IMG/VR virus record: IMGVR_UViG_2645727901_000008
DNA length: 64,000 nt
DNA from: a virus
Lineage: Duplodnaviria > Heunggongvirae > Uroviricota > Caudoviricetes
Reading direction: 5' to 3' (one strand)
Part shown: one piece after another, positions 1-64,000 of the stretch
Layout: each line of letters begins with the position of its first letter
How positions within the stretch are numbered: position 1 is the first letter of the stretch
The notes under the pieces: model-generated
The model's database searches: none
Seen by the model: only the letters and a program-made list of their open reading frames with translations
What the model was told of the DNA's origin: nothing
Translations under genes and position numbers: made by a program

Positions 1-600
1 CTCGATGACACCAGCAAAGTCACCTGATACAAAGGAAGTGTTTTTGAGTACGTCATCAGCCAAAAATGCCTTCATCTCTGCATGTGGGAAGTAGGGCGCT
101 TTGTATTTGCCATACCCCACGTTGAACTCGCCATTTTGGTTGTACCGCGTTACGCCATTAAAACAGTGACGATTAAGGTACAAAAATGCGGCAGCATGAT
201 GTAGTTGGTCATACTTTCCTCTGTTAAATGCCTCACGCACTTCGAGGTAAGCGTCAGCGTTGTTGTAATTTTTGAAAAAACTATATGACAGCGTGACGAG
301 CGAATGTCCTTCTCGCTGCAATGTCTGATAGAAGTTAATCAGGTCACCGTTAATATCATTAAGCAGGTTGTGGCGAAATCCTGCATTCGTAAATACGGAA
401 CCGCCACCAACGAATGGTTCTATTAACCGCTTACCGTGTGGTAGATGCTCAAGCACTGTAGGCAATTCTGAGAATTTACCACCTACCCATTTGAATATCG
501 GACGCTCATATTCATCCGGAGTCCGAATGGTGCGCATATAGCTAATTTCAGCCATCGTATCCTGTTTTTCTATGGCTATGCTTGCTATAGATTTACTCAT
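1..600 (-). CDS. Dam-like DNA N6-adenine methyltransferase, 3' end truncated by window edge
   Basis: Minus-strand ORF from ATG at 600 runs off the window start; translation carries FKWVGGK (AdoMet motif I) and LYLNRHCFNG typical of Dam-family enzymes; start overlaps upstream stop by 8 nt. Confidence 0.7.
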   Translation of the reverse strand, partial: MSKSIASIAIEKQDTMAEISYMRTIRTPDEYERPIFKWVGGKFSELPTVLEHLPHGKRLIEPFVGGGSVFTNAGFRHNLLNDINGDLINFYQTLQREGHSLVTLSYSFFKNYNNADAYLEVREAFNRGKYDQLHHAAAFLYLNRHCFNGVTRYNQNGEFNVGYGKYKAPYFPHAEMKAFLADDVLKNTSFVSGDFAGVIE

Positions 601-1273
601 AGAGCACCCCCTTATTCGCTTCGAAAACTGCCTTTGCGAATCCATGTGGAGTAGCACTTCGAAAATTAGCCCTGTCAGGCCCTGGTGGCGCGGCATGGAT
701 TCTGTTATCTGGCTTGCCTAATGATTCGTCCATTAGGGCATCAGGCATGACAAAGCCCTGGCCGCTCCAGAGGCATGTTTTTTTTGTGTAGTTATCTTCC
801 TGACAATATGCAGTGAAGAAGTAAGGGTGAAAGATGTGATCTGGCTTACGCCAGAATGTCGATATTTTGCTGACCGGATTTTCAATCATGTACGGACAAC
901 CGATCATCTTTGCAATGTCATAACACTGCCAGACAACCTGCATTGCTTTGAACTGGAAAACCGGATCTTTATTAGCCTTGTCCGAAAACCAGCGCGCGCC
1001 GGAAACAGCCAGGTCAGTACACGGTGGGAACCCGGCCAGAAACACGATGCGCTGCAAATTCTTACGGAGAAAAGCGTATACTTCATCGCTATCGATGATC
1101 GCACTAATACGCGTCAGAACGGCACCTGATTGCATCCGCTCGTCACTGGTCGATAAGTGCTGTGGATCGACGATAGCGGCATCGACACCGTATTCCAGCC
1201 AGGGGGCAACCATTGCCCCCGTAAAATCACAAAGACTCACAACAAGCTGTCGGTTATTATCGTTCTGCTTCAC
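593..1273 (-). CDS. C5-cytosine methyltransferase-like protein (compact); start uncertain, GTG at 1273 with GGAGG upstream preferred
   Basis: Motif IV-like GFPPC and motif VI-like ENP in translation; motif I degenerate; translationally coupled to the downstream Dam-like ORF. Confidence 0.45.
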
Positions 1274-2162
1274 CGCCAATGGCCTCCACCAGCGCGTTAA
1301 ACAGTGCAGATAATTCGCCCGTAAAGAGCACGAAATCAGCATCAAATCGTTGTGCTACATCCTCCCGGTCGATATCGTCGTTCTGGTCATAGAGATCATC
1401 ACAGAATGTCAGGGCTTTGATACTCATATCATCGTTGACTCTGAACGACGCACGGTCCATCCAGTTAATTGCAACGGTCGTAGCTACTTTCCCCGCCTCA
1501 ATGTGAGACATAATCTCGTCGGACTGTAGATCAACTTTGTTGCAGCGAACGGCACCACCATTATCGAGCAGACCCTTTAATGTGGCGTCTTCACCTGCTG
1601 TAAATCCGGCAGGGAAGCCGCTTTTAAACCACTCGGTCATTGTAATTTCCAGCGGTTCGCGTGGTGTGAATGGAATGACAGGCAGGCTGCCGAGCGACTT
1701 TCGCAATAAAGCCAGCTGGTCCTCTGCCTTTTTGGCGCTGCTTGCCTCAACGAATACCAGATGGTTGCTGCGGTCGATCAGGATTTTGGCGAGTGATTTT
1801 CTCGTGAACGCGCGAGGCAAAAGTGAATGCAGGACTTCATCTTTAAGACTGTCTCTTTCCGTTTTCTTCAGCTTGCGGGCTTGCTCTTCTTCGAGTTTCA
1901 GGACTTTTTTCTGCAACTCTTCCTTGAGCACCTGCGAGGGGAGAATTTTTTCTTCTCGCTTATGCTGTATTAGCAGAAAACCCTGGTATTCATGGGTGAG
2001 GTTGTCACCAAGAACAGGTGTCCAACCGACTTTAGCTGTGTCCTGAGAACCGCAAGGAGTAAACACGAATTTGCTAAGAGCATCGGATACTTCTGCGGCA
2101 CTCCAGTTAACTTCACGTGAAAGACGATAGATGAAGATGTTTTTGAAAGCGACTGATCTCAT
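1257..2162 (-). CDS. rdgC: Recombination-associated protein RdgC homolog
   Basis: 301 aa; N-terminus ...[13 protein letters not shown]...FTPCGSQD... matches E. coli RdgC as I recall it; length matches. Confidence 0.85.
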
Positions 2163-2168
2163 GTTTCA

Positions 2169-2212
2169 CCAATTGTGTTAGAAAATTCTATTCAATTATC
2201 TAACACAATTGG
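2169..2212. promoter_or_regulatory. Palindromic site CCAATTGTGTTAGA-N16-TCTAACACAATTGG immediately upstream of rdgC start
   Basis: Perfect 14-bp inverted repeat read directly from sequence; core TGTTAGA-N16-TCTAACA recurs elsewhere in the window. Confidence 0.5.
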
Positions 2213-2221
2213 ATGTGTTTT

Positions 2222-2875
2222 CTATCCCTTCTTGAAATCAAAGTTGCTTGCGATGGCCTGGAAGGTGCCTCCAGCCTTGAAATCAATATTTTCGTCGGCT
2301 GTCACAGTAATGTTTTTGCCATTAACGCTGATGTTATCGGCTGATTTGACGTTAACACTCCCTCCCGCATTCACTACTACATCAGCCGGACCAATGATGT
2401 ATATCTGCCCTGATTCATTCATTCCAATCCTTGAGCCTGCTGCCGTATTCGCTATTTCATATCCACCGCCAGCCGTTCGCACTTCGAGCACATTGTTGCG
2501 GTGAATCACGAAATCTTTTGTCGCCGAAAATTGCGGGCGGGGAGGCGCTCCGTCTACTTCTGGTGGCGTCCAGCCGCTACCATTGCCTGACGCCTCCGGC
2601 GCGACGTTTGGTACTCCTCCAGGCGCATCCTGAGCTGCGCCAACTATCATTGGGCGTCTGGTATCAATTCGACCATTAACATCCAGATAAGGAAACTCTA
2701 CCCATACCAGGTCGCCTTTTACTGTAGGTACAAACGCGTTACCTATGGGTAACAGGTATTCTGCCCAGGGTAGATCGTCATCAGGAACGCCATTCCAGTC
2801 TGGTAAAACACGGACCTGAGCACGCATAAGCCCTGCCGGGTGCACAGTTCCAACAATTTGCGCTCTACGCTTCAT
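2222..2875 (-). CDS. Baseplate central spike / gpV-like protein (OB-fold plus beta-helix repeats)
   Basis: 217 aa; C-terminal repetitive VNAGGSVNVKSADNISVNGKNITV pattern typical of phage baseplate spike proteins. Confidence 0.5.
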   Translation of the reverse strand: MKRRAQIVGTVHPAGLMRAQVRVLPDWNGVPDDDLPWAEYLLPIGNAFVPTVKGDLVWVEFPYLDVNGRIDTRRPMIVGAAQDAPGGVPNVAPEASGNGSGWTPPEVDGAPPRPQFSATKDFVIHRNNVLEVRTAGGGYEIANTAAGSRIGMNESGQIYIIGPADVVVNAGGSVNVKSADNISVNGKNITVTADENIDFKAGGTFQAIASNFDFKKG

Positions 2876-3852
2876 TTGTTCGGCACTCCTAATATCATTC
2901 GTGTTGTGTAGCCTACGCGGTCTTCAAAGTGCGCAACATTTTTTACTATCAGCTTGCGGGGCATTGATTCATCAATGCGGTTTTCCTGGTCATAGCGGTA
3001 TACGATAATCTCTATTACCATTCCCGGTTTTATATCCGGATTGCCTGCGACTTCTATATCCATTTTGGGGACGAGAGACAGCTGCATATTGCGAAGAGTT
3101 TCCATATCAGAATCGGATATATAACGCACTGGGAGTGAGCTATCGCCATATTCGACGTAGCCATCGGTCATGGAATACCCAACAAAACGATATTGATTCT
3201 TTGCTGTTGTCGCATGTTCCTGTTGGAGTAGGCGCATTTTGGACAAAGTGTATTCTGCTTTAGGGTTATTCCCCTCGTAGGTAAATGATGGCGTTTGCTT
3301 CATCAGATCAGCCAGGGTGTAAAAGTTAAATTCCCCACGGCATACCCAACATAATGCACCTTTGTCTCGCGCTATCTGCGAGAGCATTTTTGACGGTTTG
3401 TCACCGGCATTCAGATGATATGTAACTGCGCGTTTTAGCACGCTGCTGGTAATTTTAAGCTTGCCGGAATATGCCTTGAATATAGCGTCTGGTGTTTTGT
3501 TGGTATGTAAATTTGTGCGCGGGGAGGGGATCTTAAACCTGCGCACGTCTTCACTGACAGCAATAACGGTAACAACATCACCAGCCAGCATTGCAGACGT
3601 AACAAAGAAGTCTGTTTTAAAAGTGCCTGCATTACCGTTTGGATCGCCCATTTCAGCCACCAGCGATGCACCGTATTTGGCTTTCCAGTCATCAATTACG
3701 GTGCCGGTAGCGTCATGAATTTCCAGTTTTAGCAAAGGGGCTTTGAGGCTGGTTTTTTCTACATATACTGCGGTAAAAATCCAGTCTCGTGGCACTTTGT
3801 TATCGTTAATGAGCACTGACTGTAGAAAATATTGTTGTAACTCCTGGGCCAC
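2872..3852 (-). CDS. Hypothetical phage protein (326 aa), possibly structural
   Basis: Long ORF tightly packed with neighbours on the same strand; no motif recognised. Confidence 0.45.
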   Translation of the reverse strand: MAQELQQYFLQSVLINDNKVPRDWIFTAVYVEKTSLKAPLLKLEIHDATGTVIDDWKAKYGASLVAEMGDPNGNAGTFKTDFFVTSAMLAGDVVTVIAVSEDVRRFKIPSPRTNLHTNKTPDAIFKAYSGKLKITSSVLKRAVTYHLNAGDKPSKMLSQIARDKGALCWVCRGEFNFYTLADLMKQTPSFTYEGNNPKAEYTLSKMRLLQQEHATTAKNQYRFVGYSMTDGYVEYGDSSLPVRYISDSDMETLRNMQLSLVPKMDIEVAGNPDIKPGMVIEIIVYRYDQENRIDESMPRKLIVKNVAHFEDRVGYTTRMILGVPNK

Positions 3853-3855
3853 TTA

Positions 3856-4623
3856 TCACCCCATAGATATCGAGGTTTCGGTAATAATACGTTTTGCGTC
3901 CAACTCCCATGCTGTGATCACGTCTGCAATCACACTTATCGGCGCTTGTGTGGCATAAATACGCTCTTCTCCAATTGGTGCCGAAACATCCGTAAATCCG
4001 ACTTCTTTGGCATCCTGTATCGAGCAAATCAGCGGGACCGGGACACGAACAAGGTGAGTGGTTGCTTCAAATTGTGTACCTGTCATCAGGCGAAGCCGTG
4101 CGCCCAGCGAATTACACATCAGACTCATGGTCGCTTTATCAGTTGACATTAACGTAACGTCATACGTCAGAATGGCCTGGGTGTATTCCAGTTCTGCTAA
4201 AGGCATTCCGGTATCCGGTTCGCAAAAACTGGCTACTTTTTTGCGGTCAATCTGCTGATCATCGTTGATATAATTGATATCCATAGTGCGTGAGATATTG
4301 ACCAGGGGGAGAGCATCCCGGTTAATGTTCTGGTTTTCAGGTTTTCTCCCTTGCCCGGCATTTGCGCGACGAACTGCTTTAAGAAACTCGATCGCATTGT
4401 CGAAACGGGCCACATAGACACGCTCTGCTGGTGGACGATTCAGGAATGACGCAAAGCGTTTTTCTTCCGGCGCGGGGGCCACCAGTAAGATATCAGAAAA
4501 GATATTGCTGATTAGCGTAGCAAACGCGTTATCCACGTTTTCAAAGCCCGTGGTCTGGAATTTCCCTGTGCGTGAGGTTTGCCATTCACCTGTTCGCGCC
4601 AGGAGGGTTTTATTTGAAGTCAT
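3856..4623 (-). CDS. Hypothetical phage protein (255 aa)
   Basis: Long ORF in operon context; no motif recognised. Confidence 0.45.
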   Translation of the reverse strand: MTSNKTLLARTGEWQTSRTGKFQTTGFENVDNAFATLISNIFSDILLVAPAPEEKRFASFLNRPPAERVYVARFDNAIEFLKAVRRANAGQGRKPENQNINRDALPLVNISRTMDINYINDDQQIDRKKVASFCEPDTGMPLAELEYTQAILTYDVTLMSTDKATMSLMCNSLGARLRLMTGTQFEATTHLVRVPVPLICSIQDAKEVGFTDVSAPIGEERIYATQAPISVIADVITAWELDAKRIITETSISMG

Positions 4624-5453
4624 TCGATCACTCCGTTTTGAGTCGTATCAAAATTCCTGGCAGGTATGCAGTAGTAAAGCGAACCAACATGCTGTGTGCC
4701 GTAGCTAAAAATACGGTGCACGTACCACCAGCGGCGGGCTACGCCGTTTACCATCTCTTCATTCCATTCAAGAATTGATCCGACGGGGACGTTATTTGCT
4801 GCAATACGCAGAATCAGAACATCATCGGTTAAGCCATCCTGCTCACCGTCTGCGTCAATCGCATGGAAAGAGTCACGCCCGTCCGGGTTATCCAGCACAT
4901 AAACGATTTCAGGTTCCTGGTAAGTCAGTTCGCGCTGGTTGTTATCCAGTTCAGTGAATGACTCTTCTCCTGTTTCGTCGCTGACTACCCCATATGTGCC
5001 AACATCTGGTCGATATAAGAGAGCCTGAAACGCGTCTGGGCTGGATTCAATAATCAGCATCCAGTCTGCGCGGATTTGGTCGTTAAAGGCTTTATGCCCG
5101 TTATAGCGTGCTTTTAGCTGTGGAGTTGGTTCTCTGCCAGCCAGGGAAGGTGGAAGTATGGCTATATCTGATTCGGCAGCATCCGGAGTAAGGCCAGCGT
5201 TGCTATCAGCAAAATTATCATGGCTATCAGCTTTGGCGGCGGGTTGCTCTTCCAGAATGCTGAATGAATCCGAACCGGTATTGCCATGTTCCGGCGCGCC
5301 TCCTGCATTCGCTTCAATCGGCGCTGGCGTTTCTCTCTGCGTGCTGTCATGTTCTGACTCATTACTTGCCAGGTTTGCATCGTCAGCAAACCATTCGTCA
5401 AAACGGCCCATAAGCATCCTCAAAGGTCGATTTATCAGGTATCGAGGGTGCAT
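4620..5453 (-). CDS. Hypothetical phage protein (277 aa; start may be ATG at 5411)
   Basis: Long ORF; GAGG 6 nt upstream of the internal ATG at 5411. Confidence 0.45.
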   Translation of the reverse strand: MHPRYLINRPLRMLMGRFDEWFADDANLASNESEHDSTQRETPAPIEANAGGAPEHGNTGSDSFSILEEQPAAKADSHDNFADSNAGLTPDAAESDIAILPPSLAGREPTPQLKARYNGHKAFNDQIRADWMLIIESSPDAFQALLYRPDVGTYGVVSDETGEESFTELDNNQRELTYQEPEIVYVLDNPDGRDSFHAIDADGEQDGLTDDVLILRIAANNVPVGSILEWNEEMVNGVARRWWYVHRIFSYGTQHVGSLYYCIPARNFDTTQNGVIE

Positions 5454-5488
5454 TGTCTGGAGATTGTGATTTCAATTCATATCCCAAC

Positions 5489-5536
5489 ATGGGACTAAAG
5501 TGCTTTACATTGTCCCATATTGGGACTACTATACTT
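5489..5536 (+). promoter_or_regulatory. higBA promoter/operator region with nested inverted repeats (ATGGGAC...GTCCCAT, GTCCCA-TAT-TGGGAC) and a TATACT -10-like hexamer
   Basis: Inverted repeats read from sequence directly upstream of the higB RBS. Confidence 0.4.
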
Positions 5537-5556
5537 TCAGAGAGAAGGAATCTGTG

Positions 5557-5859
5557 ATGAAAATAATTTCGGTAAAAACACTAAGGGATTTCTGGGCGAA
5601 GAATCCCGATGCAGAACAGCCATTAAAGGCATGGGTTGATGAAGCAACAAAGGCTGACTGGAAAAATCCGGCTGAGATCAAAGAACAGTACCGGACAGCC
5701 AGCATCCTTAAAAACAGGCGCGTGGTGTTCAATATTAAGGGAAATGATTACAGGTTAATTGTCGCAATTGCTTATCAGCGAGGATGGATGTTCGTTAAGT
5801 TTATTGGAACACATAAGGAATACGATGCCATTGAAGCGGATACAATAGAACTGGAGTAA
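5557..5859 (+). CDS. higB: Type II toxin HigB (RelE-superfamily mRNA interferase)
   Basis: VFNIKGNDYRLIVAIAY...FIGTHKEYD aligns with E. coli HigB VFNVGGNELRVVAMVF...VMTHKEYD; ATG at 5557 with GAGAAGGA RBS. Confidence 0.8.
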   Translation: MKIISVKTLRDFWAKNPDAEQPLKAWVDEATKADWKNPAEIKEQYRTASILKNRRVVFNIKGNDYRLIVAIAYQRGWMFVKFIGTHKEYDAIEADTIELE

Positions 5860-5862
5860 ATC

Positions 5863-6222
5863 ATGAACATTAAACCTATCCGTACAGAACAAGATTATGA
5901 GGCCGCACTGCGTGCGGTCGAACCGATGTTCGATAACGAACCGGAAATGAACACACCGGAAGGCGATTTCTTTGAAGTAATGTGCCTGCTCATTGAAGAG
6001 TACGAGAAAAAGCATTACCCAATTGAGCCACCATCACCTATTGAAGCCATTAAATTCCGTATGGAACAGCAAGGGCTGACCGTGAAGGATCTGGAACCGG
6101 CGATTGGTAAGTCAAATCGAGTTTACGAAGTGCTTAATGGGACACGAAATTTGACGTTACCTATGATTCGTCGTTTACATGCCCAGTTTGGTATTCCACT
6201 GGAAAGTCTGGTTGGTGTTTAA
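5863..6222 (+). CDS. higA: Antitoxin HigA (XRE-type HTH)
   Basis: C-terminal HTH pattern GLTVKDLEPAIGKSNRVYEVLNGTRNLTL resembles HigA; starts 4 nt after higB stop. Confidence 0.8.
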   Translation: MNIKPIRTEQDYEAALRAVEPMFDNEPEMNTPEGDFFEVMCLLIEEYEKKHYPIEPPSPIEAIKFRMEQQGLTVKDLEPAIGKSNRVYEVLNGTRNLTLPMIRRLHAQFGIPLESLVGV

Positions 6223-6284
6223 GTTTGGCGGTCTGGAGGACCGCTTTTTATCTAAAATAAAAATTAGAAGGTTTGATAGCTTGT

Positions 6285-7022
6285 ATGGGCAAAAATTCAT
6301 CAACAGAAAACACATCTACAATTGACTCAATCAAGGGCACAATGGATGAAGCCATAAAAGATAAATTATTTAATAAATTATTTGCATATGTGGTGGTTTC
6401 ATTTTTTGTCGTTAATTGGCAAGAAATACTAATTTTGTTTAAATCTAAATATGATATATACACAACACTGTCTATAGTATGGGTAGGGGATAAATATCAA
6501 ATCCCTTATTTTGGAACCTTCATTGTATCTCCGTTTTTAGCTCACTTTGTGATGCCGTTTATATATGGCACTATTGCGTCCATAGTGATGCCTTATATTA
6601 CTATGCGTATATCAAAACTCACTGGTAGAAATTATGCGCAAATAAGATACATTGACCATGAATTTGACTCAGAAGAGAAAGCAAGAGTAAAGGCGTTGCT
6701 GAGAAACCTAAAGAAAAAAGAGGAAGAGCTTTTAAAATTAGAGGAACAAATAGAAGGTCAACAAAAAATACTGAATACAATCGAAGAAAAGAAGAGAGAG
6801 ATTGAGAGTGCCAGAGTGGCTCTGTATCACGGTATAAAAGTAATTGTTGATATATATAAAGCAAAAGATAAAAGGATTTCCACCAAAGAAGATTTTGCCG
6901 ATTTATTAAAAGCAATTGAAGAAAGTGATTTTTATAAAGACACTGGGTTGTGGGGTATTAATAAATTAATAGATGACGTGGAGACAATATATGAGTCTCA
7001 ATCGACATCAAAGGACAAGTAA
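6285..7022 (+). CDS. AT-rich accessory gene: membrane N-terminus plus coiled-coil C-terminus, unknown function
   Basis: Visibly AT-rich codons; hydrophobic segments then K/E-rich heptad-like region; sits between higBA and a convergent gene. Confidence 0.5.
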   Translation: MGKNSSTENTSTIDSIKGTMDEAIKDKLFNKLFAYVVVSFFVVNWQEILILFKSKYDIYTTLSIVWVGDKYQIPYFGTFIVSPFLAHFVMPFIYGTIASIVMPYITMRISKLTGRNYAQIRYIDHEFDSEEKARVKALLRNLKKKEEELLKLEEQIEGQQKILNTIEEKKREIESARVALYHGIKVIVDIYKAKDKRISTKEDFADLLKAIEESDFYKDTGLWGINKLIDDVETIYESQSTSKDK

Positions 7023-7055
7023 TATAAAAGGCGGGATAACCGCCTTTGTTGTAAA

Positions 7056-8252
7056 TTAAGAACCTTTCTTCACATACTCCATGAACATTTTTTCAGCTTG
7101 TGCAGGTGGTGTTCCTGCCATGACCAGCGCATCAATGAACGCCTGCTTCTTCAGTGCGAACTGATCGGCCAGGCGTTGCTGAAGCTCCTTGTTTTTCTGT
7201 TTCTCACGTTGCAACGCCGCTTCTTTTGCTGCCGCCCGTTTTTTCTGTGCGTCTGACAACTTTCTGGCCTTGGTCAGTTGGTCACGTAGCTTGTCAATCT
7301 TGCCGTTGTCCTTTGCCAGTTTTGTGCTTAAAGCGGCCTGGCGCTTCTGATAGAGCCTCCATTCGCGCTTGGCAGCGTCAACGTTTGTTTTACTGTTGCG
7401 ATTGCGATTAAACTCCCTCTCGTCTTCTTTTGAGAAGTGTTTGGTTGTACGGCGGCGATCGTCACCAAATGCAATTTGCGTTGCGGCCTTTTGTAACGCA
7501 CGAGCAATACTCATTTGCCAACTAGCGGACTGTAACCGCGTCATTGAGTGGATCACGTGTTTACAGGCGACGCCTTGTAGCTTAGGGTTACGAACTTTTG
7601 GATAGGCGTATTCTTTTGGCGGGGCCAGGGCAAAGTTACCCGCAGTAGCGATGTAACGATACCAGTATTGATGACGACCACAGTCACAATCGAAAGACAC
7701 CCGCCCGGCGCACAGTGATTTAGTGATTTTCAGAGCTGATTTATCGTCTTCTGCGATGTCATCGACCATCTGATCCCATTCTTCAAAGCGTATCCGGACG
7801 ATATGGTGCTGGTGGACGGATATATCCGATGCTTCTACGCGGATATGAATCACGTTGTGGCGAAGAGATACGGGTGTAGCTCTTTTGATACCAGATCCGT
7901 CATCCACGGCGTTATTTGCACGCTTAATATCGATTGCCTGGCTGGATGCCACCAGCTGGGCGTATGTGATGCCAGCCGTCTTGCTGTCATATTTTTCGCG
8001 TGTTTTACTCCGTAGCTTTTCGAAACCTTTCAGGTCGTCTCGCGTGAAGAACGTGCCGCCTTTTTTCTTCCCTAACTTGAGAATATCTTCGGCGGATTTG
8101 TTCCTCAGTCTACCTGGCGTCAGCGTCCGGTGAGCTTGTCGGCGCTTACGGGTTTGTTCTTTCCTGATAAGGTCGAATAAACGCGTGAAGTCCTTAGAGG
8201 ACAGGCCGTCAGTGATATAGCGCCCGTCCTGGTTTTTCAGGAAATCAGGCAT
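7056..8252 (-). CDS. Hypothetical protein (398 aa) with CxC...CxH zinc-finger-like motif and basic coiled-coil N-terminus
   Basis: Long ORF; FDCDCGRHQYW...ACKHVIH motif seen in translation. Confidence 0.5.
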   Translation of the reverse strand: MPDFLKNQDGRYITDGLSSKDFTRLFDLIRKEQTRKRRQAHRTLTPGRLRNKSAEDILKLGKKKGGTFFTRDDLKGFEKLRSKTREKYDSKTAGITYAQLVASSQAIDIKRANNAVDDGSGIKRATPVSLRHNVIHIRVEASDISVHQHHIVRIRFEEWDQMVDDIAEDDKSALKITKSLCAGRVSFDCDCGRHQYWYRYIATAGNFALAPPKEYAYPKVRNPKLQGVACKHVIHSMTRLQSASWQMSIARALQKAATQIAFGDDRRRTTKHFSKEDEREFNRNRNSKTNVDAAKREWRLYQKRQAALSTKLAKDNGKIDKLRDQLTKARKLSDAQKKRAAAKEAALQREKQKNKELQQRLADQFALKKQAFIDALVMAGTPPAQAEKMFMEYVKKGS

Positions 8253-8574
8253 TTTCTATCTCCGGTTCCGCGCTCGCGTAATCACGGATCTTGTTCCTCA
8301 GCCATGCCACATCAGGAAGAGTTAACGTGGTCCCGGCGGGCATTTCTTCCATTTCTGACTCATGGCCCACCAGCACCCGGAATACCCAGCGCAAATCTGC
8401 ATTGCCATACGCCCTGTAGGCTGCAAGGTCTGAACGATATACTTCATCAATCTTTATCGTGTACTGGAAATTATCAGAGTGATACTCCGATACCCGCTTA
8501 ATCATTTCCTGGTGAAACAGCGCACGAAAAATATCGTCTTCAATGTACCTATCGTCGAGTCTGCTATAGCCCAT
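8245..8574 (-). CDS. Hypothetical protein (109 aa)
   Basis: ORF overlapping downstream gene start by 8 nt, consistent with coupling. Confidence 0.4.
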   Translation of the reverse strand: MGYSRLDDRYIEDDIFRALFHQEMIKRVSEYHSDNFQYTIKIDEVYRSDLAAYRAYGNADLRWVFRVLVGHESEMEEMPAGTTLTLPDVAWLRNKIRDYASAEPEIENA

Positions 8575-8767
8575 AACAAAGCCTCTCAGTCATAACATGG
8601 GGGAAACTGTATGCAGGGTGTGAAATGCGAGAAACAGACAGGCCACCAGTTCAGGGGGATGTGGTTCATAAATCCCCTCACTGGTGACAAGTGACTTTCA
8701 TTAATCTTTATGCGGGGGCCAGCTTCATTTGCTGGCATTAGATTAAAAATTAAACGGAGTGAATGAC

Positions 8768-8902
8768 ATGGATGTTATTCTAGAATTGTTAAAGCTTATT
8801 GATCTGTTTATGAACGCCTCATTGACCACTCAAATACTGGCGTCAATATTTTTGTTACTCTTCTACCTGGTATTGAGGGAGTTAACAAAGCTACTAATGT
8901 GA
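8768..8902 (+). CDS. Small hydrophobic peptide (44 aa), candidate membrane peptide
   Basis: ATG at 8768 preceded by GGAG; translation MDVILELLKLIDLFMNASLTTQILASIFLLLFYLVLRELTKLLM; below ORF-track size cut-off. Confidence 0.3.
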   Translation: MDVILELLKLIDLFMNASLTTQILASIFLLLFYLVLRELTKLLM

Positions 8903-9556
8903 TCAAAGTATCACGGTATCTTCATCAACTTCTTTCCCAGCCAGTGACTTTGGCTGGGAGGTGCCTGCTTTAACTTTTTCATGCCCAATAATGGAAAGGA
9001 ACGAAGCGAGTATGCCTGTTTTTTGCTCTTTCTCGACTGTACCGGTCATCTGCTCTACATAATCTGCACTGGCAACGTTGTGGTATACGGTCGCGTAGCA
9101 ACACAGGATCATCAGAATATGCTCCGGCCTGATATCCTGCCAGTTCACCCTGTAGACTTCTTCTCCGTTACCGTTGTATTCGGTATCAACGATAGAGTCG
9201 GGGATTTCGAAAGCACCTTTGTTATTTTGCGGCAGGGATAATAGTTTCTGGAGTTTTAACTCTCTGTATCTTTCCATCCCGACGATGATTGCTGCTCTTC
9301 CATCGGCATGACGGGTCTTGAGAGTCACCTGACTTGCTCCGGTGCCAGCGGAGATCGTTGGCGTAATTTCGTCTACCAGTACCTTAAATTTGCTTTTCCG
9401 CAGGGCTGCTATAGCTGGAGGAATTTTTTGCTTTTGCTCCAATGCTGACGCGGGAAGGGGTTTTACTTCGTTAATAATGAGAGCACCGTCTTTCAGTATT
9501 GCAGTGAGCATTTGAGGCTTGCTGGTGGTCAGGCTGAATATTGCGATCTTTTCCAT
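8903..9556 (-). CDS. Hypothetical protein (start at internal ATG 9556 with GGAGGAAGG RBS)
   Basis: ORF with strong RBS at the internal Met (MEKIAIFSL...). Confidence 0.5.
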   Translation of the reverse strand: MEKIAIFSLTTSKPQMLTAILKDGALIINEVKPLPASALEQKQKIPPAIAALRKSKFKVLVDEITPTISAGTGASQVTLKTRHADGRAAIIVGMERYRELKLQKLLSLPQNNKGAFEIPDSIVDTEYNGNGEEVYRVNWQDIRPEHILMILCCYATVYHNVASADYVEQMTGTVEKEQKTGILASFLSIIGHEKVKAGTSQPKSLAGKEVDEDTVIL

Positions 9557-9824
9557 TGTCCTTCCTCCACGGATGACGGATACAAAAAAAGGCCGCACAT
9601 GGCGGCCTGCTTTGGCGTTATGACTCCCTACCGCGCTTCGGCTGAAAGTTAATCGTCAAAAGAACCTTCAACGGGAGCCGTTAGCGCGATGGATTATGTG
9701 CAGTTTGTGATTTCCAAAATAGTGTCAACCACTTTTTGTGGATTTTATTTTTTGACCGAAATTTGGCCTAAATCATGTTGATGTAGTTAATTGTTTTTAT
9801 AACATAAAACTTCATTTTGTTTAC

Positions 9825-10448
9825 ATGAAGGATGGTGTAGTGAAGTTAAGGGTTTTAGGGGCCGCGCTCGCGGCTATGTTGGGATGCGTATCTGCTAATA
9901 CTGCCAATGCAACTGCGTTACCTGCACAATTCAGGGCAGGGCAGCAGGTTATGAATAATGCTGGTGGGGATCATTCACAAGCGGCCATTATGGACTTTTG
10001 CAAGAGGGAGGGCATTCCATTACGGCCTGTTGGAACTCAGTTTATTGGTAAAACTGACTTTTGCGTTTTTGCATATACAGCATATCTGACGGACAAAGCT
10101 ATAACAAAAACAGGTTATTCAACCAAAGATACTCTTTCCAGATTAAGTCAGGGATGGCAGCAATTCGAAGTGTATCGCCAGCAAGGATTAGGTGAGTTAT
10201 TGCAACCACTTTTTATGCTTGCGTTGGTGCCCGAGGGGCAGCAATTTTTGGTTAAAAAGGGAATGCTTCGCCAAAGTGATATTGCCGGGTTCGATAGCAT
10301 GATGGCTTATGAGCGCAAACTAACCGAGCAGCGAAATAAAAAACCATCTGCTTCATGTGTGCAAAGTAAAACAGCAGAATACAGTGCAGTAGCCGGGCCT
10401 TTAGCCAAACAAATGGCAGAGCAATGGTGTAAAAAATACGGGCAATAA
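9825..10448 (+). CDS. Secreted protein with N-terminal signal peptide, unknown function
   Basis: LRVLGAALAAMLGCVSANTANA signal-like N-terminus. Confidence 0.5.
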   Translation: MKDGVVKLRVLGAALAAMLGCVSANTANATALPAQFRAGQQVMNNAGGDHSQAAIMDFCKREGIPLRPVGTQFIGKTDFCVFAYTAYLTDKAITKTGYSTKDTLSRLSQGWQQFEVYRQQGLGELLQPLFMLALVPEGQQFLVKKGMLRQSDIAGFDSMMAYERKLTEQRNKKPSASCVQSKTAEYSAVAGPLAKQMAEQWCKKYGQ

Positions 10449-10468
10449 GTTACGCAGCGGAGGCAGAA

Positions 10469-10861
10469 TTGAAAAGATTGACTATTGCTTTACTGGCGTC
10501 TTTCCCTTTGATCGCGAGCGCCGGAAATTTACAAGTTAAGTGCGGTCGGTTTGATATAAAAATCTATCCAGATGCCATATTTCTGAATGGGAATAAGGTT
10601 GATAACGTACACCGAAAAACTAAATCTGACGTAATGAGCTATGTGTTCCAGGAGTATGCGGAGATGGGGGGAACTTACACGCTGTACTCGCTGGATGTTC
10701 CTTCTCGCGGTGATATGACATTATCCCATCAATGGCAGAACGCCGATGGCGAAGCTCTGCGCGAAGTTAAAACAGAAAAATGCGGCACTTTCCATTCTTT
10801 TAAAGGGAAAGTGCCAAATGTTAAATCTGTGCTTGAAAAACAGCGCGCAGGTGATTTTTAA
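10469..10861 (+). CDS. Secreted/periplasmic protein with signal peptide, unknown function
   Basis: MKRLTIALLASFPLIASAG signal-like N-terminus. Confidence 0.55.
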   Translation: MKRLTIALLASFPLIASAGNLQVKCGRFDIKIYPDAIFLNGNKVDNVHRKTKSDVMSYVFQEYAEMGGTYTLYSLDVPSRGDMTLSHQWQNADGEALREVKTEKCGTFHSFKGKVPNVKSVLEKQRAGDF

Positions 10862-10884
10862 ACTGCGTTAGCACTTTGAACATG

Positions 10885-10927
10885 GCGACAACACATCTTG
10901 GTGGCTGCGTTGTCGCTGTATGTTTTT
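10885..10927 (+). terminator. Rho-independent terminator after the two secreted-protein genes
   Basis: GCGACAAC...GTTGTCGC stem followed by TGTATGTTTTT. Confidence 0.5.
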
Positions 10928-10949
10928 ATAATATAAAGCATTAAAGTTT

Positions 10950-11567
10950 TCATTTTTGTCGGATCTTTTCCAGCATATTTAATTCATTATCACTTTCTGC
11001 TGCTGAGACGGTTGGCCTCACATTTCCGAAATATTTCCTGTGAGACTCATGACTTATGTATTCACCGACAGTTTCATTCTTGAATATACGAATTTGACAT
11101 ATGCGAGATCCAACAATAAGTTCTACAGGGCTATTCCCATGATTAAATAACTCTAAAGATATACAGCCTCTGTACCCTGGTTGTATCATGGTATTTAATG
11201 AAAGACCAAGCCTTGTATAGCTGCTTCTGGACAATACATCAGCGTAGCAATCTGGTGGCAAACAAACATATTCTAATGTTGTTGCCAGTACCACTTGATT
11301 CGGGTAAACAATGAATCTATCCCCAAGATCTCTCCTTGTTTCCTGGAAAAATGTTCTGATTGGTTGATGAGTATCATTGTTTTTTGATGGAATTAACTCT
11401 ATTGACGGCTTCCTTGTCATAATAGACACTAAAAAATCGTAACCAAGTCTAAGGTCTATGGTGAAGTTCCCAATTTGGTTTTTATTTAGAAGAGGTTCAA
11501 TGAACAACGACTCAGGTTCTTCTGATTCATAATATTGCAGCAATTCAGCTTTGCTTAGGAGATTCAT
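10950..11567 (-). CDS. dCTP deaminase-fold (Dcd/dUTPase-superfamily) protein
   Basis: IDLRLG, VYPNQVVLATTLEYVCLP, SSYTRLGLSLN and QPGYRGCISLELFNHGNSPVELIVGSRICQIRIF align motif-by-motif with E. coli Dcd as I recall it; ATG at 11567 overlaps upstream stop (ATGA). Confidence 0.65.
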   Translation of the reverse strand: MNLLSKAELLQYYESEEPESLFIEPLLNKNQIGNFTIDLRLGYDFLVSIMTRKPSIELIPSKNNDTHQPIRTFFQETRRDLGDRFIVYPNQVVLATTLEYVCLPPDCYADVLSRSSYTRLGLSLNTMIQPGYRGCISLELFNHGNSPVELIVGSRICQIRIFKNETVGEYISHESHRKYFGNVRPTVSAAESDNELNMLEKIRQK

Positions 11568-12637
11568 TGTGCACTCCATTTTTCAAGAATCATTACGTTT
11601 CGAATCGATTTTTCAACCAAATCATTTATAGTTTTTTCTATGGCTTCTTGTGACAACCCAGACCATATACCCGTAGGTTTTTCCCATTCAGAGCATAAGT
11701 ACTGCCAGCTGCTGTTAATAAAAGCATGCATTTCATTGTGGTCGCGAATAACAAAAGGACGCACATTATCAAAAGCTGATTTCACATCAAGCAAAGGTGT
11801 CGGCAATGTCAAACAAGGAGAAATAATCTGCCCACCATTATGTAAGGCTGATATCACAGCATTGAACATGCCAACAACTGGATTTTCCACTTTGTTCAAA
11901 AAGTCGCTTACAATTTTAACTCTATCTTCTGTGGATGGGTGAGTATAGCTTGCAGGATGAGAGCCAGCTAATTTGTATAAGAAATCTACCCCACTTTTTC
12001 CAATAAATTGGGCACTAAATAGATCTGCAAAATATTCTCTGCAATGATTTATCCAAATAACATCAGGTAGATTACTCCATTCTGGTCCAGGAAGTGTGCC
12101 TTTGTCCTTGGAACGATAGTTAAGACAGGCAAGCTCAGAAATACCTTTGCTAATATCAACGAAATGTCCCAATTCGTGATATAAAGGTATAGAGCATAAT
12201 GGTCGTCTTCTGTACATTTCAGGTAATGAAATCTGAATTAATTCGACATCGAATTTGACATTTAAAACTTCGTCAAATAAAGAATACAAATTCTTGTTTA
12301 CAGACTTAAAATAAAACCCATGCATATCTGGAGATAGGGCTGTGGTTATAAGTGTTTTTTCACTTATCCATTTTTTACAGGCATCATTTAAGCAATAGAC
12401 AATCTCGTAGGGAATTTTCTTTGTAGTACTGCCAGTGAAAAAATTAACTGCATCGGTGATAAAAAAAGTACAATCCGCAATTATTTTATCAGCAACATTC
12501 ACATGGTTTTCATAGAGCTTATCCACCGCTTCTTGTAGAACAGCAAGATATTCATGCATGTCTTTAGAAAAATAGGGAGATTCTGATATCTCCCTTAGCT
12601 TATTTCGAACTAATGTAAGTTGTGTAAATGCAAGCAT
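11564..12637 (-). CDS. HExxH zinc-metallopeptidase-like protein (357 aa)
   Basis: YHELGHFVD motif with downstream acidic/His residues; start ATG overlaps upstream stop by 1 nt. Confidence 0.5.
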   Translation of the reverse strand: MLAFTQLTLVRNKLREISESPYFSKDMHEYLAVLQEAVDKLYENHVNVADKIIADCTFFITDAVNFFTGSTTKKIPYEIVYCLNDACKKWISEKTLITTALSPDMHGFYFKSVNKNLYSLFDEVLNVKFDVELIQISLPEMYRRRPLCSIPLYHELGHFVDISKGISELACLNYRSKDKGTLPGPEWSNLPDVIWINHCREYFADLFSAQFIGKSGVDFLYKLAGSHPASYTHPSTEDRVKIVSDFLNKVENPVVGMFNAVISALHNGGQIISPCLTLPTPLLDVKSAFDNVRPFVIRDHNEMHAFINSSWQYLCSEWEKPTGIWSGLSQEAIEKTINDLVEKSIRNVMILEKWSAQ

Positions 12638-12942
12638 TAAATGTACTCTAATACATTCCGGGCCATTACGGGTTCTAACATATCTTCGCTAGTTACTTTG
12701 GTTAGCACCTGGGCGAGCGCCTTAGTGTGGCGTATCTCTACCGCGAGCGAGATGGACTCTCTGTGAGAAGGAATCTGTAATTGATCACCTTTATCTACAC
12801 TTAAGTTTGAGGCTTCTCTGATCACCTCATAAACCCGTAACTTTAACTGCTGTGACACTTCTTGTTGAGATGCTATAAGCTGAAGTACAGTCTTGATCAA
12901 CTTCAAAGAATCAGAAGCTTGCTGAGGAACCGCATAGAGCAT
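12637..12942 (-). CDS. Small helical protein (101 aa), first gene of the three-gene cassette
   Basis: ATG at 12942 with GGAGGGG RBS; coupled to the next gene. Confidence 0.5.
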   Translation of the reverse strand: MLYAVPQQASDSLKLIKTVLQLIASQQEVSQQLKLRVYEVIREASNLSVDKGDQLQIPSHRESISLAVEIRHTKALAQVLTKVTSEDMLEPVMARNVLEYI

Positions 12943-13077
12943 AACCCCTCCTTTCCCTTATCTATAACCGCTTTCTTTTTTCTGTGTATGTTAAAAGTAG
13001 AAGCGGTTTTTACCTTTTGTAATATATATAGTGTCTAAAACTAACTTTGGCACTATATATGGCATGATATCTATGTT

Positions 13078-13123
13078 TTAAAGACACAAAAGCTCTGTTA
13101 AAACAGAGCTTTTGTGTCTTTAA
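13078..13123. repeat. Perfect 17-bp-stem palindrome AAGACACAAAAGCTCTG-TTAAAA-CAGAGCTTTTGTGTCTT upstream of the three-gene cassette
   Basis: Read directly from sequence; no flanking U-tract on either strand. Confidence 0.6.
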
Positions 13124-13267
13124 CTTGATCATTTTCTCGCTGAAGTGTATGTCAGGCTTAGCTCATAATCAAGTTGCTTCCAAGCTAAAAATGAGCTAGC
13201 TCCCTGAAACACTAAGAGCGGGGTGTTTCATTTATTAGCGTTGGGCCTGACGGTGTGTAGGTGAATT

Positions 13268-13555
13268 TTAGCTCATTACTCGATAACGACGGGGAATGGA
13301 ATTCTCCATCAGGCCACGAATTACTCCCGCCTCACGTAGTTCCTCTGTCTCCCAGTATCTGTTTGTCACCAGATCGAGGCTGGCTATGACCTTGTGCCGG
13401 TCATTCGGCATAGCTAATTTTTCTGCTATAACCATCAGTGAAAACTCTTCATCCAGTAGAATTTGATAGCAGTTTTTTGATAGTTCCACTTCCCTTATGA
13501 GACTGAAACGTCGCTGGATTGTGGCAGTAGAGTAAGTGAAATCTATTTTCTTCAT
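13268..13555 (-). CDS. Hypothetical protein (95 aa)
   Basis: ORF in track; no motif recognised. Confidence 0.4.
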   Translation of the reverse strand: MKKIDFTYSTATIQRRFSLIREVELSKNCYQILLDEEFSLMVIAEKLAMPNDRHKVIASLDLVTNRYWETEELREAGVIRGLMENSIPRRYRVMS

Positions 13556-13574
13556 CGTGCGGAGAATCCGATTA

Positions 13575-13600
13575 TTTAGCAGTTAAAGCCCCGGACAGGC
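13575..13600 (-). terminator. GC-rich hairpin (GCCCCGG-ACAG-CCGGGGC) after antirepressor-like gene
   Basis: Hairpin read from sequence; near-identical hairpin follows the second copy at 51537-51555. Confidence 0.4.
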
Positions 13601-13614
13601 CGGGGCAACAGTAA

Positions 13615-14541
13615 TTAACTAACAATCCAGTCCATAGCAACCATATCCTCTGGCGCTAAATCAATAGCATGGATTTTCCCATCCCGGATAGTGCGCCAGT
13701 GCTTCCTTGATCCGCCTTCGGGCCATACCCATACACCTTCAGACCATGAGGCGCGACGGCATACCGTTGCATATCCACTTCTGATCTTCTCTCTGGCGGT
13801 ATGCAGTGACAGATTATCTTTTGGGATTTCCGGTAAAGGATGATGGATTGCCTGAAACAGCCCCATCTTGGGATGATACCAGCGTTTGTTGCGTGGTTCT
13901 GCCTCCGACATAACCTGCTTGAAGGCTTTCTGGAAGGGGGCCAGGGCCACAATGGAGCGTCGCGCAAGCAAACCATCTGGAGTTAAAAACTCATGCGTAT
14001 CGGTGGGAATCCGGAAAGCGTTAACCAGGTTGCGACATTTGGCTTCGGTCAGGCCACATTTCGCCGCCAGCTGGCGGTAGCCAATGTAGCCTTCCGGAAT
14101 ATTGCCTTTCTTTATTTGCTCGAGTGTTTCAGCGACCATCGATACTTGTGCTGATACCTCGGCTACCTGGGCATTTACGGCGTTGATCCGGCGTTCATGC
14201 TCAAGATGCATTTGCGCCATTTCAGCCAGGATTTCGGCTTTTGATTTTAACTGTACCCGGGCATTCTCCAGTTCGCGCCAGCGGTCCACCAGCCGGGCGG
14301 TGAATTCGGGAGAGAGCTGCGCGACGACGACAATACTATCGCGCTTGCCTTGCTCGCCTTCGAAGACGTAATAGCTCGCCGGGCGGCCTGCGGTGGGCTT
14401 TTCCTCAATTTGAGGAAAAGATATTACGCCCCGTTCCGCCAGGTGTTCAATGGTGCGTTTAACGTTATCAGGGCGCTTACCTACCAGTTCCGCGATCTCA
14501 ATGCTGGTCATTGTCGCTTTTTGAGAGATGGACAGATTCAT
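13615..14541 (-). CDS. Rha-family regulator / antirepressor-like protein with C-terminal DUF2829-like extension (fused form)
   Basis: N-terminus MTSIEIAELVGKRPDNVKRTIE is Rha-like; C-terminus homologous to the separate 66-aa ORF at 51564-51764; start overlaps upstream stop. Confidence 0.65.
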   Translation of the reverse strand: MNLSISQKATMTSIEIAELVGKRPDNVKRTIEHLAERGVISFPQIEEKPTAGRPASYYVFEGEQGKRDSIVVVAQLSPEFTARLVDRWRELENARVQLKSKAEILAEMAQMHLEHERRINAVNAQVAEVSAQVSMVAETLEQIKKGNIPEGYIGYRQLAAKCGLTEAKCRNLVNAFRIPTDTHEFLTPDGLLARRSIVALAPFQKAFKQVMSEAEPRNKRWYHPKMGLFQAIHHPLPEIPKDNLSLHTAREKIRSGYATVCRRASWSEGVWVWPEGGSRKHWRTIRDGKIHAIDLAPEDMVAMDWIVS

Positions 14542-14756
14542 CAGTGCGCCTCCACGCAGTTCATCGGCAGATTCCAGTAATTGAGGATCTCCATCGCATC
14601 AAGAGTGAAGCGAGCAGCAAAAATGCAGGGTTCTTCGGGAAGGTATGAGCGCGCCTCTGCTTCGGTAGCAGCCATGACGCAGATATACAGGTGTTTTTGG
14701 CAGGAATAGAAACGCCAGATAAATTCAGAATGAGTTGGGGTAGGGATAGTAGCCAT
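14541..14756 (-). CDS. Icd-like small protein (assigned by position upstream of the antirepressor-like gene)
   Basis: 71 aa; AAGGAGG RBS; paralog of ORF at 52468-52692; same order as P1 icd-ant. Confidence 0.4.
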   Translation of the reverse strand: MATIPTPTHSEFIWRFYSCQKHLYICVMAATEAEARSYLPEEPCIFAARFTLDAMEILNYWNLPMNCVEAH

Positions 14757-15067
14757 ATTGGCAGCCTCCTTTGACTAAGTTAAGGAGCTACCGCGTGAGG
14801 TTCCAATCTCAATGGCGGTAGCACTGACTGGGTTGGAACTACCGGCGTCAAAGGGAACCGGCCTGCCTTTCGGCAGCCCAGCCAGCACTACCATTGATCT
14901 CTGAGCTAAACGCTACGTATGGCTGTGCGATGGCATGACACAAAAAAAGACGCTTTCGGCGTCTGTGTCGCCTTTGACATTATCCGGGGTTCCAATCCCG
15001 GCACCCGTTTTTCTAAGGTGCCGTAGAAATATACCCCACGATAATGCCAGGGCGCAACAGTCAGTAT

Positions 15068-15238
15068 TTTATGCTTTGGCGGATTTCTTCCGGGCTTGCT
15101 TGCAGGCGTAGGCCATTGCTTTAGCTTTCACTTCATCCAGCTTCCCGGTGATCGCTTCTTTTCCGAGAGTGACAAACCAGTCATAGCAACCGCCAGTGAT
15201 GTTCTGGATTTGAAAGTTGAGGTAGCGAACGGTCATTT
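15068..15238 (-). CDS. Possible small protein (about 56 aa)
   Basis: Minus-strand ORF with GGGGTG RBS; below ORF-track cut-off. Confidence 0.2.
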
Positions 15239-15567
15239 TGACACCCCCAGCGCGAGTAAAGAATGCAGATTATCGCGTGAGTGGCGGACAACGAGTGATG
15301 GGAAAAGACAGTAGCTGTTCATAGTGTAGTGACTCCTTGCTTTCGGAGCCGCCATCGACTGTTCCACGGTCTGGTGGCGGCGCAATAAAGGCTGGAACAC
15401 CGTGAGTCAACGGGGGCTTTTCAGCCACCTATATTGCACCGCCATAGGTATAGCGGCGGCAATAATACGAAAAACTAAACAGTTTGTCTCAAAAAGTTGA
15501 CCGGTGTGCCAATCGGTAGTGAATGTACATCGGAGAAATTTACAATTCAACTTAAAATGTTAGAAAA

Positions 15568-16146
15568 CTAATTTATCAATTCAATCGCCATCTGATACAA
15601 CGTCATTTCATCGGCATTGTGCCGCATGAAATCTGCTTTTCCGCCTATTTTTCCGTCAGCATGAACAGGGACCAGCCAGGGATATTGTTCTCGGACCTCG
15701 GCTGGCGCTGCGTACTGGTGGTGCCATTTACACAAAGGGAGGACATATTTATGCGCGTTCTCTGCCGTTCTCCCGAAGATATGGTGCAGGGATACTACTG
15801 GGCTATGTTGTCCGTGAATATGGCAGGCAATGCAGGGGAGAGTACCGATAGCGGTCTGTATCCGGCGTTCATCAGCTGTGAGTGATCTGCCCTTCAGGCC
15901 GCGTGACGTGCGTGTTTTTTTGGGCGGAGCGGATACAGCTTTATCTTTTCTCCGCTGTTCATATTGCTTTGCTTTTTCAATTTTCTTTTGCCGATATTCA
16001 GGCGATGCGGCTTTTTCTCTCGCTCGCTGCTGCTGGCGTTGAGCTTGTTGAAGGCGCTTTGCCCTTTGTTCCTCTCGCCAGGCCGGGTCAGCCAATTTTT
16101 GCATGGCTTTTTGTCTCTGTTTCTCCCAATAGCTCTGTTTCTGCAT
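15568..16146 (-). CDS. ref: Ref-like HNH endonuclease (recombination enhancement function)
   Basis: Basic N-terminal region plus CIACHIHG...SLHHI...CKWHHQYAAPAEVREQYPWLVPVHADG as in P1 Ref. Confidence 0.8.
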   Translation of the reverse strand: MQKQSYWEKQRQKAMQKLADPAWREEQRAKRLQQAQRQQQRAREKAASPEYRQKKIEKAKQYEQRRKDKAVSAPPKKTRTSRGLKGRSLTADERRIQTAIGTLPCIACHIHGQHSPVVSLHHIFGRTAENAHKYVLPLCKWHHQYAAPAEVREQYPWLVPVHADGKIGGKADFMRHNADEMTLYQMAIELIN

Positions 16147-16194
16147 GATGGCAGTCTCTTACTTTTCAATGATTTTTCTATGATTGATCAAAAC

Positions 16195-16224
16195 TGTTAG
16201 ATATTCAAAATTGATTTTCTAACA
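16195..16224. promoter_or_regulatory. Palindromic site TGTTAGA-N16-TCTAACA in the divergent region upstream of ref
   Basis: Read from sequence; about 50 bp upstream of the ref ATG. Confidence 0.5.
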
Positions 16225-16263
16225 CAAAACATTAATATCATTCCTGATAACTGTTTGGAGGAC

Positions 16264-16419
16264 ATGATGCTTATAGCTTTAAGTGCGATCCACCAGCCAT
16301 CTGTGAATGAAATTGGCCTGTTCTATGTGTTGTTTTTCGGGGCGTTGGCGCTACTTGAGCTTGGTATTGAGCTTTTCGCAGTGCTTATGTTTTGCGTCAC
16401 GATTTTGGGGAAATTTTGA
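16264..16419 (+). CDS. Small hydrophobic protein (about 51 aa)
   Basis: ATG at 16264; translation MMLIALSAIHQPSVNEIGLFYVLFFGALALLELGIELFAVLMFCVTILGKF. Confidence 0.3.
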   Translation: MMLIALSAIHQPSVNEIGLFYVLFFGALALLELGIELFAVLMFCVTILGKF

Positions 16420-17042
16420 TGGTGAAACGAGTTTTGAAAATTTACATCGCGGGGCCGATGACTGGTTATCCAGATTACAACCGTGCTGCGTTTAATGCGA
16501 AAGCGAGCGAGCTGATGGCTGAAGGGCATATCGTTCTGAATCCAGCTGTGTTACCTGGTGGCCTTTGTCAGAGTGAATACATGGATATTTGCCTGGCAAT
16601 GGTGCGTTCTGCTGATGCGATCTACTTGCTCAATCGATGGGAGGAATCGATTGGTGCTCGTGCAGAGCACGCGCTGGCTGAAAAGCTGGGGCTGACTGTA
16701 ATTTATGAATCACCAACCAACATTGAATGCCAGGTTGCTCCGCATATTTACCGGGAACTGGTCAATGCGTTACGTGATGTTGCTATTGAATGTCACGGCA
16801 CGGATCAGCTTCGCGCTCGCTTAAGCCAAACCCTTTCCAGTTACCTGTCTTTGGCTGAAGGATACAACCTCCGACAGCGAAGAATGGTCAAATTAATCAC
16901 TCTTTTATCGCAATCCCTTGCAAATGCTGAACCAACCAATCCGCTACCTGGTGACGCAATGAATTATCTGAAGTCATGCGGTGTTGTTTCTGAAGATGCA
17001 GTTCGTTTTGTGGAGTTTATGTCTCGGAGGATGTCGGCGTGA
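16419..17042 (+). CDS. DUF4406 / nucleoside 2-deoxyribosyltransferase-like protein
   Basis: N-terminal IYIAGPMTGYPDYN motif; C-terminal HIYRELVNALRD segment repeated in ORF 25135-25758. Confidence 0.5.
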   Translation: MVKRVLKIYIAGPMTGYPDYNRAAFNAKASELMAEGHIVLNPAVLPGGLCQSEYMDICLAMVRSADAIYLLNRWEESIGARAEHALAEKLGLTVIYESPTNIECQVAPHIYRELVNALRDVAIECHGTDQLRARLSQTLSSYLSLAEGYNLRQRRMVKLITLLSQSLANAEPTNPLPGDAMNYLKSCGVVSEDAVRFVEFMSRRMSA

Positions 17043-17356
17043 GCTGGCGGGGATGGGGAAGGGCAGAAATCATGATACTCCGCCAGTGCGCCGGAACTAT
17101 GACGGTAGAGAGTATTGGGAAGCTGATCGGTCGTACCGGTGATGCCGTCAGGACTAAAGCGCGGGAGCTGGGGATCAGCATGATTCTGAAAGGAGACTTT
17201 CATCCGTCAGCCAAATACCGGCAGAGCGATATAGAACTGGCACGGCAGCTTCATCAGTGTGGTGTTCCCCGCCGTGAGATCGCGGAAAAACTCGAAATGC
17301 CCCTGGGCATGATTAATCAGTACGTTTATTTCGAAAGGAGAGTACATGAAGTCTGA
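17039..17356 (+). CDS. Hypothetical small protein, possible HTH
   Basis: ORF in a tightly packed plus-strand array. Confidence 0.4.
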   Translation: MSWRGWGRAEIMILRQCAGTMTVESIGKLIGRTGDAVRTKARELGISMILKGDFHPSAKYRQSDIELARQLHQCGVPRREIAEKLEMPLGMINQYVYFERRVHEV

Positions 17357-17771
17357 AGGTTTAACGCCAGAGCAACTGGCGGAGCGTAACGCTCAGTATG
17401 TGACGGAAATTTCCCGTCTTGAGAAAGAGCGCGCGGCGCTGGCGGCGGAGAATGCAGGGCTAAAGGCGATATGTGATGACTGTCGCAGGTTCATCATGAA
17501 TGGTGTGCAGATGGGTTATATCAAGGTGCCAACAGCGGAAACAGATCCAGACCTTGAGACAATACGTATTGCTATATCACCACAAAAGCCCATTCCAGCC
17601 ACCGATGCTTTTCTGGCTGAAGTCCGGGCACAGGGATTGGAGATGTTTGCTCAGAAATGTAACTCAAAATCAGAACAGTCGATTGCATCTGATATACGCG
17701 ATAACTGGAAACTACTCGGTGAACATGCCACTGACTTTGCCGCAGAGCTTCGCAAGGGAGGGAAACAGTGA
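17346..17771 (+). CDS. Hypothetical protein (141 aa)
   Basis: ORF in packed array. Confidence 0.45.
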   Translation: MKSEGLTPEQLAERNAQYVTEISRLEKERAALAAENAGLKAICDDCRRFIMNGVQMGYIKVPTAETDPDLETIRIAISPQKPIPATDAFLAEVRAQGLEMFAQKCNSKSEQSIASDIRDNWKLLGEHATDFAAELRKGGKQ

Positions 17772-18016
17772 GTAATTCAGCACGACTACAGCTTGGTTTT
17801 TCACCGCTATCAAAAACCATCGTGTTGGCAAAAATGCGTGACTTAGGGGATGGAACAAAACGTCGTGTTGGCAATGATCGCGGTCGTGATGTAACCAACG
17901 AGGCCGCTCAACTCGTCTGGCATCTGGTCATGGCAGAAGGCGGTGAAATTAATTGGGAGCTGGATGATGGTTCGCGCATGGTATTGAAGGCAGAAAAGCA
18001 GGAGCCACCACAGTGA
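17768..18016 (+). CDS. Hypothetical protein (82 aa)
   Basis: ORF in packed array with overlapping stop/start. Confidence 0.35.
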   Translation: MSNSARLQLGFSPLSKTIVLAKMRDLGDGTKRRVGNDRGRDVTNEAAQLVWHLVMAEGGEINWELDDGSRMVLKAEKQEPPQ

Positions 18017-18306
18017 ATATCGACACCACGATAACGATCGATACGGCCCTCAACACAGGTTTGGCCCTGCTCGGTTGGTTTTACATCATGTTCAGTGCGG
18101 GGAAGTGGGCGGCCTCTGTTTTTCTAAAGCAGTGGGGAAAGCGCCGCAAACAGGAGATACGCCAGAAAGCGTTAGAGGCGTTCTATGACGCCTTTGAACT
18201 TAGCCGCATTGAGCCTGGCACAACAGCCAGGGTAGCAACAAAAGATGACCTGATGATCGTGATGTTCCGACAGGAGAAAGCAAATGGCAGCAAAGCGAAT
18301 GACTAA
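18013..18306 (+). CDS. Hypothetical membrane protein (97 aa)
   Basis: Hydrophobic segment LALLGWFYIMF. Confidence 0.4.
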   Translation: MNIDTTITIDTALNTGLALLGWFYIMFSAGKWAASVFLKQWGKRRKQEIRQKALEAFYDAFELSRIEPGTTARVATKDDLMIVMFRQEKANGSKAND

Positions 18307-18508
18307 TCGCGAACTTGTTGATGCCGCGATTGAACTTGCTGGCGATTTTTATTCCATGATGGGGTACACGCATCGCCCAGGCTTCAAATATTGGGAGTCT
18401 CCGCACCCGCAAGAGCAACGGGTATTTCAAATGGCCTGTCGCGCTTTTGAAGTTATTCGCGGTTCTGATGTGATGGACGCGATTGCTGATTTGGAGGATG
18501 AAGAGTGA
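18284..18508 (+). CDS. Hypothetical protein (74 aa)
   Basis: ORF in packed array. Confidence 0.35.
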   Translation: MAAKRMTNRELVDAAIELAGDFYSMMGYTHRPGFKYWESPHPQEQRVFQMACRAFEVIRGSDVMDAIADLEDEE

Positions 18509-18816
18509 ACACAATTAAAGAAATGCCGGTAGAACGTGATGAATATGGCTGCTGGACACATCCGGAGTATGAGAAGTTTTGCGCAGGTCGTGAATATATT
18601 TCCACTGAGGAATTTGACGCCTGGATGAAGGAAAATAATCTTCAGTGGACTATTCGCAGTATGGATGAAGATGATTTTGATCTGGACGCAGCTGGTCCCG
18701 ATATTGCCGCCTGGGAACCGGAGCGACCAGAAGGTGAAGGCTGGTTTGTTGGCTCTATTCATGACACTGAAGATGGTCCAGTTTGTATCTGGCTGCGGGA
18801 GAAGGTTGCCGCATGA
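18505..18816 (+). CDS. Hypothetical protein (103 aa)
   Basis: ORF in packed array. Confidence 0.4.
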
Positions 18817-19505
18817 TCCAAGCTATGCATGAAGTGAATTTATATAGCCGTATTGATGGTTCTGGCTACAGAAACATATGGGTAGTTGGTGATCTGCATG
18901 GTTGCTACACCAGACTGATGTCCGAACTCCATCGTGTGGATTTTGACCCGGCGCAGGATTTACTGATATCGGTTGGCGACCTTATCGATCGCGGTACTGA
19001 AAATGTCGAATGTCTGGAACTATTACAGATGCCCTGGTTCAGGGCAGTAATGGGGAACCATGAGCGGTTGATGCTTGATGCGTTAAGTCCTGATGGCAAC
19101 GTGAATAACTGGCTAATGAATGGCGGACAATGGTTCTTCATGCTGGACACTGATCAGGAAATATTAGCCAAGGCGCTGGTGGAGCTGGTAAAGCGTCTGC
19201 CATATATCATTGAGTTGAACACCGGACATGAAACTATCGTTATAGCCCATGCCGACTATCCAGGTGGAGAGTACCAGTTCGGTAAGGATGTATCGCTTTT
19301 TGATGTTGTCTGGTCGCGCAGTCGCGTCGGTGATTCGATAGATGGCATTGGTGGAGAAATCACAGGCGCAGATCGCTTTATCTTTGGGCACACACCGGTA
19401 CGAAGACCAAAAGCATACTGGAATCAGCACTACATAGACACGGGCGCGGTTTTTTGTGGAAATCTGACGCTAATGCAGGTGAAGGGAGGGCAGCTTAAAG
19501 TCTGA
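18813..19505 (+). CDS. ppp: Ser/Thr protein phosphatase (lambda PPase / P1 Ppp-like metallophosphatase)
   Basis: GDLHG, GDLIDRG and GNHE metallophosphatase motifs; ATG at 18813 with GAGAAGG RBS. Confidence 0.8.
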
Positions 19506-19530
19506 TCAAATCATTTACGCACTCAAAATG

Positions 19531-19560
19531 CGTTAGAACATTGATTTTAGTTTTCTAACA
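19531..19560. promoter_or_regulatory. Palindromic site CGTTAGA-N16-TCTAACA followed by TATTAT, upstream of the 19603 gene
   Basis: Read from sequence. Confidence 0.5.
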
Positions 19561-19602
19561 TATTATTTTACCACTCGGAACAAAACAGAGTCGGTATGCA
19601 TT

Positions 19603-20598
19603 ATGAGTGCAATAATCACCCCATATGTCGTAAATGAAACTGGTGTGGCTGTCTTTCCGGTAGACAAGCCCACCAGCAACTACATCGGCGCAGGTCGCCG
19701 TTTCATTATCTCACCACTTCCGCGAGAACAGGCTGAAAACACTCCAGATGGCGTAGTGGATCTGAATTATTCGCTGGTTGCCAACCAGTCGCTGAAACCA
19801 TTTTTTCAAAGCGAGCGCGTATTTAACGCGTTAGGCGGTGAAGATTCGCTTGTTCATTGGGTAAGTTCCAATATCCACGATTGCCAGGCGCACGATAAGC
19901 GCGATTGCAGCCACCAGCTAACCACTCATTTCTATAACGGCTCTGCCGTTCGCCTGTGCTGGAAGCATGATGCGGAATACATGATGAAGGGGTACAGCAA
20001 GCTGGACGACCAGTTATCCCTGAATCGCGCCAACTGGGTTATGAACTGGGCTGCGAGCGAGTTAAAACTACCGCCAGAACGCGATCTGAGCATGGTTGAA
20101 CTCACTTTTTGGGCCATTCGCCGGAATCTGAAAGATGAGCTGCCAGATGAAGCCGGGCGCATTGCATTTTGTCAGCCAAAAACTGAAATCCCTACCGGTA
20201 CGCTGAAAGAATCAGATATCACCTGGGAGCACAGTACCCGCGAGCTGGTGGACATAACCGCAGAGCAGATCGTCAACCTGTCTGTAGATGAGGATTCCGG
20301 CCTGCTTTATATGCGCCGACCAAAAGCGGTCCTCGGTAAAAGCCCAGCTTATCTCCGGTTTGTGGTTTCTCGTCCGTGCATCGGATGCGGTGGCAAAGTT
20401 AACCACCCGTTCATGTACCGCGCCCGCTCGTTAAACGAACACGACCGCTGGGCTGTTCCTCTTTGTGATGACTGCGCCAGAAGCGCAGAACACGATGTCC
20501 GGGCATGGGAAAAAGCACATGGCATACGCCTTTATGTAGCCGCTAACCAGCTTTTCGACTTCGCCATCGAGCGCGGAGTGATCACGTTCAATAACTGA
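19603..20598 (+). CDS. Hypothetical protein (331 aa) with Cys-rich C-terminus
   Basis: Long ORF; CIGCGG...CDDC motifs. Confidence 0.5.
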   Translation: MSAIITPYVVNETGVAVFPVDKPTSNYIGAGRRFIISPLPREQAENTPDGVVDLNYSLVANQSLKPFFQSERVFNALGGEDSLVHWVSSNIHDCQAHDKRDCSHQLTTHFYNGSAVRLCWKHDAEYMMKGYSKLDDQLSLNRANWVMNWAASELKLPPERDLSMVELTFWAIRRNLKDELPDEAGRIAFCQPKTEIPTGTLKESDITWEHSTRELVDITAEQIVNLSVDEDSGLLYMRRPKAVLGKSPAYLRFVVSRPCIGCGGKVNHPFMYRARSLNEHDRWAVPLCDDCARSAEHDVRAWEKAHGIRLYVAANQLFDFAIERGVITFNN

Positions 20599-20611
20599 TG
20601 GGAACAACGCA

Positions 20612-20911
20612 ATGAGTCAAGGTAACGGTGGTGGAGCTGCAAAGTGCAGAATCTCCACTTGTTTGATTAATGGCAGAAAAATAGAACCGTGCGCGGCGCT
20701 GGCACAATCTCTGGAGCAGGATGCTGAATACACGACGCGAAAAGGCCTGCTGAAATACAAAGTCTATAACCATGAATTAATTCATTCACAGGACCTGATC
20801 ATGCTGCGGTCTGGTGAATTTTCTAAATCGCCTATTCGAGTTTCATTTTGCCCATTCTGTGGTGAAAGTCTGAAAACGTGGGAAGCGGAGGCAACCAGTG
20901 AGCAAAATTAA
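20612..20911 (+). CDS. Small Cys-containing protein (paralog of 22405-22667)
   Basis: Shares C-terminal FCPFCGESLKTW...EATSE with the paralog. Confidence 0.45.
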   Translation: MSQGNGGGAAKCRISTCLINGRKIEPCAALAQSLEQDAEYTTRKGLLKYKVYNHELIHSQDLIMLRSGEFSKSPIRVSFCPFCGESLKTWEAEATSEQN

Positions 20912-21356
20912 CTATCAAGAACTGCGCGAGGCGGCGGAACAGGCAACGCAAGATGAATGGGTAGCATATATTTTGCCGGGTCATAACGGCATTTATCCTG
21001 CGCGCACGTCTGAAGGTAGGCATTGCGGATACTTTATTGACTGGCCTGGCATTGATGGACAAAGGAATGCTGGTGCTAATGCCCGTTATATCGCGGCTAT
21101 CCCACCAAAAGTTGCACTGTCACTCCTAGGCGAAATTAAGCGCCTGGAGGACAAAAATATTGATGCCATGTGCCAAATTGCAGAGCTGGAGAGCAATCGC
21201 GCGGCGCTGGCGGCGGAGCATGGTATTCAGATTGCAATAAATGAACTGCTTGCTCTGGCCCCGCGTCTGGATAAACGAGCGATGGATGCACTCTCTGTGG
21301 CTGTGGAGCACCTGTGTAAACTGATTAAGAAGGAGGCAGTCAGTGAGCAAAATTAA
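20898..21356 (+). CDS. Ead/Ea22-like protein
   Basis: N-terminal MSKINYQELREAAE signature shared by three paralogs. Confidence 0.55.
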   Translation: MSKINYQELREAAEQATQDEWVAYILPGHNGIYPARTSEGRHCGYFIDWPGIDGQRNAGANARYIAAIPPKVALSLLGEIKRLEDKNIDAMCQIAELESNRAALAAEHGIQIAINELLALAPRLDKRAMDALSVAVEHLCKLIKKEAVSEQN

Positions 21357-22023
21357 TTACCAGGCACTGCGTGAGGCGGCAGAAAAAGCACTACATGGTG
21401 AATGGGGTTACGAGGCAGGGGCAATCTGGAATACCTGTGATAGCGGCTATGTTCAGCACATGGCAGCGGTCGAGACTGGCGATGATGTTAGCGATGAAGA
21501 GCATATGAGCAATATGCGTTTTATCACGCTCGCCACGCCAACTGTTGTTCTTGGATTGCTTGATGAGCTTTCTGAAGCTAAAGCTGCCGAAGAGAATGAG
21601 TCCAGTTGTGCTAACAGCGTTATCGACATCGCTATCAACTGGCAGATGCGAGCCAAAGATGCAGAAGCCAAGCTGGAAGCCGCAGAGAAGCGCATTGCGG
21701 AACTGGAAACAAAAGCGAACCAGCAAACCAGAATAAGCGATAAGAATCTGACCAGGCTGATTGCCGATGCTGACAAAATGCTGGGTATGCGTTCGCCGGT
21801 TATAGACAGCGAGTGGTGGACGCTTTTACGGCAGTTCCTGATTGAACTTCAGGATCGCCGCAGAAACAGCATTTCTGAATCTGGAATCCGTGCTGAAACC
21901 CTGAATGATTTAATCCGACATATTGACAGAAACCTGGATATTGACGCGATGAAATCGCCGTTTGAACTGTCATCTGAAATTGTGGATTACGTTAATAGGC
22001 AACTGCACAAGGAGAATTCGTAA
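21343..22023 (+). CDS. Ead/Ea22-like protein (226 aa)
   Basis: MSKINYQALREAAEKA N-terminus; coiled-coil middle. Confidence 0.55.
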   Translation: MSKINYQALREAAEKALHGEWGYEAGAIWNTCDSGYVQHMAAVETGDDVSDEEHMSNMRFITLATPTVVLGLLDELSEAKAAEENESSCANSVIDIAINWQMRAKDAEAKLEAAEKRIAELETKANQQTRISDKNLTRLIADADKMLGMRSPVIDSEWWTLLRQFLIELQDRRRNSISESGIRAETLNDLIRHIDRNLDIDAMKSPFELSSEIVDYVNRQLHKENS

Positions 22024-22242
22024 TGCAGGTGGCATTTGTTGGCCTGTTACCGCATCCGATCCGCCTTTGGGCGGATATGTCACTCATAAAAACGCATTTT
22101 TTTACTACTGATGGCGGCATTCCGGCACCAAAGCGCCGTCATACCGGTATTGCAGCGGCACGACGAGCAGCAAAGAGACGCAGGAGAGCAAAGCGATGAA
22201 AAACCGTAAAGCAAATAAAGTGGCAAAACAGGAGGCGGCGCA

Positions 22243-22404
22243 GTGAACCAGCAAACCAGAATAAGCGATAAGAGCCTGACCAGACTGATTGCCGATGCGG
22301 ACAAGGTGCTGGAGCGGAACACACCCGTTGCCGATGAGGAATGGTGGCAGGATTTCCGGGCTGCAATGCTGGAACTTCAGGAACGTCGTCGGGAGGAGTT
22401 GAAG
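22243..22404 (+). pseudogene. Remnant of an Ead/Ea22-like C-terminal segment (about 150-bp imperfect direct repeat of 21717-21870)
   Basis: DNA and translation (NQQTRISDKSLTRLIADADK...) repeat the C-terminal part of ORF 21343-22023. Confidence 0.4.
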
Positions 22405-22667
22405 TGAGTGAATTAAAGTGTCGAATTAATGGCAATCAGATAGAACCGTGTGCGGTACTGGCAAAAGCACTCGAATATGGAAATCCAGCCTTTAAGAGTA
22501 AAGGCATATTTATCCCGGAACGCGTGAATATAAATACCGGCGAGCCAGGCTTAGACATTGCTCAAATTCACTCCGGCCAATATGTCGGTCGTGGTGTTGC
22601 CATGTGTTTTTGCCCGTTCTGTGGTGAAAGTCTGAAAACATGGAAAAAGGAGGCAACCAGTGAGTGA
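22405..22667 (+). CDS. Small Cys-containing protein (paralog of 20612-20911), probable GTG start
   Basis: Paralogous C-terminus; the longer ORF-track start overlaps the remnant. Confidence 0.45.
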
Positions 22668-23214
22668 AGTTAACTATCAGGCACTGCGTGAGGTGGCAGA
22701 GGCCGCGAAGGGGGATACGACGTGGCAGAACCTACAGGCTTTTCATGCTGCGGCAACGCTGGAGGTTGTGCAGGCGTTGCTGGATGAAAACGAAAGACTG
22801 TGTCGCGATCTGATAGCTCGTAATGGTGAGATTGAAGGGCTTCGGGAGTGGGCAGAAGAACTGGAGGCACGGGAAGTGGCTTTGCCAGTAGCGTCATGCA
22901 TTGTTGAAGATGGATGCATGTGTGTTGATGGGTTCAGTGAGTATGTAGGTCACTCGCTACCTGATGGAATGCATGAGCTTTATGCTGCCCCACCAGCGTC
23001 GGTAGTGCCGGAAGGACTAGTTAAAGCAGTGCGTTTCTATGAACAGGTAAAGTGTGAGAATCCGCCAGTCGAAACCGGAGCATGGAAAGACGCTATTGAC
23101 TGGGTGCTCAAAGAGGCTTGCCAGGCTGTAAACATTGGCATCAAAGGAGAGAGATATGGCAACTTTAACAAAAAAAGAACAAGCATGGTTGAACGAATTA
23201 CAGGACGTTCTTGA
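22660..23214 (+). CDS. Ead/Ea22-like protein (184 aa)
   Basis: MSEVNYQALREVAEAA N-terminus. Confidence 0.55.
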   Translation: MSEVNYQALREVAEAAKGDTTWQNLQAFHAAATLEVVQALLDENERLCRDLIARNGEIEGLREWAEELEAREVALPVASCIVEDGCMCVDGFSEYVGHSLPDGMHELYAAPPASVVPEGLVKAVRFYEQVKCENPPVETGAWKDAIDWVLKEACQAVNIGIKGERYGNFNKKRTSMVERITGRS

Positions 23215-23419
23215 TCGCTGTCCGTCACCGAAAAAAATAGGCTTTTACACCATTGGCGATAAAAACATTTACCTGTATGACCTACGCCGCATGGATGTAA
23301 TCATGGAGGCTCTTGATAATCGTTCGTCGATGGATTGGTGTGCTGCTGTCCATGATATGAATGCCGGATTTGATGAAACGATTTTGTTCCCCTCATCAGT
23401 TGAAAGCACTGCGGGTTAA
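23135..23419 (+). CDS. Hypothetical small protein
   Basis: ORF in packed array; start uncertain. Confidence 0.35.
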   Translation: MASKERDMATLTKKEQAWLNELQDVLDRCPSPKKIGFYTIGDKNIYLYDLRRMDVIMEALDNRSSMDWCAAVHDMNAGFDETILFPSSVESTAG

Positions 23420-23429
23420 GGAGTAACAC

Positions 23430-23813
23430 ATGACCACTATTACCAAAGAACGTATTGAATTGTTCATTAAAAATCCGCTTGAAAACGGACTTACCCGTGG
23501 CGAACAAATGGAACTGGCACGAATTGCACTGGCCTCGCTTGAGGCAGAGCCAGTTGGTGCATTCCACATTGCTGAACAGCAAGTTGACGGCACAAGTGAC
23601 TACATCAAGGATGGGGAGTGGCCTATTGATAATGGGACAATTGAAGTCTACGCCGCCCCGCCAGTACCGGTAGTACCTGCTGCATTACCTGAGAACGACG
23701 ATGAGGACGGGCAGGACATTGATTATCTTGAGCCATCTGAAGTTTACGCGCTTGGGCGAACAGCTGGCTGGAACGCCTGCCGTGCTGCCATGCTTAAGGG
23801 AGATAAATCATGA
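23430..23813 (+). CDS. Hypothetical protein (127 aa)
   Basis: ORF in packed array. Confidence 0.45.
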   Translation: MTTITKERIELFIKNPLENGLTRGEQMELARIALASLEAEPVGAFHIAEQQVDGTSDYIKDGEWPIDNGTIEVYAAPPVPVVPAALPENDDEDGQDIDYLEPSEVYALGRTAGWNACRAAMLKGDKS

Positions 23814-24181
23814 TTAATCGTACCAAGCTGGAGCACATCCTCGAATATGCCAGACAGCAGAAGCGCTTTGGTCAGCATTGCAAAATTCCGCCAGGAGATA
23901 TGGTTGAAATCGTGGAGATTGCCATGCGTAAGGCTGGCAACTATCCGGTAACTCCGGATAGTTGGATAAGCTGTAGTGATCGAATGCCTGAAAAGGGCCA
24001 GAACGTGCTTATTTCGGTGAATTTCGATAGCTCTCTGGTTGAACCGCTAATATGCTCCGCACGCTATACCGGAAGCACCTTTCGGCGCGGAGATGCAACG
24101 ATTAAGCCGGGTAATGGTATTGAGCAAGCAACTCACTGGATTCCGCTACCGGAACCGCCGCAGGAGGTTAACCGTGGCTAA
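23810..24181 (+). CDS. Hypothetical protein (123 aa)
   Basis: ORF with stop/start overlap. Confidence 0.45.
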   Translation: MINRTKLEHILEYARQQKRFGQHCKIPPGDMVEIVEIAMRKAGNYPVTPDSWISCSDRMPEKGQNVLISVNFDSSLVEPLICSARYTGSTFRRGDATIKPGNGIEQATHWIPLPEPPQEVNRG

Positions 24182-24455
24182 CCTGCAACTTGCCGTCAAA
24201 GGTGAATACTTCGATGCCATGATTCGCGGGGAGAAAACAGAAGAATATCGCCTGTGTAATGACTACTGGAATAAGCGAATTATGTTCCGGGAATATGACC
24301 GCCTGATTATCACAAAGGGATATCCGAAGCGCGACGATTCCAGTCGCAGAATAGACGTCCCGTATAACGGATATGAAATCAAGACAATCACACATCCGCA
24401 CTTCGGTGATAAACCGGTAAAGGTGTTCGCGATAAAAGTGAAGATTAATAGCTAA
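24174..24455 (+). CDS. ASCH (PUA-like) domain protein, GTG start
   Basis: GTG at 24174 preceded by GGAGG; translation VANLQLAVKGEYFDAMIRGEKTEEYR has the shape of an ASCH domain. Confidence 0.45.
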   Translation: MANLQLAVKGEYFDAMIRGEKTEEYRLCNDYWNKRIMFREYDRLIITKGYPKRDDSSRRIDVPYNGYEIKTITHPHFGDKPVKVFAIKVKINS

Positions 24456-24478
24456 ATTTCAATTAACACGGAGTAATT

Positions 24479-24772
24479 ATGTGGCGCGGTAATAATCATG
24501 GCGGAAGCCAGATGATACTTACCGAATATACGTTCGACCCCAAAACCTATAAATCACGTTCAGTATATTTGCTTCGGCACAATAGCCGCGTAAGGAATAC
24601 CGTGCTGGAGCAAAATCTGACCGTTGAAATGGATAATTTTGGGAACTTCAAGCCAACAATTGCGCTTGATGATTTTCCGCGTGGTTTAAGCGAAAGAGAA
24701 GCAATGCTGAAATTAGCAGAATGGCTACAAAGATTAAGCATTGCTATTGAAGATAACTGGTCTGAACCTTAA
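24479..24772 (+). CDS. Hypothetical protein (97 aa)
   Basis: ORF in packed array. Confidence 0.4.
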   Translation: MWRGNNHGGSQMILTEYTFDPKTYKSRSVYLLRHNSRVRNTVLEQNLTVEMDNFGNFKPTIALDDFPRGLSEREAMLKLAEWLQRLSIAIEDNWSEP

Positions 24773-24778
24773 ATTTAT

Positions 24779-25153
24779 ATGATGACACTAAAACATTTTC
24801 TTGACCGCCCATTATGGGCGGCAGCCGCAGGCTATGATTTTAATTATATGGATTGCATGTCTTATACTGCCAATGCATACGACCATTCGTTCAGCCTGCT
24901 GTTTAATTCTTTAAGAATATTGCCGGAAACAGAAGTTGGAGAGCTTCATTTATGGCTATTGGGTTTTATCGCGGCTGTCGTTGGTATTGCTGTATGGCCT
25001 TTTATTTTCTGGCTGGTGGCTGTTGTAGTGTGGTTTAAGTGCAAGACATACCGGAAAAAGTATTTCTTAGGTGATGGAATGACTGATATTGCCAAAATGA
25101 ACATTGAAAAATGGACTAAGGAATGTGAAAAGAAATGGCGCAAAAAGAAATGA
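24779..25153 (+). CDS. Hypothetical membrane protein (124 aa)
   Basis: Hydrophobic stretch LWLLGFIAAVVGIAVWPFIFWLVAVVVWF. Confidence 0.45.
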   Translation: MMTLKHFLDRPLWAAAAGYDFNYMDCMSYTANAYDHSFSLLFNSLRILPETEVGELHLWLLGFIAAVVGIAVWPFIFWLVAVVVWFKCKTYRKKYFLGDGMTDIAKMNIEKWTKECEKKWRKKK

Positions 25154-25758
25154 CCAGAATCACTGAAGAGCGTATATCAGAGATTATTTCCCGTATCGAA
25201 ATGTATGGTCACGGAGCTGGATATACGGCAGATGAAGTATTGGAAATAGCCCAGCAGATGCTGGCCTTGAGACAAAAAGAGCAACATGAAAGTAATACGT
25301 GTAGATTGAATTTTGAGCAGTGGCTGGAACAGCAACGCGGGAAAATCGATGTGGACTGTGGTTGTGTGTCCACTGAAACATTCATGCACTGGCTGCGGGT
25401 AGCTTACGAGGCTGGCAACTATCCGGATATTCCGGATAGTTCGGCGCAAGCACCAGGGAAGGGGGGGTTCCCCGGAGAGCGGATCCGAATTAAGCCGCAT
25501 GTTTACCGTGAACTGGTTAACCGCCTCCACGATACAGCGATCAAGTGTGCTGGCACCCAGCAATTACGGGAAAGAATTAGCCGCGTTTTGGGCGAAGTTA
25601 TTACACCAGATCGTCATAAACAAGCCGAGAAAAGCGGCCTGGAAAGGAGTCATCTTGAGGCGGCATTAAACATTAAACCGGGGCATACGCTAGGTGTCAT
25701 TGATGCCATGTTGGTTCATGAAATGGCTAAGGCGTTATTGCCACTGGAGGCTGATTAA
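25135..25758 (+). CDS. Hypothetical protein (207 aa) sharing a segment with ORF 16419-17042
   Basis: HVYRELVNRLHDTAIKCAGTQQLRERI resembles HIYRELVNALRDVAIECHGTDQLRARL. Confidence 0.45.
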   Translation: MAQKEMTRITEERISEIISRIEMYGHGAGYTADEVLEIAQQMLALRQKEQHESNTCRLNFEQWLEQQRGKIDVDCGCVSTETFMHWLRVAYEAGNYPDIPDSSAQAPGKGGFPGERIRIKPHVYRELVNRLHDTAIKCAGTQQLRERISRVLGEVITPDRHKQAEKSGLERSHLEAALNIKPGHTLGVIDAMLVHEMAKALLPLEAD

Positions 25759-25821
25759 ATTCCGGATAAAGCTGATATCTGATCACCATGCTAAAATCCC
25801 CTCAATTCACAGAGGGGATTT

Positions 25822-26094
25822 TTGTATATGTTGCGTAGATTTTTAGGTAAAAGCGTTATTGTCGGTGCGATGTTGGCTATGTCTGGGTGTGCTATGGTGC
25901 AATACAATGACGGAGAAAAGGTTAGCATCCAGTCAGATGGTTGGTATGGCCTGGATAGCCTGCAAAAAACAGCGGATAAAGCCTGCCAGCAATACGGAAA
26001 GTCTAAAGCCGTATATCAGCATAGCGCGAACGCTAACCCTCATCTTGCGCCCGGTTCGGGTGTTCAGAATACCATCTGGAAATGTGAGCCTTAA
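25822..26094 (+). CDS. Small lipoprotein
   Basis: Signal peptide with lipobox-like LAMSGC. Confidence 0.5.
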
Positions 26095-26096
26095 AC

Positions 26097-26345
26097 ATGA
26101 GCGACTGGAATATTGCAGCCAAAAGTCAGGAAGAACGGGATAAGGTTAACGTAGATCTGGCTGCCAGCGGTGTGGCGTACAAAGAGCGATTGAACATACC
26201 AGTCATAGCGGAACAGGTGGCCAGGGAACAACCTGAGCACTTGCGTGCATATTTCATGGAAAGACTACGTTATTACCGCGAGCAGAGCGTGAAACTACCA
26301 AAAGGAAGTGATCCGGTATATCAAAAGGCAGATCCACAAAAATAA
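26097..26345 (+). CDS. hot: Hot (homolog of DNA polymerase III theta subunit)
   Basis: [36 protein letters not shown] closely matches E. coli HolE. Confidence 0.8.
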
Positions 26346-26420
26346 GCCTTTTCAATAAGCTATATCACCACCAGCTAAAAAATACATTCTGACTTGCATG
26401 AAATGCGCCCTTTAGCGATA

Positions 26421-26440
26421 TACTGTATATAAACACAGTA
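26421..26440 (+). promoter_or_regulatory. LexA (SOS) box TACTGTATATAAACACAGTA upstream of humD
   Basis: CTGT-N8-ACAG consensus read from sequence 17 bp before the humD ATG. Confidence 0.65.
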
Positions 26441-26456
26441 TTTAGGAGGGCGTATA

Positions 26457-26849
26457 ATGGGATTCCCATCACCAGCAGCCGATTTTGCTGAAAGCAGAAT
26501 TTCGCTTGACGCACAATTCATCAAACGACCAACCGCAACATATTTCATGCGGGCCGCCTGCTCACATCTCCGTGAGGGGATTTTGCAAGGTGCAATGCTG
26601 GTGGTTGATTCATCTCTTCCACCACTGGATGGTTCTCTACTCATATGTGCCGTAGAGGGAGAATTTCGCGTAAAGCGATACCGCAAGCATCCTCGCCCAC
26701 ACCTTGAGGATCTGGAAAGCGGAAGACGTGAGTCACTGCCAGATGATGATGACAGCAGCTATTCCGGGAGTCAGGCCATATTCGGGGTAATCACATACAT
26801 CATTAACGATGCCAGGAGTGGGGAATTTGATGATTGCCCGGTGATTTAA
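26457..26849 (+). CDS. humD: HumD (UmuD-like SOS mutagenesis protein)
   Basis: MGFPSPAADFAESRISLD N-terminus and LexA/UmuD-type C-terminal domain; position upstream of phd-doc as in P1. Confidence 0.85.
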   Translation: MGFPSPAADFAESRISLDAQFIKRPTATYFMRAACSHLREGILQGAMLVVDSSLPPLDGSLLICAVEGEFRVKRYRKHPRPHLEDLESGRRESLPDDDDSSYSGSQAIFGVITYIINDARSGEFDDCPVI

Positions 26850-26921
26850 GCTGCAAAGAGCTGGTGCTTTATGCTTGTGAAGTTTATACTTGTGTACACA
26901 TAACGAGTACACGAGGTGTTT

Positions 26922-27143
26922 ATGCAATCCATTAACTTCCGTACCGCGCGTGGCAACCTTTCTGAAGTGCTCAACAATGTTGAAGCCGGGGAAGAGGTTG
27001 AAATCACCCGCAGAGGCCGTGAGCCAGCAGTAATTGTCAGCAAGGCTACTTTCGAAGCCTACAAAAAAGCGGCGCTGGATGCTGAATTTGCATCCCTGTT
27101 TGACACCCTGGACTCCACCAACAAGGAACTGGTTAACCGATAA
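26922..27143 (+). CDS. phd: Phd antitoxin
   Basis: [39 protein letters not shown] matches P1 Phd as I recall it; ATG at 26922 with GAGG RBS. Confidence 0.9.
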
Positions 27144-27523
27144 TGAGGCATATATCACCGGAAGAACTTATTGCGCTTCATGATGCGAATATAAGCCGCT
27201 ACGGCGGCCTGCCGGGAATGTCAGATCCGGGTAGGGCAGAGGCCATTATCGGGAGAGTTCAGGCCAGAGTTGCCTACGACGAGATCACCGACCTTTTCGA
27301 AGTCTCCGCCACCTACCTGGTGGCTACGGCGAGAGGGCATATATTCAATGATGCCAATAAGCGTACCGCGCTAAACAGTGCGCTGCTATTTCTACGCCGT
27401 AACGGTATACAGGTATATGATTCTCCCGTGCTGGTGGAACTTGCGGTGGGGGCCGCAACTGGTGAAATCCCCGTATCTTCAGTAGCGGAAAAACTACGTG
27501 AATTATTTGGTTCCAATATTTGA
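27143..27523 (+). CDS. doc: Doc toxin (Fic-family kinase)
   Basis: [39 protein letters not shown]... matches P1 Doc as I recall it; start overlaps phd stop. Confidence 0.9.
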
Positions 27524-27526
27524 AAA

Positions 27527-27555
27527 GAAGCCCGCTCAACCAGGCGGGCTTCCTA
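27527..27555. terminator. Hairpin GAAGCCCGC-N8-GCGGGCTTC between convergent doc and minus-strand gene
   Basis: Inverted repeat read from sequence; weak U-tract. Confidence 0.35.
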
Positions 27556-27606
27556 CTATCACTCAATGATTTTTTCTGCTGTCAGCCAGCTAATTCGGTG
27601 ATGTTT

Positions 27607-28413
27607 TTAGGCGTCAGCATCAGCATCCTCCGCTACCTCTGCTTCCACATCAGCCACGGCTTCATCGGACGGTTCTTCTTTGGCCTGATCTGCAATCGCC
27701 GCACGGCATTTCGCCCTGGCTGTAGCGATTGCTTCAGCTCGCACATCATCAGGAATCGTTGACGTGATATACATATCCACTTCTTCGGCGCGGAACACTG
27801 TTTGGTCCAGATATTCGCGTAGCATCCAGGTAAATTCGAAATCACACGCGATAATCTCTGCGCTACCTTCTGCACCATTTGAGAAATGAATAAATGCCTG
27901 TTTAGCCAAACCGATAACACGACATGCGGTTGCCAAAACAGCGACAACTAGGTTTACATTTTCACACGCTACGGGCTGATTAACGCCGGAGATTACTCCA
28001 TTTAACTGTCGGTTATATGGAAGGTAGTTTGAGATGCGTTCTACGCGCCATGTGCCAGTCAGGCTGCCATTTTTAAATATAATTGGTGTAACGGATAGCC
28101 CAAGCTCGCGTATAAGTCGTTGCGCTATAGCAGGATCATTAAACAGGTCTAATGCTATACATTCGAAAGACTGCGCAAGGGCAAACAGTTCTTCCAGAGA
28201 GTAGTCTTTGCCCCTGGCGGTGATGTAACGACGAACGCCGCTGTCTGCATCACTCCATATAGCTACGCCATGCTCTTCATTCAGCACTTCATTAAAGCCG
28301 AGATACGTCATGATAGTGCGTTCAATCGTGTCAAACGGCAGTGACATGTCGGCGTTAACAGCCACCAGCAGGCCATTACGCAAGCGGTATTGAATTGTTT
28401 TGGTGCTTTCCAT
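27607..28413 (-). CDS. Hypothetical protein (268 aa) with acidic C-terminal tail
   Basis: Long ORF; C-terminus EEPSDEAVADVEAEVAEDADADA. Confidence 0.45.
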   Translation of the reverse strand: MESTKTIQYRLRNGLLVAVNADMSLPFDTIERTIMTYLGFNEVLNEEHGVAIWSDADSGVRRYITARGKDYSLEELFALAQSFECIALDLFNDPAIAQRLIRELGLSVTPIIFKNGSLTGTWRVERISNYLPYNRQLNGVISGVNQPVACENVNLVVAVLATACRVIGLAKQAFIHFSNGAEGSAEIIACDFEFTWMLREYLDQTVFRAEEVDMYITSTIPDDVRAEAIATARAKCRAAIADQAKEEPSDEAVADVEAEVAEDADADA

Positions 28414-28419
28414 GTCAAA

Positions 28420-29097
28420 TCACTCCACTACAAACCAGTCACATGCCAGTAAGTCGCCTACAGAAGGAACCCACGGAACAACTACACCTTGTGCATTTTT
28501 TAAGGCGAAATAAGCACCATACGGAACGAGGTCGCCGGGGAAATATCCCTTAATGGGTTCCATTCGTGCCGGGTACTGTCCTTCAGGAACCAGCCAGCAG
28601 AATTGGTTTTCGCCGTTCCACCCGCGTCGAGCAACTTTCTTGCCATCCTTCAGCCACATCAGCGCGTCAGAAAAGTCGGCTGCTTCAAGGTCGATTTCTT
28701 CTTGCTGGGTGGTGATGCCACCAGCAGAAATAGTTACGCTCCCGGTAAGATTAATCATCACGCCGTTGTCATCCGTAATGATGACCGTGGTTCCATTTTT
28801 GGCGGCGTCGTTAACCAGGCCATAGCGTTCCTCAAATGGTTTCTCCGGGGCATAGAACAAATAACCGTTTTCATAAACGATCAGATACCCGCCAGTTTTT
28901 GGTCGGTGTTTTTGTAAAAACATTGCGTCAACACAAACTGTTGCCCCTTTTGGCTCAACGAGTTCGATGCAGCCCCAAAGTGGGGCATCAGTTACTCCGA
29001 AAATAACAACATTTTTGATTTTCGATGCACTAACGTTTTTGTGAGCTTTGTATTTGGGAAGGAACTTAAAAAGCTCTTTCGTTGCCATGTTATTCAT
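28420..29097 (-). CDS. Protein with C-terminal DUF2829 (Tad2-like) domain
   Basis: C-terminus ALMWLKDGKKVARRGWNG...VPWVPSVGDLLACDWFVVE fits the DUF2829 pattern as I recall it. Confidence 0.5.
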   Translation of the reverse strand: MNNMATKELFKFLPKYKAHKNVSASKIKNVVIFGVTDAPLWGCIELVEPKGATVCVDAMFLQKHRPKTGGYLIVYENGYLFYAPEKPFEERYGLVNDAAKNGTTVIITDDNGVMINLTGSVTISAGGITTQQEEIDLEAADFSDALMWLKDGKKVARRGWNGENQFCWLVPEGQYPARMEPIKGYFPGDLVPYGAYFALKNAQGVVVPWVPSVGDLLACDWFVVE

Positions 29098-29111
29098 AGT
29101 CTTTTCTCTGC

Positions 29112-29606
29112 TTATAACTTTTCGTACTGAAGCGGTGAACGCTTAATTTCAAAGTGGCCTTCCGATGTGCTACCAAAGCCACCAGCACCACGTTCCGTTT
29201 CGTTGAGTTCCTCAACCTCGACTAGTGAGACTTGTTCAACACGCTCAAAAATGCCTTGCATGACAGCCATTCCTGGCTTGAGACAAACGCCTTCCCCGCC
29301 GGGATCAGTAATCAGTTTTGCCATGATTTCACCGCGATAATCGGAGTCGATAATTCCTACGCAGTTAGCCAGGCGAGTATGTTTTTTGCAGCCCAATCCG
29401 GATCGCGGATAGAGTTTCAGACACCAGCCGGGCGGGATCTCCATAGCCAGTCCGGTATACACCCACCAGCTTGAGGAAATTGCACCATTGCTATCGACGC
29501 ATGTTTTTATTTCAACAGCCTCAAAATCCATCGCCGCCGATCCGGAGGTGGCATAAGCTGGAAGTTTTGCTGCCGGATGTAGGCGTTTCACTTTTACGTA
29601 AATCAT
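29112..29606 (-). CDS. dut: dUTP diphosphatase
   Basis: GIIDSDYRGE and RGAGGFGSTS dUTPase motifs. Confidence 0.85.
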   Translation of the reverse strand: MIYVKVKRLHPAAKLPAYATSGSAAMDFEAVEIKTCVDSNGAISSSWWVYTGLAMEIPPGWCLKLYPRSGLGCKKHTRLANCVGIIDSDYRGEIMAKLITDPGGEGVCLKPGMAVMQGIFERVEQVSLVEVEELNETERGAGGFGSTSEGHFEIKRSPLQYEKL

Positions 29607-30079
29607 TGTTTTTTAGCTCTCTGCGTGAAGGTGTAAACCCGACGTTTGATATGTGGAACGGTAGGAACAGGAAGACAGGAACTTTCAATAACCCCTTGCT
29701 CCTCCAGCGATCGCACCGCCCGCAAGAACTGCGACGTGTCGCCGCCAAACTGGCGGGCATAGGTGCTGCCGTTAAGAAGTATTTGAGCTATTACCCGAGC
29801 TTTTGTCTGGCTGTCACGATATGCGAATAGCCGCACGGCCTCTTCTGGCGCAATCGCTAACTGATAGCCTTTACCGGCACGGTGTCGAATGAATCCATGC
29901 GCCAGTAGGTTTTTGAGTTCGTTACGAGTGCGAACAGATCCGTAATCCAGGAAGTGCGGATTAATAACGACTGGCTTAAACCATTCCGTAGGTGCTTTAG
30001 CTAATAGAGCTAACAGCTTTCCGGACAATTCTGGATAGGAAGACGGGTAACAATTCAGAGATGGGTAATAAGTTTTCAC
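29603..30079 (-). CDS. Hypothetical protein (158 aa)
   Basis: ORF overlapping dut start by 4 nt. Confidence 0.45.
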   Translation of the reverse strand: MKTYYPSLNCYPSSYPELSGKLLALLAKAPTEWFKPVVINPHFLDYGSVRTRNELKNLLAHGFIRHRAGKGYQLAIAPEEAVRLFAYRDSQTKARVIAQILLNGSTYARQFGGDTSQFLRAVRSLEEQGVIESSCLPVPTVPHIKRRVYTFTQRAKKQ

Positions 30080-30420
30080 CGACGCCCCCTTGCAGGATAT
30101 CGACCTGCATCAGTATCCGGTGCGATAAAGCCGGTAGTGGGGCGAGTGAAAGCGAGATTAATCTTCTCGACCATAGTGCGATAATTTTCCTGATAGTGGG
30201 CCAGGAGTTTTTCGGCGGCAATGATGGTTACTTTCCGGACGTAGCTTTCTGCTTCCTCCAGATTTCGCCAGTTTTTTTCGAGGGTAAACACAGGGACGGC
30301 CTCAAGCCCGGTCATGATGCCGAATACAACGACAGCATGACTGTTCTTAACACCAGCAGCGAAGGTTACGGTGTAACCATCCACCTTAAAGCGTCTTGAT
30401 TCCGTGATTTGACTCTGCAA
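30076..30420 (-). CDS. Hypothetical protein (114 aa), TTG start in track
   Basis: ORF; start codon at 30420 is TTG. Confidence 0.4.
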   Translation of the reverse strand: MQSQITESRRFKVDGYTVTFAAGVKNSHAVVVFGIMTGLEAVPVFTLEKNWRNLEEAESYVRKVTIIAAEKLLAHYQENYRTMVEKINLAFTRPTTGFIAPDTDAGRYPARGRR

Positions 30421-30493
30421 AGCACCCTCCGAAATAGGCGAGGGTACTTTACAGCAAAGATAACAATCTAAAAAGATGTGTTAGAAATTTAAT

Positions 30494-31522
30494 TTATGAA
30501 TCCATCAGGCGGCTATTAGCCCCCACAGACACGCCGCCACGGCGCAGATACCGCATAAGTGTTTCCGGTTTCTTCCAGGTTCCTTCCTGCATGATCTCCA
30601 CCATAGACACCTGCTTTTCAGCCATATCGATAGCGGCCCCGACACGAGCACTATGCCCGGTCCACGTCCGGTATCTCCCTTTGTTTGGCGTGGCATCTCT
30701 TTTATTCAGCAACACCCAGGCGTCGCTGAATATTTTCTCCATTGCAGGTGCAGTAAGGGGAGTTGTCGTAATCCTGGCCTTATTGCTACGGTGTATCGGC
30801 GGGAACAGCACCGCGTCAGGATGTTCACGAAGCCCGGAAACATCCAGCCAGTCATTCAGCACTGCGGTAGTGCGACGGGAAAGCACCTTATCAAGCCCGG
30901 CGGCGGTCGTTATTGTCTTCGTGTGTGAAATATGTAGCGTGACAGTGTCACCTGTTTGGTCCAGATCTCCTACACGAATACGCGAGATTTCAGACATTCG
31001 CATCAGCGTATTGTATGCAACGAAGAGGAAAGCCCGGTTACGCAGGTCCACCAGCCGTTCTGACCTGGACAACAGGACGTCGAGCAGTTTCAGATCGTCC
31101 CACCGCAGCGGTATAGCCTGGCCTGTTCGTTCGCCTTTTTCCGTTGCCGCTTCGCGCCGGATGCGCCGCATAGCCAGAGAAACACTTTTATCATCCGAAA
31201 GTGGCGGAAGGCCACAATGCGAAAGCAGCATGTTAAGCATGGCGTAGTGCTTATCAATGGTGGTCGAAGCCAGATCAGCATCATGCAGCTGAAGAAAATA
31301 CTCGCGGGCCATCTCTGGTGAGATCGGGAACCAAGCGAGCTGGCGAGCGTGGCACCATCGCGCCCAGGAGTGAAACACTAACCGGAGATCGCGCAAAGTA
31401 TTCGGCGCGTAAGCCCCCTGGTCATTCATGAACCGCATAAAGTTTTCTGCGGCCTCCTGGTACTCTTTGCCAATGTTGCGCAGAAAACCACCGGAGCTGC
31501 CAGAGATAATTAATTCACTCAT
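30494..31522 (-). CDS. dre: Cre-family tyrosine recombinase (Dre-like)
   Basis: 342 aa; aligns with P1 Cre at NMLLSHCGLPPLSDDKSVSLAMRRIRRE and WTGHSARVGAAIDMAEKQVSMVEIMQEGTW; cognate site is rox-like. Confidence 0.85.
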   Translation of the reverse strand: MSELIISGSSGGFLRNIGKEYQEAAENFMRFMNDQGAYAPNTLRDLRLVFHSWARWCHARQLAWFPISPEMAREYFLQLHDADLASTTIDKHYAMLNMLLSHCGLPPLSDDKSVSLAMRRIRREAATEKGERTGQAIPLRWDDLKLLDVLLSRSERLVDLRNRAFLFVAYNTLMRMSEISRIRVGDLDQTGDTVTLHISHTKTITTAAGLDKVLSRRTTAVLNDWLDVSGLREHPDAVLFPPIHRSNKARITTTPLTAPAMEKIFSDAWVLLNKRDATPNKGRYRTWTGHSARVGAAIDMAEKQVSMVEIMQEGTWKKPETLMRYLRRGGVSVGANSRLMDS

Positions 31523-31673
31523 GAAACTATTTAACCTCTATATACAGATGACGCTACGCAAAAATATAAAAATGACAGGGTAGCTATAAGTTAATTTTCA
31601 AAATTCAAGCCTTTGATTCGAGGCACGTATTTTTAGTGATGTCAACACTGATCATCTACCCATGATTATAGTC

Positions 31674-31705
31674 TAACTTTAAATAATGCCAATTATCTAA
31701 AGTTA
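31674..31705. other. rox-like recombination site TAACTTTAAATAAT-GCCA-ATTATCTAAAGTTA (one substitution relative to rox as recalled), about 150 bp upstream of the recombinase start
   Basis: 14-bp inverted arms around a 4-bp spacer read from sequence; also related to loxP. Confidence 0.8.
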
Positions 31706-31906
31706 GAAACTTAGGAATTTTTTTCCTTTCCCCGTAGATGGGCAATGCATTGCTGGCGTGGGCTTTAAGTTATGCCTGGCAGTTTTTAAGCAGAATTTTC
31801 TAAATTGGATGACAAAAAAATGCATCTTGATCCTTTACTCACCCTGTTATTCGGCATAGATTTGTCATAGTAATTTTATGTTAGAAAACTAAATCGAGTA
31901 GGAATA

Positions 31907-32944
31907 ATGAGTAAGAAGTCGATCGAGAAAGAGTACAAACGGTTCCTGCAAACCGCTGAACGGTGGAAAGAGCTGGTGGTCGCAAACTCTGTTTTCCATG
32001 ATACCAGTTATGCCGGCGAGGAATTCCGCCACGTTGCACTAACACATGATCAGAATGTACTAGAAGAAGCTGAAAAGTGCCTCACAGAATGGAAAGCCTT
32101 TGTTGACTTGTGCCGTAACGCTGACGGCAAAGCGTCCAACATTGTTGAGTCTGTATATTCTCCGATCCCATTCATTATTGAGGACACAAATCAAAGCACG
32201 CATATTGTTGTGCAAAGCGCGACCACCACCCGCTCATTTACGCGCGAAAATCTGCTCAAAAAATATGATGCAATTATAAAGAAAAGCCTGAAAAACAAGA
32301 TATTTTCGCAGATTGTTGGTGCACTTGAAGAAGAGCGCCGTTTTTTCGCATCAGAACCTGAAGGGGAAGTTTACCGGGCGCGCAAAGATGGATACACAGA
32401 TGTAGTGCTTACAACAAACATTGAAGGCAGCAATGCTCTGTCACGATTCAGGGTAGGCGCACACGGAGCCTTAGTGTTCGCAAAACTTCCGAACACCACA
32501 GTGCCCGTTGTTAATAATGTCGGCGAACGTCGCAGCATTACTATTTATTCTGGGGTTGAGTCGATACCTTGCGGCCTGCTTGGTGACTTTAGCCTCTATC
32601 GCGTTCGCGATCTGGAGAAACACCAACCAAGCTATGTTGCGAAGTCATATATCTTGCGAAACATCGACATCCGCAATGAGAGCTTAAAGAACAAATCAGC
32701 CAAAATGCTTGAGGAAGCCGATCCGGCTATTCGCCATATCATTGAGCGTAAAATACAGACAGCACGCGAAGCGATGGCGAGACTGAATAAAATGGATCTG
32801 GAGTTGTTAGACGTAATGATGACATCCGGAGATGACCTGACAGGCATAAAACTGACAGACGCGCGGAAAAGATACGGTAAAACCATAGAAGAACGTTACG
32901 GGTTCACTTTCTCCCAAACACAGCACGCCGCTAAACTCTGGTAA
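31907..32944 (+). CDS. Hypothetical protein (345 aa) at the position P1 uses for its c1 repressor
   Basis: Convergent with pacB and adjacent to the recombination site; TGTTAGAAAA motif 22 bp upstream; no similarity to P1 C1 that I can recognise. Confidence 0.5.
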   Translation: MSKKSIEKEYKRFLQTAERWKELVVANSVFHDTSYAGEEFRHVALTHDQNVLEEAEKCLTEWKAFVDLCRNADGKASNIVESVYSPIPFIIEDTNQSTHIVVQSATTTRSFTRENLLKKYDAIIKKSLKNKIFSQIVGALEEERRFFASEPEGEVYRARKDGYTDVVLTTNIEGSNALSRFRVGAHGALVFAKLPNTTVPVVNNVGERRSITIYSGVESIPCGLLGDFSLYRVRDLEKHQPSYVAKSYILRNIDIRNESLKNKSAKMLEEADPAIRHIIERKIQTAREAMARLNKMDLELLDVMMTSGDDLTGIKLTDARKRYGKTIEERYGFTFSQTQHAAKLW

Positions 32945-32969
32945 TCACAAGCCCCGCATTGCCGGGGCT

Positions 32970-34478
32970 TTATATATCCAGATCTGGCATTTCCACATCT
33001 GCAAGAACCTGATCGCGGAAGGTAGCCATTTCAGCGCCGATATCTTCATTAGCAGGAACATAGTCCACCAGCATTGTAAAGCAGTAGGTATCCCATCGGT
33101 CAGGTGATTTGATGTTCAGCTTTTGCCGCATGTGCTCCTTGCGCATCATCGCCATCTTCCCTTCTTCATTAAGTAAAAAGGGGATTTTTGACGCTTGCTC
33201 TGCCGTTTTAGGGTCACTGTCTATTCGCATACGACCTGACTTTATGGCATCACGAGCCATAATATTTGCGTAGGCACGTTGGTTAACAAAACGCTCCTTG
33301 TCTTTGTTCGAAAACATGGGTTTCCCCCACCGAATACGTACCGGATTAGCCCCACGGCGCACCAGCTGCGCACAGGTATCTGAACCAAAACCGTCTGCGT
33401 CAACCGCGATTGTAATATTCGGGTATTTATCCGGCGTGCATTCGTTGTATATAAAGTCAGCAAAAGCCAGCGGGTCCATAGTCCCTGGCATTTCCATTAT
33501 CTTAAAGTTAACAACGCGCCGCTTATTCCTGTGACCTGACACCTTGCAGATGTTAAGGACCGACTTGTCTCGCCCGTTCCCAACGTCAGCTGTCGCTACC
33601 CACCCCCAATTTTTCTCCAACAACACCTTGCGCCGCGCAGCGCGATCGCATTCATCACGACCAAGCAAATAGCCGTTAATCTCCCGAGGGAACTGACCAA
33701 GCACCTTAACCATATACTCAATAGAATCGCGCCCGCCATATTCCAGGAGTTTCTGCCTGATGAATTGTGGTGTGACGAACGGTGATTCTTCTGAGTTAAG
33801 AACAATTGCTGTCCAGATCCCTTTCGGGTTGTCTGGGGTTTTAGCTTGAGAATGGTGCGAATCGTAGAAATAACCACTTGGCCTTGTTGGCTGGGATAGC
33901 ATCAACATTCGGTTATCTTCTTCAGTAAGAGCACCGGTCATTACGCCGATCGCCTTATCAGATATACCAGATGCTTCATCCAGAATTAGAAGCAAATGTG
34001 CCGCGTGTTCCCCCGCCAGCGCTTCTTCGTTGCCGAGTCGATAACCTTTGCAGAGAACTTCCCAAATCCCCTTACGGGAGCGCTCATAAAACATGGTGTC
34101 AGAGAGGACAAAATAGGTCTGCAACCACCCATGACGCTTAACTGCATTCGCCCAATACTGTTTAACGTATTTGAATACGCCTGTTTTTACCTGGCCTATC
34201 TTGTTAGCAACAATGATGACACGGGCATCGGGGAACAGGATCATAAAAATCAACAGCAACATCGCGGTAAGGGACGACTTCCCCGTTCCGTGTCCGGACG
34301 TGACGGTAGTCCTACTCCCCGTTTCCTGCACTGACTGAATGATCTGCTGCTGCTGGTGGGAGGGGAACATCCCAAAAATATCGACAACAGCCTGGGTAAA
34401 GTTGTAGCGGTATTTGATTACCATATCGCGCCAGCGTGGATCGCTGGTGACGCATTTAATCTTGCGCCCGCCAGCCAT
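32970..34478 (-). CDS. pacB: Terminase large subunit (PacB-like)
   Basis: 502 aa; Walker A-like TSGHGTGKSS; downstream of and coupled to the pacA-like gene. Confidence 0.8.
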   Translation of the reverse strand: MAGGRKIKCVTSDPRWRDMVIKYRYNFTQAVVDIFGMFPSHQQQQIIQSVQETGSRTTVTSGHGTGKSSLTAMLLLIFMILFPDARVIIVANKIGQVKTGVFKYVKQYWANAVKRHGWLQTYFVLSDTMFYERSRKGIWEVLCKGYRLGNEEALAGEHAAHLLLILDEASGISDKAIGVMTGALTEEDNRMLMLSQPTRPSGYFYDSHHSQAKTPDNPKGIWTAIVLNSEESPFVTPQFIRQKLLEYGGRDSIEYMVKVLGQFPREINGYLLGRDECDRAARRKVLLEKNWGWVATADVGNGRDKSVLNICKVSGHRNKRRVVNFKIMEMPGTMDPLAFADFIYNECTPDKYPNITIAVDADGFGSDTCAQLVRRGANPVRIRWGKPMFSNKDKERFVNQRAYANIMARDAIKSGRMRIDSDPKTAEQASKIPFLLNEEGKMAMMRKEHMRQKLNIKSPDRWDTYCFTMLVDYVPANEDIGAEMATFRDQVLADVEMPDLDI

Positions 34479-35842
34479 TAATCATCCTCCGGCGGTTCTA
34501 TCGCGATATCATCATCTCCGGCGTCATACCCTGCATCAGATACATCATAATCACCGTAAATTTCAGCCGTTGCCGAAGGGTCAATATCCAGCTCTTCGTC
34601 GTTGGCCTCGAATTCTCCAGCTTTACGCTCGCCATTGCGGTCGTAATCTCCGCACCCCAATTCTTCAACAATGGTTGCCACATCCGCCCGGCGCTCTGCC
34701 AGCCATTGCGGATGGTTAGCCTGAAGCGTTGCAAACTCCCTTGCCTCTTTGTCCAGCTGTTCATCATCAACATCATTGACGTCAGAAACAGGTGGTTCGA
34801 GAAGAGTGATAGCTTTCGCCGCGCGCGCCGCGAGGATAGCCGGGACGCTGACCCCCTGGCGCTCGATGTATTCAGCAACACCGATATCATCCAGTTCCTC
34901 GCGCTCACGCATACGTATAGCGGCGGCGATAACTCTGGCTGCGCGTGCGTCAGCGCCAATGCGATATTCAATCTCTTTGCCACGCTGTTCGGCCTGTAGG
35001 CGTGCTAATTCGAGTTTTTCTCTGGCCTCAGCCTCTTTGAATGCTTGCTGGCGAGCGCTCTGACGAAGCTTTTCATCCCCCTGTCGCAGCTTTTGTTCGG
35101 ACTGATATATAGCTGCCAACCTACTGATAAAATCATTCATGTAGTAGGCCGCGTCACTGATTAGACCGAGAAGACGCTGCCCAGGGTGCATTCCTTCTGG
35201 CTCTTTATCGCCCAAGGCGTCTATTTCCGCCTGTAGGCGTTCGGCCTCCTGATCAACAATGCTTTGATACTGAAGTGCGCGCTCTTGCGCCATTTGAATT
35301 GCTAACCGCAGGTGTTCTTCTGCGCCGTTCTTCATCATATCGCGAGCCACATTCGTAGTGGGCAATGTGGCACGCTGCACAGCACCGTCAGGGATCATTG
35401 CAGAAGATCCCTCAATTTTTGGGGCGCTTTTATCTTCTTCGGGGATCATTTTCGCCATTTTTTCGCGCAATGATCTCCTGACAGATTCTTTTATCTCATT
35501 GTTATTATTTGCATTATTTTCATGATCCGAAGTTTTCTTTCTCGGCATACTTCGGAAAGAACCTGCGCCCTGCGAATTGTCAATTTCTGTAAATTTTGTT
35601 TTTTCTGCACCCTCTTCCAGCTTTTTTGTTGCTCTTCCCGCCCGTTTTTTTTCAGGTGATTTGGTGCTTTTTTTTGTTGTCTTTACCTGCGACCGCACCT
35701 CATTTTTTTTCATATTGAGATGCTTTCTGGCTGTATTGAAGCTAAGGCCATGCTCCTCACAGTATTCCTTTACAGTGATCCCTTTTTCTTCACGCAACGC
35801 TATAAAGCGGGCGCGGTGCTCCTCCCAATTAACCAGACTCAT
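34478..35842 (-). CDS. pacA: Terminase small subunit (PacA-like)
   Basis: 454 aa basic and coiled-coil-rich protein in the lpa-pacA-pacB order of P1; internal GATC cluster. Confidence 0.7.
   Translation of the reverse strand: MSLVNWEEHRARFIALREEKGITVKEYCEEHGLSFNTARKHLNMKKNEVRSQVKTTKKSTKSPEKKRAGRATKKLEEGAEKTKFTEIDNSQGAGSFRSMPRKKTSDHENNANNNNEIKESVRRSLREKMAKMIPEEDKSAPKIEGSSAMIPDGAVQRATLPTTNVARDMMKNGAEEHLRLAIQMAQERALQYQSIVDQEAERLQAEIDALGDKEPEGMHPGQRLLGLISDAAYYMNDFISRLAAIYQSEQKLRQGDEKLRQSARQQAFKEAEAREKLELARLQAEQRGKEIEYRIGADARAARVIAAAIRMREREELDDIGVAEYIERQGVSVPAILAARAAKAITLLEPPVSDVNDVDDEQLDKEAREFATLQANHPQWLAERRADVATIVEELGCGDYDRNGERKAGEFEANDEELDIDPSATAEIYGDYDVSDAGYDAGDDDIAIEPPEDD
35393..35527. other. 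Candidate pac site: five GATC elements (mostly TGATCC/TGATCT) within about 135 bp inside pacA
   Basis: GATC at 35393, 35406, 35444, 35472 and 35524 read from sequence; P1 pac is a cluster of TGATC(A/G) hexamers inside pacA. Confidence 0.35.
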
Positions 35843-36231
35843 AAAGCAACACCACGCTTTTTAACGGCGGCATTCCACAGCTTATTCGCCATGTCCACCA
35901 GCTCTCGTTGCTCTTTTCGCGCCTGTTCGACTGATTTCCTGCTACAGTTTTTAACCAGTAAGCTACCGTATTCAGGCGTGCGCCCGCGCACCTTGAACTG
36001 ATATCCGTTCAGACCATGTAGCCAATATTTTCGTGGATACACACGATCATCCAGCTCACAGATTGCCCTGCTTGAACGAACAAAATGACGAATGATGTTA
36101 GTTACACTTACTCGTGAAACATGGAGATGAGGGTATTTTTCTTTGGCGAGAGTGGTAATTTCAGTGACTGTCAGATAGCAGTCAGCCCTGATCATGATAT
36201 CCGCAATTTCTGCGCTGCTGATTTGTTCCAT
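35839..36231 (-). CDS. lpa: Late promoter activator Lpa-like (assigned by position and size)
   Basis: 130-aa ORF immediately upstream of and coupled to pacA. Confidence 0.55.
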   Translation of the reverse strand: MEQISSAEIADIMIRADCYLTVTEITTLAKEKYPHLHVSRVSVTNIIRHFVRSSRAICELDDRVYPRKYWLHGLNGYQFKVRGRTPEYGSLLVKNCSRKSVEQARKEQRELVDMANKLWNAAVKKRGVAL

Positions 36232-36309
36232 TAATCCCCCGGGCAGGAAATGACCGAGGGGATGATAATGAGAATGTTAAAACTGTATAGACTGGTAAAA
36301 AGATGATTA

Positions 36310-36339
36310 TATTAGAAAATTAATATTAAATACCTAACG
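36310..36339. promoter_or_regulatory. Degenerate palindromic site TATTAGA-N16-CCTAACG overlapping a TATAAT-like hexamer upstream of lpa
   Basis: Read from sequence; same 16-bp spacing as the other sites. Confidence 0.3.
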
Positions 36340-36732
36340 CTACCAGCGAGACAAACGAACAACATGTTTCACTTTTGCGATCCACTTTCCGCGATAACTA
36401 TTGATTACGGCCTGTGCCAGCTTCAAATTGGCTTCAAAATCAGCCTTACTACCATCAGACTCCACCAGCATTCCTCCATCTATTTCTGGTAAACATAGAT
36501 AATCCTGCTCAACCTGCAGCGGCATTGATGGCTCTCTGAATGGCGTTACTTGCTCTGCTTTCCAGCGAAATCTAACCCTCATCCCCCTGGTGGTCATTAC
36601 TAGATAGCCTGTTATAGTGCTTTTATGGCCCACATCAGTACGCGTGGCATTGCATGACACGATCTTACAGTTAGCGATAGACCACTCCATATTGGTGGCC
36701 TGTTGAGTGCTTAATTTGGTAGTCCCGTACAT
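36340..36732 (-). CDS. Hypothetical protein (130 aa)
   Basis: ORF coupled to the upstream gene. Confidence 0.45.
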   Translation of the reverse strand: MYGTTKLSTQQATNMEWSIANCKIVSCNATRTDVGHKSTITGYLVMTTRGMRVRFRWKAEQVTPFREPSMPLQVEQDYLCLPEIDGGMLVESDGSKADFEANLKLAQAVINSYRGKWIAKVKHVVRLSRW

Positions 36733-37307
36733 CAGAAAGCCTCCCAGTCAGTCGCGATAATATCCACACCAGTTGCAAACCAGTCTGTCTGCGCCTGTAA
36801 ATCACCATTCATCATTACCAGGCGAGGCATCACCATCACATCGCACCCTTCCACAATATCGAATGCCTCTTCCGGCAAGAATTCGAAGAGCTTTTCTTTG
36901 CTGCCAATGCTGCCACGGAACATCGATATATAGCTCCCTTTAGGCCATGATGTCCGCCGGGCATCAAGCCCTTTCATCATCCAGTAAAAAGCCGAGGAAA
37001 AAGGGATATTCTTTTTGCCAATGATTACATTATTCGCTTCTGTGTACTTCAGGAACTTAACTAACCTTACCATTGACTCGGATAACGCAACGTATGGCTC
37101 ATGATTGATTGCTGACACGCTTACACCGTGCAATCCAACGCTTACCACTGTCATATCGCCGCTTTGTGCGGTTTCGATATTGACGCCTTTGCGAACTAAT
37201 GAGGCGTAAAGTTCCTCTCGCTTTTGGGTCCAGCGTTCACGCTTCCCTATGAAGTCACTCAAAATGAGATCTTCTTCTGCATATGCGTTATCGTTCGCCA
37301 TTAACAT
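36732..37307 (-). CDS. Hypothetical protein (191 aa)
   Basis: ORF in track. Confidence 0.45.
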   Translation of the reverse strand: MLMANDNAYAEEDLILSDFIGKRERWTQKREELYASLVRKGVNIETAQSGDMTVVSVGLHGVSVSAINHEPYVALSESMVRLVKFLKYTEANNVIIGKKNIPFSSAFYWMMKGLDARRTSWPKGSYISMFRGSIGSKEKLFEFLPEEAFDIVEGCDVMVMPRLVMMNGDLQAQTDWFATGVDIIATDWEAF

Positions 37308-37761
37308 AACGTCTCCTTTTTTACACGCGCGACTATCCCCCGGAAGTACCGGTAGTGATGTCGTAACTTCGTATTAATTAAGGGGTACAGCCTGAGCGGC
37401 TATATGATGAATTGAAAGGAGTTGTGGCGGTGGTGCCTCCACCTGCCAGGTTAGCCACTCCCGGCGACGTCACTTATCAGAACGTAGTGAATGAAAATGG
37501 CTTCGTCACGAGCGCATAGCCGCAATTACCACAACGGAAACGGCGCTCACGCTAATTAAACGCCTTTTCCTGTTGTGCGCCGTACTCTTCCGGCTGTCAC
37601 ACCGAATCGCCAGGATGGTGAGTCCTCGGTCCGACGATATGAACGGGGCTTGCACATTCCGGCTACCTGGTTTGTTGCCTGAGCTAGGGGAAAAGGTAAC
37701 CCCTTTAACGTCACCAGACCGCTAACGACGCATGTGCCATACGCCGTGTTACAACCAAATA

Positions 37762-37837
37762 TGGTGGCCCCTACCGGACTTGAACCGGTGACCGTGCGAT
37801 TATGAGTCGCCAGCTCTAACCACTGAGCTAAAGGGCC
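37762..37837 (-). tRNA. tRNA-Ile2 (anticodon CAU, ileX-like; would be read as Met without lysidine context)
   Basis: Reverse complement GGCCCTTTAGCTCAGTGGTTAGAGC...GACTCATAATCGC...GGTTCAAGTCC...GGGGCCACCA nearly matches E. coli ileX. Confidence 0.85.
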
Positions 37838-37848
37838 AATTAGTGTTT

Positions 37849-37962
37849 TATTTTCGACGCCTGAGATTCTTCGCGACTTGTTCTACGCCGTATACGATCA
37901 CAAGTAGAAACAGCAAAAACCATCCAGGGTTCTTATCGATATACGTCCAAAAATCCATCATG
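37849..37962 (-). CDS. Possible small membrane peptide (about 37 aa)
   Basis: Translation MMDFWTYIDKNPGWFLLFLLVIVYGVEQVAKNLRRRK. Confidence 0.25.
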
Positions 37963-38120
37963 AGTTCCTGAACGCACCTTCAATAATCGGCAATAGCAAT
38001 ACCACAGCTACTGAAACTAATGCCCCATCAGCCAACACCGACATCACTTTGCTGGTGAAATCCACCAGTACGGACAAAACGAGAAAGCCAATGGCGCCCG
38101 CAATACGCGCCTTGCCAATC
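37959..38120 (-). CDS. Possible small membrane protein (about 53 aa)
   Basis: Translation MIGKARIAGAIGFLVLSVLVDFTSKVMSVLADGALVSVAVVLLLPIIEGAFRNS. Confidence 0.25.
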
Positions 38121-38121
38121 A

Positions 38122-38577
38122 TTACAGATAATCTTCCACACGAAGGCCAAGACGGCGACCAACCTCTTCCAGAACCTTATGCTCCGCAGGTTCGATTTCA
38201 CCATCTGCTTCAGCGATCGTGAGCATGTTCACGAAGACTTCTTCCGCTTCTTTGGGATCGTTTTTGATATCTTCAATTTCGCGGAGGATATTCATGCGAC
38301 CAACACGGAAACCAGCTTCCAGTTGCTCAGTAAAACGGGTGATTGTTGCGGTAATTTCGTTGCCAAAATGACTTAAGCGAGGATTAGAGCGGACAAGCTG
38401 ATCAAGTTTCGCTGTTTCTTCCTTTTCGATTTCACCATCTGCGGCAGACACCAGCAAACAGCCACCGATGATGGCCTCCATCAGATCGCGATTCTCAACC
38501 CTTTTCAGCTCTACTTTTGCTGAAGCGACTTTCTTACCGAAAAATTTACCGAACATTGGTTTTCCCTCAATAAACAT
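38122..38577 (-). CDS. TerB-like (tellurite-resistance family) protein; start may be ATG at 38556
   Basis: Repeated helical ...ADGEIE... segments typical of TerB-like proteins; GAGGGAAAA RBS before the internal ATG. Confidence 0.5.
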   Translation of the reverse strand: MFIEGKPMFGKFFGKKVASAKVELKRVENRDLMEAIIGGCLLVSAADGEIEKEETAKLDQLVRSNPRLSHFGNEITATITRFTEQLEAGFRVGRMNILREIEDIKNDPKEAEEVFVNMLTIAEADGEIEPAEHKVLEEVGRRLGLRVEDYL

Positions 38578-38823
38578 GACGTATTTATTAGGTTGCGGTG
38601 CCTGGTGCCTCCAGGTGACGTTAACCAGTTAACAATTAACGCCGGGATTTTTGTCTTCACAATTAAGGAGGATTGTTTTAACTGTTCCGCGTGCGCTTAG
38701 CCGCATTCACCGCAATGGTAAGAGCACTTGGCTGGCTGGGCGGCGATGACGCCTGTACGCATTTGGTGAACCGGTTCTGCTTCCGGCATTCGCTTAATTA
38801 GCCAAATACTCTTAACGTTGCAC

Positions 38824-38910
38824 TGGCGGAGAGTAATGGAATCGAACCATCATCGCTTGCGCAATGGGACGGTTTTCAAGACCGCTTGAGCACCATGCTC
38901 CCTACTCTCC
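38824..38910 (-). tRNA. tRNA-Ser-like (anticodon UGA, long variable arm), atypical D-arm
   Basis: 7-bp acceptor GGAGAGT/ACTCTCC, anticodon loop CTTGAAA, T-loop TTCGATT, encoded CCA; folded by eye. Confidence 0.5.
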
Positions 38911-39045
38911 CGTTATTGTGGCGACCGGTGCTGATCTCCGGCTTGCGGTTATTTCAGACTCTCACGGGCGTTTAATTGCCCCGCCGAACAGCTCTTTTCC
39001 GCAATAGCTGCAATGTCTTTCGCGCATCAGCCTGCGCATTCACCA

Positions 39046-39135
39046 CAATGTTGAGAACACTGGTTGTCACGCTGCAACGCAACATTTATTCGTAGATTGG
39101 GATATGACCCCGTTACGCCAGTGTTCTCAACGTTG
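39046..39135. repeat. 18-bp inverted repeat CAATGTTGAGAACACTGG ... CCAGTGTTCTCAACGTTG flanking about 54 bp
   Basis: Read from sequence; one mismatch between arms. Confidence 0.55.
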
Positions 39136-39283
39136 TAGTGCCGGTTACGGTTCCGGCCAGGCCTCTTCCTCAACGGGTTGTTCTCCATACGGACTACCGT
39201 TTATTGGTCGTTCCTGCGGTTTATGTTGTGAAGCCAGATGCTTATCTTCTGGTTGCTTCAAAGAGCTGCACTTCATCACAACG

Positions 39284-39356
39284 GTAAGGGTACTTCGTAG
39301 GGATTCGAACCCTCTGCCAAGCACGGCGATCTCCGACGTCGCAAAATACCCTTACC
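39284..39356 (-). other. tRNA-like element with T-arm (GGGTTCGAATCCC) and 10-bp closing stem but no canonical anticodon arm; possible tRNA pseudogene
   Basis: Folded by eye; T-loop present, cloverleaf incomplete. Confidence 0.25.
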
Positions 39357-39364
39357 TGTTGCGT

Positions 39365-39440
39365 TGGTGCCGATTAACGGGATCGAACCGCTGACCATTC
39401 GCTTACAAAGCGACTGCTCTACCAACTGAGCTAAACCGGC
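39365..39440 (-). tRNA. tRNA-Thr (anticodon UGU)
   Basis: Reverse complement GCCGGTTTAGCTCAGTTGGTAGAGC...CTTTGTAAG...GGTTCGATCC...CGGCACCA. Confidence 0.85.
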
Positions 39441-39444
39441 AATT

Positions 39445-39531
39445 TGGTGGGGAGTGATGGAGTCGAACCACCCGAGTCGCAATGACAGTAGATTTACAGT
39501 CTACCCCGCTACCCCTACGGACTAACTCCCC
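39445..39531 (-). tRNA. tRNA-Tyr-like (anticodon GUA, class II long variable arm)
   Basis: Acceptor GGGGAGT/ACTCCCC, anticodon stem-loop GTAGA-CTGTAAA-TCTAC, T-loop TTCGACT, encoded CCA. Confidence 0.6.
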
Positions 39532-39536
39532 TAAAG

Positions 39537-39612
39537 TGGCGATGGTGGGTGGATTCGAACCACCGACCGACAGCTTAGAAGGCTGCTGCTCTATCCTACT
39601 GAGCTACACCAT
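39537..39612 (-). tRNA. tRNA-Arg (anticodon UCU)
   Basis: Reverse complement GATGGTGTAGCTCAGTAGGATAGAGC...CTTCTAA...GGTTCGAATCC...CACCATCGCCA. Confidence 0.85.
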
Positions 39613-40853
39613 CACTTGCCGGGTACGTCTCCGGCGAGGGCTTCCACCTCCGTATGCTTTTCGGCGCACCGCGCCCTGGCTGCAATTCAGTAACAGGGGA
39701 TGCATAACCCTGGCTTCCAGCGTGATTAGCGCCTTCAGCATGACGGGATATACCCGTAACCAACAAACTTTCCCATATACCATCAAACAATGGCTGTTAC
39801 GCGGGAGGGACGTAACAGGTAAGGGCGCTGACCAGAAAGACCTGACCCTTCTCATTCATCTGGTTAATCACACCAGCGCCCTTGCCTGTTATGTCTCCCC
39901 GTTCCCTAATACACAGACGGGGACACTCTGCGGTCGATTTTTTGACGGGGGACGACTCATACCCCGTGGCGTCTGGCTTCTTAGGCCGCTACCATCATCA
40001 GATCATCGTTTGCATTTACTTTAATGGTCGGTTTCTAAACCGCCGCAAAGCCGCTAACCATGACGAAAACCCTAAAAAAGCCCACCCGAAGATGGGCAAA
40101 TACGCTACATCTCACACAAGAAAGAAGCCGACTGCCTGAGCTGGATTCACTTTCAAATGCCCGCAGAAAGGGAACACAAGTCGGCTTCTTTCTTGATGCG
40201 GCACTCTCTCCGCCCGTCACCGTTCTGTCTCGGTTGTCGCGTTTGCCACGCCAGCCGTAACGAGGTTTAAAGTCTTTGCACGTTTCCATCACTCGACTGC
40301 CGTCTGTGGCTGTTCGTTGCAGCGGGGGTGCCTCCCCCTGGGGATATCCCCGGCCTTACCCCATTCTTTCAAGACACAATGCAAGGCCGCATCCGCATAG
40401 GTGCATTACCGCAACATTAAGGAGACTTAGGGCAAAAGGTAATCGCCACAAAAAAAATCCCTATGCCTCCTTAATGTTGAGGATGTGCATTGATGATGAT
40501 TCGATGCGGCGAGTCCCGTTACTCTCTGCCGGACCATCATCAATGAACATCTTAAAAAGACCTTCCGTGGCTCAACATGTCTTGTCGTTTACTCCGTAAA
40601 GTGCTCTCTCTGAAACCACTTTACGCACTAAACCTGCTGAACTTTGGCTTGCTCGGTGCCAAAGCGAGTCCCTGTATGTATGTAATTTTCTAACACTTTA
40701 ATTTGTTATTTGCTGGTGGGCGAACAACAACCAATAAGTGACTATCAAGCCCAGCAAGCGAAATGTGGCAACGCTCCACCAGCAAGGAAAATTCTAAGTT
40801 AAGTTACTCTCACAATCAATACGTTCGTTTAGTGAAATTAGATTTCTAACATT
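39613..40853. other. About 1.2 kb without a convincing CDS; rich in long-loop inverted repeats
   Basis: Only short, overlapping ORFs in all frames; 13-bp inverted repeat CAACATTAAGGAG...CTCCTTAATGTTG around 40408-40478 and others. Confidence 0.4.
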
Positions 40854-42074
40854 TTATTTCCCATAAAGATCTTCTACGCCCCCATTCTTCTTGTCCCATT
40901 CGTTAGCCCACACCCGGCAGGCATCAATAATTTCTTGACGACGGTCGCCCTGCATAAAGGGGATGCTTTCATGAAAACTACTTGGGATACAGGCCACGCT
41001 GAATACGGTATCAAACGCAGTCTGTTTGATAGCTTCCAACGTCTCTGGGCGCATTTTCAATTCATCGATCGGCGCATCCTTAGAGTCCATAATCCGGCGA
41101 TGCAGGCGCGGGAAATCAGTCTCCAGGTACGCCATAATTTTATCTGCCAGGCATTCGTCTATATCGGTATTCCAGTCCGTTTCGAAGCCGGGCAGGCGAT
41201 AGTAAAGCGGCGTTCCCCATACTGATGGGATCACATCCATCGTCAGCAGGCGGTTGGTTCTAATTTGTTGATGGTAATTAGCCGTCAACAGAGCTTCACC
41301 ACGCTGACCAGTCTCCGCAACCAGACCATGCGGGTACTCATGGATATAGGCAATAGCATCCACCCCGTCATACATGAGCGGGAATGTCTCTGGCCTTTGT
41401 CCCATACCACAAGCGCGGTTCAGATCATGACCAAGCTGTGAGCACTCTCGTTTCAGCGTTTCAATAATGTTCTGCGCTGTTGCTAACTTTTTACGCAGTG
41501 TGACGCCTTCGCCTTGATACTTAATGCATTGCTGATTCAGCTCTGTTAAACGCTCTTTTAGTTCCCGACGCTCTCTTTTCAGCGCACGGTTATCCTTCTC
41601 CGCAACATCCAGTCGTTTTGACAGACTGGCTGGATAGTCTTTTTTGTAACGACTCAAATCGGCTTCTGCGGATTTGCGCAGTGTGTTTGCCTGTTCAAGA
41701 CGCGCTTCCAGATTACCGATCTCACTACGCATATTCGCGGCAAATTGATTAACAGCATTGCCAAGACTTTCAACTGTCGCTGATACGCCTGTGACTTGTG
41801 AAAAACGGATCAAGCCATCATTAACGGCTTGTTGATATCCCTCAAACTGATCCACCAGCTTGTTGTAATCAACCGTCCCTTCCTCAAGTAGCTGGTTGAT
41901 CTCCGCGACCAGGTTATCAGTAGTGGCAATGACGCTCTCATGTAACCGTCTGGACAGGTCATCCCCCGGATTCCGCTTTTGAATAAGGGCGATCTGTGTC
42001 CGCAGCGTTTCAATCGCGGCTGAGATGATTTCCAGATTAGAAGTATCAGTTTGTTGACTCATTGCAGTTCCCAT
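40854..42074 (-). CDS. Hypothetical coiled-coil protein (start likely ATG at 42074 or 42062)
   Basis: Long ORF; the ORF-track start would place a TTTCTAACA motif inside the gene. Confidence 0.5.
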   Translation of the reverse strand: MGTAMSQQTDTSNLEIISAAIETLRTQIALIQKRNPGDDLSRRLHESVIATTDNLVAEINQLLEEGTVDYNKLVDQFEGYQQAVNDGLIRFSQVTGVSATVESLGNAVNQFAANMRSEIGNLEARLEQANTLRKSAEADLSRYKKDYPASLSKRLDVAEKDNRALKRERRELKERLTELNQQCIKYQGEGVTLRKKLATAQNIIETLKRECSQLGHDLNRACGMGQRPETFPLMYDGVDAIAYIHEYPHGLVAETGQRGEALLTANYHQQIRTNRLLTMDVIPSVWGTPLYYRLPGFETDWNTDIDECLADKIMAYLETDFPRLHRRIMDSKDAPIDELKMRPETLEAIKQTAFDTVFSVACIPSSFHESIPFMQGDRRQEIIDACRVWANEWDKKNGGVEDLYGK

Positions 42075-42177
42075 TGTTTTTTGCAAGATTAGTTTTCTAA
42101 CATATTTTATTAGTATGAGAACAAGAGCGAAAGATGTGATAAACAAAAAACCCGCTAATCGGCGGGTTTTTGAGCGG

Positions 42178-42492
42178 TTATTGTGTCATTGCCTGGTAGA
42201 TAAAATACACGATGCATACCGGTACGATAGCCCATTGCAGCAATGAAAGCAGCCTCATGGCTGTCATGGGAGTAACTCCATCTACGTATTCCTTCTCTGA
42301 CATTTTCCCTAACCAACTAACCGACAAAAGGGTCGAGTTCTCCCCCATTTCCAGCTCCCTGAGGGCTTCCCGGATTAAAGGCGCTGTTACCACCTTGCGG
42401 GCAGTGTTGAGCGTAATGCTCCGCGTCCTCCCGGCGTCATCGGCAAACGCCAGGTTCACATGATATTTTTTGCTCAATGTACAAACTCCCAA
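42178..42492 (-). CDS. Hypothetical membrane protein (104 aa)
   Basis: C-terminal hydrophobic LLSLLQWAIVPVCIVYFIY. Confidence 0.4.
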   Translation of the reverse strand: MGVCTLSKKYHVNLAFADDAGRTRSITLNTARKVVTAPLIREALRELEMGENSTLLSVSWLGKMSEKEYVDGVTPMTAMRLLSLLQWAIVPVCIVYFIYQAMTQ

Positions 42493-42674
42493 TCATTGGC
42501 TTTCGCGCTTTCCGGGGTAATGCATACCTTGTCGCCGGTAACTATGTTTCGGGCTTCTAATGCCCCATCATCCATCTTTTTAAGCTCTATACAGAAAGAA
42601 TGAGGCCATGAGCAGCGACGAGCAACAACGTTAGCACCAGCAGGGATAAGTTCAGCCACGTTAAGTAAACGCAA
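42474..42674 (-). CDS. Hypothetical small protein (66 aa)
   Basis: ORF in track. Confidence 0.3.
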   Translation of the reverse strand: MRLLNVAELIPAGANVVARRCSWPHSFCIELKKMDDGALEARNIVTGDKVCITPESAKANDWEFVH

Positions 42675-42688
42675 AACGATTTCTCCGT

Positions 42689-43132
42689 TTAATCAAGACA
42701 AACATATTCCGTGATAGCTTTTATGGCTTCATCGGCACTGCGCGCCTCAAAGCAGTAATAGCCTGCTTCCGTGAGGCGAGTCATCCAGACGAGCTGTTCG
42801 GGAGTCAGACGGTTTCTCCCGTGCTTCATCTCAATGCGCATTCCGTGATACCCACCACGAGCAAGGTCAATAGAAAGGTCCGGATAGCCCTTCTTCTGAC
42901 CTTCTGCCACCATCTTAATGGCTGTCCTTTTGCCTCTCAGGCCGCCGTTCGGTGTTGAGTGTGTGTGCTCATACACGTATCGCATGTTGCGATACAGCCA
43001 ATCCAGAACGCGAACCTGTTCGTAATGTTCGTAATTCCGTTTTAATAAGTCAGGATTTCTTTCTAACTCTCTCAGTGCAGCAGCGTGCGGGGATATTTCA
43101 GAATACGCACTATGATGCCTGCGTCTTCGCAT
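42689..43132 (-). CDS. VRR-NUC domain nuclease-like protein
   Basis: GYPDLSIDLARGGYHGMRIEMKHGRNRLTPEQ resembles the VRR-NUC (PD-(D/E)xK) motif; ATG at 43132. Confidence 0.6.
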   Translation of the reverse strand: MRRRRHHSAYSEISPHAAALRELERNPDLLKRNYEHYEQVRVLDWLYRNMRYVYEHTHSTPNGGLRGKRTAIKMVAEGQKKGYPDLSIDLARGGYHGMRIEMKHGRNRLTPEQLVWMTRLTEAGYYCFEARSADEAIKAITEYVCLD

Positions 43133-43320
43133 CAAATTTCTAACACAAACTTACTGAATTCATGAACACGATAATAACAAGAGCGTTAGTTTTATCAAAC
43201 CGAGGGGAATACTACTGAAGAGATAGGCGGATGCAACAGGTCGGACTTGTTTTTAGAGTAAATGGTGATGCGGGTCAACAAGCCGGGTAAATTGTATGTC
43301 ATTTACCCAACTTGTTATTT

Positions 43321-43581
43321 TTAATGGTTTATTTTATCAGGTTCGTTAATTTCCGTAACCGCCTTGTCGATAGCAATCATCCATCCTTCATAGGATAAAT
43401 CATCAACAAGTCCCACCAGCTTATCGTCAGTGTGCGGAAAATAAATCCATCCCCATTTCGAAGGGTTTCCTATATGCCGCAGGGTAAATACCCGCTTATA
43501 ACGGTGGTATTCAAGGGCGTATCCCTTCCCTTGTGAGTACGCTTTTAAGTCGTCGATCGTAAACCTACGATTCTTCCGCAT
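43321..43581 (-). CDS. Hypothetical protein (86 aa)
   Basis: ORF in track. Confidence 0.4.
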   Translation of the reverse strand: MRKNRRFTIDDLKAYSQGKGYALEYHRYKRVFTLRHIGNPSKWGWIYFPHTDDKLVGLVDDLSYEGWMIAIDKAVTEINEPDKINH

Positions 43582-43583
43582 GG

Positions 43584-44018
43584 CTACCCCACGATTCGAT
43601 ATTTCTCTATAGACTCGTCGTAACTTGTGTATACGTATGGCTCTGTATCATCAGCATAAGGCGCGACTTCCAGAGCATGAACGGGATTGTATACCGCGTC
43701 ATTTTCCAGGCGATCGCTCGAATACAGATGCCCGGCTAAAACCGTAAGCGCCGGGCGACTCATTTTGTAGATTTCTGCCACATCACTATCTACAACTTGT
43801 CCAAATGATATGTCGCCACGCTCCAGCAATAACGTTTTAAGCGCAGGCCACCACGGCCCATAAAGATGATAAAGCTGTGGATCTCTTTTCAGCCTTTCCG
43901 CCATGCCATCCAGATATGCATCCAGAAACGCCTCTTCACTCCTGCCATTGAGCGCCTGCGGCAAAATGTCCTCAAGGTAGGATTCCGTCGGTTTTACAGT
44001 GTCAATTAATGTCGTCAT
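43584..44018 (-). CDS. Hypothetical protein (144 aa)
   Basis: ORF in track. Confidence 0.45.
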   Translation of the reverse strand: MTTLIDTVKPTESYLEDILPQALNGRSEEAFLDAYLDGMAERLKRDPQLYHLYGPWWPALKTLLLERGDISFGQVVDSDVAEIYKMSRPALTVLAGHLYSSDRLENDAVYNPVHALEVAPYADDTEPYVYTSYDESIEKYRIVG

Positions 44019-44054
44019 TCAAATTCGGCCCCGGTTGGGGCCGCTCCTTATCTG

Positions 44055-47000
44055 TTAGGCCGCATCGGCGATTATTTTACGCAATTCATCTACCGAGTAA
44101 CGCGTAGATACCATCCATGCAGGACGGTCAAAGTTCACATCAGCAACCGGGTTTGCTTCAAAATTCCAGAAACGCCCGCCAATCTTCTTAATCGCGTCTT
44201 TGGCGTTCCGTATTGTCGAGGAACCAGGTTGGTCGGCAATGAGATAAACCGCACCGACGTCCTCGCTGACACTCCACCAGCGCCCGCGAACACGCGCCTT
44301 AGCGCGAATCGGCTTATCATTAACCACAATGATATAGTCATCATTCGCCGCTTCATCAGCTCTGGCTTCAGCCACTGCCGCCTGCTCTTCTCTTTTGCTT
44401 TCAGCCTGTTCAAGCCTTTCCGCGATCTCTGATTCGGTGGCCCCGCCGTTTTTCAGCGATACATAGTCTTGCCACGTTGCTGATTTGAGCGCATCCGGCA
44501 ACTCATTCACATAGTCACCGTCTTTCAACTCACGGGCGCGGCGGGTAGCCATTTCTACCAGGCGATTAACAGAAACAGCATCAGCAAAATCGTCCTTACT
44601 AATGTGTTTTTCATCAAATGCATTGATGACAGCCCCCACCTTAATCCACTGCGCTGCTGGCGAATCCAGAGGATTATCGGCCTGAACAATGGCTAATTTC
44701 GCTCCATCGACACCATTATTAGCCAGCTGCTCCAATGCCGACCAGCCATCGGCATCGCTGAGTGATTTATATTGCTCAAACAATGCATCGCGCCAGGCCA
44801 CCAGCGCAGCTCGTGTTTTCTCAATTTTCGCCGTAATTTTCGCGGCCTTCACCTGATTAAACATCCGTTCAATGTCATCAGTGTTGCTAAAGGCTTTCAT
44901 CCTGCCCTGGAATAAACGGTATGCCACCACGGTCTTCCAGAAAGATTCCAGCCCTTCTCCGGACGGTTTACGGAACAGGCTAAGAATATCTTCAGAAGTA
45001 ACTTTATTAAGTGAGCGACCGGACAAACCACGCCCTGCCATCCAGTTTTCAAACTCCTGGGAAACATCATCCATCGTGGCCTGTGACCCCCATGCCTGCA
45101 TTCCCTGGATGTAATCATATCCATACAATGCCTGGAGGAATCCCTCGCCGTCCACGACATTCAGCGGGTTATCACTGGCTTGTATTTTTGCCACTTCACG
45201 CTTCAGCGCCTCATCGTTGCCATCAGGGTAAATCCACCGCTCAGGCGCTATATCCGATGCTCGCCCGATTTTTTGACCTATTACGCCATCATAAGCCGAT
45301 GACAGTGCAATCTGACCATCATCGGTGCGATAAGCCCAGTATTTAATAGCTGAACCACCGCCCCATACTCTACTAGGCTTCCCGGCAGTGACATTCATTA
45401 CCCCATTGCGAATAGCATCATAGAACTGATCGCGCGTAAGTGTTGTTGATAGCTGGTGGCATTGAACACCACGTGCAGCTGTTTCACGCGATTCTGCAAC
45501 TCCCTCTTCAAAGGTTACCGATTCAATTATCAGGTTAAAGGGCAAAAATAATGCCGTCCCCGGAGAACGAGAGTAACGACTAGCCACATCCAGCCAGGAT
45601 ATGCGGCACGTACACCCGCCCCTTTCCGCATCAATGGCGGTAACACGAACAATTGCTGTCGTATTGTGATTCTCATCGATGATCGCGCGATAATGGCTGC
45701 CCTTGTGCAACAAGATATTTTTCTCAGTGCGTACATACTCCTGTGGGTTCTGCAATACATCGGCATCAAGCTCCAGAACCCCGGCTTTAATCGCACGTTC
45801 CAGATCACCACGAGAACGTTTCATAACGGTGTCAGCGTCTTTAGCTCTGGTGATCGCAAAGCGTAGCTCCCGCACACGTTTTCTGTAGTCTCGCAACTGT
45901 TCCAGAACATATTTCTGCCCGTTCCTGTTCGTCCCCGCTTTAATCAGGTCGTCAAGATTGCGCTGGTAATGCTCTACCTGCTCCATCGCGCTTTTCAGTT
46001 CTGTCTCCATCATGCCGATATCTTTCCCGGCAGCATTCGCCGCTTTCAGGTAGTTATCGAGAGCATTATTGGCTTCGCGTAGGGCTTTCAGTTTCAGACG
46101 TTCTTCACGCTCTTGCGCCTGACGACTCATGATTGCACGGCGTTCTTCCGGATTTGCCGCCAGCATAATGGCGCGTTCATCTGCGTCATCCGCATCACCA
46201 TTGGCGATCTCTGACATGTCGGAGGTCATCACCATATTGATCCAGTCCTTCTTACGTTTCAGCGTATCCAGACGGAAGTCATCAAATGTGCCTTTGCCAC
46301 AATAGTAGTGAACATTGACCTTTTCTTGTGGTGAGCCTACCCGAGCGCCGCGCCCATTACGTTGGTCGATACTGGCAGGAGTCCAGGGTAGTGTCAGATG
46401 GTGGATATCGGTTGTCCCGATGTGCAAGTTAATACCTACTTCAGCCTTCTTGTTACAGATTATGATGCGCGTGCGACCTTCGTTATAGTCGGCGGCAATA
46501 CCTTCCATGCCCTCAAGGCCAGCATCATTTTTAGCTGAGAGATAATCCTCATATTGGGCAAGTTTGCTGTAGTAGGTTTCCCATGCACCTTCTTTGTATT
46601 CACCGTTTTTATTTGGCGTAGGTTCAGTCGGCTTATTCACCTTCTTCAGCTTGACGCCGCCAGCCTGGCTAACTGTCGTCGCATTGATAATGCCTATCTC
46701 CTGCTCCGGCATTTGCAGTGCACTGGCAATAATACGGCGCAGCTTCTGGTGCTGGGCTTTTTCATCAATGAAGACGATTTGTTTACCGTTCTTCAGACCT
46801 TCACGAAGGTTTTCGATCAGCGCGGCATACTTCGGCGGGATGGGGTGTGATACCTGCTGCATATCAATACCGGCAGCCGCAATGGCCTTCAGTATTTCAG
46901 CTTCCAGTTCAATGCCAGCACGTATTTCAACATGCGACGGATGTTCGCTAAAGGTGGTCTTCACTACCTTGCTGGCACGCGTACTGACCAGCCCACCAGC

Positions 47001-50000
47001 GCCATCTTCTTCGGCCTCGTCTACATCATCTGCCACTTTACCGCCAGCTACTTTTGGCAGGGCATCAGCAATAGCTTTTACCTTGTCTGCAAGCTCAACG
47101 GGGAACTGGAATGTAATCGCACTGGCATACAGATCAGGATCTATAGCAACCTTATCCATGTCGCGGATGATGGAGAAGATGAAATCATCCGGTTTTTCGT
47201 TTGTGATATGCCCGTTTTCATCGACCGTCAGCGCATCTTTACTACTTAACTCCTGTGCACGCTTACGAAGTTCTTCGTAAATGGCCTCTTGCTCTCCTGT
47301 CATCGGGATCTGCAAGGTATTCTCGACAATATCAGGGATTTTTACCGTCGCCCCGACGTCCGCAGCAGTCTTCAGAGTAGTCCAGCGATGGAAAATACCA
47401 CGCAGACCATCCAGGTTCTGGAAGCCCACCAGTCCCTGCTTCTCTTCCACCTCACCGGAAATTTTCTGAACCTGAACTGTGGCTGTTTTACCGAACACGC
47501 GAACGAAATCATCCGGCGTAACAATACCCATGCGCATCCACTCTTCCTGCGGAATGACAGTAGACAGCATGTTGAAAGCATCAATCGGGCTGTTCACCAG
47601 CGGTGTTGCCGTCAGCATAACCACACCACGCCCGTTGTTGCGTTTCATCATGTACGCAGCTTTTACAGCCATGTCGCGGGCCATTTTGGATACTGCCGGG
47701 TTAGGCAAATATGCCAGTTGCCCCGCTTCGCGCCCGGCGCTAAAGGAGTTGCGGTAGTTATGCCCTTCGTCGGCAATTACGCTATCGAAGTTCATATCCT
47801 CAAAGTACGGGATATTCTGCTTCTTCGTTGTACCGGTATTTGCGGCCTGGTCCTTAATCTTGTTCTTCTTCTGCGCGTCACGGTGTTTGCCAGATGCCAG
47901 GTCAAGACGCCCCATTTCCACAGCATTAAAGACCGCTTGCTGTGAGTTTTCCTCAATGGTTTCTTCTCGTAGCGGGATAGACGCGAATTGCTCTTTTGTC
48001 ATGATGACCGTTCGCCAATTTGACGACGGGATCATGTTCATGCGCTGAACGATAACGGCGCTGGCGGACTCTTTCACAACATTTCTGGTAAGAGCCTGCC
48101 CGTTACTGTCGAGGCGTGGTTCGCCATTTTCATCAAGCACCGGCGCGGTCAGAATATTTCCGCTGTCATCACGAACTTCATCCAAACCGATAAACATCAT
48201 ATTGGCGAAGGCATCAGAACTGTAGAAACTCTGTGCCTCGTGATACCAGTTCTGATAAACCGCCTTCGGAACAACAATACACGTGCGTTTAGTGCGACCT
48301 GTTTCGAAGTTATACGCCTCAAGCGCAAGCGCGGTCGTGGTTTTACCCAGCCCGGTGCCAAATCCCATGATGCCGCGCCCATCTTCTGATAAGCGACGAA
48401 CTTCTTCATTCTGATAAGTCAGAGGAATGCGCTTCCCACTAATCCCCTCCAGGCCAAGCGGTGCGTCAGAATGCGTAAACGGGATGAAGCCATTAAATGC
48501 GTCGTTATAGTCGCGGGCTATCTGATCAGCCTGCGGGTGAGTGCGTAACCAGTCGTTGAAGCTAATTTCCAGTTGAGCAATCTTATCCAGGTACTCGTTA
48601 GCGTTCTGCCCACGCGGTTTAATGCCGTTCAGGTAGTTTTCTAACTGGTTCAGGAAGCCGTCTTTATTGTTGGCCTTCTTGAACTCATTCCCGTTTTTGC
48701 CGTTTACGGTTCGTAGTTGATAGCCAGTAAATACCCCGTCCTTACCTTCGTAATCGTCCGGAGATACCAGAATGCCGTCCTCAACCTTAAGGTCGGGTTC
48801 TGTATACTTAAACTCGTCATAGCCCTGCTCTGCCAGGAACTCTTTTATCAAGCGGCGATCCAGCCAGCGGGCGTTCAGATTAACGGTGACTTTATTTAGT
48901 GGCGTGAAAATGCGTTTCTCTTCGATTTTCGCCAACTGACGCTCAAAGTTCGCTTTCTGCTCACCTGTTGACGCATCACGCCAGCCCACCAGCAATGCTG
49001 TTTTGGTTGCAATATCGCCGCTGGTGGCGCGGTCCATCGGCAGCAGGCAGCCATACCCATCAATAGCGATATCATCAAATTTCGCCAGGTATTCCAGAGC
49101 AGCATCGTCGTCTCCTGGCAGTTCGCCAGCAAACGCCTCACGAAAATCGTCCAGTGTGATTGGATTAAGTGCCACGTCACTGAAAAGGTGGGTTACAACT
49201 TGTTCCGGGCGTGTAAAGTCAATACCGGCAGCACCATCCGTTACATCAAGTCGTCCAGCAAGGAGGTCAGAAGCAGAGCCGTCCTGTTTCACGTTGCCAG
49301 TGAAAGTCATCCAGTTTTTAGCGCCAGCTTCAGCAATCCCATTCAGCTTAATCGCGTGCGGCGGACCATACTTCGCAATTTCGGCTTCCGCCAGGCGCGC
49401 GGCATCAGCAAGTACATCATCAACATTTTCCCCCAGATTACGCTTATCAAGCGCCTTGTTGATCAACTGCCCTATCAGTGCGCCGCGCATAACGCGTTCT
49501 CTGTCTTTTTCTCTCTGCTTGCCAGCAAAGCGAATCATTGCCGCTACTTCATCACTGATAACCGATGGATAGTCGGACGCGATCGCCGATATCTGGTCCC
49601 ATGACAACGCCAGAATGCCATTTGTTGACTGAAACGCGATCTGCAGATCACCAAACGTCGTAACACCATATCGATTTACATCAAGCGCGGAGGATTTGGT
49701 TGTCGCGTCCTTGACCCATTTCAGACCATCAAACTCATGCCAGATGCCGCCTACAAGGCGTTTATCGCCCACTTTCGCGCCCTGCCATGCCTGAGTAGTT
49801 ACGCCAAGCAAATCCCAATTAATGCGGCTTTCAAAGCGGCGCGATAGAGCGGTTTTCATCGACTCATTGGATACACGACCGTCCTTTTTCACCACCAGGG
49901 TATTGCGGAAGCTGGTACGCTCCATATCGCCGTAAACAAATCGCTTCCCTTCGGTTGTAAACCATTTTCCTTTGAGGAAGGTATCCCAAAGGACGTTTGC

Positions 50001-50894
50001 CGATTTGAGCGTTGCATCATCCGTGTCGGGGATCATCTCCAGGAAGGTTTCCGGGTGTTTACGCAATACCCATACGTCCACCACGGTATCTGTACCGGAT
50101 TCGCTGAACGTACCAGAAGGCATACGATGTGCGCCCAAAAATTCCGCTTTACGGCTGACTTTATCGCGCAATTTTTTGTATTTCGTACCATCGGTCATGC
50201 CATTCGGCACCACCAATACAATTAGTCCACCAGGTTTAACCTTGTCGATCGTGCGCAACACAAAGTAATTGCCAACGTTCTTCTCGTTTGCATATGCCGG
50301 ATCAAGCCCGGCAACGCCGGAACGCCCTTCACCAAACGGTACGTTACCAACAGCGTGGTCATACATTGCGTCTTTCGCCGCCAGCGCCTCAAACGCCCCG
50401 ATATTCACATCGTCTTCCGGGTGCAAAAGCTGGTTTATTCGACCGGAAATCGGAGACAGTTCGGCGCTGGTCATTATCATGCCCTGCCGTTTTGTCTCCT
50501 GGAAAATACCTGTGCCCGCTGATGGTTCCAGTACGTGCCCACCATCAATACCGTAGTCAGCAAACAGATCCCATATACCTTCAGCCATAAACTGTGGCGT
50601 GTAGTATTCGTATTGGCTGCCCTCACCATCTGTCAGGCCGCCTTCACCGGTATACCCGGCAAGAATCTGACGTTGTTCGTCAGTTAATTTCGCCCCATCG
50701 AAGCCGGGCGGAAGGGAATTAAGAAGATTTACTGCGGCATTGTTTGCTGCCCGGCGTGTTTTCTGAATACTGACGCCATCGGCTTTCCTGACGCCAAAGG
50801 TCGCAACAGCACGTAATTTATGCAACCGACTAACAATTTCAATCAGTTCGCCTAAGCTGGAGGCTTCACTGATTGAATGAAGTAGTTTGTCCAA
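44055..50894 (-). CDS. darB: DarB-like giant antirestriction protein (N6-adenine methyltransferase plus SF2 helicase), TTG start
   Basis: 2279 aa; MTase motifs EPSAGTGIF and GNVPFGEG; helicase motifs GFGTGLGKTTTAL, DEGHNYRN, LTATPLVNS; size matches P1 DarB. Confidence 0.8.
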   Translation of the reverse strand: MDKLLHSISEASSLGELIEIVSRLHKLRAVATFGVRKADGVSIQKTRRAANNAAVNLLNSLPPGFDGAKLTDEQRQILAGYTGEGGLTDGEGSQYEYYTPQFMAEGIWDLFADYGIDGGHVLEPSAGTGIFQETKRQGMIMTSAELSPISGRINQLLHPEDDVNIGAFEALAAKDAMYDHAVGNVPFGEGRSGVAGLDPAYANEKNVGNYFVLRTIDKVKPGGLIVLVVPNGMTDGTKYKKLRDKVSRKAEFLGAHRMPSGTFSESGTDTVVDVWVLRKHPETFLEMIPDTDDATLKSANVLWDTFLKGKWFTTEGKRFVYGDMERTSFRNTLVVKKDGRVSNESMKTALSRRFESRINWDLLGVTTQAWQGAKVGDKRLVGGIWHEFDGLKWVKDATTKSSALDVNRYGVTTFGDLQIAFQSTNGILALSWDQISAIASDYPSVISDEVAAMIRFAGKQREKDRERVMRGALIGQLINKALDKRNLGENVDDVLADAARLAEAEIAKYGPPHAIKLNGIAEAGAKNWMTFTGNVKQDGSASDLLAGRLDVTDGAAGIDFTRPEQVVTHLFSDVALNPITLDDFREAFAGELPGDDDAALEYLAKFDDIAIDGYGCLLPMDRATSGDIATKTALLVGWRDASTGEQKANFERQLAKIEEKRIFTPLNKVTVNLNARWLDRRLIKEFLAEQGYDEFKYTEPDLKVEDGILVSPDDYEGKDGVFTGYQLRTVNGKNGNEFKKANNKDGFLNQLENYLNGIKPRGQNANEYLDKIAQLEISFNDWLRTHPQADQIARDYNDAFNGFIPFTHSDAPLGLEGISGKRIPLTYQNEEVRRLSEDGRGIMGFGTGLGKTTTALALEAYNFETGRTKRTCIVVPKAVYQNWYHEAQSFYSSDAFANMMFIGLDEVRDDSGNILTAPVLDENGEPRLDSNGQALTRNVVKESASAVIVQRMNMIPSSNWRTVIMTKEQFASIPLREETIEENSQQAVFNAVEMGRLDLASGKHRDAQKKNKIKDQAANTGTTKKQNIPYFEDMNFDSVIADEGHNYRNSFSAGREAGQLAYLPNPAVSKMARDMAVKAAYMMKRNNGRGVVMLTATPLVNSPIDAFNMLSTVIPQEEWMRMGIVTPDDFVRVFGKTATVQVQKISGEVEEKQGLVGFQNLDGLRGIFHRWTTLKTAADVGATVKIPDIVENTLQIPMTGEQEAIYEELRKRAQELSSKDALTVDENGHITNEKPDDFIFSIIRDMDKVAIDPDLYASAITFQFPVELADKVKAIADALPKVAGGKVADDVDEAEEDGAGGLVSTRASKVVKTTFSEHPSHVEIRAGIELEAEILKAIAAAGIDMQQVSHPIPPKYAALIENLREGLKNGKQIVFIDEKAQHQKLRRIIASALQMPEQEIGIINATTVSQAGGVKLKKVNKPTEPTPNKNGEYKEGAWETYYSKLAQYEDYLSAKNDAGLEGMEGIAADYNEGRTRIIICNKKAEVGINLHIGTTDIHHLTLPWTPASIDQRNGRGARVGSPQEKVNVHYYCGKGTFDDFRLDTLKRKKDWINMVMTSDMSEIANGDADDADERAIMLAANPEERRAIMSRQAQEREERLKLKALREANNALDNYLKAANAAGKDIGMMETELKSAMEQVEHYQRNLDDLIKAGTNRNGQKYVLEQLRDYRKRVRELRFAITRAKDADTVMKRSRGDLERAIKAGVLELDADVLQNPQEYVRTEKNILLHKGSHYRAIIDENHNTTAIVRVTAIDAERGGCTCRISWLDVASRYSRSPGTALFLPFNLIIESVTFEEGVAESRETAARGVQCHQLSTTLTRDQFYDAIRNGVMNVTAGKPSRVWGGGSAIKYWAYRTDDGQIALSSAYDGVIGQKIGRASDIAPERWIYPDGNDEALKREVAKIQASDNPLNVVDGEGFLQALYGYDYIQGMQAWGSQATMDDVSQEFENWMAGRGLSGRSLNKVTSEDILSLFRKPSGEGLESFWKTVVAYRLFQGRMKAFSNTDDIERMFNQVKAAKITAKIEKTRAALVAWRDALFEQYKSLSDADGWSALEQLANNGVDGAKLAIVQADNPLDSPAAQWIKVGAVINAFDEKHISKDDFADAVSVNRLVEMATRRARELKDGDYVNELPDALKSATWQDYVSLKNGGATESEIAERLEQAESKREEQAAVAEARADEAANDDYIIVVNDKPIRAKARVRGRWWSVSEDVGAVYLIADQPGSSTIRNAKDAIKKIGGRFWNFEANPVADVNFDRPAWMVSTRYSVDELRKIIADAA

Positions 50895-51045
50895 AGGATT
50901 TCCCCCTCTAAACCGTAAAAAATTCCGCTATGCGGTACGGTTGAGAGGGTATGGAGAATGTTATTTTCAGGGGGACGATACTACCGTCAAAATCACATAC
51001 TCCCCATAGTTTGCCTACTTATTAACCCATGACCGGGAGAAAAAT

Positions 51046-51531
51046 ATGGCAAACATTGAACCTCGCTGGCTAATTGAAGCCCGTAAGCACATTGGCCTGA
51101 CTGAAATAAAAGGCGCTAAACACAACCCTGAAATCGTTCAGTTCTGGCGCGACATCAAGCGCGGCGGAATTAAAGACGATGAAACGCCGTGGTGCGCAGC
51201 ATTTGTCGGTGCAATGCTGGAACGTGTAGGCATCCGCTCAACAAGATTTGAGTCGGCAAAATCCTATCTGGATTGGGGCGAGAAATTAGATACACCGGCA
51301 TACGGATGTATCGTTGTATTTACCCGCGTAGGCGGTGGGCACGTAGGCTTCGTTGTCGGACGCCGTGCCAATGGCGATCTGCTTGTCCTGGGTGGGAACC
51401 AGGGGGATGCTGTTAATATTCGCGCATTCCCAACATCAAGAGTGTCTGGCTATCGCTGGCCTGCTGGCGAACCACGCAATACCGCTCTGTTACCAGTCGG
51501 AGACGCAGCAACCTCAACTAATGAGGCATGA
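51046..51531 (+). CDS. Putative peptidoglycan hydrolase-like protein (TIGR02594-like)
   Basis: PWCAAFVG...GGGHVGFVVG pattern; weak family assignment from memory. Confidence 0.4.
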   Translation: MANIEPRWLIEARKHIGLTEIKGAKHNPEIVQFWRDIKRGGIKDDETPWCAAFVGAMLERVGIRSTRFESAKSYLDWGEKLDTPAYGCIVVFTRVGGGHVGFVVGRRANGDLLVLGGNQGDAVNIRAFPTSRVSGYRWPAGEPRNTALLPVGDAATSTNEA

Positions 51532-51555
51532 AAAAAGCCCCGGCCAGGCCGGGGC
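51531..51555 (-). terminator. Rho-independent terminator (GCCCCGG-CCAG-CCGGGGC plus T6 on minus strand)
   Basis: Hairpin and A6/T6 tract read from sequence. Confidence 0.55.
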
Positions 51556-51563
51556 ATCACGCT

Positions 51564-51764
51564 TCAATTCACGATCCAATCATTACCGACTATATCAGCC
51601 GTCGATAAATCAACTTCCCGGATCTGGAGTCCATTAATACAAAACCATCCGGTAGTAGAGTAATTATCAGGCCAGGCCCATACACCAACACTCCATGCTT
51701 TACGGCGGCACACTTCAGCCTGTCCTTCCCTGATTTTTTTTACCGCCTGCATGATGTCCATCAC
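51564..51764 (-). CDS. DUF2829-like small protein (66 aa), separate-ORF counterpart of the C-terminus of ORF 13615-14541
   Basis: AVKKIREGQAEVCRRKAW...ADIVGNDWIV; GTGATG start overlaps upstream stop. Confidence 0.45.
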   Translation of the reverse strand: MMDIMQAVKKIREGQAEVCRRKAWSVGVWAWPDNYSTTGWFCINGLQIREVDLSTADIVGNDWIVN

Positions 51765-52468
51765 TCACCTCCCCAACCGATCACCTGGAATTGCCCCATT
51801 TTGGGGTGATACCAGCGTTTTCCTCGGTGTTCAGCCTCCGACATCATCCGGTTAAAAGCATTCATGAAGGGAGATAAGGCCACGATGGAACGACGCGACA
51901 ATACCCCCTCTGGAGTTAAAAACTCATGTGTATCGGTGGGGATCCGGTAAGCGTTAACCAGGTTGCGACATTTGGCTTCGGTCAGGCCGCATTTTGCCGC
52001 CAGCTGGCGGTAGCCAATGTAACCTTCCGGCATGTTGCCCTTCTTGATTTGCTCGACGGTTTCTACCACCTGGCTAACCTTTGACTCAACAACATGAAGC
52101 CGCTTTTGCTGCTGAACTGCATTTGCAGCCATTGCGGCGATCATCTCTATTTCGGTCAACGGCTGGCGTGCTTGTTCTTCCAGTTCGCGCCAGCGGTCCA
52201 CCAGCCGGGCGGTGAATTCGGGAGAGAGCTGCGCGACGACGATAATGCTATCGCGCTTGCCTTGCTCGCCTTCGAAGACGTAAGCCTCAACACTACGTCG
52301 TAGTCCTAAGTTATTGATTTTTTCGAAAACCTCAATTTGAGGACGAACAATAACGCCACCTTTGTCTAATGTCTCAATAGTGCGTTTCACATTGTCATGA
52401 CGTTTTCCCACCAGCTCCGCGATCTCAATGCTGGTCATTGATGGCTTTTCGAGAATGCAGATATCCAT
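51761..52468 (-). CDS. Rha-family regulator / antirepressor-like protein (split form)
   Basis: MTSIEIAELVGKRHDNVKRTIE N-terminus; two DNA stretches nearly identical to copy 1. Confidence 0.65.
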   Translation of the reverse strand: MDICILEKPSMTSIEIAELVGKRHDNVKRTIETLDKGGVIVRPQIEVFEKINNLGLRRSVEAYVFEGEQGKRDSIIVVAQLSPEFTARLVDRWRELEEQARQPLTEIEMIAAMAANAVQQQKRLHVVESKVSQVVETVEQIKKGNMPEGYIGYRQLAAKCGLTEAKCRNLVNAYRIPTDTHEFLTPEGVLSRRSIVALSPFMNAFNRMMSEAEHRGKRWYHPKMGQFQVIGWGGE

Positions 52469-52692
52469 CAGTGAGCCTCCGCAATGCCGGGATTGGTAAT
52501 ATTGCGATACCAGGGATTGGTGTTTGGTTGTGGGGAAGTGGAGAAACGACCAGTGAGAACGCCATACTGATCAGGGATCAGAGAACGGGCTTCTTTTTCA
52601 GTTGCGGCAATTGCGAAGTGATCGCAGTGTTTTTGCAGGGAGTGAAAACGCCAGATGAATTCTGGACGTGAGCAAGGATTGGCATTAACCAT
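52468..52692 (-). CDS. Icd-like small protein (paralog of 14541-14756)
   Basis: Shares PEFIWRF...AIAATE...AH with the paralog. Confidence 0.4.
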   Translation of the reverse strand: MVNANPCSRPEFIWRFHSLQKHCDHFAIAATEKEARSLIPDQYGVLTGRFSTSPQPNTNPWYRNITNPGIAEAH

Positions 52693-53022
52693 AGTTACGG
52701 CCTCACTAACAGGTTTAACAACCTGCTACCCGCTGCTAAACAGGTGGCAGGACGTGACGGGGTTAGCAGACTGGCGTTAGTGAAACCAGCAGGCCGAAGC
52801 CTCCCCATCACGCCCCACCATAATTTGGGCGTAACGCGGTTTTACGGACACAAAAATACCGCAATATCGGATATCTGCGGTTGTCCGCACTAACATTCAG
52901 GCTGCTAAACCCGGTCGCAGAATTTGCTACGACGACATGAATATAAGCCTGAAAACATGGAAGATCAACTAAAAATTTCAGCAATAGATGACTTCAGTCG
53001 ATGATGCAGATCATACATTCCG

Positions 53023-53052
53023 ATTTAGAAACGGCAAATTAATTTTCTAACA
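53023..53052. promoter_or_regulatory. Palindromic site ATTTAGA-N16-TCTAACA about 330 bp upstream of the second icd/ant-like module
   Basis: Read from sequence; imperfect left half. Confidence 0.45.
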
Positions 53053-53106
53053 CAAAATGTCGAGCGAGCATTTTCCGATCATTGGGATGTTTTGTAGACG
53101 CACAGG

Positions 53107-54069
53107 TCACCCCCTAAAGCCAGCCGGGATTGACCAATCCTCACGGTCAAATTCAGACCGATAGCCACGCTGTTTCATCAGGTCAAAGGCTTCACCAATG
53201 GTTGCACACCCCTGGGAGCCAGAATAATCCATTGAGAAATCCAGGGCACTGGATTGTTTAGGCTTATTCACTGCGGTAGCGGCACTACGTATCCATGCAA
53301 ATTTTTTTGCCAGCTTTTCAGCGGTACGATACAGAGCCTGCCGTTTTGTGTGCCCCTCGTCTGAACGACGCTTTGCAGCTCTCGCTTTTGCCGCCGCCAG
53401 GCAGTGGTTGGTCTGTTCTTCCCTGATTACTGTTTTTTTATCCAGCACCCCGTTATCCGTTTGAGAACTATCTGCTGGTGAAGCCTTTGGCTGAACCGCG
53501 CATGATCTTTCTCTTCTTTTGGCTATAGAGTGACTCTTATTTTCTATTGGCTGTTCATTTTGAACATGGGGGGACTTGTTCAATTTGAACAGGGGGTTCC
53601 CAGTTTCAAAAAAATAACGAACCTTTGAAATCAACTGCTTAACCAGTTTTGTGGCGTTGGCAAATTTGATGCCCTGCTTACCCCCTATCTCCATTGCTAC
53701 ATGAATGAAGTGGAGAAATTGTGTCGTAAACCGATATACGTTACACACCTGGGCATTGTTATTCGCTACCTGATGTTGCTTAACAAGCATTCCGCACTTC
53801 GTCGCTTCAGCAAATGCCCGGCGTACAGTAGAAATACTGCGTCCTGTAATCTCGGACATATCAGCATATGAGCGACGGATCATGTATTCATCGGTAGACC
53901 CTGCCAGGTTGGCGAACTCGGCAATAATGGCGCTATGTGAAGGGGAAAGAAGACCGCTATGACGAGCAAAAAAACTCAACTGATGACCTTTGATTTTTTT
54001 GTGGTATTCAGTGTTGTTTTTATACTCAGAAGTGTTGAAAGTTACTGAAACTGAATTTAAAATATTCAT
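53107..54069 (-). CDS. RepL-like HTH protein (possible lytic replication initiator)
   Basis: HTH-like SYADMSEITGRSISTVRRAFAEATKCGML; TGTTAGAAATTT motif upstream. Confidence 0.4.
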   Translation of the reverse strand: MNILNSVSVTFNTSEYKNNTEYHKKIKGHQLSFFARHSGLLSPSHSAIIAEFANLAGSTDEYMIRRSYADMSEITGRSISTVRRAFAEATKCGMLVKQHQVANNNAQVCNVYRFTTQFLHFIHVAMEIGGKQGIKFANATKLVKQLISKVRYFFETGNPLFKLNKSPHVQNEQPIENKSHSIAKRRERSCAVQPKASPADSSQTDNGVLDKKTVIREEQTNHCLAAAKARAAKRRSDEGHTKRQALYRTAEKLAKKFAWIRSAATAVNKPKQSSALDFSMDYSGSQGCATIGEAFDLMKQRGYRSEFDREDWSIPAGFRG

Positions 54070-54130
54070 CAGATAGTTCCGTGCAAAAATCTATCTACCG
54101 TATAAATCTATGCCAGTGGATTTATACACC

Positions 54131-54165
54131 AAAAAGCCGCTTCTCAGCGGCTTTTGCTTTTTTTG
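54131..54165. terminator. Bidirectional rho-independent terminator (AGCCGC-TTCTCA-GCGGCT flanked by A5 and T-rich tract)
   Basis: Read from sequence. Confidence 0.6.
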
Positions 54166-54269
54166 GCAGTCGCTACCGGAGCAGTGACCGCGATCCTACT
54201 CAATCACATCGGACAGGATCAACAGTGTATATAAATACACTATGTTAGAAATTTAATTTCATGCAGCGG

Positions 54270-55268
54270 TTATCCCCGTCGCGAAACGAAGAGTAATGGG
54301 GTAGTATTTTTGCTCTCCTTCGGCGATAACTCCGGCTCTTTCTTGCCTGATATCGGCAAGCCATAAGTCGCATTTGCCCCCAGAGATTCAAGCATCGCAG
54401 CCACTATGCGAGCATCATCTTCAGACTGCATACGGCAGAGCGCCCGACGCTGTTCTGCGCTGATAAAAACAGGCAGCTCCTGGATAGCATCACGCAAAAT
54501 CCTACGGCATTTCTTCGCATCTTCGCCCTGGCTTTCCATCATTGCGGCCTGGTTGCGTAATTCGTCGCGAAGTTGCATATTTTCCACTTCAAGGAGCATC
54601 AATTCTGACTCAAGGGCTTCACGCTGTGCTGACTCGAAAATAGCCTGCTGATTCTTCATTGCTGAAAAGTGGTGAACAAGATCCGTAGCCGCGTTATCGG
54701 TAAAACCTTGTTCGATAAGTGCCGCATGAATAGCCGCGTCGCGCTCTTCTGCTGATTCCAGCATCAGACTTTTCTTGTCGAGGCTGATATAGTTAGGCAC
54801 AGTTACGTAATCAAAGCCGTGGAAAGACTTTACCAGGGATACCGATGAATCTGGACCAGATGTAGCCCACGACCAACCACCAGCACCAGAGTTAATCATG
54901 CCCTGAACAATACGCCCGGTGTCTGTATCCAGTATTTCCTGCGTATGAGTAACAATGCCGTTGTCGTCAATCGAAATGTCGATAGTCCTGTTTGACGGCA
55001 CGTTCTCCAATACAACAGGCTTCCCATCTACCATCACAACAGAGACTTCCGGCAAGTTCAGGCTTTTCGTTTTGTTATAGTGCATCGCCCGGCGACCATG
55101 ACCGTAATAACCATACATCTCACCCAGCGCGATACGCTCTTTTGTTTCTGGCGAGTTGAATGTGTCTCGTACCGACTGAATGACGTAATTTCGGTTGTTC
55201 TGCGGTGTGTGTTTGCGGATTTTCTCTACCAGGGAGAAGCGATCCGTAACAGTATTCAGTGATTGCAT
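54270..55268 (-). CDS. Head maturation protease/scaffold-like protein (P1 Pro-like, assigned by position after portal)
   Basis: Immediately downstream of the portal-like gene; C-terminal coiled coil. Confidence 0.4.
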   Translation of the reverse strand: MQSLNTVTDRFSLVEKIRKHTPQNNRNYVIQSVRDTFNSPETKERIALGEMYGYYGHGRRAMHYNKTKSLNLPEVSVVMVDGKPVVLENVPSNRTIDISIDDNGIVTHTQEILDTDTGRIVQGMINSGAGGWSWATSGPDSSVSLVKSFHGFDYVTVPNYISLDKKSLMLESAEERDAAIHAALIEQGFTDNAATDLVHHFSAMKNQQAIFESAQREALESELMLLEVENMQLRDELRNQAAMMESQGEDAKKCRRILRDAIQELPVFISAEQRRALCRMQSEDDARIVAAMLESLGANATYGLPISGKKEPELSPKESKNTTPLLFVSRRG

Positions 55269-55281
55269 TATTTCCCTCCGG

Positions 55282-56964
55282 TTAATTGCTCATCACAAAT
55301 TTTGCAAAGTTTATTAACTGTTCTGGCGTCCAGTTTTCCGGATCGTCACCGGACGACAACGGCGCGGATTCGTACATACCATGCTCGTTGTTTTGCTCTG
55401 ATTCATTCGCCTTAAACTCTTTGATCATGGTGTTGAGAGTGTCATCGTCGATGTGCAACTGCTCAGTGAACAGATAACGCATAAACGCGTCGCTACCAGC
55501 CAGTTTCGGGTTGTTCTGGATCTGGTCCATAATTTGGGAGATGACAGCAACAAAGTTGGCGCGTGCATCCAGTTCTCGGTTTTCCTCTTCCTGGATAGCA
55601 GTGTTCATTGAGTTGAATTGCACGTCATAAGGGCGGTTTGTTTCGGTGTAAACCTTGCCGTATTTATAAGCGAGGTGAATGTCCAGAAGCCGATAAATAG
55701 TTCGCTGGGCGGCCTGTCTGATCCAGTTCGCACGCAATGCAGCCTGGATAGCAGTTTGCTGCCAGCCGCCTTCTCCAAGCCCTCCGCTCATCTGATCAGC
55801 CCAGCCAAGCATTGTTGCGTCAATGCCGAGGCTTGCAGCAAGCTGCCGGAGGTGAAACATAACGTCTTCGATACCACTGATATCTGCGGGTATGGATTGC
55901 GTATCAATGGTGATGCCGTTCTTCCCGTCTCCCATAACAGGTATCAGATGGTTAAGCACAGTCGGAATAGCGTTGGCATTAATCGACCTTTGCGCCACCA
56001 GGTCACTATGACGCTTCAATGCCTGGCTGACGCCACGCGTATAGTTCGCCGCATTAACCGGGTCCAGTGTGTTCGTCGTAAGAGCAATCAGGCGGTCAAT
56101 TTTGGCTGCATTATTTCGCGTTGATTTCAGCGCGGCGAGCGAAGCACATAAATTAAGGTAAGGTTCATAGCTGTATTCCAGGAATGAAGTTCCGTAATTC
56201 TGCGTCTCCATTAACGGCTTATCAGCCTGATCACTTAACAGTGAATACCCTTTTGTACCGTAGCTAACCGGAATAACCTTATGCTGCGGCGTCCAATACG
56301 GGTTTTTCATGGAAACAAGATTCCACGGTTCGGTTATTACCCTGCGCAAACTATGCGTATCCAGAATGTAATCACCACTAAAACCGACCAGCTGGCTACC
56401 GCGATAAAATTCCTGGACGAAGTGTGGAAGAGTGTAATAACTGGATTCAATGCCAGTTATCCCTCTGCCCTGTTCAGCATAAGGTCGGACATAAGACACC
56501 CCAAAGATCGCCATAATCATGGCCCATGAAGGAAGTCCGTCATTAATCATTGCCCCCAAATCAGCTGTTAACTCTTCACACCTACTTACCGCCTCGGCAT
56601 CGGAACCATCTTTTGGCGAAAGCATGAATGCCAGCCCGGTTTTCTTTGAAGGCGCAAGCGCATGTGCAATATGAATGTTTAAAGCCGTTGAGATAGTCGG
56701 GCTTTTAGCCATCGTTTCCAGGATGTTGTACTTTTGCAGGCGCTCGCCGGGCAGTTCAGCGGATAAAGAAATTGAATCTGCTGCACTCGTCATGCCATCG
56801 CTGTTGCTACCCAGGATGCCTGGACGTAAAGCGGACAGGCCGGAACGAGCAACGACACTATGCCCGCTCGTAAAAACGACCGGATCGGCGGGCGTAACAT
56901 CACCACCGTTGAAGGCTTTCTTCAATGCCGACAGAAAGCCTTTGTTTTTGTCTTTCGTTGCCAT
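55282..56964 (-). CDS. Portal protein-like (P1 Prt-like)
   Basis: 560-aa ORF at the head of a morphogenesis block; assignment by size and context. Confidence 0.55.
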   Translation of the reverse strand: MATKDKNKGFLSALKKAFNGGDVTPADPVVFTSGHSVVARSGLSALRPGILGSNSDGMTSAADSISLSAELPGERLQKYNILETMAKSPTISTALNIHIAHALAPSKKTGLAFMLSPKDGSDAEAVSRCEELTADLGAMINDGLPSWAMIMAIFGVSYVRPYAEQGRGITGIESSYYTLPHFVQEFYRGSQLVGFSGDYILDTHSLRRVITEPWNLVSMKNPYWTPQHKVIPVSYGTKGYSLLSDQADKPLMETQNYGTSFLEYSYEPYLNLCASLAALKSTRNNAAKIDRLIALTTNTLDPVNAANYTRGVSQALKRHSDLVAQRSINANAIPTVLNHLIPVMGDGKNGITIDTQSIPADISGIEDVMFHLRQLAASLGIDATMLGWADQMSGGLGEGGWQQTAIQAALRANWIRQAAQRTIYRLLDIHLAYKYGKVYTETNRPYDVQFNSMNTAIQEEENRELDARANFVAVISQIMDQIQNNPKLAGSDAFMRYLFTEQLHIDDDTLNTMIKEFKANESEQNNEHGMYESAPLSSGDDPENWTPEQLINFAKFVMSN

Positions 56965-57048
56965 GAATCACCGCGAATTGTTTCCAGTTTCGCGGCAGCA
57001 TAATCAGTATGTGATTTGATAGGAGAGTTTTATTGGTGCTGTTAATGA

Positions 57049-57381
57049 TTACTTACACGCTTCCCTGCCCACATAGTCAGCGATGGAACCACTTACAATC
57101 CCCCCCATTTTGGGATCAGGTTTTGAATTTTTCATCTGTTCAAGCGTCTCCCCAGAACCAAGATACTTCACTTCATTTGTCATGCAATTATATATTCTCT
57201 TCGAATATGCTGTCCCAGATGGGCCTTCCCTTTTTGTAATGATAGTTTTATATTCACCTTCACGACCAATATCCAGCACTGTATAAGTAGCTTTTGGATC
57301 AGAAGGGATTTTTATCTTATAGGGCGCAGCACAAACTGATGCAGAAGCTAATAAAGCACAAACCAGGATTATATTTCTCAT
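57049..57381 (-). CDS. Small secreted protein (AT-rich island)
   Basis: Signal peptide MRNIILVCALLASASVCAAP; AT-rich codons. Confidence 0.5.
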   Translation of the reverse strand: MRNIILVCALLASASVCAAPYKIKIPSDPKATYTVLDIGREGEYKTIITKREGPSGTAYSKRIYNCMTNEVKYLGSGETLEQMKNSKPDPKMGGIVSGSIADYVGREACK

Positions 57382-57425
57382 AACTATACTCCATGTTATA
57401 AATTATCAAAGCTAAGTAAGTAAAA

Positions 57426-57983
57426 CTAATCTGGATCAACAATAAGTTGTGAAACCTTCGCTGCAAGTCTTATATAGCGTTCAGCTTCATTTCTGGTGAT
57501 TTCAAAATCCAGAAAGTGCGCGGCTTCATTTCTTAGCGAGCGAAGCCGTTTTAACAGCAAAGCAGCGGAATCTTCAAGTTTTCCTTCTTGAATCAACCAG
57601 TCAATGAATAGTTCTGGATTCCGTTTCGGCTTTAACCCTCCCTGTATAAAACCAGAGCGCCCGGCAGCCTCCTCTACCATCAACCATGACTCCATAATAG
57701 CAGCTCTAGGTGAAAAATCAGCAATTCTCTCTAATTGTGCGATTTTATTTATATATTCAGAGTTATTATTACCATTGTTAATATTTTTATTCCCAACTGA
57801 TGCATCTGTTGCTAATACTTCTGCTGCGGTTAGTCCCGCATTAAACTCAGCTTCAGCTGCTCCAATCTTGAATCTACTCAGACGTACTATTAACTCCTTA
57901 ATATCAACCCCATACTTATTAACAAACCACACAAACACCAATGGCCATGCAAGAGCTGAAACCAAATCTGTAAATGATGACAT
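57426..57983 (-). CDS. Membrane-anchored protein with HEPN-like Rx4H motif (AT-rich island)
   Basis: N-terminal hydrophobic helix; C-terminal LRSLRNEAAHFLDF fits Rx4-6H. Confidence 0.45.
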   Translation of the reverse strand: MSSFTDLVSALAWPLVFVWFVNKYGVDIKELIVRLSRFKIGAAEAEFNAGLTAAEVLATDASVGNKNINNGNNNSEYINKIAQLERIADFSPRAAIMESWLMVEEAAGRSGFIQGGLKPKRNPELFIDWLIQEGKLEDSAALLLKRLRSLRNEAAHFLDFEITRNEAERYIRLAAKVSQLIVDPD

Positions 57984-58108
57984 CGGTTATCCTCATTCAT
58001 TATATTCTCAGCTAGTTTACATATTATTAAACAGGAACAAAAATGAATTATGCGCCCATCTTCAGATATGTTATGAACGCACAGAAAGAGCATTAAGTTA
58101 CATTGATG

Positions 58109-59485
58109 TTACCCAACAGAGGTTGACTCAAACATAGAAAAAATTAACCCTTTACCTTCGCCAAACTCAGTCTCAATTTCATCAGAAACGGCAGATAAAA
58201 TGCTACGCAGATCGACATCTCCGCCGCCGAACATATCGCCTAACGCTTGTTGTTGGTGAATAAGTTCATCGTTAATTTTTTGCGCCAGTTTCTTGAAAGC
58301 GGCCCCCATTCGCTTAGCGCTTCGGTTGTTGGCAACAATAAACAGAGCAAGCGCTTCTGCTTCCGGAGTGCTATCTCCAAACAATCCACGCTGTGCGATC
58401 ACCTCTTCTACTGCCTGACCGTTATCTTTTGCTTCACGAACAAGGTTAATTGCTTCCTGGAGTGCTGCTATCGCCTGTGTATCCAGGCCATTAACCTGCT
58501 CTATACCGTCCACTAAGCCTGTTACTGCGTCATGGTGAGCGTCGCCAGACAGCGACTGCATTTGCGCAAAATCGCTGGCTGCCGTATTTAATGCGGTCAG
58601 GATATTACGCATTTCCGGATCTGGCTCTTCCGACACTAGCCGAACAAGCCTTTCATCCTTGTACGCTTTGGCAAAAATTGCATTCTGGATGCGATCGATA
58701 AGCTGTTTCGTGGGACGCCCATCGGCAGTAAGCAAGCCTGCCGTCGCTGTATCGCCAATTTCGCGCAAAAACGCACGAATAAACGCATCATTGGACCGCG
58801 CCAGCAGATTTCCATCATCTGAAGGATTAAATAGCGCCATGACGCTCTCAGTGAGAAATTGCGCATCCGCATACGCTTTTTCACTTGCTGCCATCTCTTG
58901 CAGATCGCTAATGTTTGAATCGCGGGCAAATTGAGCGCGGTCTACATCTGTGAGTCTTTCTCGCACTAGTACGGGCATAGACATTTGCGAAATTTCGTCA
59001 GGATTCAGACCAAACTCTTTCGCATGGTCGATCAGGTACTGGCGATACTCATCCGCCTGTCCTTGCTCATAGGCACGCCAGATACCCATACTCCTTCCGT
59101 TGCCGGATTCAACAACGTTGTCCGGACCAACTATCGGCGCTCCGTGGCTGCTCATACCGGAATCCGTTAATTGTGCCGGGCGTAAATTGGAGGCAATACG
59201 GTTAACCTGGAGTTTGCTGGATAGCCGGGTACGATCTCGTGGTTGGAGTTCTTCCGGGAAGGCCGGGTTAATCATACCGTCAAGGTTGTTCGAAATGATC
59301 AGACTGCTGGCATCAACGACCTTAAAAGCCGTCTTTACCTCTGCACCTTTGCTGGTGACTACGTAGCTACTTCGCCCCAGGCGTGTTTCTTTCCTCTCTA
59401 ATGAAGAAACCAGAGCAATGACGCTGTTAATATCTGCGGCCTCGGAAAGCGCAGAAGTAACTGATTTGTTCAAAATACACTCCAA
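58109..59485 (-). CDS. Hypothetical virion-associated protein (458 aa), in the DarA-operon neighbourhood
   Basis: Long ORF downstream of the DarA-like gene. Confidence 0.45.
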   Translation of the reverse strand: MECILNKSVTSALSEAADINSVIALVSSLERKETRLGRSSYVVTSKGAEVKTAFKVVDASSLIISNNLDGMINPAFPEELQPRDRTRLSSKLQVNRIASNLRPAQLTDSGMSSHGAPIVGPDNVVESGNGRSMGIWRAYEQGQADEYRQYLIDHAKEFGLNPDEISQMSMPVLVRERLTDVDRAQFARDSNISDLQEMAASEKAYADAQFLTESVMALFNPSDDGNLLARSNDAFIRAFLREIGDTATAGLLTADGRPTKQLIDRIQNAIFAKAYKDERLVRLVSEEPDPEMRNILTALNTAASDFAQMQSLSGDAHHDAVTGLVDGIEQVNGLDTQAIAALQEAINLVREAKDNGQAVEEVIAQRGLFGDSTPEAEALALFIVANNRSAKRMGAAFKKLAQKINDELIHQQQALGDMFGGGDVDLRSILSAVSDEIETEFGEGKGLIFSMFESTSVG

Positions 59486-59567
59486 CTATAGAGAAAGCTG
59501 TGAGTGTAAAAAGAGTGTGATTTATGTGAGAACAGAGAAGTGAAAGGGGCATTTCGCCCCCTTTTGA

Positions 59568-59936
59568 TTACCCGGCATAACCGTTGGCTTTCACCCAGCT
59601 TATGGTCTGTTCTTTAGCCTGCTCCAACGTAAGGAACTCGCCAACATAGTTTGAGATCCCACGCAGCGCATCAATAAATTCCATTTGTGTGGACTTTGTG
59701 AACACACCGCCCAGGAAGTCAGTCACTATCTTAGGGACTTCATCTACAACAGGATCAGTCTGTTGTTGCGGTTCCGCTGCCGGTTGCGCGGCAGTCCCCA
59801 GGCCCAATTTCAGCATCACATCAACAATCTGCTTACCAATGGTGACGCGTTGCAATACTGGCGCAGTTTTCTGCGCCTGCATTAGATCTGATAGCTCTTT
59901 ACCTAATTTCAGGCGGTCTAAAACAGAGATGGTCAT
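59568..59936 (-). CDS. Hypothetical protein (122 aa) coupled to the DarA-like gene
   Basis: ORF start overlaps upstream stop. Confidence 0.45.
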   Translation of the reverse strand: MTISVLDRLKLGKELSDLMQAQKTAPVLQRVTIGKQIVDVMLKLGLGTAAQPAAEPQQQTDPVVDEVPKIVTDFLGGVFTKSTQMEFIDALRGISNYVGEFLTLEQAKEQTISWVKANGYAG

Positions 59937-61861
59937 TAAGCACCTCCCTGCTGAATTTCAGCCAGAATGTTGATCAGGTAGTCAACTGCTGCACCCACAG
60001 TGGCTTCGTTCTCGTCGTATCGACCTGCACTGATTAGAGCATTTGCTGCTTCCTGTACATGATCAAGTTCAGTACTGATGACCGTCAGATCGCGGGGTGT
60101 AAACTGCTCCGGAACGGATTTCAGGTACTCCAGCGCTTTATCTGCCTCCTGATCAGCTTCACTTGCTGATTCACCAGCTTCTTCTGGCTCCGGCTCCTGT
60201 TCTGTTGCTGGTTGTGGTTGTGATTCCGGATCAACCACATGCTCTGTTTTTACTTCGATTGAATGATTTTGAAGGGCGTTATACACGTCCATAATGAAAA
60301 GGTTCTCCCCATCACCAAGTGGATACGCCACGTTTGGAAACGCTTTGCGGAAAAGAATTTTCACTTGCGCCTTGAATGTTTTCAGGTCACTGCCAAACAG
60401 GTCTACATAGCCATCAATATGTTTCGACATGCTGGACACAACCAATTGGCCTGCAAAATCTTTCAGCTCATCTTCATCAGGAAGATAGAGCAACTCGTAC
60501 TGGCTGACTTCTTCATCTGTCAGTTTACGGTCATACGTAATGATACCGTGACGAGCATATTCGTAATACTGATCAGCCTGGTCAGGACGATCAATCACGG
60601 CTTTATTTCCATCCGGCACAGCACCAACACCAGCCGGGCGAGATTGAAGTGCATAGTGGTATTTACCTACATCCTGGCTCTCTTGTTGTGATACTGGGTT
60701 CGTCTCGGGGTCTGTCTGTGGTGGTTCGGAGTCTTCCTGCTGGCCTGGTAACACATCAACTTTATATTTATCTGCGTTATGCTCTCGGTAGGCTTTAAGT
60801 AATTTGGTTGCAGCATCTGCCAAACTGCCTCCTTTGACAGCACTGGCATCAATACTGAATTTACCTTCAGGTGCTACTATCGTAACGAAATTGTCACTGC
60901 CGGACGTGACATAATTAACTTCAGCGCCATTATCCAGCACTGTTTTTCCGTCAATGGCAAGATTATGTTTTACATGTCGCAGCTGGTCACTAAACGCTCG
61001 CTCTTTCGTTTTTTCACCTTTAGCAGACAACAATTTATCGCGTTTTGCTTGTAATTCCTCGTTGATGGCTTTCTGGGCATCAAGTTTTTTTTGCATCTCC
61101 GTAAGAGCAGCACGCTTTTCAGTCAGCCCACGTTGCGCAACTTCCACCTGATCAATCATTATTGACCGTTCTTCTGCCAGTTTATCTGCTTCATTGAGAT
61201 AACTCTCAATATCTGCCTTCATTTTGTCCTGGCGCTCTTTTGCTTTCTTAAATTTTTCGCTGTTACGCTCAATCAAATTAGATAGCGCCTGGCATACCTG
61301 GCTTAAAGAAACATCTCTCCCACCAATCGGGGCGACAACGTGAGTTACGTTACGTTTATTAAGTAAAAACTGAAATGCAACAAGCTCGTCGTTACTCTTT
61401 ATTTTTGCCCCGTCAGATGTTGGAGAGTGGAAAATTATGCTTGTACTCTGCCCGTCAGTAAGCGGTATCTGCGCGGTCAAAACAGGGATATTAGCTACCC
61501 GACGTACACGACCGATAATCGCACCACCAATACAATTACGTCCATTTTCATCGGCCCCGGCTTCATCAGTCCCTGCCATAATATTCGTACCATTCAGGCC
61601 ACGATTCAGCGCACGGACGAAAGCTCGCATTGTTTGAGCTAACCGAATTCTGGTTGTAGTTATGGACTCAAACATAGCTTCGTCAGACACAACCAGAATT
61701 TCATTGCCCATATAGGCAAGCTCAATATCTTCTAAGGTCGCCGCCTCAAAAATCAGGTCATCTTCGCTTAATTCTTCTGAAGACCAGCGACTTGGCATAT
61801 AGCCGGGGATCGTATCAGCAAAAGTAGACTGAATATTAATTCGTAAAGGATTGTTAATCAT
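59936..61861 (-). CDS. darA: DarA-like internal head / antirestriction protein (start at internal ATG 61861)
   Basis: About 641 aa from the internal start, matching P1 DarA size; follows the lydA-lydB-like pair; assignment partly positional. Confidence 0.5.
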   Translation of the reverse strand: MINNPLRINIQSTFADTIPGYMPSRWSSEELSEDDLIFEAATLEDIELAYMGNEILVVSDEAMFESITTTRIRLAQTMRAFVRALNRGLNGTNIMAGTDEAGADENGRNCIGGAIIGRVRRVANIPVLTAQIPLTDGQSTSIIFHSPTSDGAKIKSNDELVAFQFLLNKRNVTHVVAPIGGRDVSLSQVCQALSNLIERNSEKFKKAKERQDKMKADIESYLNEADKLAEERSIMIDQVEVAQRGLTEKRAALTEMQKKLDAQKAINEELQAKRDKLLSAKGEKTKERAFSDQLRHVKHNLAIDGKTVLDNGAEVNYVTSGSDNFVTIVAPEGKFSIDASAVKGGSLADAATKLLKAYREHNADKYKVDVLPGQQEDSEPPQTDPETNPVSQQESQDVGKYHYALQSRPAGVGAVPDGNKAVIDRPDQADQYYEYARHGIITYDRKLTDEEVSQYELLYLPDEDELKDFAGQLVVSSMSKHIDGYVDLFGSDLKTFKAQVKILFRKAFPNVAYPLGDGENLFIMDVYNALQNHSIEVKTEHVVDPESQPQPATEQEPEPEEAGESASEADQEADKALEYLKSVPEQFTPRDLTVISTELDHVQEAANALISAGRYDENEATVGAAVDYLINILAEIQQGGA

Positions 61862-62489
61862 GCTCATCCTCCAGGCGCGCGATTTCTTCTTTAAGAGCAC
61901 GTGTCTTAGCTACTTCCTGAGACAAGGCAGCTTTAACGTTACCCGTATCTTGCATTACTTTGTCTGACTTGCTCTGGAGTTTAGACAGTTTGTCGTTAGC
62001 ATTAGCGATATCTTCACGGAGTGCATCACGTGATTCTTTCGCTTCAGCTAATTTCTGAGCGTTAGATTTAACTCCCTGCCGCTTCTTATTTCCGTCATCA
62101 ATATTTTTTGCTGCACGAGCAAGTTTTCGAGCTAATGACTTCTGGAAAGAAGTTGCTCCGCGATTAAATAAAGCCGCAAGAGATTGCCCCAAAGCCGACA
62201 TTGTTTTTACTGGCTTGAACGGTACTGTTTTACCATTCAGTTTGATCCCAGATATATCACCGGTATCGTTAACCTGAACTTCCATTGTCTGTTCATCAAT
62301 ACCAATAAGGGTAAACGTGCGCGTCATGATCCCATCTTTCTTCCTGCCATTACTTGCAGGGATCACCCTCGCTATCTTGTAACCACCTTTGCTGATTTCT
62401 TTGACGAGTTTTGCCAGCCCCTTTTCGTTTAACTCATCATAATTAAGAAGAACATAATTATTCTTATTTGACATCCCAGTCTCCTTCAC
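61854..62489 (-). CDS. Hypothetical protein (211 aa), Hdf-like by position
   Basis: ORF between the lydB-like and DarA-like genes. Confidence 0.4.
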   Translation of the reverse strand: MKETGMSNKNNYVLLNYDELNEKGLAKLVKEISKGGYKIARVIPASNGRKKDGIMTRTFTLIGIDEQTMEVQVNDTGDISGIKLNGKTVPFKPVKTMSALGQSLAALFNRGATSFQKSLARKLARAAKNIDDGNKKRQGVKSNAQKLAEAKESRDALREDIANANDKLSKLQSKSDKVMQDTGNVKAALSQEVAKTRALKEEIARLEDEHD

Positions 62490-62910
62490 GCTTTTCGATC
62501 GTAAACTGGCGCTCTATGCAGTCATTGATAGGGAAAATGCGATAAAGCGGATTCAGTCGACAGTTACCGTTAGTCAATGTGACTTTCAGATCCCACTTCG
62601 TTGGCTCAAGATATTTCGTATCGATGAGCAAATACTCTTCTCTCTCACCGCGTTTTGAGGCGTCAACTGGTCGCGTTTTCCCTGAAATAACCACAGATGG
62701 ATTTTTCAGGTCTTGCAACCAATATTCGATTTGAGCATTGCTGACCCAGCTTCGCTTAACACGTAGCGAAACAGGAAATGCTATAGCGGATTCTTTCACT
62801 ACAGCGTCACCAATACTCAAAATCTCAACACTCTTGCGACGAAAAATGAAACGGTCAATGATGGCAACAAATGCCATGATAAAAATGAAATAATTTCCAA
62901 AGTTACCCAT
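62464..62910 (-). CDS. lydB: LydB-like antiholin (by size and position)
   Basis: 148 aa with N-terminal hydrophobic segment; coupled to the holin-like gene. Confidence 0.45.
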   Translation of the reverse strand: MGNFGNYFIFIMAFVAIIDRFIFRRKSVEILSIGDAVVKESAIAFPVSLRVKRSWVSNAQIEYWLQDLKNPSVVISGKTRPVDASKRGEREEYLLIDTKYLEPTKWDLKVTLTNGNCRLNPLYRIFPINDCIERQFTIEKREGDWDVK

Positions 62911-63236
62911 TATTTCTCTCCACCTTTTCCCCCATTCGCTATTACGCTTAAGAGATTCAAGACGTTACTAGCTCTGGACTTCAAGCCCTGTAAAATTTCA
63001 CTACCGTTGTTACTGGCAATCAGAACAACGCAGAAAATGATACCTTCAGGCCATTCTTGGCTAACCGCCACCCCATACCCCGCAAGCCCGGCTGTTACCG
63101 CAGTAAACAATTCACTCGCAAGATTGAGCAGGGACGCAGAAATGCGCCCGTCTCTAACTCCGAGAAGGAATACGCCGGTTCCACTTAGTAGGGATGTTAT
63201 GACTACTACAGCCAGATTTTCATAATCTGCAAACAT
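62910..63236 (-). CDS. lydA: LydA-like holin
   Basis: 108 aa with hydrophobic helices and charged C-terminus. Confidence 0.5.
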   Translation of the reverse strand: MFADYENLAVVVITSLLSGTGVFLLGVRDGRISASLLNLASELFTAVTAGLAGYGVAVSQEWPEGIIFCVVLIASNNGSEILQGLKSRASNVLNLLSVIANGGKGGEK

Positions 63237-63341
63237 ACCCCTCCAGAAATAACATCTAATGCGCCACTAACTTAGTCAGTTTGTTATTTCCTTACAGGAC
63301 ATCTTCTAGAATCTCCCCCCTTAACATACAAGGGGGGACAT

Positions 63342-63902
63342 ATGCTTATTGGATACATTCGCGTATCAACTAATGACCAAAACACCGCTTTACAACGAAA
63401 CGCCCTTGAAAGCGCAGGATGTGAGCTAATTTTTGAGGATAAGGCGAGCGGCAAAAAGGCTGAACGCCCAGGGTTAAAAAAGGTTCTGCGTATTCTTTCC
63501 AGAGGTGACACCCTGGTCGTATGGAAGTTAGATCGTCTTGGGCGCAGCATGCGTCACTTGGTTGTGCTGGTGGAAGAGCTGCGTGACAGAGGCATTAACT
63601 TCCGGAGTCTCACTGACTCCATCGACACCAGTACACCAATGGGGCGCTTTTTCTTTCACGTAATGGGGGCGCTGGCAGAAATGGAACGTGAGCTTATCAT
63701 TGAACGTACACGCGCTGGACTTGATGCAGCTCGCGCAGAAGGTCGTATAGGTGGGCGTCGGCCTAAATACCAAGAAGAAACATGGCAGCAAATGCGGCGA
63801 TTGCTGGAGAAGGGCATCCCTCGTAAGCAAGTTGCAATCATCTATGATGTGGCTGTTTCCACGCTTTATAAGAAGTTTCCGGCATCATCATTTCAATCCT
63901 AA
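63342..63902 (+). CDS. cin: Cin-like serine DNA invertase
   Basis: MLIGYIRVSTNDQNTALQRNALESAGCELIFEDK...VVWKLDRLGRSM...GINFRSLTDSIDTSTPMGRFFFHVMGALAEMERELIIERT matches Cin/Gin/Hin invertases. Confidence 0.85.
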   Translation: MLIGYIRVSTNDQNTALQRNALESAGCELIFEDKASGKKAERPGLKKVLRILSRGDTLVVWKLDRLGRSMRHLVVLVEELRDRGINFRSLTDSIDTSTPMGRFFFHVMGALAEMERELIIERTRAGLDAARAEGRIGGRRPKYQEETWQQMRRLLEKGIPRKQVAIIYDVAVSTLYKKFPASSFQS

Positions 63903-63919
63903 ACCTTGGTTTAAGAGAA
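63894..63919. other. cix/gix/hix-like crossover site CAATCCTAAACC-TT-GGTTTAAGAGAA overlapping the cin stop codon
   Basis: Core TAAACC-NN-GGTTTA resembles gix TAAACC-GA-GGTTTT; read from sequence. Confidence 0.5.
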
Positions 63920-64000
63920 CTCGGTACCAGCGGTGAAAAGATCCCCCTGTTGAGTACGGCTAACACATGGAGTGCGCGCCAGACTTTCAACGGCGGGATC

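Follow-up and report, generated by a model that had tools for sequence, protein, structure and literature searches.

GATC repeats inside pacA as a candidate pac site of D6-type plasmid prophages

The DNA analysed here, referred to as the window, is a stretch of 64,000 nucleotides (64 kb) taken as a whole. On its minus strand it carries an open reading frame with 99.0% nucleotide identity to pacA of phage D6, whose product matches the PHROG terminase and small-terminase families (phrog_1711, E = 1e-183) and shares 21% amino acid identity with P1 PacA (E = 7e-10); Pfam and PDB searches with PacA gave no match. The start of pacA is overlapped by lpa (35839-36231), and the neighbouring PacB is 56% identical to P1 PacB. 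On the pacB/c1 side, 3.7 kb away from the GATC cluster described below, a rox-like site is flanked by a Dre-type tyrosine recombinase gene (30494-31522) and a c1-sized gene (31907-32944), and the gene order pacA-pacB-c1-rox-dre is conserved. The main features are the following:

1-600, minus strand: 5' part, cut by the window edge, of a gene for a Dam-family (D12 class) N6-adenine DNA methyltransferase (PF02086, E = 7e-37)
31674-31705, plus strand: rox-like recombination site, with one mismatch to D6 rox
32970-34478, minus strand: pacB, large (nuclease/ATPase) pacase subunit, 502 aa (Terminase_6N and PHROG large-terminase matches)
34478-35842, minus strand: pacA, small (recognition) subunit of the pacase/terminase, 454 aa (ORF list, D6 match and PHROG matches)

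Because of this neighbourhood, composed of pacA, lpa, pacB, the c1-sized gene, rox and the Dre-type recombinase gene, the 64-kb window is assigned by its gene content to a D6-type, P1-related plasmid prophage. The single mismatch of the rox-like site is a T to C change within one inverted-repeat arm. Elsewhere in the window, a 2279-aa ORF (44055-50894, minus strand) displays SNF2/helicase domains and a borderline N6_Mtase match, and recalls P1 DarB by its size.

Concerning the methylase, the fragment present in the window is 62.5% identical to residues 465-653 (the Dam domain) of P1 Dmt, and its gene adjoins rdgC (1257-2162), as dmt adjoins hrdC in P1. The C5-methylase half, which is fused in P1 Dmt, was not found within the window, and the ORF located before the methylase gene (593-1345) had no Pfam match.

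Five GATC sites, starting at 35393, 35406, 35444, 35472 and 35524 (span 35393-35527), are all located within pacA. On the pacA strand, they correspond to gene nt 316, 368, 396, 434 and 447, the cluster occupying nt 316-450 of the 1365-nt gene. The preliminary description had placed five GATC sites at this position inside the small-terminase gene, and both the sequence scan and the ORF list bear this out. It had also described them as mostly TGATCC or TGATCT, which is the case for four of the five when read on either strand, the fifth being AGATCC. Its expectation of less than one such site by chance agrees with the value of about 0.49 GATC per 135 bp that is derived from the 232 GATC counted in 64 kb.

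As a whole, the window is not enriched in GATC (232 observed vs. 252 expected), and when it was shuffled 500 times over its entire length with dinucleotides preserved, 113 of the shuffles (23%) contained at least five GATC within 135 bp. The density of the cluster, taken as a scan statistic, is not significant; since 23% of the shuffles equal the cluster, density was dropped as the main argument. It is because of its conservation, and not because of its density, that the cluster stands above chance. Moreover, neither the window nor either of two complete diverged plasmids has a denser cluster of GATC or of WGATCC, which fits what is expected of a site that should be unique.

Each GATC constitutes the core of a repeat of 9-11 nt, with the consensus AATGATCCC, which is present in both orientations: relative to pacA, sites 1, 2 and 4 are inverted, and sites 3 and 5 direct. 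The five units, the spacer between the first two of them and a possible outlying copy are distributed as follows:

35522-35528, plus strand (inverted relative to pacA): site 1, ATGATCC; GATC at 35524-35527, pacA nt 316; codes D-H
35469-35477, plus strand (inverted relative to pacA): site 2, AATGATCTC; GATC at 35472-35475, pacA nt 368
35442-35450, minus strand (pacA strand): site 3, AATGATCCC; GATC at 35444-35447, pacA nt 396; codes M-I-P
35403-35412, plus strand (inverted relative to pacA): site 4, GAAGATCCCT; GATC at 35406-35409, pacA nt 434; codes G-S
35391-35399, minus strand (pacA strand): site 5, AATGATCCC; GATC at 35393-35396, pacA nt 447; codes M-I-P
35479-35521, minus strand: A+T-rich spacer between sites 1 and 2 (65-85% A+T in the A+T profile)
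35776-35782, plus strand: possible outlying repeat, TGATCCC; GATC at 35777-35780, pacA nt 63; codes G-I-T

Successive sites are separated by 52, 28, 38 and 13 nt, and the pairs sharing the same orientation (sites 1-2 and 3-5) are 51-52 nt apart, which is roughly five helical turns. Site 4, which is degenerate in the window (AGATCCC), matches AATGATCCCT perfectly in the E. marmotae lineage, as do sites 2, 3 and 5 there, with two copies per orientation; sites 4 and 5 of that lineage make up an inverted repeat of 10 nt whose arms are 3 nt apart. The 9-mer AATGATCCC is nearly confined to the cluster: of its occurrences, two of three in the window, four of five in one complete plasmid and three of three in the other fall there. 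As for the spacer between sites 1 and 2, an ATAACA island (35500-35505) is invariant within this otherwise variable A+T-rich segment which, speculatively, is a candidate cleavage region. The outlying TGATCCC at nt 63, which all D6-type lineages keep, is possibly a sixth repeat at a distance from the others; in the clade at 55% identity, G-I-T is also encoded here, but with no GATC.

The conservation of these units was analysed among the D6-type elements. The segment was matched by 119 PLSDB plasmids, in identity bands ranging from >99% down to about 68%, and the alignment set consisted of the window, D6 and nine plasmids out of three deep lineages. All five GATC occupy identical gene positions in the three D6-type lineages, where the local nucleotide identity is only 0.62-0.68, and in the D6-type alignment the protein around them is otherwise poorly conserved. 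In order to obtain a baseline, the whole window was aligned to the complete E. marmotae and E. fergusonii plasmids, retaining the sites with less than 80% local identity in both: GATC was kept in both plasmids at five of the five cluster sites vs. three of 31 elsewhere (Fisher p = 1.5e-4). Among six sequences, 39 of the 50 columns within the 10-nt units are invariant vs. 43 of the 131 columns between units (p = 5e-8), and the invariant columns include all 20 of the core GATC. Also, all five sites are kept by 29 of 31 distinct D6-type sequences, the other two being natural variants without one site each. The cluster is conserved beyond the local background and independently of the reading frame, as is expected of a functional DNA site under purifying selection.

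In two plasmids, pSa1423-90k and pMUB-MIN14-1, all five GATC repeats are present although pacA contains many frameshifts or stops. These broken genes reflect either sequencing errors or decay.

Distant PacA homologs, with 55, 54, 48, 42 and 34% identity, were retrieved from IMG/VR, Logan and JGI assemblies, and the corresponding loci (L048, L099, L097, L098 and L052) all display lpa-pacA-pacB-c1 synteny. PacA homologs of about 34-55% identity are named as Klebsiella, Enterobacter and Raoultella proteins. A scan of genome contigs with a PacA alignment returned only three P1-like loci, and D6 itself was the only tblastn match in the phage collection.

In each distant relative, 5-8 GATC fall within the corresponding linker-coding region of pacA, the rest of the gene having few. 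Almost all of these sites read WGATCC(C), on either strand and in all three reading frames, and the peptides that they code vary accordingly (DH, GS, MIP, KIP, VIP, NDP and GIK). On the protein-anchored map, sites 2, 3 and 5 of the D6 type are positionally homologous down to 42% amino acid identity, as GS(F/S), (M/K)IP and the last (M/K)IP, respectively; site 2 codes R-S in the window and G-S in relatives. Site 1 is invariant across all D6-type lineages and absent in the relatives at 42-55% identity. Within the D6 subgroup, Arg/Gly swaps (AGA, GGA) at sites 2 and 4 preserve GATC. Because one DNA word is fixed while frame, strand and peptide change, the comparison shows that selection acts on the DNA rather than on the peptide.

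The layout of the array differs between these groups. The relatives at 42-55% identity possess, at nt ~160-240, 2-3 further sites that form a left-hand group and give them a bipartite, P1-like layout, whereas the D6 subgroup is without this group and has its own sites at nt 316 and 434, together with the lone TGATCCC at nt 63. Since the D6 subgroup lacks the left-hand group but carries this TGATCCC, the functional site may reach beyond 35393-35527, and the site as delimited here may be incomplete.

Two relatives, L013 (24705-24807) and L016 (NZ_CP137859, 49537-49634), possess further, secondary clusters, each with four GATC within about 100 bp. One of them lies beside the lytic replication gene and the other in the dre-c1 intergenic region; they may be other Dam-sensitive sites.

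Concerning DNA ends, contig L051 of the isolate assembly 2537562191 ends, and contig L040 of the same assembly begins, inside pacA, at nt 329 and 320, respectively (window 35514-35523). The two contigs overlap by 10 nt (ATGAAAATAA), one base past GATC site 1. A contig break at pacA nt 320-329 was found in one of 22 IMG/VR contigs. This break, which is anecdotal, could stem from a physical terminus of the DNA at pac or from an unremarkable interruption of the assembly. Both GenBank records of D6 are devoid of a pac annotation, and in the table of a 2021 survey (PMC8026635) the packaging mechanism of D6 is given as 'Not determined', with reference to the D6 genome paper. A literature search, whose reach did not extend to the original D6 genome description, returned no other statement on a D6 pac.

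Taken together, the cluster is probably the pac (packaging initiation) site of D6-type elements, or at least its recognition core, as judged from sequence comparison. The preliminary description had proposed a P1-like pac site: the conserved, frame-independent GATC array internal to pacA agrees with it, while the TGATC(A/G) hexamers and the 4+3 layout of P1 are absent, and the site is very probably a variant of the P1 kind, with another repeat word, another orientation pattern and another layout. We infer pac function, packaging direction, cleavage position and methylation dependence. Because the GATC core is retained family-wide and because a Dam-family methylase is encoded by the element, cleavage in the D6-type cluster is predicted to be under putative Dam control.

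P1 packages from pac towards lox. The five repeats of the AATGATCCC type lie within the linker-coding stretch of pacA, which is poorly conserved. By analogy with P1, they would be bound by several PacA molecules via the N-terminal helix-turn-helix domain, PacB would be recruited by these, and the DNA would be cut near the repeats. Headful packaging would then run towards pacB, c1 and rox, and the first-headful molecules would thus carry rox in their terminal redundancy. Methylation of the GATC sites by the host Dam and by the Dam-family enzyme of the element itself would decide between binding and cutting.

Three other explanations were considered. According to the one that survives best, which we nonetheless regard as unlikely, the repeats are PacA/PacB recognition elements of pac in which methylation has no regulatory role, GATC being merely part of the recognition sequence. 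The flanks of the repeat (AAT..CCC) are indeed conserved as strongly as its core, and sequence recognition alone could suffice. Against this, a Dam-family methylase is encoded by both P1 and the present element, and Dam control has been published for P1 (PMC10028697). Also, the flanks have switched between TGATCA/G and WGATCC, yet no PacA lineage, down to 20-22% identity, has lost the GATC core; this is the pattern expected if a methylatable core is essential, and it argues mildly against recognition alone.

A second explanation, which we consider improbable, is that the cluster responds to Dam/SeqA as an element of regulation or sequestration, timing for instance the expression of pacA and pacB, with pac located elsewhere. 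Clustered GATC sites are targets of SeqA and of Dam regulation. This property of GATC clusters, as well as the 'Not determined' entry for D6 packaging (PMC8026635), would be compatible with such an element. However, the scan for sigma-70-like promoters found none in or next to the cluster, the homologous cluster of P1 is a mapped cleavage site, and no comparable other repeat cluster is present in the window or in the two complete relatives. The extended asymmetric repeat, occurring in both orientations, moreover points to a sequence-specific binding protein rather than to SeqA, which needs GATC alone.

Finally, a cluster due to chance or to a coding by-product (repeated M-I-P, G-S and D-H), with no role for the DNA, is most improbable: five GATC in 135 bp do occur in 23% of shuffled windows, and sites 3 and 5 both code an M-I-P conserved in the D6 subgroup, but the sites remain invariant while the surrounding peptide diverges, the R/G changes at sites 2 and 4 keep xGA-TCx, the motif is kept in three frames, on both strands and with different peptides in the wider relatives, and the baseline retention of GATC at similar divergence is only 3/31.

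The reading of the cluster as a pac site may be extended to the P1/D6 supergroup as a whole, where methylatable GATC arrays inside pacA would be pac and the recognition code would have switched between clades, being near-palindromic TGATCA/G in P1-like phages and asymmetric AATGATCCC in convergent and divergent pairs in the D6 clade. PacA, which diverges fast, would have co-evolved with this switch, PacB and the GATC core remaining unchanged. To this extended reading we give slightly less than an even chance. If it is true, the pac of the D6 subgroup is a compressed, single-block site of 135 bp that is orthogonal to that of P1, and the methylation-sensing core is its ancestral and indispensable element.

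Prophages of this D6-like plasmid type are frequent in E. coli, Salmonella and Shigella, and their packaging start is listed as undetermined. A candidate pac of 135 bp with a clear consensus makes the start of the headful series and generalized transduction testable, as well as the question of whether packaging is Dam-controlled throughout the P1 supergroup or in P1 alone. A switch of the flanks around a fixed GATC core would also provide a case of co-evolution between a small terminase and its site, and possibly a second, non-cross-reacting pac signal for phagemid or transduction vectors. Such a pac candidate will be unsurprising to a P1 specialist, yet it is concrete and testable for a widespread group of phage-plasmids.

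As regards known packaging sites of other headful phages, pac is embedded in the gene of the recognising protein in P22 (gene 3), SPP1 (gene 1) and Sf6, and the candidate described here resembles them in being a packaging site inside the small-terminase gene. The pac sites of these three phages are not arrays of GATC repeats and are not known to be under methylation control. The P22 pac is discussed in PMC11260489.

The comparison with P1 was made by protein-anchored mapping; a direct DNA alignment with P1 pac was dropped because the proteins are only 21% identical. The P1 pac site is reportedly due to the work of Sternberg and Coulby. It is annotated in NC_005856 at 90.8 kb, corresponding to nt ~195-351 of P1 pacA, and its minimal form of 161 bp consists of seven hexamers (HEX4 and HEX3). 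P1 and its Pantoea relative possess about eight GATC in the same part of pacA, arranged in two groups of four, which are located at nt 195-229 and 325-376 in P1. TGATCA/G is found at eight of eight sites in P1 and at seven of nine in the Pantoea relative, and WGATCC in neither. In the NC_005856 annotation, the two P1 repeat groups enclose an IHF site as well as the primary cleavage points. For this 161-bp pac, control by Dam methylation has been proposed, and synonymous disruption of the hexamers cuts the P1 titre about nine-fold (PMC10028697).

The D6-type cluster differs from this arrangement in several respects. Its repeat is the asymmetric AATGATCCC/WGATCC in both orientations, whereas that of P1 is the near-palindromic TGATCA/G: none of the five cluster sites is a TGATCA/G hexamer, four being WGATCC and one TGATCT. 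The 4+3 split of P1 around a spacer of ~90-96 nt is not present in the cluster. The IHF pattern WATCAANNNNTTR was not found with up to one mismatch at pacA nt 120-520, in a scan that recovers the P1 site; since IHF sites are degenerate, a more divergent one may be present. Also, the P1-type intergenic LPpac promoter is absent here, since lpa overlaps pacA.

On the other hand, the likenesses to P1 concern both the site and its surroundings. As in P1 pac, multiple short GATC-containing repeats form the densest GATC cluster of the genome region, and they fall within the 5' third of pacA, where the linker following the N-terminal DNA-binding domain is encoded. As in P1, the cluster adjoins pacB-c1, with rox at 3.7 kb compared to lox at ~4 kb from P1 pac, and the element encodes a Dam-family methylase. 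The identity to P1 of PacA (21%) vs. PacB (56%) fits a recognition subunit that has co-evolved with a changed repeat. Across the family, the sequences place a GATC-repeat array in the PacA linker-coding part, and its flanking bases track the PacA clade.

Follow-up and report, generated by a model that had tools for sequence, protein, structure and literature searches.

tRNA regions and structured RNAs of related phages

The tRNA genes of the phage-plasmid P1, trnA (Asn), trnT (Thr) and trnI (Ile2-CAU), lie in the leader of its ban operon, and the corresponding set in D6 comprises Asn, Thr, 'Ser' and Ile. This region was dispensable for lytic growth in a CRISPRi screen of P1 (PMC10695390). Among lytic coliphages, the rV5-type (Vequintavirus-like) phages such as phita32 carry a cluster in the order Arg-Tyr-Ser-[tRNA-like]-Thr-Met-Pro, and T5 and T6 possess a large tRNA-rich region. 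PtuAB and Septu cut the variable arm of host tRNA-Tyr, and the tRNA-Tyr genes of T5 and T6 rescue infection (PMC11555353, PMC13096335). In lambdoid and Stx prophages, relatives of the small RNAs PasD/STnc100 map to the interval separating Q from the lysis genes or immediately behind stx2B; such relatives accumulate as Hfq-bound sRNAs (bioRxiv 10.64898/2026.05.13.724894). The put RNA of HK022 is about 70 nt long and lies just downstream of PL and PR, putL and putR being alike in sequence; it is a V-shaped two-stem RNA without a closing helix (PMC9378689).

The window, by which we mean the whole 64,000-nt stretch of viral DNA analysed here, is on the basis of its sequence a D6-like, P1-family phage-plasmid of E. 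coli: the E. coli plasmid NZ_JBYCWU010000003.1 (RefSeq) is 100% identical to it, phage D6 gives a 95% match and synteny is retained with P1. The minus strand from about 40850 to 37310 is the tRNA/accessory operon of this phage-plasmid, and its counterpart in P1 is the leader of the C1-controlled ban operon, trnA-trnT ... tciA-tciB-tciC-trnI. The two regions and that of D6 agree in genomic position and in order relative to tciA/tciB, the Thr and Ile2 genes of the window are orthologous to the P1/D6 genes, and the spacer of hairpin and S unit that follows Thr is near-identical across all three. The window differs in carrying an Arg-UCU and Tyr-GUA pair where P1 and D6 carry tRNA-Asn. P1 has no Ser gene and instead annotates plp/upl on the opposite strand, and downstream the window has a Tad2-like gene, lpa and pacA in place of P1 ban. 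The slots of the array, which is built of hairpins (HP) and S units, hold both tRNA cassettes and protein-gene cassettes, the sole clear protein genes within it being tciA (TerB domain) and tciB (DUF3927) at 37958..38557 on the minus strand. The gene with the Tad2-like (anti-Thoeris) domain (36732..37307, minus strand; PGAP name; Pfam PF11195, 39.1 bits against a cut-off of 25) lies downstream of the tRNA operon.

Our reading of the locus, to which we assign as a joint account a probability of about 0.7, is that a D6/P1-family operon combines five tRNA genes with an HP/S array, in which four of the tRNAs would provide codon compensation, tRNA-Tyr would act in counter-defence and the HP and S modules would punctuate the RNA.

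Five tRNA genes and their atypical Ser and Tyr members

With default thresholds ARAGORN called five tRNA genes and no others, each of them minus-strand and CCA-encoding, and PGAP annotates the same five in the 100% identical E. coli plasmid, so that the cluster is already known. The tRNA genes are in this respect routine, being annotated in identical RefSeq plasmids and belonging to a long-known P1/D6-type tRNA region. The minus-strand cluster described in the first-pass annotation of this DNA is confirmed by both programs; from its count of five to six genes the five stand, and the sixth is called by no predictor. Its span of 37762-39612 is right at the start and one base short at the end, which ARAGORN places at 39613. 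In transcribed order the genes are tRNA-Arg(UCU) (39537..39613, 77 nt, CCA encoded; Rfam tRNA 72.1 bits), with about 83% identity to the Arg gene of rV5-type phages; tRNA-Tyr(GUA) (39445..39531, 87 nt, with a long variable arm and an atypical D-arm; 41.9 bits); tRNA-Thr(UGU) (39365..39440, 76 nt; 65.2 bits); a tRNA-Ser(UGA)-like gene (38824..38910, 87 nt, G73; PGAP tRNA-Ser); and tRNA-Ile2 (CAU) (37762..37837; 64.7 bits), the orthologue of trnI as annotated in P1. Arg, Thr, Tyr and the CAU tRNA pass the gathering score of the Rfam tRNA model; overlapping same-clan Rfam matches were reduced to the best one, and only a tRNA-Sec score is displayed for the Ser-like gene. The five called genes are structurally sound, each with a 7-bp acceptor stem, D, anticodon and T arms, a 7-nt anticodon loop and a UUCRANY T-loop. 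A G27-A43 mismatch tops the anticodon stem of tRNA-Thr, a stem in which the window differs from P1 trnT.

The acceptor pairs C4-G69 and C5-G68 are determinants for TilS. By sequence criteria the CAU gene is a lysidine-type tRNA-Ile2, as had been proposed: its acceptor GGCCCUU.../...AGGGGCC gives both pairs, PGAP names it tRNA-Ile in the identical record, and for the orthologue in P1 the annotation gives 89% identity to ileX.

The unusual D-arms that had been noticed in the Ser-like and Tyr-like genes are borne out by their structures and by alignment against K-12. A host-like D-arm (3-bp stem, large loop, U8 + N9 connector) is absent in both, their D-arms being unalignable with K-12 serT and tyrU. 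The Ser-like gene has A8, a compact Sec-like D-arm with a short D-loop, connectors of one or three nucleotides instead of two, a variable arm with a 6-bp stem and GCAA loop, anticodon UGA and discriminator G73. In Tyr a 4-nt connector precedes a CCGU/GCGG D-stem, the variable arm has a 3-bp stem and an AUUGC loop (ACA in the host), and A73 is combined with anticodon GUA. Both genes therefore show the features of class II tRNAs, namely a long paired variable arm, G73 for Ser or A73 for Tyr and a matching anticodon. The first-pass annotation had named rejection by tRNA predictors as grounds for discarding the atypical members; the predictors accept these two.

An identity as tRNA-Sec (Rfam RF01852) was rejected for the Ser-like gene, which scores 43.5 bits against a cut-off of 47 and has the anticodon UGA, not UCA. 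This anticodon reads the Ser codon UCA, and the acceptor/T stack can be drawn as 7+5 or 8+4, 12 bp in total, compared with the 8+5 of RF01852. The gene is listed as tRNA-OTHER in the annotation of a D6-type variant, and the D6 record bears the remark 'AA not called by tRNAscan-SE'. The Arg, Tyr and atypical Ser genes of rV5-type clusters are homologous to those of the window at about 83% identity; in phita32 Ser and Tyr share the odd architecture, and the Ser variable arm carries compensatory changes (GC-GCAA-GC against GAG-GAUGA-CUC). The retention of this architecture in rV5-type phages, with compensation within the Ser variable arm, makes both the Ser-like and the Tyr gene look functional. 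The Ser-like gene is best described as a putative tRNA-Ser, whose odd connector and D-arm, tRNA-OTHER label in the D6 variant and sub-threshold Sec score leave its charging identity tentative. Unlike the window, the rV5-type cluster belongs to a large lytic myovirus, and no S units were seen in it.

Codon usage and proposed counter-defence

Across a crude set of 62 ORFs of the window, compared with approximate K-12 reference frequencies, ATA was used 2.9 times, AGA 3.4 times, ACA 2.2 times and TCA 1.8 times as often, and TAT and TAC about 1.05 times. The A-ending codons read by Ile2, Arg-UCU, Thr-UGU and Ser-UGA are 1.8-3.4 times commoner in these ORFs than in K-12, which makes codon compensation plausible for these tRNAs; the four would add decoding capacity for AUA (after lysidine modification), AGA/AGG, ACA and UCA, respectively. 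The earlier suggestion that the set compensates for host codon usage thus holds for these four and fails for Tyr, for which we rejected it as a reason since TAT and TAC are at about 1.05 times their K-12 level.

We infer that tRNA-Tyr is most likely a spare or cleavage-resistant copy directed against nucleases that cut host tRNA-Tyr (Septu, Retron-Eco7 PtuAB). Like the tRNA-Tyr of T5 and T6, it is a phage-borne tRNA-Tyr(GUA) not needed by codon usage, and the likeness extends to a variable loop unlike that of the host, located in the variable arm, which is the region that PtuAB cuts. The D-arm also differs from the host's; the anticodon loop is identical and therefore offers no escape from nucleases that cut there. 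T5 and T6 are lytic phages, and the window is a temperate phage-plasmid. With its Arg-Tyr variant situated beside a Tad2-like gene, this common E. coli/Salmonella phage-plasmid family becomes a candidate for tRNA-based counter-defence directed at Septu and retron PtuAB.

Hairpin and S modules between the tRNA genes

The operon of the window holds at least five HP hairpins alternating with four to five S units. On the minus strand, HP(-1) (40408-40480, in the region 40316..40480) and HP0 (39800..39905, upstream of tRNA-Arg, with arms AACAGGCAAGGGCGCUG / CAGCGCCCUUACCUGUU) belong to the set of HP stems, the former also by its fold; HP0 gives in Rfam only microRNA-model noise, on both strands. 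HP2 (39046..39138) is an inverted repeat with 23-nt arms that folds with z = -5.9 and encloses GGGGUCAUAUCCC, a sequence shared with the interiors of other HP hairpins. HP3 (38711..38822; z = -4.3) was delineated by folding and by sequence matches; its interior shares 97% identity with lambda 44866-44930 and recurs 3' of tRNA-Ser in rV5-type phages, inside a stem of different sequence. HP is a member of no Rfam family. In 35 distinct HP stems, a set picked by RNAfold and then by eye, which inflates pairing, 94% of pairs are canonical; shuffling the columns gives 0.69-0.89, and shifting the register about 0.4. Pairs that show compensatory double changes number 16 of 18 and 9 of 17. There are 41 G-U pairs to 8 A-C mismatches, a bias that identifies the tRNA-sense strand as the one that folds.

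S units were scored with R1, a covariance model trained on IMG/VR copies alone, without window or P1 sequences. The R1 architecture of a closing helix, a 5' hairpin, a 3' hairpin with GGAG loop and a variable middle is found in S1-S4, all on the minus strand. S2 (38915..39049, type A) scores about 84.5-84.6 bits (E 3e-20), is 99% identical to a PL-proximal leader element of an Stx2c phage and stops 4 nt before tRNA-Ser. S3 (38592..38716, type B), upstream of tciA, scores 43.3 bits (E 2e-9) and is the nearest to Rfam STnc100. S4 (37421..37535), upstream of the Tad2-like gene, was recognised by its fold and about 24 bits (E 1e-5 to 2e-4), and S1 (39225..39282), a minimal unit of closing helix and 3' hairpin, by 18.6 bits (E 4e-4 to 6e-3). 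S0 (40316-40415, minus strand) is marginal at 10.5 bits (E 0.05).

Membership in STnc100 (RF02076) was rejected, as S3 reaches 38.9 bits against a threshold of 47 and covers only model positions 31-147 of 206; the other S units of the window and typical viral type A/B units gave no STnc100 match at the Rfam gathering threshold. Shared core helices, namely a closing helix UUGYGGUG...CACCRCAA and a 3' hairpin with a GGAG-containing loop, indicate relatedness of the S units to STnc100/PasD, from which the units of the window differ in having no terminators of their own and in being embedded in a tRNA operon. HK022 put RNA was likewise rejected as their identity, with a null R1 result in the early region and a different architecture; the position alone is similar.

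The modules are widely distributed. HP/S modules adjoin Arg/Ile tRNAs in lambdoid contigs and are also carried by a podovirus, Stx phages and numerous viral contigs, and in lambda an HP-S pair lies directly after tR'. The PL-type early operons of Stx phages begin with S units; that of an Stx2c phage stands at +1 of a PL-like promoter with an intrinsic terminator next. The DNA between the tRNA genes is an array of conserved, covarying RNA modules, and not junk, a pseudogene or plp/upl.

Long inverted repeats around structured RNA, serving as RNase III stems, are a feature of rRNA operons, where they lie in an untranslated polycistronic transcript together with tRNAs, and the T4 tRNA cluster yields the small stable RNAs C and D, which are co-transcribed with tRNAs. 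Their likeness to HP/S is an analogy in layout only. Host tRNA-processing enzymes would cut the tRNAs from a single long, mostly untranslated transcript, on which HP and S would act as RNA of the tRNA-sense strand. The most likely function of the HP stems would be as punctuation for RNA processing or stability: the HP/S stems, whether of RNase III type or otherwise protective, probably separate and stabilise the tRNA precursors, and the HP stems would probably also release small structured RNAs held within generic stems.

The sixth element

The element at 39284-39356, proposed as a possible sixth tRNA-like gene, is not a tRNA gene but one of the HP hairpins. HP1 (39284..39361, minus strand), with the arms CAAC-A-GGUAAGGGUAUUUUG / CGAAGUACCCUUACC-GUUG, was recognised as an inverted repeat by folding and by its repeat family, and belongs to a three-copy repeat. 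Folding agrees with the earlier description of a T-arm and closing stem lacking an anticodon arm: within the long closing stem (39356-39284) lie a small hairpin and a T-arm-like hairpin AGGG-UUCGAAU-CCCU. Predictor rejection does apply to this element, because ARAGORN makes no call at 100, 90, 80, 70 or 60% of its thresholds; Rfam likewise gave no match at E up to 10. It had been thought a pseudogene, a decoy or a processing element. A lone pseudogene or decoy is contradicted by the closing stem, which is a generic HP stem of a kind that alternates with STnc100-like units throughout the operon and is present in lambda and many phages, and 'processing element' appears the most plausible of the three. 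The conserved spacer module at 39135..39224 (minus strand), a repeat that ends in GCCGGAACCGUAACCGGCACUA and is common to Citrobacter phage phiNP and IMG/VR locus L126, is possibly a decayed tRNA 3' end, as judged by eye.

Transcription of the operon

The leader contains a strong intrinsic terminator (40080..40097, minus strand), homologous in annotation and sequence to the end of the 'dicF-like region' of P1. The sole promoter-like site upstream is a sigma-70-like match, TTGATT-17-TAGAAT (40791..40819, minus strand), identified by consensus alone, and the C1 operator of P1 is absent from the operon leader. The terminator (40097-40080) stands between this site and the tRNAs, a position that counts against the single-transcript account.

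Alternative explanations

The sixth element might be a decayed tRNA pseudogene, the neutral leftover of a duplicated tRNA gene without a role of its own, as its perfect T-arm-like hairpin lies one nucleotide from the 3' strand of the closing stem in the manner of an acceptor/T minihelix, the element is directly 3' of tRNA-Thr, the adjoining spacer also ends like a tRNA 3' end, and T-arm-like hairpins in several other HP interiors (L013, L019, L030, L052) suggest that tRNA fragments get captured. We consider this unlikely, since the interior is near-invariant across 86 viral copies and is found in unrelated phages (P1-type, podovirus BUCT554 and IMG/VR locus L206) within three closing stems of different, mutually compensating sequence, its 'acceptor' stem is the generic HP stem common to hairpins with unrelated interiors, and ARAGORN finds no cloverleaf even at 60% thresholds. 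Identical interiors inside different stems would also suit a reading of HP and S as conserved DNA joints at which phages swap cassettes (tRNAs, morons) by homologous or site-specific recombination, with no RNA function. Modules are indeed shuffled among relatives exactly at conserved junctions, the relative plasmid ptetA having an extra S+HP pair at the same junction, between CTTACCGTTGTGATGAA repeats, and the tRNAs, tciA and the Tad2-like gene adjoin or separate the units, as reported in the literature for Stx2 phages and the stx operon too. The compensatory stem pairing with its excess of G-U over A-C on the transcribed strand, the R1 scores of about 84.5, 43.3, 24 and 18.6 bits on the tRNA strand, with the opposite strand yielding 6-9 bits, and the accumulation of relatives as sRNAs make such a purely DNA-level role decidedly unlikely; recombination between repeats is an expected side effect that need not be the selected function. 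That the spacer is conserved as protein-coding on the opposite strand is hardly credible: Plp and Upl are annotated across the corresponding DNA in P1, RCS47 and others, and a 96-aa plus-strand ORF exists at 39104-39394, yet neither product has a Pfam family, PGAP places no CDS here in any plasmid examined, the ORF overlaps tRNA-Thr and is 96 aa here against 125 aa, a 196-nt ptetA insertion that is not a multiple of three interrupts it, and the covarying RNA structure on the other strand accounts for the same DNA.

Retaining HP and S as RNA modules, one may ask whether the S units act in cis to bring about processive antitermination, as HK022 put RNA does, allowing read-through of the leader terminator and of the untranslated structured array. 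Their settings are suggestive: the Stx2c-type unit that starts at +1 of a PL-like promoter has an intrinsic terminator behind it, that of mEp460 comes after the repressor gene, the HP-S pairs of late operons lie after tR' and usually ahead of another terminator, and the tRNAs of the window, in a mostly untranslated operon, are preceded by a strong terminator. Still, R1 found no match in the PL/PR-proximal put regions of HK022 (a weak 16-bit match lies elsewhere), put has no closing helix (PMC9378689), the sole S-like unit upstream of the window terminator is the marginal S0, and P1 has no S unit between Pban and the homologous terminator, so that we think this role very improbable. With regard to the tRNAs themselves, all five might serve mainly in counter-defence, replacing host tRNAs lost to anticodon nucleases, colicins and PtuAB-type effectors, and not in codon matching. 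Rescue of infection by phage tRNAs from tRNA-cleaving systems (PMC11555353, PMC13096335), a Tyr gene unexplained by codon usage, D-arms and variable arms of Ser and Tyr strongly unlike the host's, the Tad2-like anti-defence gene in the locus and an Arg/Tyr/Ser block common to lytic rV5-type phages all favour it. It remains doubtful in our judgement, as four of the five anticodons exactly match A-ending codons over-used in the element, Ile2-CAU and Arg-UCU are classic rare-codon isoacceptors, and Tyr, Thr and Ser share their anticodon loops with the host, which gives no escape from anticodon-loop cutters. We therefore prefer codon compensation for four tRNAs, counter-defence for Tyr and RNA punctuation by HP and S.

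Distribution of the modules and their bearing on annotation

HP/S modules are present in the lambda late leader and adjoin toxin genes in Stx phages; if they control processing or stability of leader transcripts, they would matter for how phage-borne tRNAs, toxins and anti-defence genes are expressed, and would, if true, correct annotations in reference phage genomes. A wider possibility, which we put forward only tentatively, is that they represent a widespread class of phage leader RNA, in which generic covarying HP stems (ACAAC...GUUGU) hold exchangeable small RNA cassettes and are paired with STnc100/PasD-type units as a dedicated processing and stabilisation or sRNA-display system for acquired tRNAs and accessory genes. 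Under such a scheme some cassettes would resemble tRNA minihelices and have a true T-arm, and HP-S pairs would separate the tRNA/moron slots of P1-type operons throughout.

Organization of the operon

From about 40480 to 37420 on the minus strand of the window, hairpins whose stem bases follow (A/G)CAAC...GUUG(U/C), here called the HP family, alternate with closed RNA units related to STnc100/PasD (S units), which start with UUGYGGUGAAU and finish with CACCRCAA. Read along this strand, the order is HP(-1), S0, a terminator, HP0, tRNA-Arg, tRNA-Tyr, tRNA-Thr, HP1, S1, a spacer, HP2, S2, tRNA-Ser, HP3, S3, the protein genes tciA and tciB, tRNA-Ile2, S4 and a Tad2-like gene. In a related plasmid, an additional S and HP pair has been inserted precisely at the boundary of HP1 and S1. 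The hairpin family and the STnc100/PasD-like units structure the whole operon and recur in lambda and many other phages; this point is the only part of the present description that may be new, the mechanism discussed for it below being one that we infer. The spacer between S1 and HP2 is itself a conserved module (39135-39224, minus strand) with 88% identity in the Citrobacter phage phiNP, which also follows an S unit in an IMG/VR contig and has a T-arm/CCA-like end, GCCGGAACCGUAACCGGCACUA.

Positions 37400-40000 match plasmid P2 of E. coli GZ2408P with 100% identity, and the tRNA region shares 95-97% identity with phage D6 and many E. coli and Salmonella plasmids of about 90 kb, with partial similarity to P7 and P1. 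The syntenic order in P1 is Pban, 'dicF-like', trnA (Asn), trnT (Thr), plp and upl on the other strand, tciA, tciB, tciC, trnI (Ile2) and ban. Downstream of the array, the window encodes a Tad2-like protein, a hypothetical protein, Lpa and PacA. The gene with the Tad2-like (anti-Thoeris) domain lies directly after the tRNA/S array (36732-37307, minus strand), in the slot that ban takes in P1; its assignment is backed by a Pfam match of 39 bits and by the PGAP name, and an NCBIfam search with the protein gave no match.

The tRNA genes and their roles

The minus-strand tRNA cluster proposed in the first-pass annotation was borne out. ARAGORN called five genes on this strand, each with an encoded CCA: a gene with anticodon CAT at 37762-37837, tRNA-Ser (TGA) at 38824-38910, tRNA-Thr (TGT) at 39365-39440, tRNA-Tyr (GTA) at 39445-39531 and tRNA-Arg (TCT) at 39537-39613. 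The same five are present in the PGAP annotation of the identical plasmid, where the first is named tRNA-Ile. The cluster is genuine, looks functional and, being annotated already in public records, is not new. Four of the five genes passed the threshold of the Rfam tRNA model. The exception was the Ser-like gene, whose sole Rfam match was to tRNA-Sec at 43.5 bits; as this score misses the cut-off of 47, and the anticodon reads UGA where tRNA-Sec has UCA, a tRNA-Sec identity was rejected. In the D6 record, the Ser gene was left without an amino-acid assignment by tRNAscan-SE, and the D6-type variant, which has C in the D-stem where the window has A, is 'tRNA-OTHER' in PGAP. Downstream of tRNA-Ile2, a stretch resembling a tRNA 5' half (CCCCUAGCUCAGG; 37632-37715, minus strand) is conserved in P1 and was called by ARAGORN (Ala-agc) at 80% thresholds only; it may be another tRNA remnant.

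The Ser and Tyr genes had been described as having atypical D-arms, and alignment agrees: they share the anticodon stem-loop, discriminator base and long variable arm with K-12 serT and tyrU, but their D-arms are wholly unlike those of the host genes, and the variable loop of Tyr is AUUGC in the phage as against ACA in the host. The same odd architecture occurs in Ser and Tyr of phita32, an rV5-type lytic phage, where the variable-arm stem of Ser is built from other base pairs. This points to selection for a working tRNA and speaks against decay, so that both genes look functional. The Arg-Tyr-Ser set is about 83% identical overall to tRNA genes of rV5-type phages, and the anticodon stem of the window Thr differs from that of P1/D6 Thr, so that the Arg-Tyr-Thr block looks like a cassette taken in to replace Asn-Thr. 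Between tRNA-Ser and tRNA-Thr of phita32 lies an unannotated tRNA-like sequence (2963-3061), which ARAGORN reported as 'tRNA-???', giving it a 4-base anticodon (atcc). Its acceptor stem, D-arm and T-arm are well formed, and its extra arm is very long.

The cluster had also been attributed to compensation for host codon usage, which holds for part of it. Across 62 window ORFs of at least 100 codons, ATA, AGA, ACA and TCA exceed their K-12 frequencies by factors of roughly 2.9, 3.4, 2.2 and 1.8. Compensation is thus a reasonable explanation for four of the five genes (Ile2, Arg, Thr and Ser) but not for Tyr, as TAT and TAC are about as frequent as in the host. Retron-Eco7 and Septu PtuAB cut host tRNA-Tyr in the variable arm, a defence against which T5 and T6 deploy tRNA-Tyr genes of their own (PMC11555353, PMC13096335). 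The altered variable loop and the adjoining Tad2-like gene make a counter-defence tRNA a plausible and better guess for Tyr than codon compensation, by analogy with these phages.

The sixth element is a member of the hairpin family

A sixth, tRNA-like element (39284-39356; HP1 in our scheme) had been taken for a possible pseudogene, decoy or processing element. Its structural description, a closing stem and T-arm without an anticodon arm, was accurate. As a tRNA or tRNA pseudogene it was rejected by both predictors, since ARAGORN made no call at thresholds from 100% down to 60% and Rfam gave no match at E up to 10; low-threshold ARAGORN calls elsewhere were scattered noise with implausible introns. 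The element is not a tRNA gene but a member of a conserved hairpin family, and repeat analysis places it as copy 1 of a three-copy repeat family within the spacer.

The interior of HP1 (GCGACGUCGGAGAUCGCC ... CAGAGGGUUCGAAUCCCUACG) has 86 complete viral copies, mostly P1-type and following tRNA-Thr. The podovirus BUCT554 carries it within a differing stem, with GAGCAUUGCG/CGCAGUGCUC instead of GGGUAUUUUG/CGAAGUACCC, and one further contig carries it after a terminator within a third, unrelated stem; in all three contexts the closing stem reaches to 1 nt from the 3' strand of the T-arm-like hairpin. Judged from these copies, the apparent 'acceptor' stem is of the generic HP type, and what is conserved is the interior. 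This interior may derive from a tRNA fragment; that three different stems retain it speaks against a neutral pseudogene. T-arm-like hairpins are a recurrent, minority feature, found by inspection in about 5-6 of about 40 distinct HPs; an earlier figure of 1/46 was set aside because the ungapped-arm collector had picked up false hairpins and passed over bulged ones. The variable middle of one IMG/VR S unit (locus L116) holds two T-arm-like hairpins (GGGGUUCGAAUCCCC, UAGGUUCGACUCCUA), so T-arm modules occur inside S units as well as in HP hairpins.

Conservation and folding of the S and HP modules

Copies of the S unit were fetched from IMG/VR by the 14-mer TTGTGGTGAATGCG, which yielded 70 genuine units whose ends are conserved and whose middle, of 87-153 nt, is hypervariable. 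A covariance model built from 16 of these, excluding window and P1 sequences, scored S2 at 84.6 bits (E 3e-20), S3 at 43.3, S4 at 24.1 and S1 at 18.6; S0 was marginal (10.5 bits with filters off), and the mirror strand of the window reached only 6-9 bits. In Rfam, S3 alone among the units matched STnc100, at 38.9 bits and below threshold, and typical viral S units did not reach the gathering threshold of any Rfam family. Both STnc100 and its relative PasD are abundant, Hfq-bound prophage sRNAs, which lie either in the interval from Q to the lysis genes or immediately behind stx2B. In type A units (such as S2), the loops of the 5' and 3' hairpins (GCUGAU and AUCAGC) are complementary, which tentatively suggests a kissing contact between them; the suggestion is only tentative because the complementarity is nearly invariant, with a single compensatory case, in L116, where both loops are changed (GCGAU/AUCGC). 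In every S type, GGAG lies exposed in the 3' loop.

Most S units in 43 distinct viral contexts are directly preceded by an HP hairpin, whose stem varies in sequence and keeps its pairing. Across 35 distinct stems, including the five of the window, 94% of stem positions form standard pairs, against 0.69-0.89 in column-shuffled and about 0.4 in shifted registers, figures inflated because the hairpins were chosen with RNAfold and by visual inspection, a procedure biased towards pairing. Two-sided changes affect 16 of 18 pairs in one register and 9 of 17 in the other. G-U pairs exceed A-C mismatches by 41 to 8, which identifies the folded strand as the tRNA-sense RNA. The 3' arms of HP hairpins (UGCUCUUUCC / UGCUCUUACC) may resemble boxA, a likeness on which we build no claim.

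Transcription and possible functions

In its roughly 3.4 kb, the operon has no more than two or three small protein genes. Upstream of it we found one weak promoter match, and the P1 C1 operator (ATTGCTCTAATAAATTT) had no match anywhere in the window at up to 3 mismatches, so that control by a P1-type C1 site finds no support in this D6-like element. Ahead of the tRNAs, a leader segment (40080-40200, minus strand) ending in a strong intrinsic terminator (GCCCATCTTCGGGTGGGC and a T-run) is homologous to the end of the P1 'dicF-like region'; it gave no match to the Rfam DicF model and may represent an attenuator or encode a small RNA.

The scarcity of protein genes, the upstream terminator, the weak promoter match, the lack of a P1-type C1 operator, the stems of 14-23 bp abutting tRNA 3' ends and the accumulation of S-unit relatives as discrete sRNAs together point to RNA-level handling of a polycistronic transcript. 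By analogy with the processing stems of rRNA operons, the HP and S modules are likely to act there by separating and stabilising tRNA precursors and by releasing small structured RNAs. A purely DNA-level 'recombination joint' would fit the shuffling of modules but does not fit the strand-asymmetric pairing. Antitermination by S units in the manner of put is possible in view of their genomic position, the one feature in its favour, and finds no support in sequence or architecture; homology of S units to HK022 put itself was ruled out by a model search and the published put structure. This region is dispensable for lytic growth of P1 (PMC10695390), as expected of accessory functions.

Coding on the opposite strand was also considered. 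The plp and upl annotations of P1 (NC_005856, 2016-2585) lie opposite the HP/S modules, as does a hypothetical protein CDS in BUCT554 (668-919). Plp and Upl matched no Pfam family, PGAP called neither in the plasmids examined, plp overlaps trnT in P1 and the Plp/Upl ORF is disrupted in a relative. With no family support and a broken ORF, opposite-strand coding was judged very unlikely; plp and upl are probably mis-annotations, and the BUCT554 CDS is probably spurious.

Occurrence in other phages

A limited literature search on the post-tR' hairpin or the ileZ/argN/argO context found nothing relevant, and a prior description may exist. In lambda, an HP hairpin stands immediately downstream of the tR' terminator and is followed by a closed unit whose interior is 97% identical to that of HP3; the lambda record has no annotated feature there. 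An Stx2c phage carries a unit identical to S2 from +1 of a PL-like promoter, followed by a terminator, and mEp460 has an S unit after the repressor gene. Lambdoid contigs show the order HP-S-HP-S-tRNA-Arg-tRNA-Ile(CAU), in which the tRNA begins right after the 'CACCACAAC ACAAC' end of the S unit, like tRNA-Ser of the window. In rV5-type phages, too, the HP3 interior comes after tRNA-Ser, there within a stem of different sequence.

Elsewhere in the window, matches to C4 antisense RNA and isrK on the minus strand (14811-15021, 15370-15449 and 52740-52946) form two full pairs, at 77 and 70 bits, consistent with a P1-family element, and the window thus seems to carry two immunity-I-type regions. 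The same areas also contain a c4 target a1b1 match and a third, weaker C4-like match (40 bits).

Follow-up and report, generated by a model that had tools for sequence, protein, structure and literature searches.

Two predicted RNA units, one of them tmRNA-like, in the leader of a tRNA operon of a D6-like phage-plasmid

The DNA analyzed here (IMG/VR record IMGVR_UViG_2645727901_000008), referred to as the window, is a stretch of 64,000 nucleotides, and sequence comparison showed that it comes from a D6-like phage-plasmid of the P1 family. We focused on positions 39613 to 40853, described in an initial annotation as a hairpin-rich stretch downstream of a tRNA cluster. ARAGORN placed all five tRNAs of the window on the minus strand, so the stretch lies upstream of the cluster and forms its 5′ leader; the minus-strand operon runs from this leader through the tRNAs and tciABC to the last tRNA. 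The part from 39613 to 40100 is 90.5% identical to P1 positions 68855 to 69348, which lie between the C1 operator Op72/Pban and tRNA-Asn. Judged from sequence, the whole stretch is the counterpart of the P1 ban operon leader. The description as hairpin-rich was well founded: the minus-strand RNA folded better than dinucleotide shuffles both at 40100-39614 (z = −3.43; none of 100 shuffles did as well) and at 40790-40075 (z = −5.43; none of 20), and every inverted repeat quoted at the time was found in the sequence.

Alignment of related lineages revealed a mosaic region in which modules come and go. The P1 annotation suggests a DicF-like small RNA, which we rejected: the "dicF-like" module of about 100 nt, present in P1 and in lineages L003 to L006, is precisely missing from the window and from D6, and the Rfam DicF covariance model gave no match at E ≤ 1 in the window, nor at E ≤ 0.1 at the P1 locus. 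Some records annotate "hypothetical proteins" across the region. The absence of a convincing ORF, claimed earlier for all frames, holds for long ORFs. Plus-strand ORFs of 180 and 107 aa and minus-strand ORFs of 83 to 85 aa cross tRNAs, the terminator or indel-rich segments and are unconserved; L005 and L006 no longer have the 33-codon ATG frame at 40552, and a GTG frame inside a hairpin accumulates non-synonymous changes. The claim fails for two short minus-strand frames, namely a 31-codon ORF (40451-40356) that is conserved with synonymous changes and a start-less tag frame of 10 codons (40013-39984) with coding-type variation.

The 5′ end of the leader carries operator-like sites. The window contains 12 copies of the core TTTCTAACA where 0.65 would be expected; they lie within an asymmetric operator-like consensus of 17 nt, TGTTAGAAAWYTAATTT, and some copies form near-palindromic pairs. 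The two TTTCTAACA sites previously noted at the right end of the stretch are indeed present, but they start at 40687 and 40843, not at 40679 and 40845. O1 (40835-40851, TGTTAGAAATCTAATTT on the minus strand) directly follows the stop codon of the pmgS-like gene and is kept in six of six D6-like lineages in the alignment. O2 (40679-40695, minus strand, TGTTAGAAAATTACATA) has a degenerate 3′ half, and its core TGTTAGAAA is invariant in the six lineages. These two copies flank a sigma-70 promoter-like site found by consensus scan (40791-40819, minus strand, TTGATT-17-TAGAAT). Both hexamers and both 17-mers are conserved across lineages while the flanks vary, and we infer that the site probably works as a promoter.

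The 17-mers resemble the P1 C1 operators in being asymmetric and 17 nt long, in having many dispersed copies, some of them in overlapping inverted pairs, and in their orthologous positions, which parallel Op72, Op83 and Op86 of P1. Both kinds of site share an AT-rich TAATTT end, whereas the 5′ half differs (TGTTAGAAA in the window, ATTGCTCTA in P1). The P1-type operator sequence itself was rejected, as no site in the window lies within three mismatches of the P1 C1 consensus ATTGCTCTAATAAATTT. A late promoter was rejected as well, since the −22 box of the P1 late promoter (TAGTCATTT) is unrelated to TTTCTAACA. From these consensus matches, the 17-mers are putatively a D6-specific variant of the C1 operator and supply candidate operator sequences for the D6 repressor.

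Several structured elements follow on the minus strand. By alignment and minimum free energy folding, the hairpin at 40710-40785 (UGCUGGUGG/CCACCAGCA) combines an invariant stem with a loop of variable sequence and length. A long hairpin at 40388-40503 contains the CAACATTAAGGAG/CTCCTTAATGTTG pair of the initial annotation within 45-nt arms (40388-40432 with 40459-40503) and sequesters a Shine-Dalgarno-like sequence, UAAGGAGG (40466-40473). Lineages L003 and L004 show compensatory changes in it: G-C replaces A-U in the outer stem, and the inner stem has two double changes. This locked sequence is the only strong one of its kind upstream of the candidate 31-codon ORF (40356-40451), a TTG-started, hydrophobic frame (MWRLPFALSLLNVAVMHLCGCGLALCLERMG) to which the spacing is long, about 11 to 14 nt. 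All three differences from D6 are synonymous, as are the three differences in the part common with L003, where the frame is kept despite a replaced N-terminus. The ORF was found by tblastn in about 110 D6-like plasmids and is annotated in none of them; the peptide of 31 aa matched no Pfam or NCBIfam family. Positions 40200-40560 have no copy in E. coli chromosomes, all 101 matching places being on plasmids.

Further along lies a module of about 110 to 124 nt (40205-40314, minus strand), which is missing from L005 and L006 and also occurs in a Pantoea plasmid, upstream of an unannotated gene of the size of tciA. The segment 40105-40325 had one short partial match (57 nt) outside D6 in the phage collection. 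A perfect 17-bp hairpin with a 45-nt loop (40117-40195, minus strand) accounts for another repeat quoted earlier, AAGCCGACT/AGTCGGCTT, with arms at 40117-40133 and 40179-40195; the arms differ in L003 to L006, and pairing is retained. A terminator scan then identified GCCCAUC-UUCG-GGUGGGC followed by U6 at 40075-40097 on the minus strand. The homology of P1, D6 and L003 to L006 starts exactly at this terminator-like element, the 5′ border of the segment in common with P1, and SSU5-like elements have a hairpin of another sequence at the same position.

We propose that these features make up a first unit, from about 40820 to 40075, which would start at the promoter-like site. As this site is bracketed by two D6-type operator-like 17-mers, the unit would probably be silent in the lysogen and switched on after loss of the repressor. 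Its RNA would be about 700 nt long and highly structured, carry the hydrophobic 31-codon ORF and end at the UUCG hairpin and U-run.

Beyond the terminator-like element, a module of about 460 to 480 nt is nearly invariant in P1, D6 and the four other lineages (L003 to L006). It is far better conserved than the adjacent protein genes, tciA having no detectable DNA-level similarity, and no long conserved ORF is compatible with its indels of 1 to 2 nt. Its first 170 nt form the tmRNA-like core (39898-40067, minus strand). From 5′ to 3′, the core consists of a UUUUCG motif, a helix with an inner hairpin, a GCA resume-type codon (40013-40011) that begins the 10-codon tag ANDDLMMVAA (40013-39984), a UAA stop in a hairpin loop (39983-39981), and two pseudoknots, PK2 (39967-39933) and PK3 (39932-39896). 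No in-frame ATG, GTG or TTG precedes the tag frame, and an in-frame UAG lies eight codons upstream. The helix 5′ of the resume codon, CUUUG/CAAAG, is compensated to UUAUG/CAUAA in N4-like phages; it encloses a hairpin and ends 5 to 6 nt before the resume codon, a nested arrangement at the position of PK1. Both pseudoknots hold, with compensatory changes, in all six P1-type members.

Repeat search and folds placed a long hairpin directly 3′ of the core (copy 1, 39815-39889, minus strand, ACAGGCAAGGGCGCUG ... CAGCGCCCUUACCUGU), and T1-like phages also have a homologous hairpin after the core. The rest of the module (39614-39814, minus strand; alignment and fold) is a chain of short hairpins reaching up to tRNA-Arg, with a variable patch at about 39760-39800. 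With the terminator-like hairpin immediately 5′ of the core and no predicted promoter between them, expression of the core would depend on read-through or processing.

To see how far the core extends, we searched other phages. BLAST found it in about 680 phage records from at least five unrelated phage groups, P1 itself included, and also in virulent, non-plasmid phages of the T1-, Vi1-, FelixO1- and N4-like types; a 29-mer scan of GTDB representative genomes gave three loci only. A covariance model, R1, was made without P1-type sequences from ten members, eight from T1-, Vi1-, FelixO1-, N4- and SSU5-like phages or plasmids and two from unclassified viral contigs. R1 matched the window at 39898-40067 on the minus strand along its whole length (model positions 1 to 166 of 166; 71.6 bits, E = 2.4e-17), and scored 73.5 bits in P1 and 73.9 bits in D6. 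The proposed structure has 90.9% of cells paired, compared with 34 to 46% in slid controls, and 13 pairs with double changes, compared with 1 to 5; none of 500 shuffles reached such values. Covariation across relatives, which the initial annotation had named as a check, therefore supports the helices and both pseudoknots. A helix from RNAalifold that pairs UUUGCG with the resume codon region was discarded, being contradicted by uncompensated changes in N4-like and Vi1-like members. T1-like and FelixO1-like phages have consensus sigma-70 promoters directly before the element, so it is an RNA gene in its own right. We found no description of this phage RNA family in the literature and databases searched, and consider it new.

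Three candidates had been offered for the stretch, and structured RNA is the only one that gained support, through the covarying helices and pseudoknots and the full-length match to the family model. Decay of protein-coding sequence, or neutral drift of pseudogenised tRNA or tmRNA genes, could account for the T-arm-like fragments and tRNA-like folds between the tRNAs, for the annotated "hypothetical proteins" and for the mosaic presence of modules. We consider it very unlikely, because about 480 nt stay nearly invariant where neighboring protein genes such as tciA have diverged, the small indels exclude a long conserved ORF, and the variation fits the RNA structure and the tag frame, as expected under purifying selection. 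A DNA-level site for replication origin, partition, incompatibility or recombination of the plasmid prophage would suit a non-coding, AT/GC-patchy, inverted-repeat-rich region with repressor-operator-like sites at one end. Yet the repeat search found neither iterons nor direct-repeat arrays, homologous cores reside in virulent non-plasmid phages, and the compensatory changes keep pairing, pseudoknots included, on one strand, which a DNA site does not require. In addition, an IS/TnpB insertion interrupts the core in at least one otherwise circular plasmid, so the core is dispensable for plasmid maintenance, which leaves a DNA-level site extremely improbable.

We then analyzed the tag frame. It comprises exactly 10 codons and a stop in 17 of 17 members, and these 17 sequences give 11 different peptides, all starting with AN(D/E) and ending in A, with the C-terminus VAA, MAA, AVA or MVA, not LAA. 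Variation is highest at the third codon position, followed by the first and the second. Synonymous third-position changes occur (GCA AAC GAU and GCU AAU GAU), and ANDDVVLMAA is encoded by four different nucleotide sequences. These patterns indicate that the frame is under peptide-level selection and decoded. They bear on the idea that the RNA is a decoy, an untranslated mimic of the mRNA-like and pseudoknot part of tmRNA that titrates a host factor or defence sensor (candidates are ribosomal protein S1 and RNase R). Such a decoy would agree with a tmRNA-like layout without a tRNA-like domain, and it has a precedent of opposite sense in mycobacteriophage DS6A, whose tag-less tmRNA-like RNA inhibits the host tmRNA (PMC11915505). 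However, a decoy has no need of an exact 10-codon frame, and the synonymous changes and four codings of one peptide point to decoding; we therefore regard it as improbable.

A related alternative is that the stretch acts in cis only, as a leader whose hairpins attenuate transcription of the tRNA-tci operon and mark its RNA for processing by RNase III/E/P; the tmRNA-like features would then be functionless leftovers. Its position 5′ of the tRNA operon, the terminator-like hairpin, the long near-perfect duplexes typical of RNase III sites and the recurrence of long hairpins before tRNA-like modules all agree with this. It is nevertheless unlikely in our view, given the peptide-level selection on the tag frame and the much better conservation of the module than of adjoining genes. 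Moreover, a consensus promoter of its own precedes the T1-like core, a terminator-like hairpin follows it (seen in Sa179lw), and ARAGORN found no standard tRNA at the T1-like core, but ZCKp20p has an annotated tRNA-Arg about 230 nt downstream.

We next compared the core with tmRNA models. The Rfam/Infernal scan suggested earlier did return a tmRNA match in the tag region, to tmRNA_permuted (RF04321), but at 23.6 bits (E = 0.0094) it falls below the gathering threshold of 47 bits, as does the SSU5-like copy at 39.6 bits (E = 1.6e-6). A 17-mer of the module matches genuine tmRNA genes exactly at their resume codons, and pairwise alignment of the core with E. coli ssrA was no better than with shuffled sequence. 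ARAGORN at default or -ps settings called no tmRNA in the window and detected the E. coli ssrA control. At an 80% threshold it did return "permuted tmRNA" calls with the right tags, which we discounted since they appeared alongside obvious false positives. A T-arm scan of 40900-38500 recovered only the T-arms of the four annotated tRNAs. A G2-U71 pair and a UUCG loop occur in the hairpin at 40097-40080, which lacks CCA; for the SSU5-like copy, searches for complementarity near its T-arm yielded weak cis tRNA-like candidates only. No tRNA-like domain in cis (acceptor stem with G3-U70, T-arm, CCA) was found at the core, so it is not a canonical tmRNA. Taken together, the core RNA looks like a member of a tmRNA-like family that keeps the tag-bearing half, a putative tag template missed by default ARAGORN and by the Rfam gathering thresholds.

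Could a tRNA-like part lie elsewhere in the operon? Between the tRNAs, repeat search and folding found two more copies of the long hairpin on the minus strand. Copy 2 (39283-39356), between tRNA-Thr and copy 3, contains a T-arm-like GGGUUCGAAUCCC and has an ortholog in P1. Copy 3 (39041-39140) pairs 39041-39063 with 39118-39140 and corresponds to a repeat first described as an 18-bp inverted repeat flanking 54 bp; its location between tRNAs and the 54-nt distance were right, and the arms are in fact 23 nt long and 91% complementary. About 450 nt around it (39022-39470) are 94% identical to P1, where the copy 3 hairpin was recovered. There it underlies the annotated "plp" ORF on the opposite strand, which calls that annotation into question. 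The hairpin is one of several paralogous or homologous long RNA hairpins whose arms diverge while complementarity is kept. It had been likened to a mobile-element or recombination footprint, a notion we abandoned: its flanks, CCTGCGCATT and CCGGTTACGG, share no target-site duplication, P1 has the ortholog, and related arms diverge yet still pair. It is an RNA hairpin preceding a tRNA-like structure, not a mobile-element scar.

That structure (38920-39049, minus strand, predicted by folding) ends just before tRNA-Ser. Its acceptor-like stem is UGUGGUG/CGCCACA and its T-like arm GCCGG-AGAUCAGCA-CCGGU; a D-like arm and an enlarged central arm complete the fold. Neither ARAGORN nor Rfam calls it a tRNA. 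Of five T1-like phages examined, four have near-identical tRNA-like motifs 3′ of the core. In T1-like phages the tRNA-like RNA follows the core within one predicted transcription unit, and in P1/D6-type elements the two are separated by ordinary tRNAs. Phage genomes reported to lack tRNA and tmRNA genes can thus carry tRNA-like and tmRNA-like RNA genes.

Considering all these results, we put at roughly 60% the probability that 39613-40853 is the untranslated 5′ part of a minus-strand tRNA operon and comprises two RNA units, the second of them tmRNA-like. The second unit (about 40070 to 39614), presumably reached through read-through or processing, would belong to a widespread phage RNA family laid out like the mRNA-like half of tmRNA, and would, while the phage develops, provide host ribosome rescue (trans-translation) with a phage-encoded tag template. 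A source outside the core would contribute the tRNA-like function, one candidate being the unusual tRNA-like structures encoded nearby (39049-38920 here; immediately 3′ of the core in T1-like phages). The remaining hairpins, 39041-39140 among them, may be RNA structures of a polycistronic tRNA precursor, serving as leader or processing hairpins before tRNA-like modules. This offers a testable function for the long unexplained P1 ban operon leader.

More tentatively, the core and the adjacent tRNA-like RNA might together be a functional, rearranged tmRNA system of enterobacterial phages with a new split or permuted topology, a possibility to which we give rather low odds. If true, proteins on ribosomes that stall during infection would receive the phage's own tag (ANDDLMMVAA and relatives), which could boost ribosome rescue, alter the fate of tagged proteins or replace a tmRNA inactivated by the host. 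Were the tag used, phages would be reprogramming both the rescue of ribosomes and the tagging of proteins; an unused tag would call for another explanation of the peptide-level conservation.

Among known systems, the P1 ban operon leader (Pban/Op72, "dicF-like region", tRNA-Asn, tRNA-Thr, tciABC, tRNA-Ile, ban) occupies the orthologous position. The two have about 480 nt in common at about 90% identity, the same order of tRNA and tci genes downstream, and a repressor operator at the 5′ end. Unlike P1, the window lacks the "dicF-like" module and the P1-type operator sequence and has about 750 nt of D6-specific leader including the small ORF; ban lies outside its operon, and its tRNA set is Arg-Tyr-Thr-Ser instead of Asn-Thr. 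The first unit also resembles type I toxin-antitoxin and small-membrane-protein loci of the hok/sok, tisB, dinQ and zorO type, with a short hydrophobic ORF containing several cysteines, a long structured 5′ UTR, and a hairpin-sequestered Shine-Dalgarno-like sequence whose opposite arm lies inside the coding sequence. It differs from them in that the ORF has no sequence similarity to known toxin families. No gene for an antisense RNA was found, nor did a consensus scan of 39613-40853, which cannot exclude one, reveal a promoter-like site on the plus strand.

The closest parallel to the second unit is tmRNA (SsrA; Rfam RF00023; two-piece or permuted forms RF01849-51 and RF04321), which is considered a housekeeping RNA of nearly all bacteria and for which some mycobacteriophages also carry complete genes. 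As in tmRNA, the core has an alanine resume codon without a start codon, preceded as in many genuine tmRNAs by (G/A)UAAAU, and its 10-residue tag ANDDLMMVAA is comparable to ANDENYALAA of E. coli, both with an AN(D/E) start and a final A. The stop codon of the family lies in or beside a hairpin loop supported by covariation, like helix 5 of tmRNA, and H-type pseudoknots follow 3′ of the tag; the 5′ motif UUUUCG(U/A)C..GCGAC resembles the tmRNA region GGAUUCGAC..GCGAAAC. There are also differences. The core has no acceptor stem, T-arm or CCA in cis, and the predicted promoters of T1-like and FelixO1-like phages put the RNA 5′ end at the UUUUCG motif, so that the RNA would lack the 5′ strand of an acceptor stem. 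The resume codon is preceded by a nested helix with a hairpin in place of a demonstrable pseudoknot, there are two pseudoknots versus three, and the family is encoded by phages and phage-plasmids, often within tRNA clusters.

The DS6A form (PMC11915505) is likewise phage-borne, and each of the two has one functional half of tmRNA. DS6A keeps the tRNA-like half without a tag, whereas the family found here, whose hosts are Enterobacterales, keeps the tag-bearing half without a tRNA-like domain. The phage versions of tmRNA known so far comprise complete copies and a tag-less inhibitor, and in this family only the half that bears the tag is retained.

The non-coding stretch (39613-40853) had been placed downstream of the tRNA cluster. 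This is wrong: ARAGORN called five tRNAs in the window (Arg at 39537-39613, plus Tyr, Thr, Ser and Met), every one of them on the minus strand, so the stretch lies upstream of them in the direction of transcription. We read its features on the minus strand throughout. The 1.24-kb stretch was 94.6% identical to phage D6, where the orthologous stretch is flanked by a pmgS-like gene and tRNAs, and 97-99% identical to about 30 plasmids (~90 kb) of E. coli, Shigella and Salmonella. Its match to P1 and relatives was limited to the first 488 nt, at ~90% identity. In P1, these 488 nt have Op72, a C1 operator, and its promoter Pban on one side and tRNA-Asn on the other, so their position is that of the ban operon leader. 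In the alignment, P1 homology begins precisely at a terminator-like hairpin and is near-invariant up to the first tRNA (40070 to 39614); the neighbouring tciA, by contrast, had no detectable DNA similarity and pmgS only 71-85% identity.

At the border of this module, the tRNA cassette (39365-39613) varies between near-identical flanks among the window, P1, D6 and four D6-like lineages (L003-L006): the window and L004 carry Arg(UCU)-Tyr-Thr and L005 has Arg-Thr, whereas the set is Asn-Thr for P1, D6, L003 and L006. These differing cassettes suggest cassette exchange. The D6 record (MF356679; L002 4296-5001) assigns tRNA-Ser, tRNA-Thr and tRNA-Asn to the plus strand; by ARAGORN all three are minus-strand genes and share the orientation of tciA and tciB. 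Just 3' of tRNA-Ser, 65 nt (38735-38799, minus) were 96.9% identical to phage lambda 44866-44930, in the late-operon region downstream of Q; rV5-like phages have tRNA-Ser and this adjoining segment in common with the window (~82%). Segment 38594-38714 (minus) matched the Salmonella sRNA family STnc100 below threshold, as did P1 (L001 4150-4269) and plasmid L003 (1215-1352), at 33-41 bits where the gathering score is 47. The copy stands directly 5' of tciA in the window and P1; plasmid L003 has no annotated tciA.

An 88-nt core is common to the window and SSU5-like Klebsiella phage-plasmids. When IMG/VR was scanned with the 17-mer AAAGTAAATGCAAACGA, P1-like and SSU5-like contigs were recovered together with dozens of genuine tmRNA genes, in which the resume codon lies within the 17-mer. 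The frame in the window reads GCA AAC GAU GAU CUG AUG AUG GUA GCG GCC UAA, which is ANDDLMMVAA plus a stop. The Rfam scan proposed in the initial annotation aligned tmRNA_permuted with the tag region, at a score (23.6 bits, E = 0.0094) below the gathering score of 47; the SSU5-like copy reached 39.6 bits (E = 1.6e-6), also short of 47.

Exactly ten codons and a stop were present in 17/17 sequences examined, giving 11 peptides: ANDDLMMVAA, ANDNEFKVAA, ANDDVVLMAA, ANDNVVLMAA, ANDDLMLMAA, ANDDAVLMAA, ANDSEVLMAA, ANDNVFLAVA, ANEEAYLMVA, ANEEMYLAVA and ANDNTFLAVA. Pairwise differences numbered 457 at third, 282 at first and 190 at second codon positions. ANDDVVLMAA had four distinct nucleotide codings, and one phage used GCU AAU GAU where others had GCA AAC GAU. 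The other two frames were stop-rich. No in-frame start codon was found 5' of the tag; in the window and Sa179lw the frame is closed by a UAG eight codons before the tag, in wV8 by one about ten codons before it. These substitution patterns indicate that the tag frame is decoded and selected at the peptide level. A pure decoy RNA would leave such selection unexplained, and we consider it quite improbable.

We built the structure test and covariance model on ten non-P1 members. The proposed structure comprises a helix that encloses a hairpin and ends 5-6 nt 5' of the resume codon, a hairpin into which the final codons of the tag fold, the stop lying within or next to the loop, and two H-type pseudoknots. 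In this structure 90.9% of cells were paired, against 34-46% with slid partners, and double changes were seen in 13 pairs, compared with 1-5 after sliding; 0/500 shuffles reached the observed values. Both pseudoknots were present, with correct strand order and compensatory changes, in all six P1-type members (window, P1, L005, phiEa2809, Pylas and KKP3715), for example CGCAGA/UCUGUG against CAUGGA/UCCGUG, CGUGGA/UCCAUG and CGGAGU/ACUCUG. The model matched the window over its full length (39898-40067, minus; 71.6 bits, E = 2.4e-17), and E. coli ssrA weakly, in the tag region (12.4 bits). The suggestion of a structured ncRNA, to be checked by covariation, is supported, and both the conservation and the covariation contradict the alternative of decayed genes by neutral drift.

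A tRNA-like domain in cis with the core was not found. ARAGORN, in default and -ps modes, called no tmRNA and recovered the E. coli ssrA control; a T-arm scan of 40900-38500 returned only those of annotated tRNAs; and the alignment of the core with ssrA was not significant. ARAGORN's 80% mode reported a 'permuted tmRNA' with the right tags, which was not counted because the same mode gives obvious false positives. The element thus falls outside canonical tmRNAs; it would work like a tmRNA's mRNA-like half, or descend from such a half.

Directly 3' of the core is a long hairpin (39889-39815), with paralogues at 39356-39283 and 39041-39140, all on the minus strand. The last had been described as an 18-bp repeat resembling a mobile-element or recombination footprint. 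The repeat is present, but its arms are 23 nt long and 91% complementary (39041-39063 with 39118-39140), and homologues in P1, a Pantoea plasmid, T1-like phages and phiEa2809 diverge in arm sequence yet stay complementary, so that by its pairing it is a long RNA hairpin rather than a footprint. It is followed by a predicted tRNA-like fold of ~130 nt (39049-38920, minus) in which UGUGGUG/CGCCACA forms an acceptor-like stem, accompanied by D-like and T-like arms (the latter with loop AGAUCAGCA) and by a central arm that is enlarged. This structure, a candidate for the tRNA-like role that the core lacks, shows no G3-U70, and no CCA is encoded. Nearly the same sequence lies 3' of the core in the T1-like phages ZCKp20p and ClaudiaMuster, with related versions in DS8 and Sa179lw; in Sa179lw, core and tRNA-like part together are enclosed by the promoter on one side and a terminator-like hairpin on the other.

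Phage wV8 carries an uncalled tRNA-like sequence (L137, ~1064-1150) ~110 nt past the tag stop and ~45 nt past the core. Its acceptor stem CGGGGCG/CGCCUCG including G3-U70, T-arm GCGGG-UUCGAGU-CCUGC and encoded ACCA are features expected for a putative alanine-accepting domain. The sole annotated tRNA of ZCKp20p (L147 892-961), Arg(UCU)-type and not called by ARAGORN, lies directly 3' of the core and tRNA-like module; the tRNA-Arg(UCU) of the window likewise adjoins the conserved module. The P1 'plp' ORF (L001 4500-4877) occupies the opposite strand of the tRNA-like/hairpin region and overlaps tRNA-Thr. Its counterpart (39017-39396, plus) is antisense to two conserved RNA hairpins; the frame is open in the window, differs at 5/125 residues (12 nt) and is Cys-, Ser- and Gly-rich. 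The 'plp' annotation may be artefactual.

BLAST with the SSU5-like copy found the element in 680 phage records, most copies lacking annotation, among T1-like, Vi1-like (Ackermannviridae), FelixO1-like, N4-like (Schitoviridae) and P1-like phages. It adjoins tRNA genes in wV8 and FSL SP-058, and lies 3' of the major tail protein gene in T1-like phages. Consensus promoters precede it in T1-like and FelixO1-like phages (TTGACA-17-TAGATT, TTGACA-17-TATAGT), with predicted starts at or just 5' of the conserved (GAUAG)UUUUCG motif. A pure cis-acting leader would leave these promoters unexplained and seems doubtful. A replication origin or partition site acting as DNA, also proposed initially, is unlikely: the stretch has no iterons, the core occurs in virulent phages and, split by an IS, in a circular plasmid, and pseudoknot covariation is foreign to DNA sites. 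In that IncY plasmid (L010), an IS with a TnpB gene separates window positions 40034 and 40035 (segments 2501-2835 and 4165-4233). A viral contig (L033, ~2300-2500) is truncated in much the same way at its 5' side; both copies scored only 32 bits with the family model.

Minus-strand RNA folded better than dinucleotide shuffles both at 40100-39614 (z = -3.43) and in the D6-specific leader (40790-40075, z = -5.43). The inverted repeats quoted initially exist, as a perfect 17-bp pair (40117-40133 with 40179-40195) and 45-nt arms at CAACATTAAGGAG/CTCCTTAATGTTG. In a six-lineage alignment, this leader (~40820 to 40075) was a mosaic of modules. One hairpin has an invariant stem UGCUGGUGG/CCACCAGCA and a variable loop; another, CAACAUUAAGGAG...CUCCUUAAUGUUG, buries a perfect Shine-Dalgarno-like UAAGGAGG and changes in a compensatory manner in L003/L004 (outer stem A-U to G-C, inner stem two double changes). 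Just 3' of this Shine-Dalgarno-like sequence begins a candidate 31-codon ORF (40451-40356, minus; product MWRLPFALSLLNVAVMHLCGCGLALCLERMG), whose TTG start is provisional because of the long gap from the Shine-Dalgarno-like sequence. The view that the stretch holds no convincing ORF is right for long ORFs but needs amending for the minus strand, where this conserved candidate ORF and the tag frame are present. Differences were synonymous in 3/3 cases against D6 and in 3/3 against the common part of L003. The N-terminus is replaced, still hydrophobic, in L003 and L004; L003 keeps the frame through an identical stop, and in L004 one added G directly before the stop lengthens it. By tblastn, the ORF is present in ~110 D6-like plasmids and annotated in none; its product matched no protein family.

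A further module of ~110-124 nt (40314-40205, minus) lacks a copy in two lineages and is present in the Pantoea plasmid, 5' of an unannotated tciA-sized gene. There, beyond a 113-nt copy (L007 3001-3113) come a long hairpin and a tRNA-like gene of 99 nt (2761-2859, minus; Rfam tRNA 45 bits, no ARAGORN call); no tmRNA-like core was found in this plasmid. The 'dicF-like' module of P1 is missing from the window. The leader unit ends in a terminator-like GCCCAUC-UUCG-GGUGGGC followed by U6.

The two TTTCTAACA half-sites reported at the right end are present, but start at 40687 and 40843, not 40679 and 40845. The window holds 12 copies against 0.65 expected, all sharing the asymmetric 17-nt consensus TGTTAGAAAWYTAATTT; the other ten are at 2176, 15558, 16216, 19552, 30479, 31879, 42094, 43137, 53044 and 54243. 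At 2176, 16216 and 19552, a second, inverted TGTTAGA lies ~14 nt away, resembling the bivalent C1 operators of P1. Between the 40687 and 40843 copies sits a promoter-like TTGATT-17-TAGAAT; both sites and both hexamers are kept in six lineages while the flanks vary. The P1 C1 operator ATTGCTCTAATAAATTT had no match anywhere in the window, and the P1 late-promoter box is unrelated to TTTCTAACA. The sites equal the C1 operator in length, asymmetry and AT-rich end, and P1 has C1 operators at orthologous places: Op72 (Pban), Op86a/b (before pmgR-pmgS) and Op83 (after pmgM), where the window has 40843 and 40687 in the leader, 42094 before pmgS and 43137 before a pmgM-like gene. On these grounds we infer that the sites are operators of a D6-type repressor, and the 12 copies together may define its regulon.

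A full-text literature search on phage-encoded and tmRNA-like RNAs, with the D6 and P1 genome papers outside its reach, returned no description of the family. The genome paper of the T1-like (Drexlerviridae) phage KMI8, in which presence of the element was left unchecked here, detected no tmRNA gene. A 2025 tmRNA database paper (PMC11915505) lists phage tmRNAs only as complete forms and the tag-less DS6A form. Compared with the E. coli tmRNA tag ANDENYALAA, the window encodes ANDDLMMVAA.
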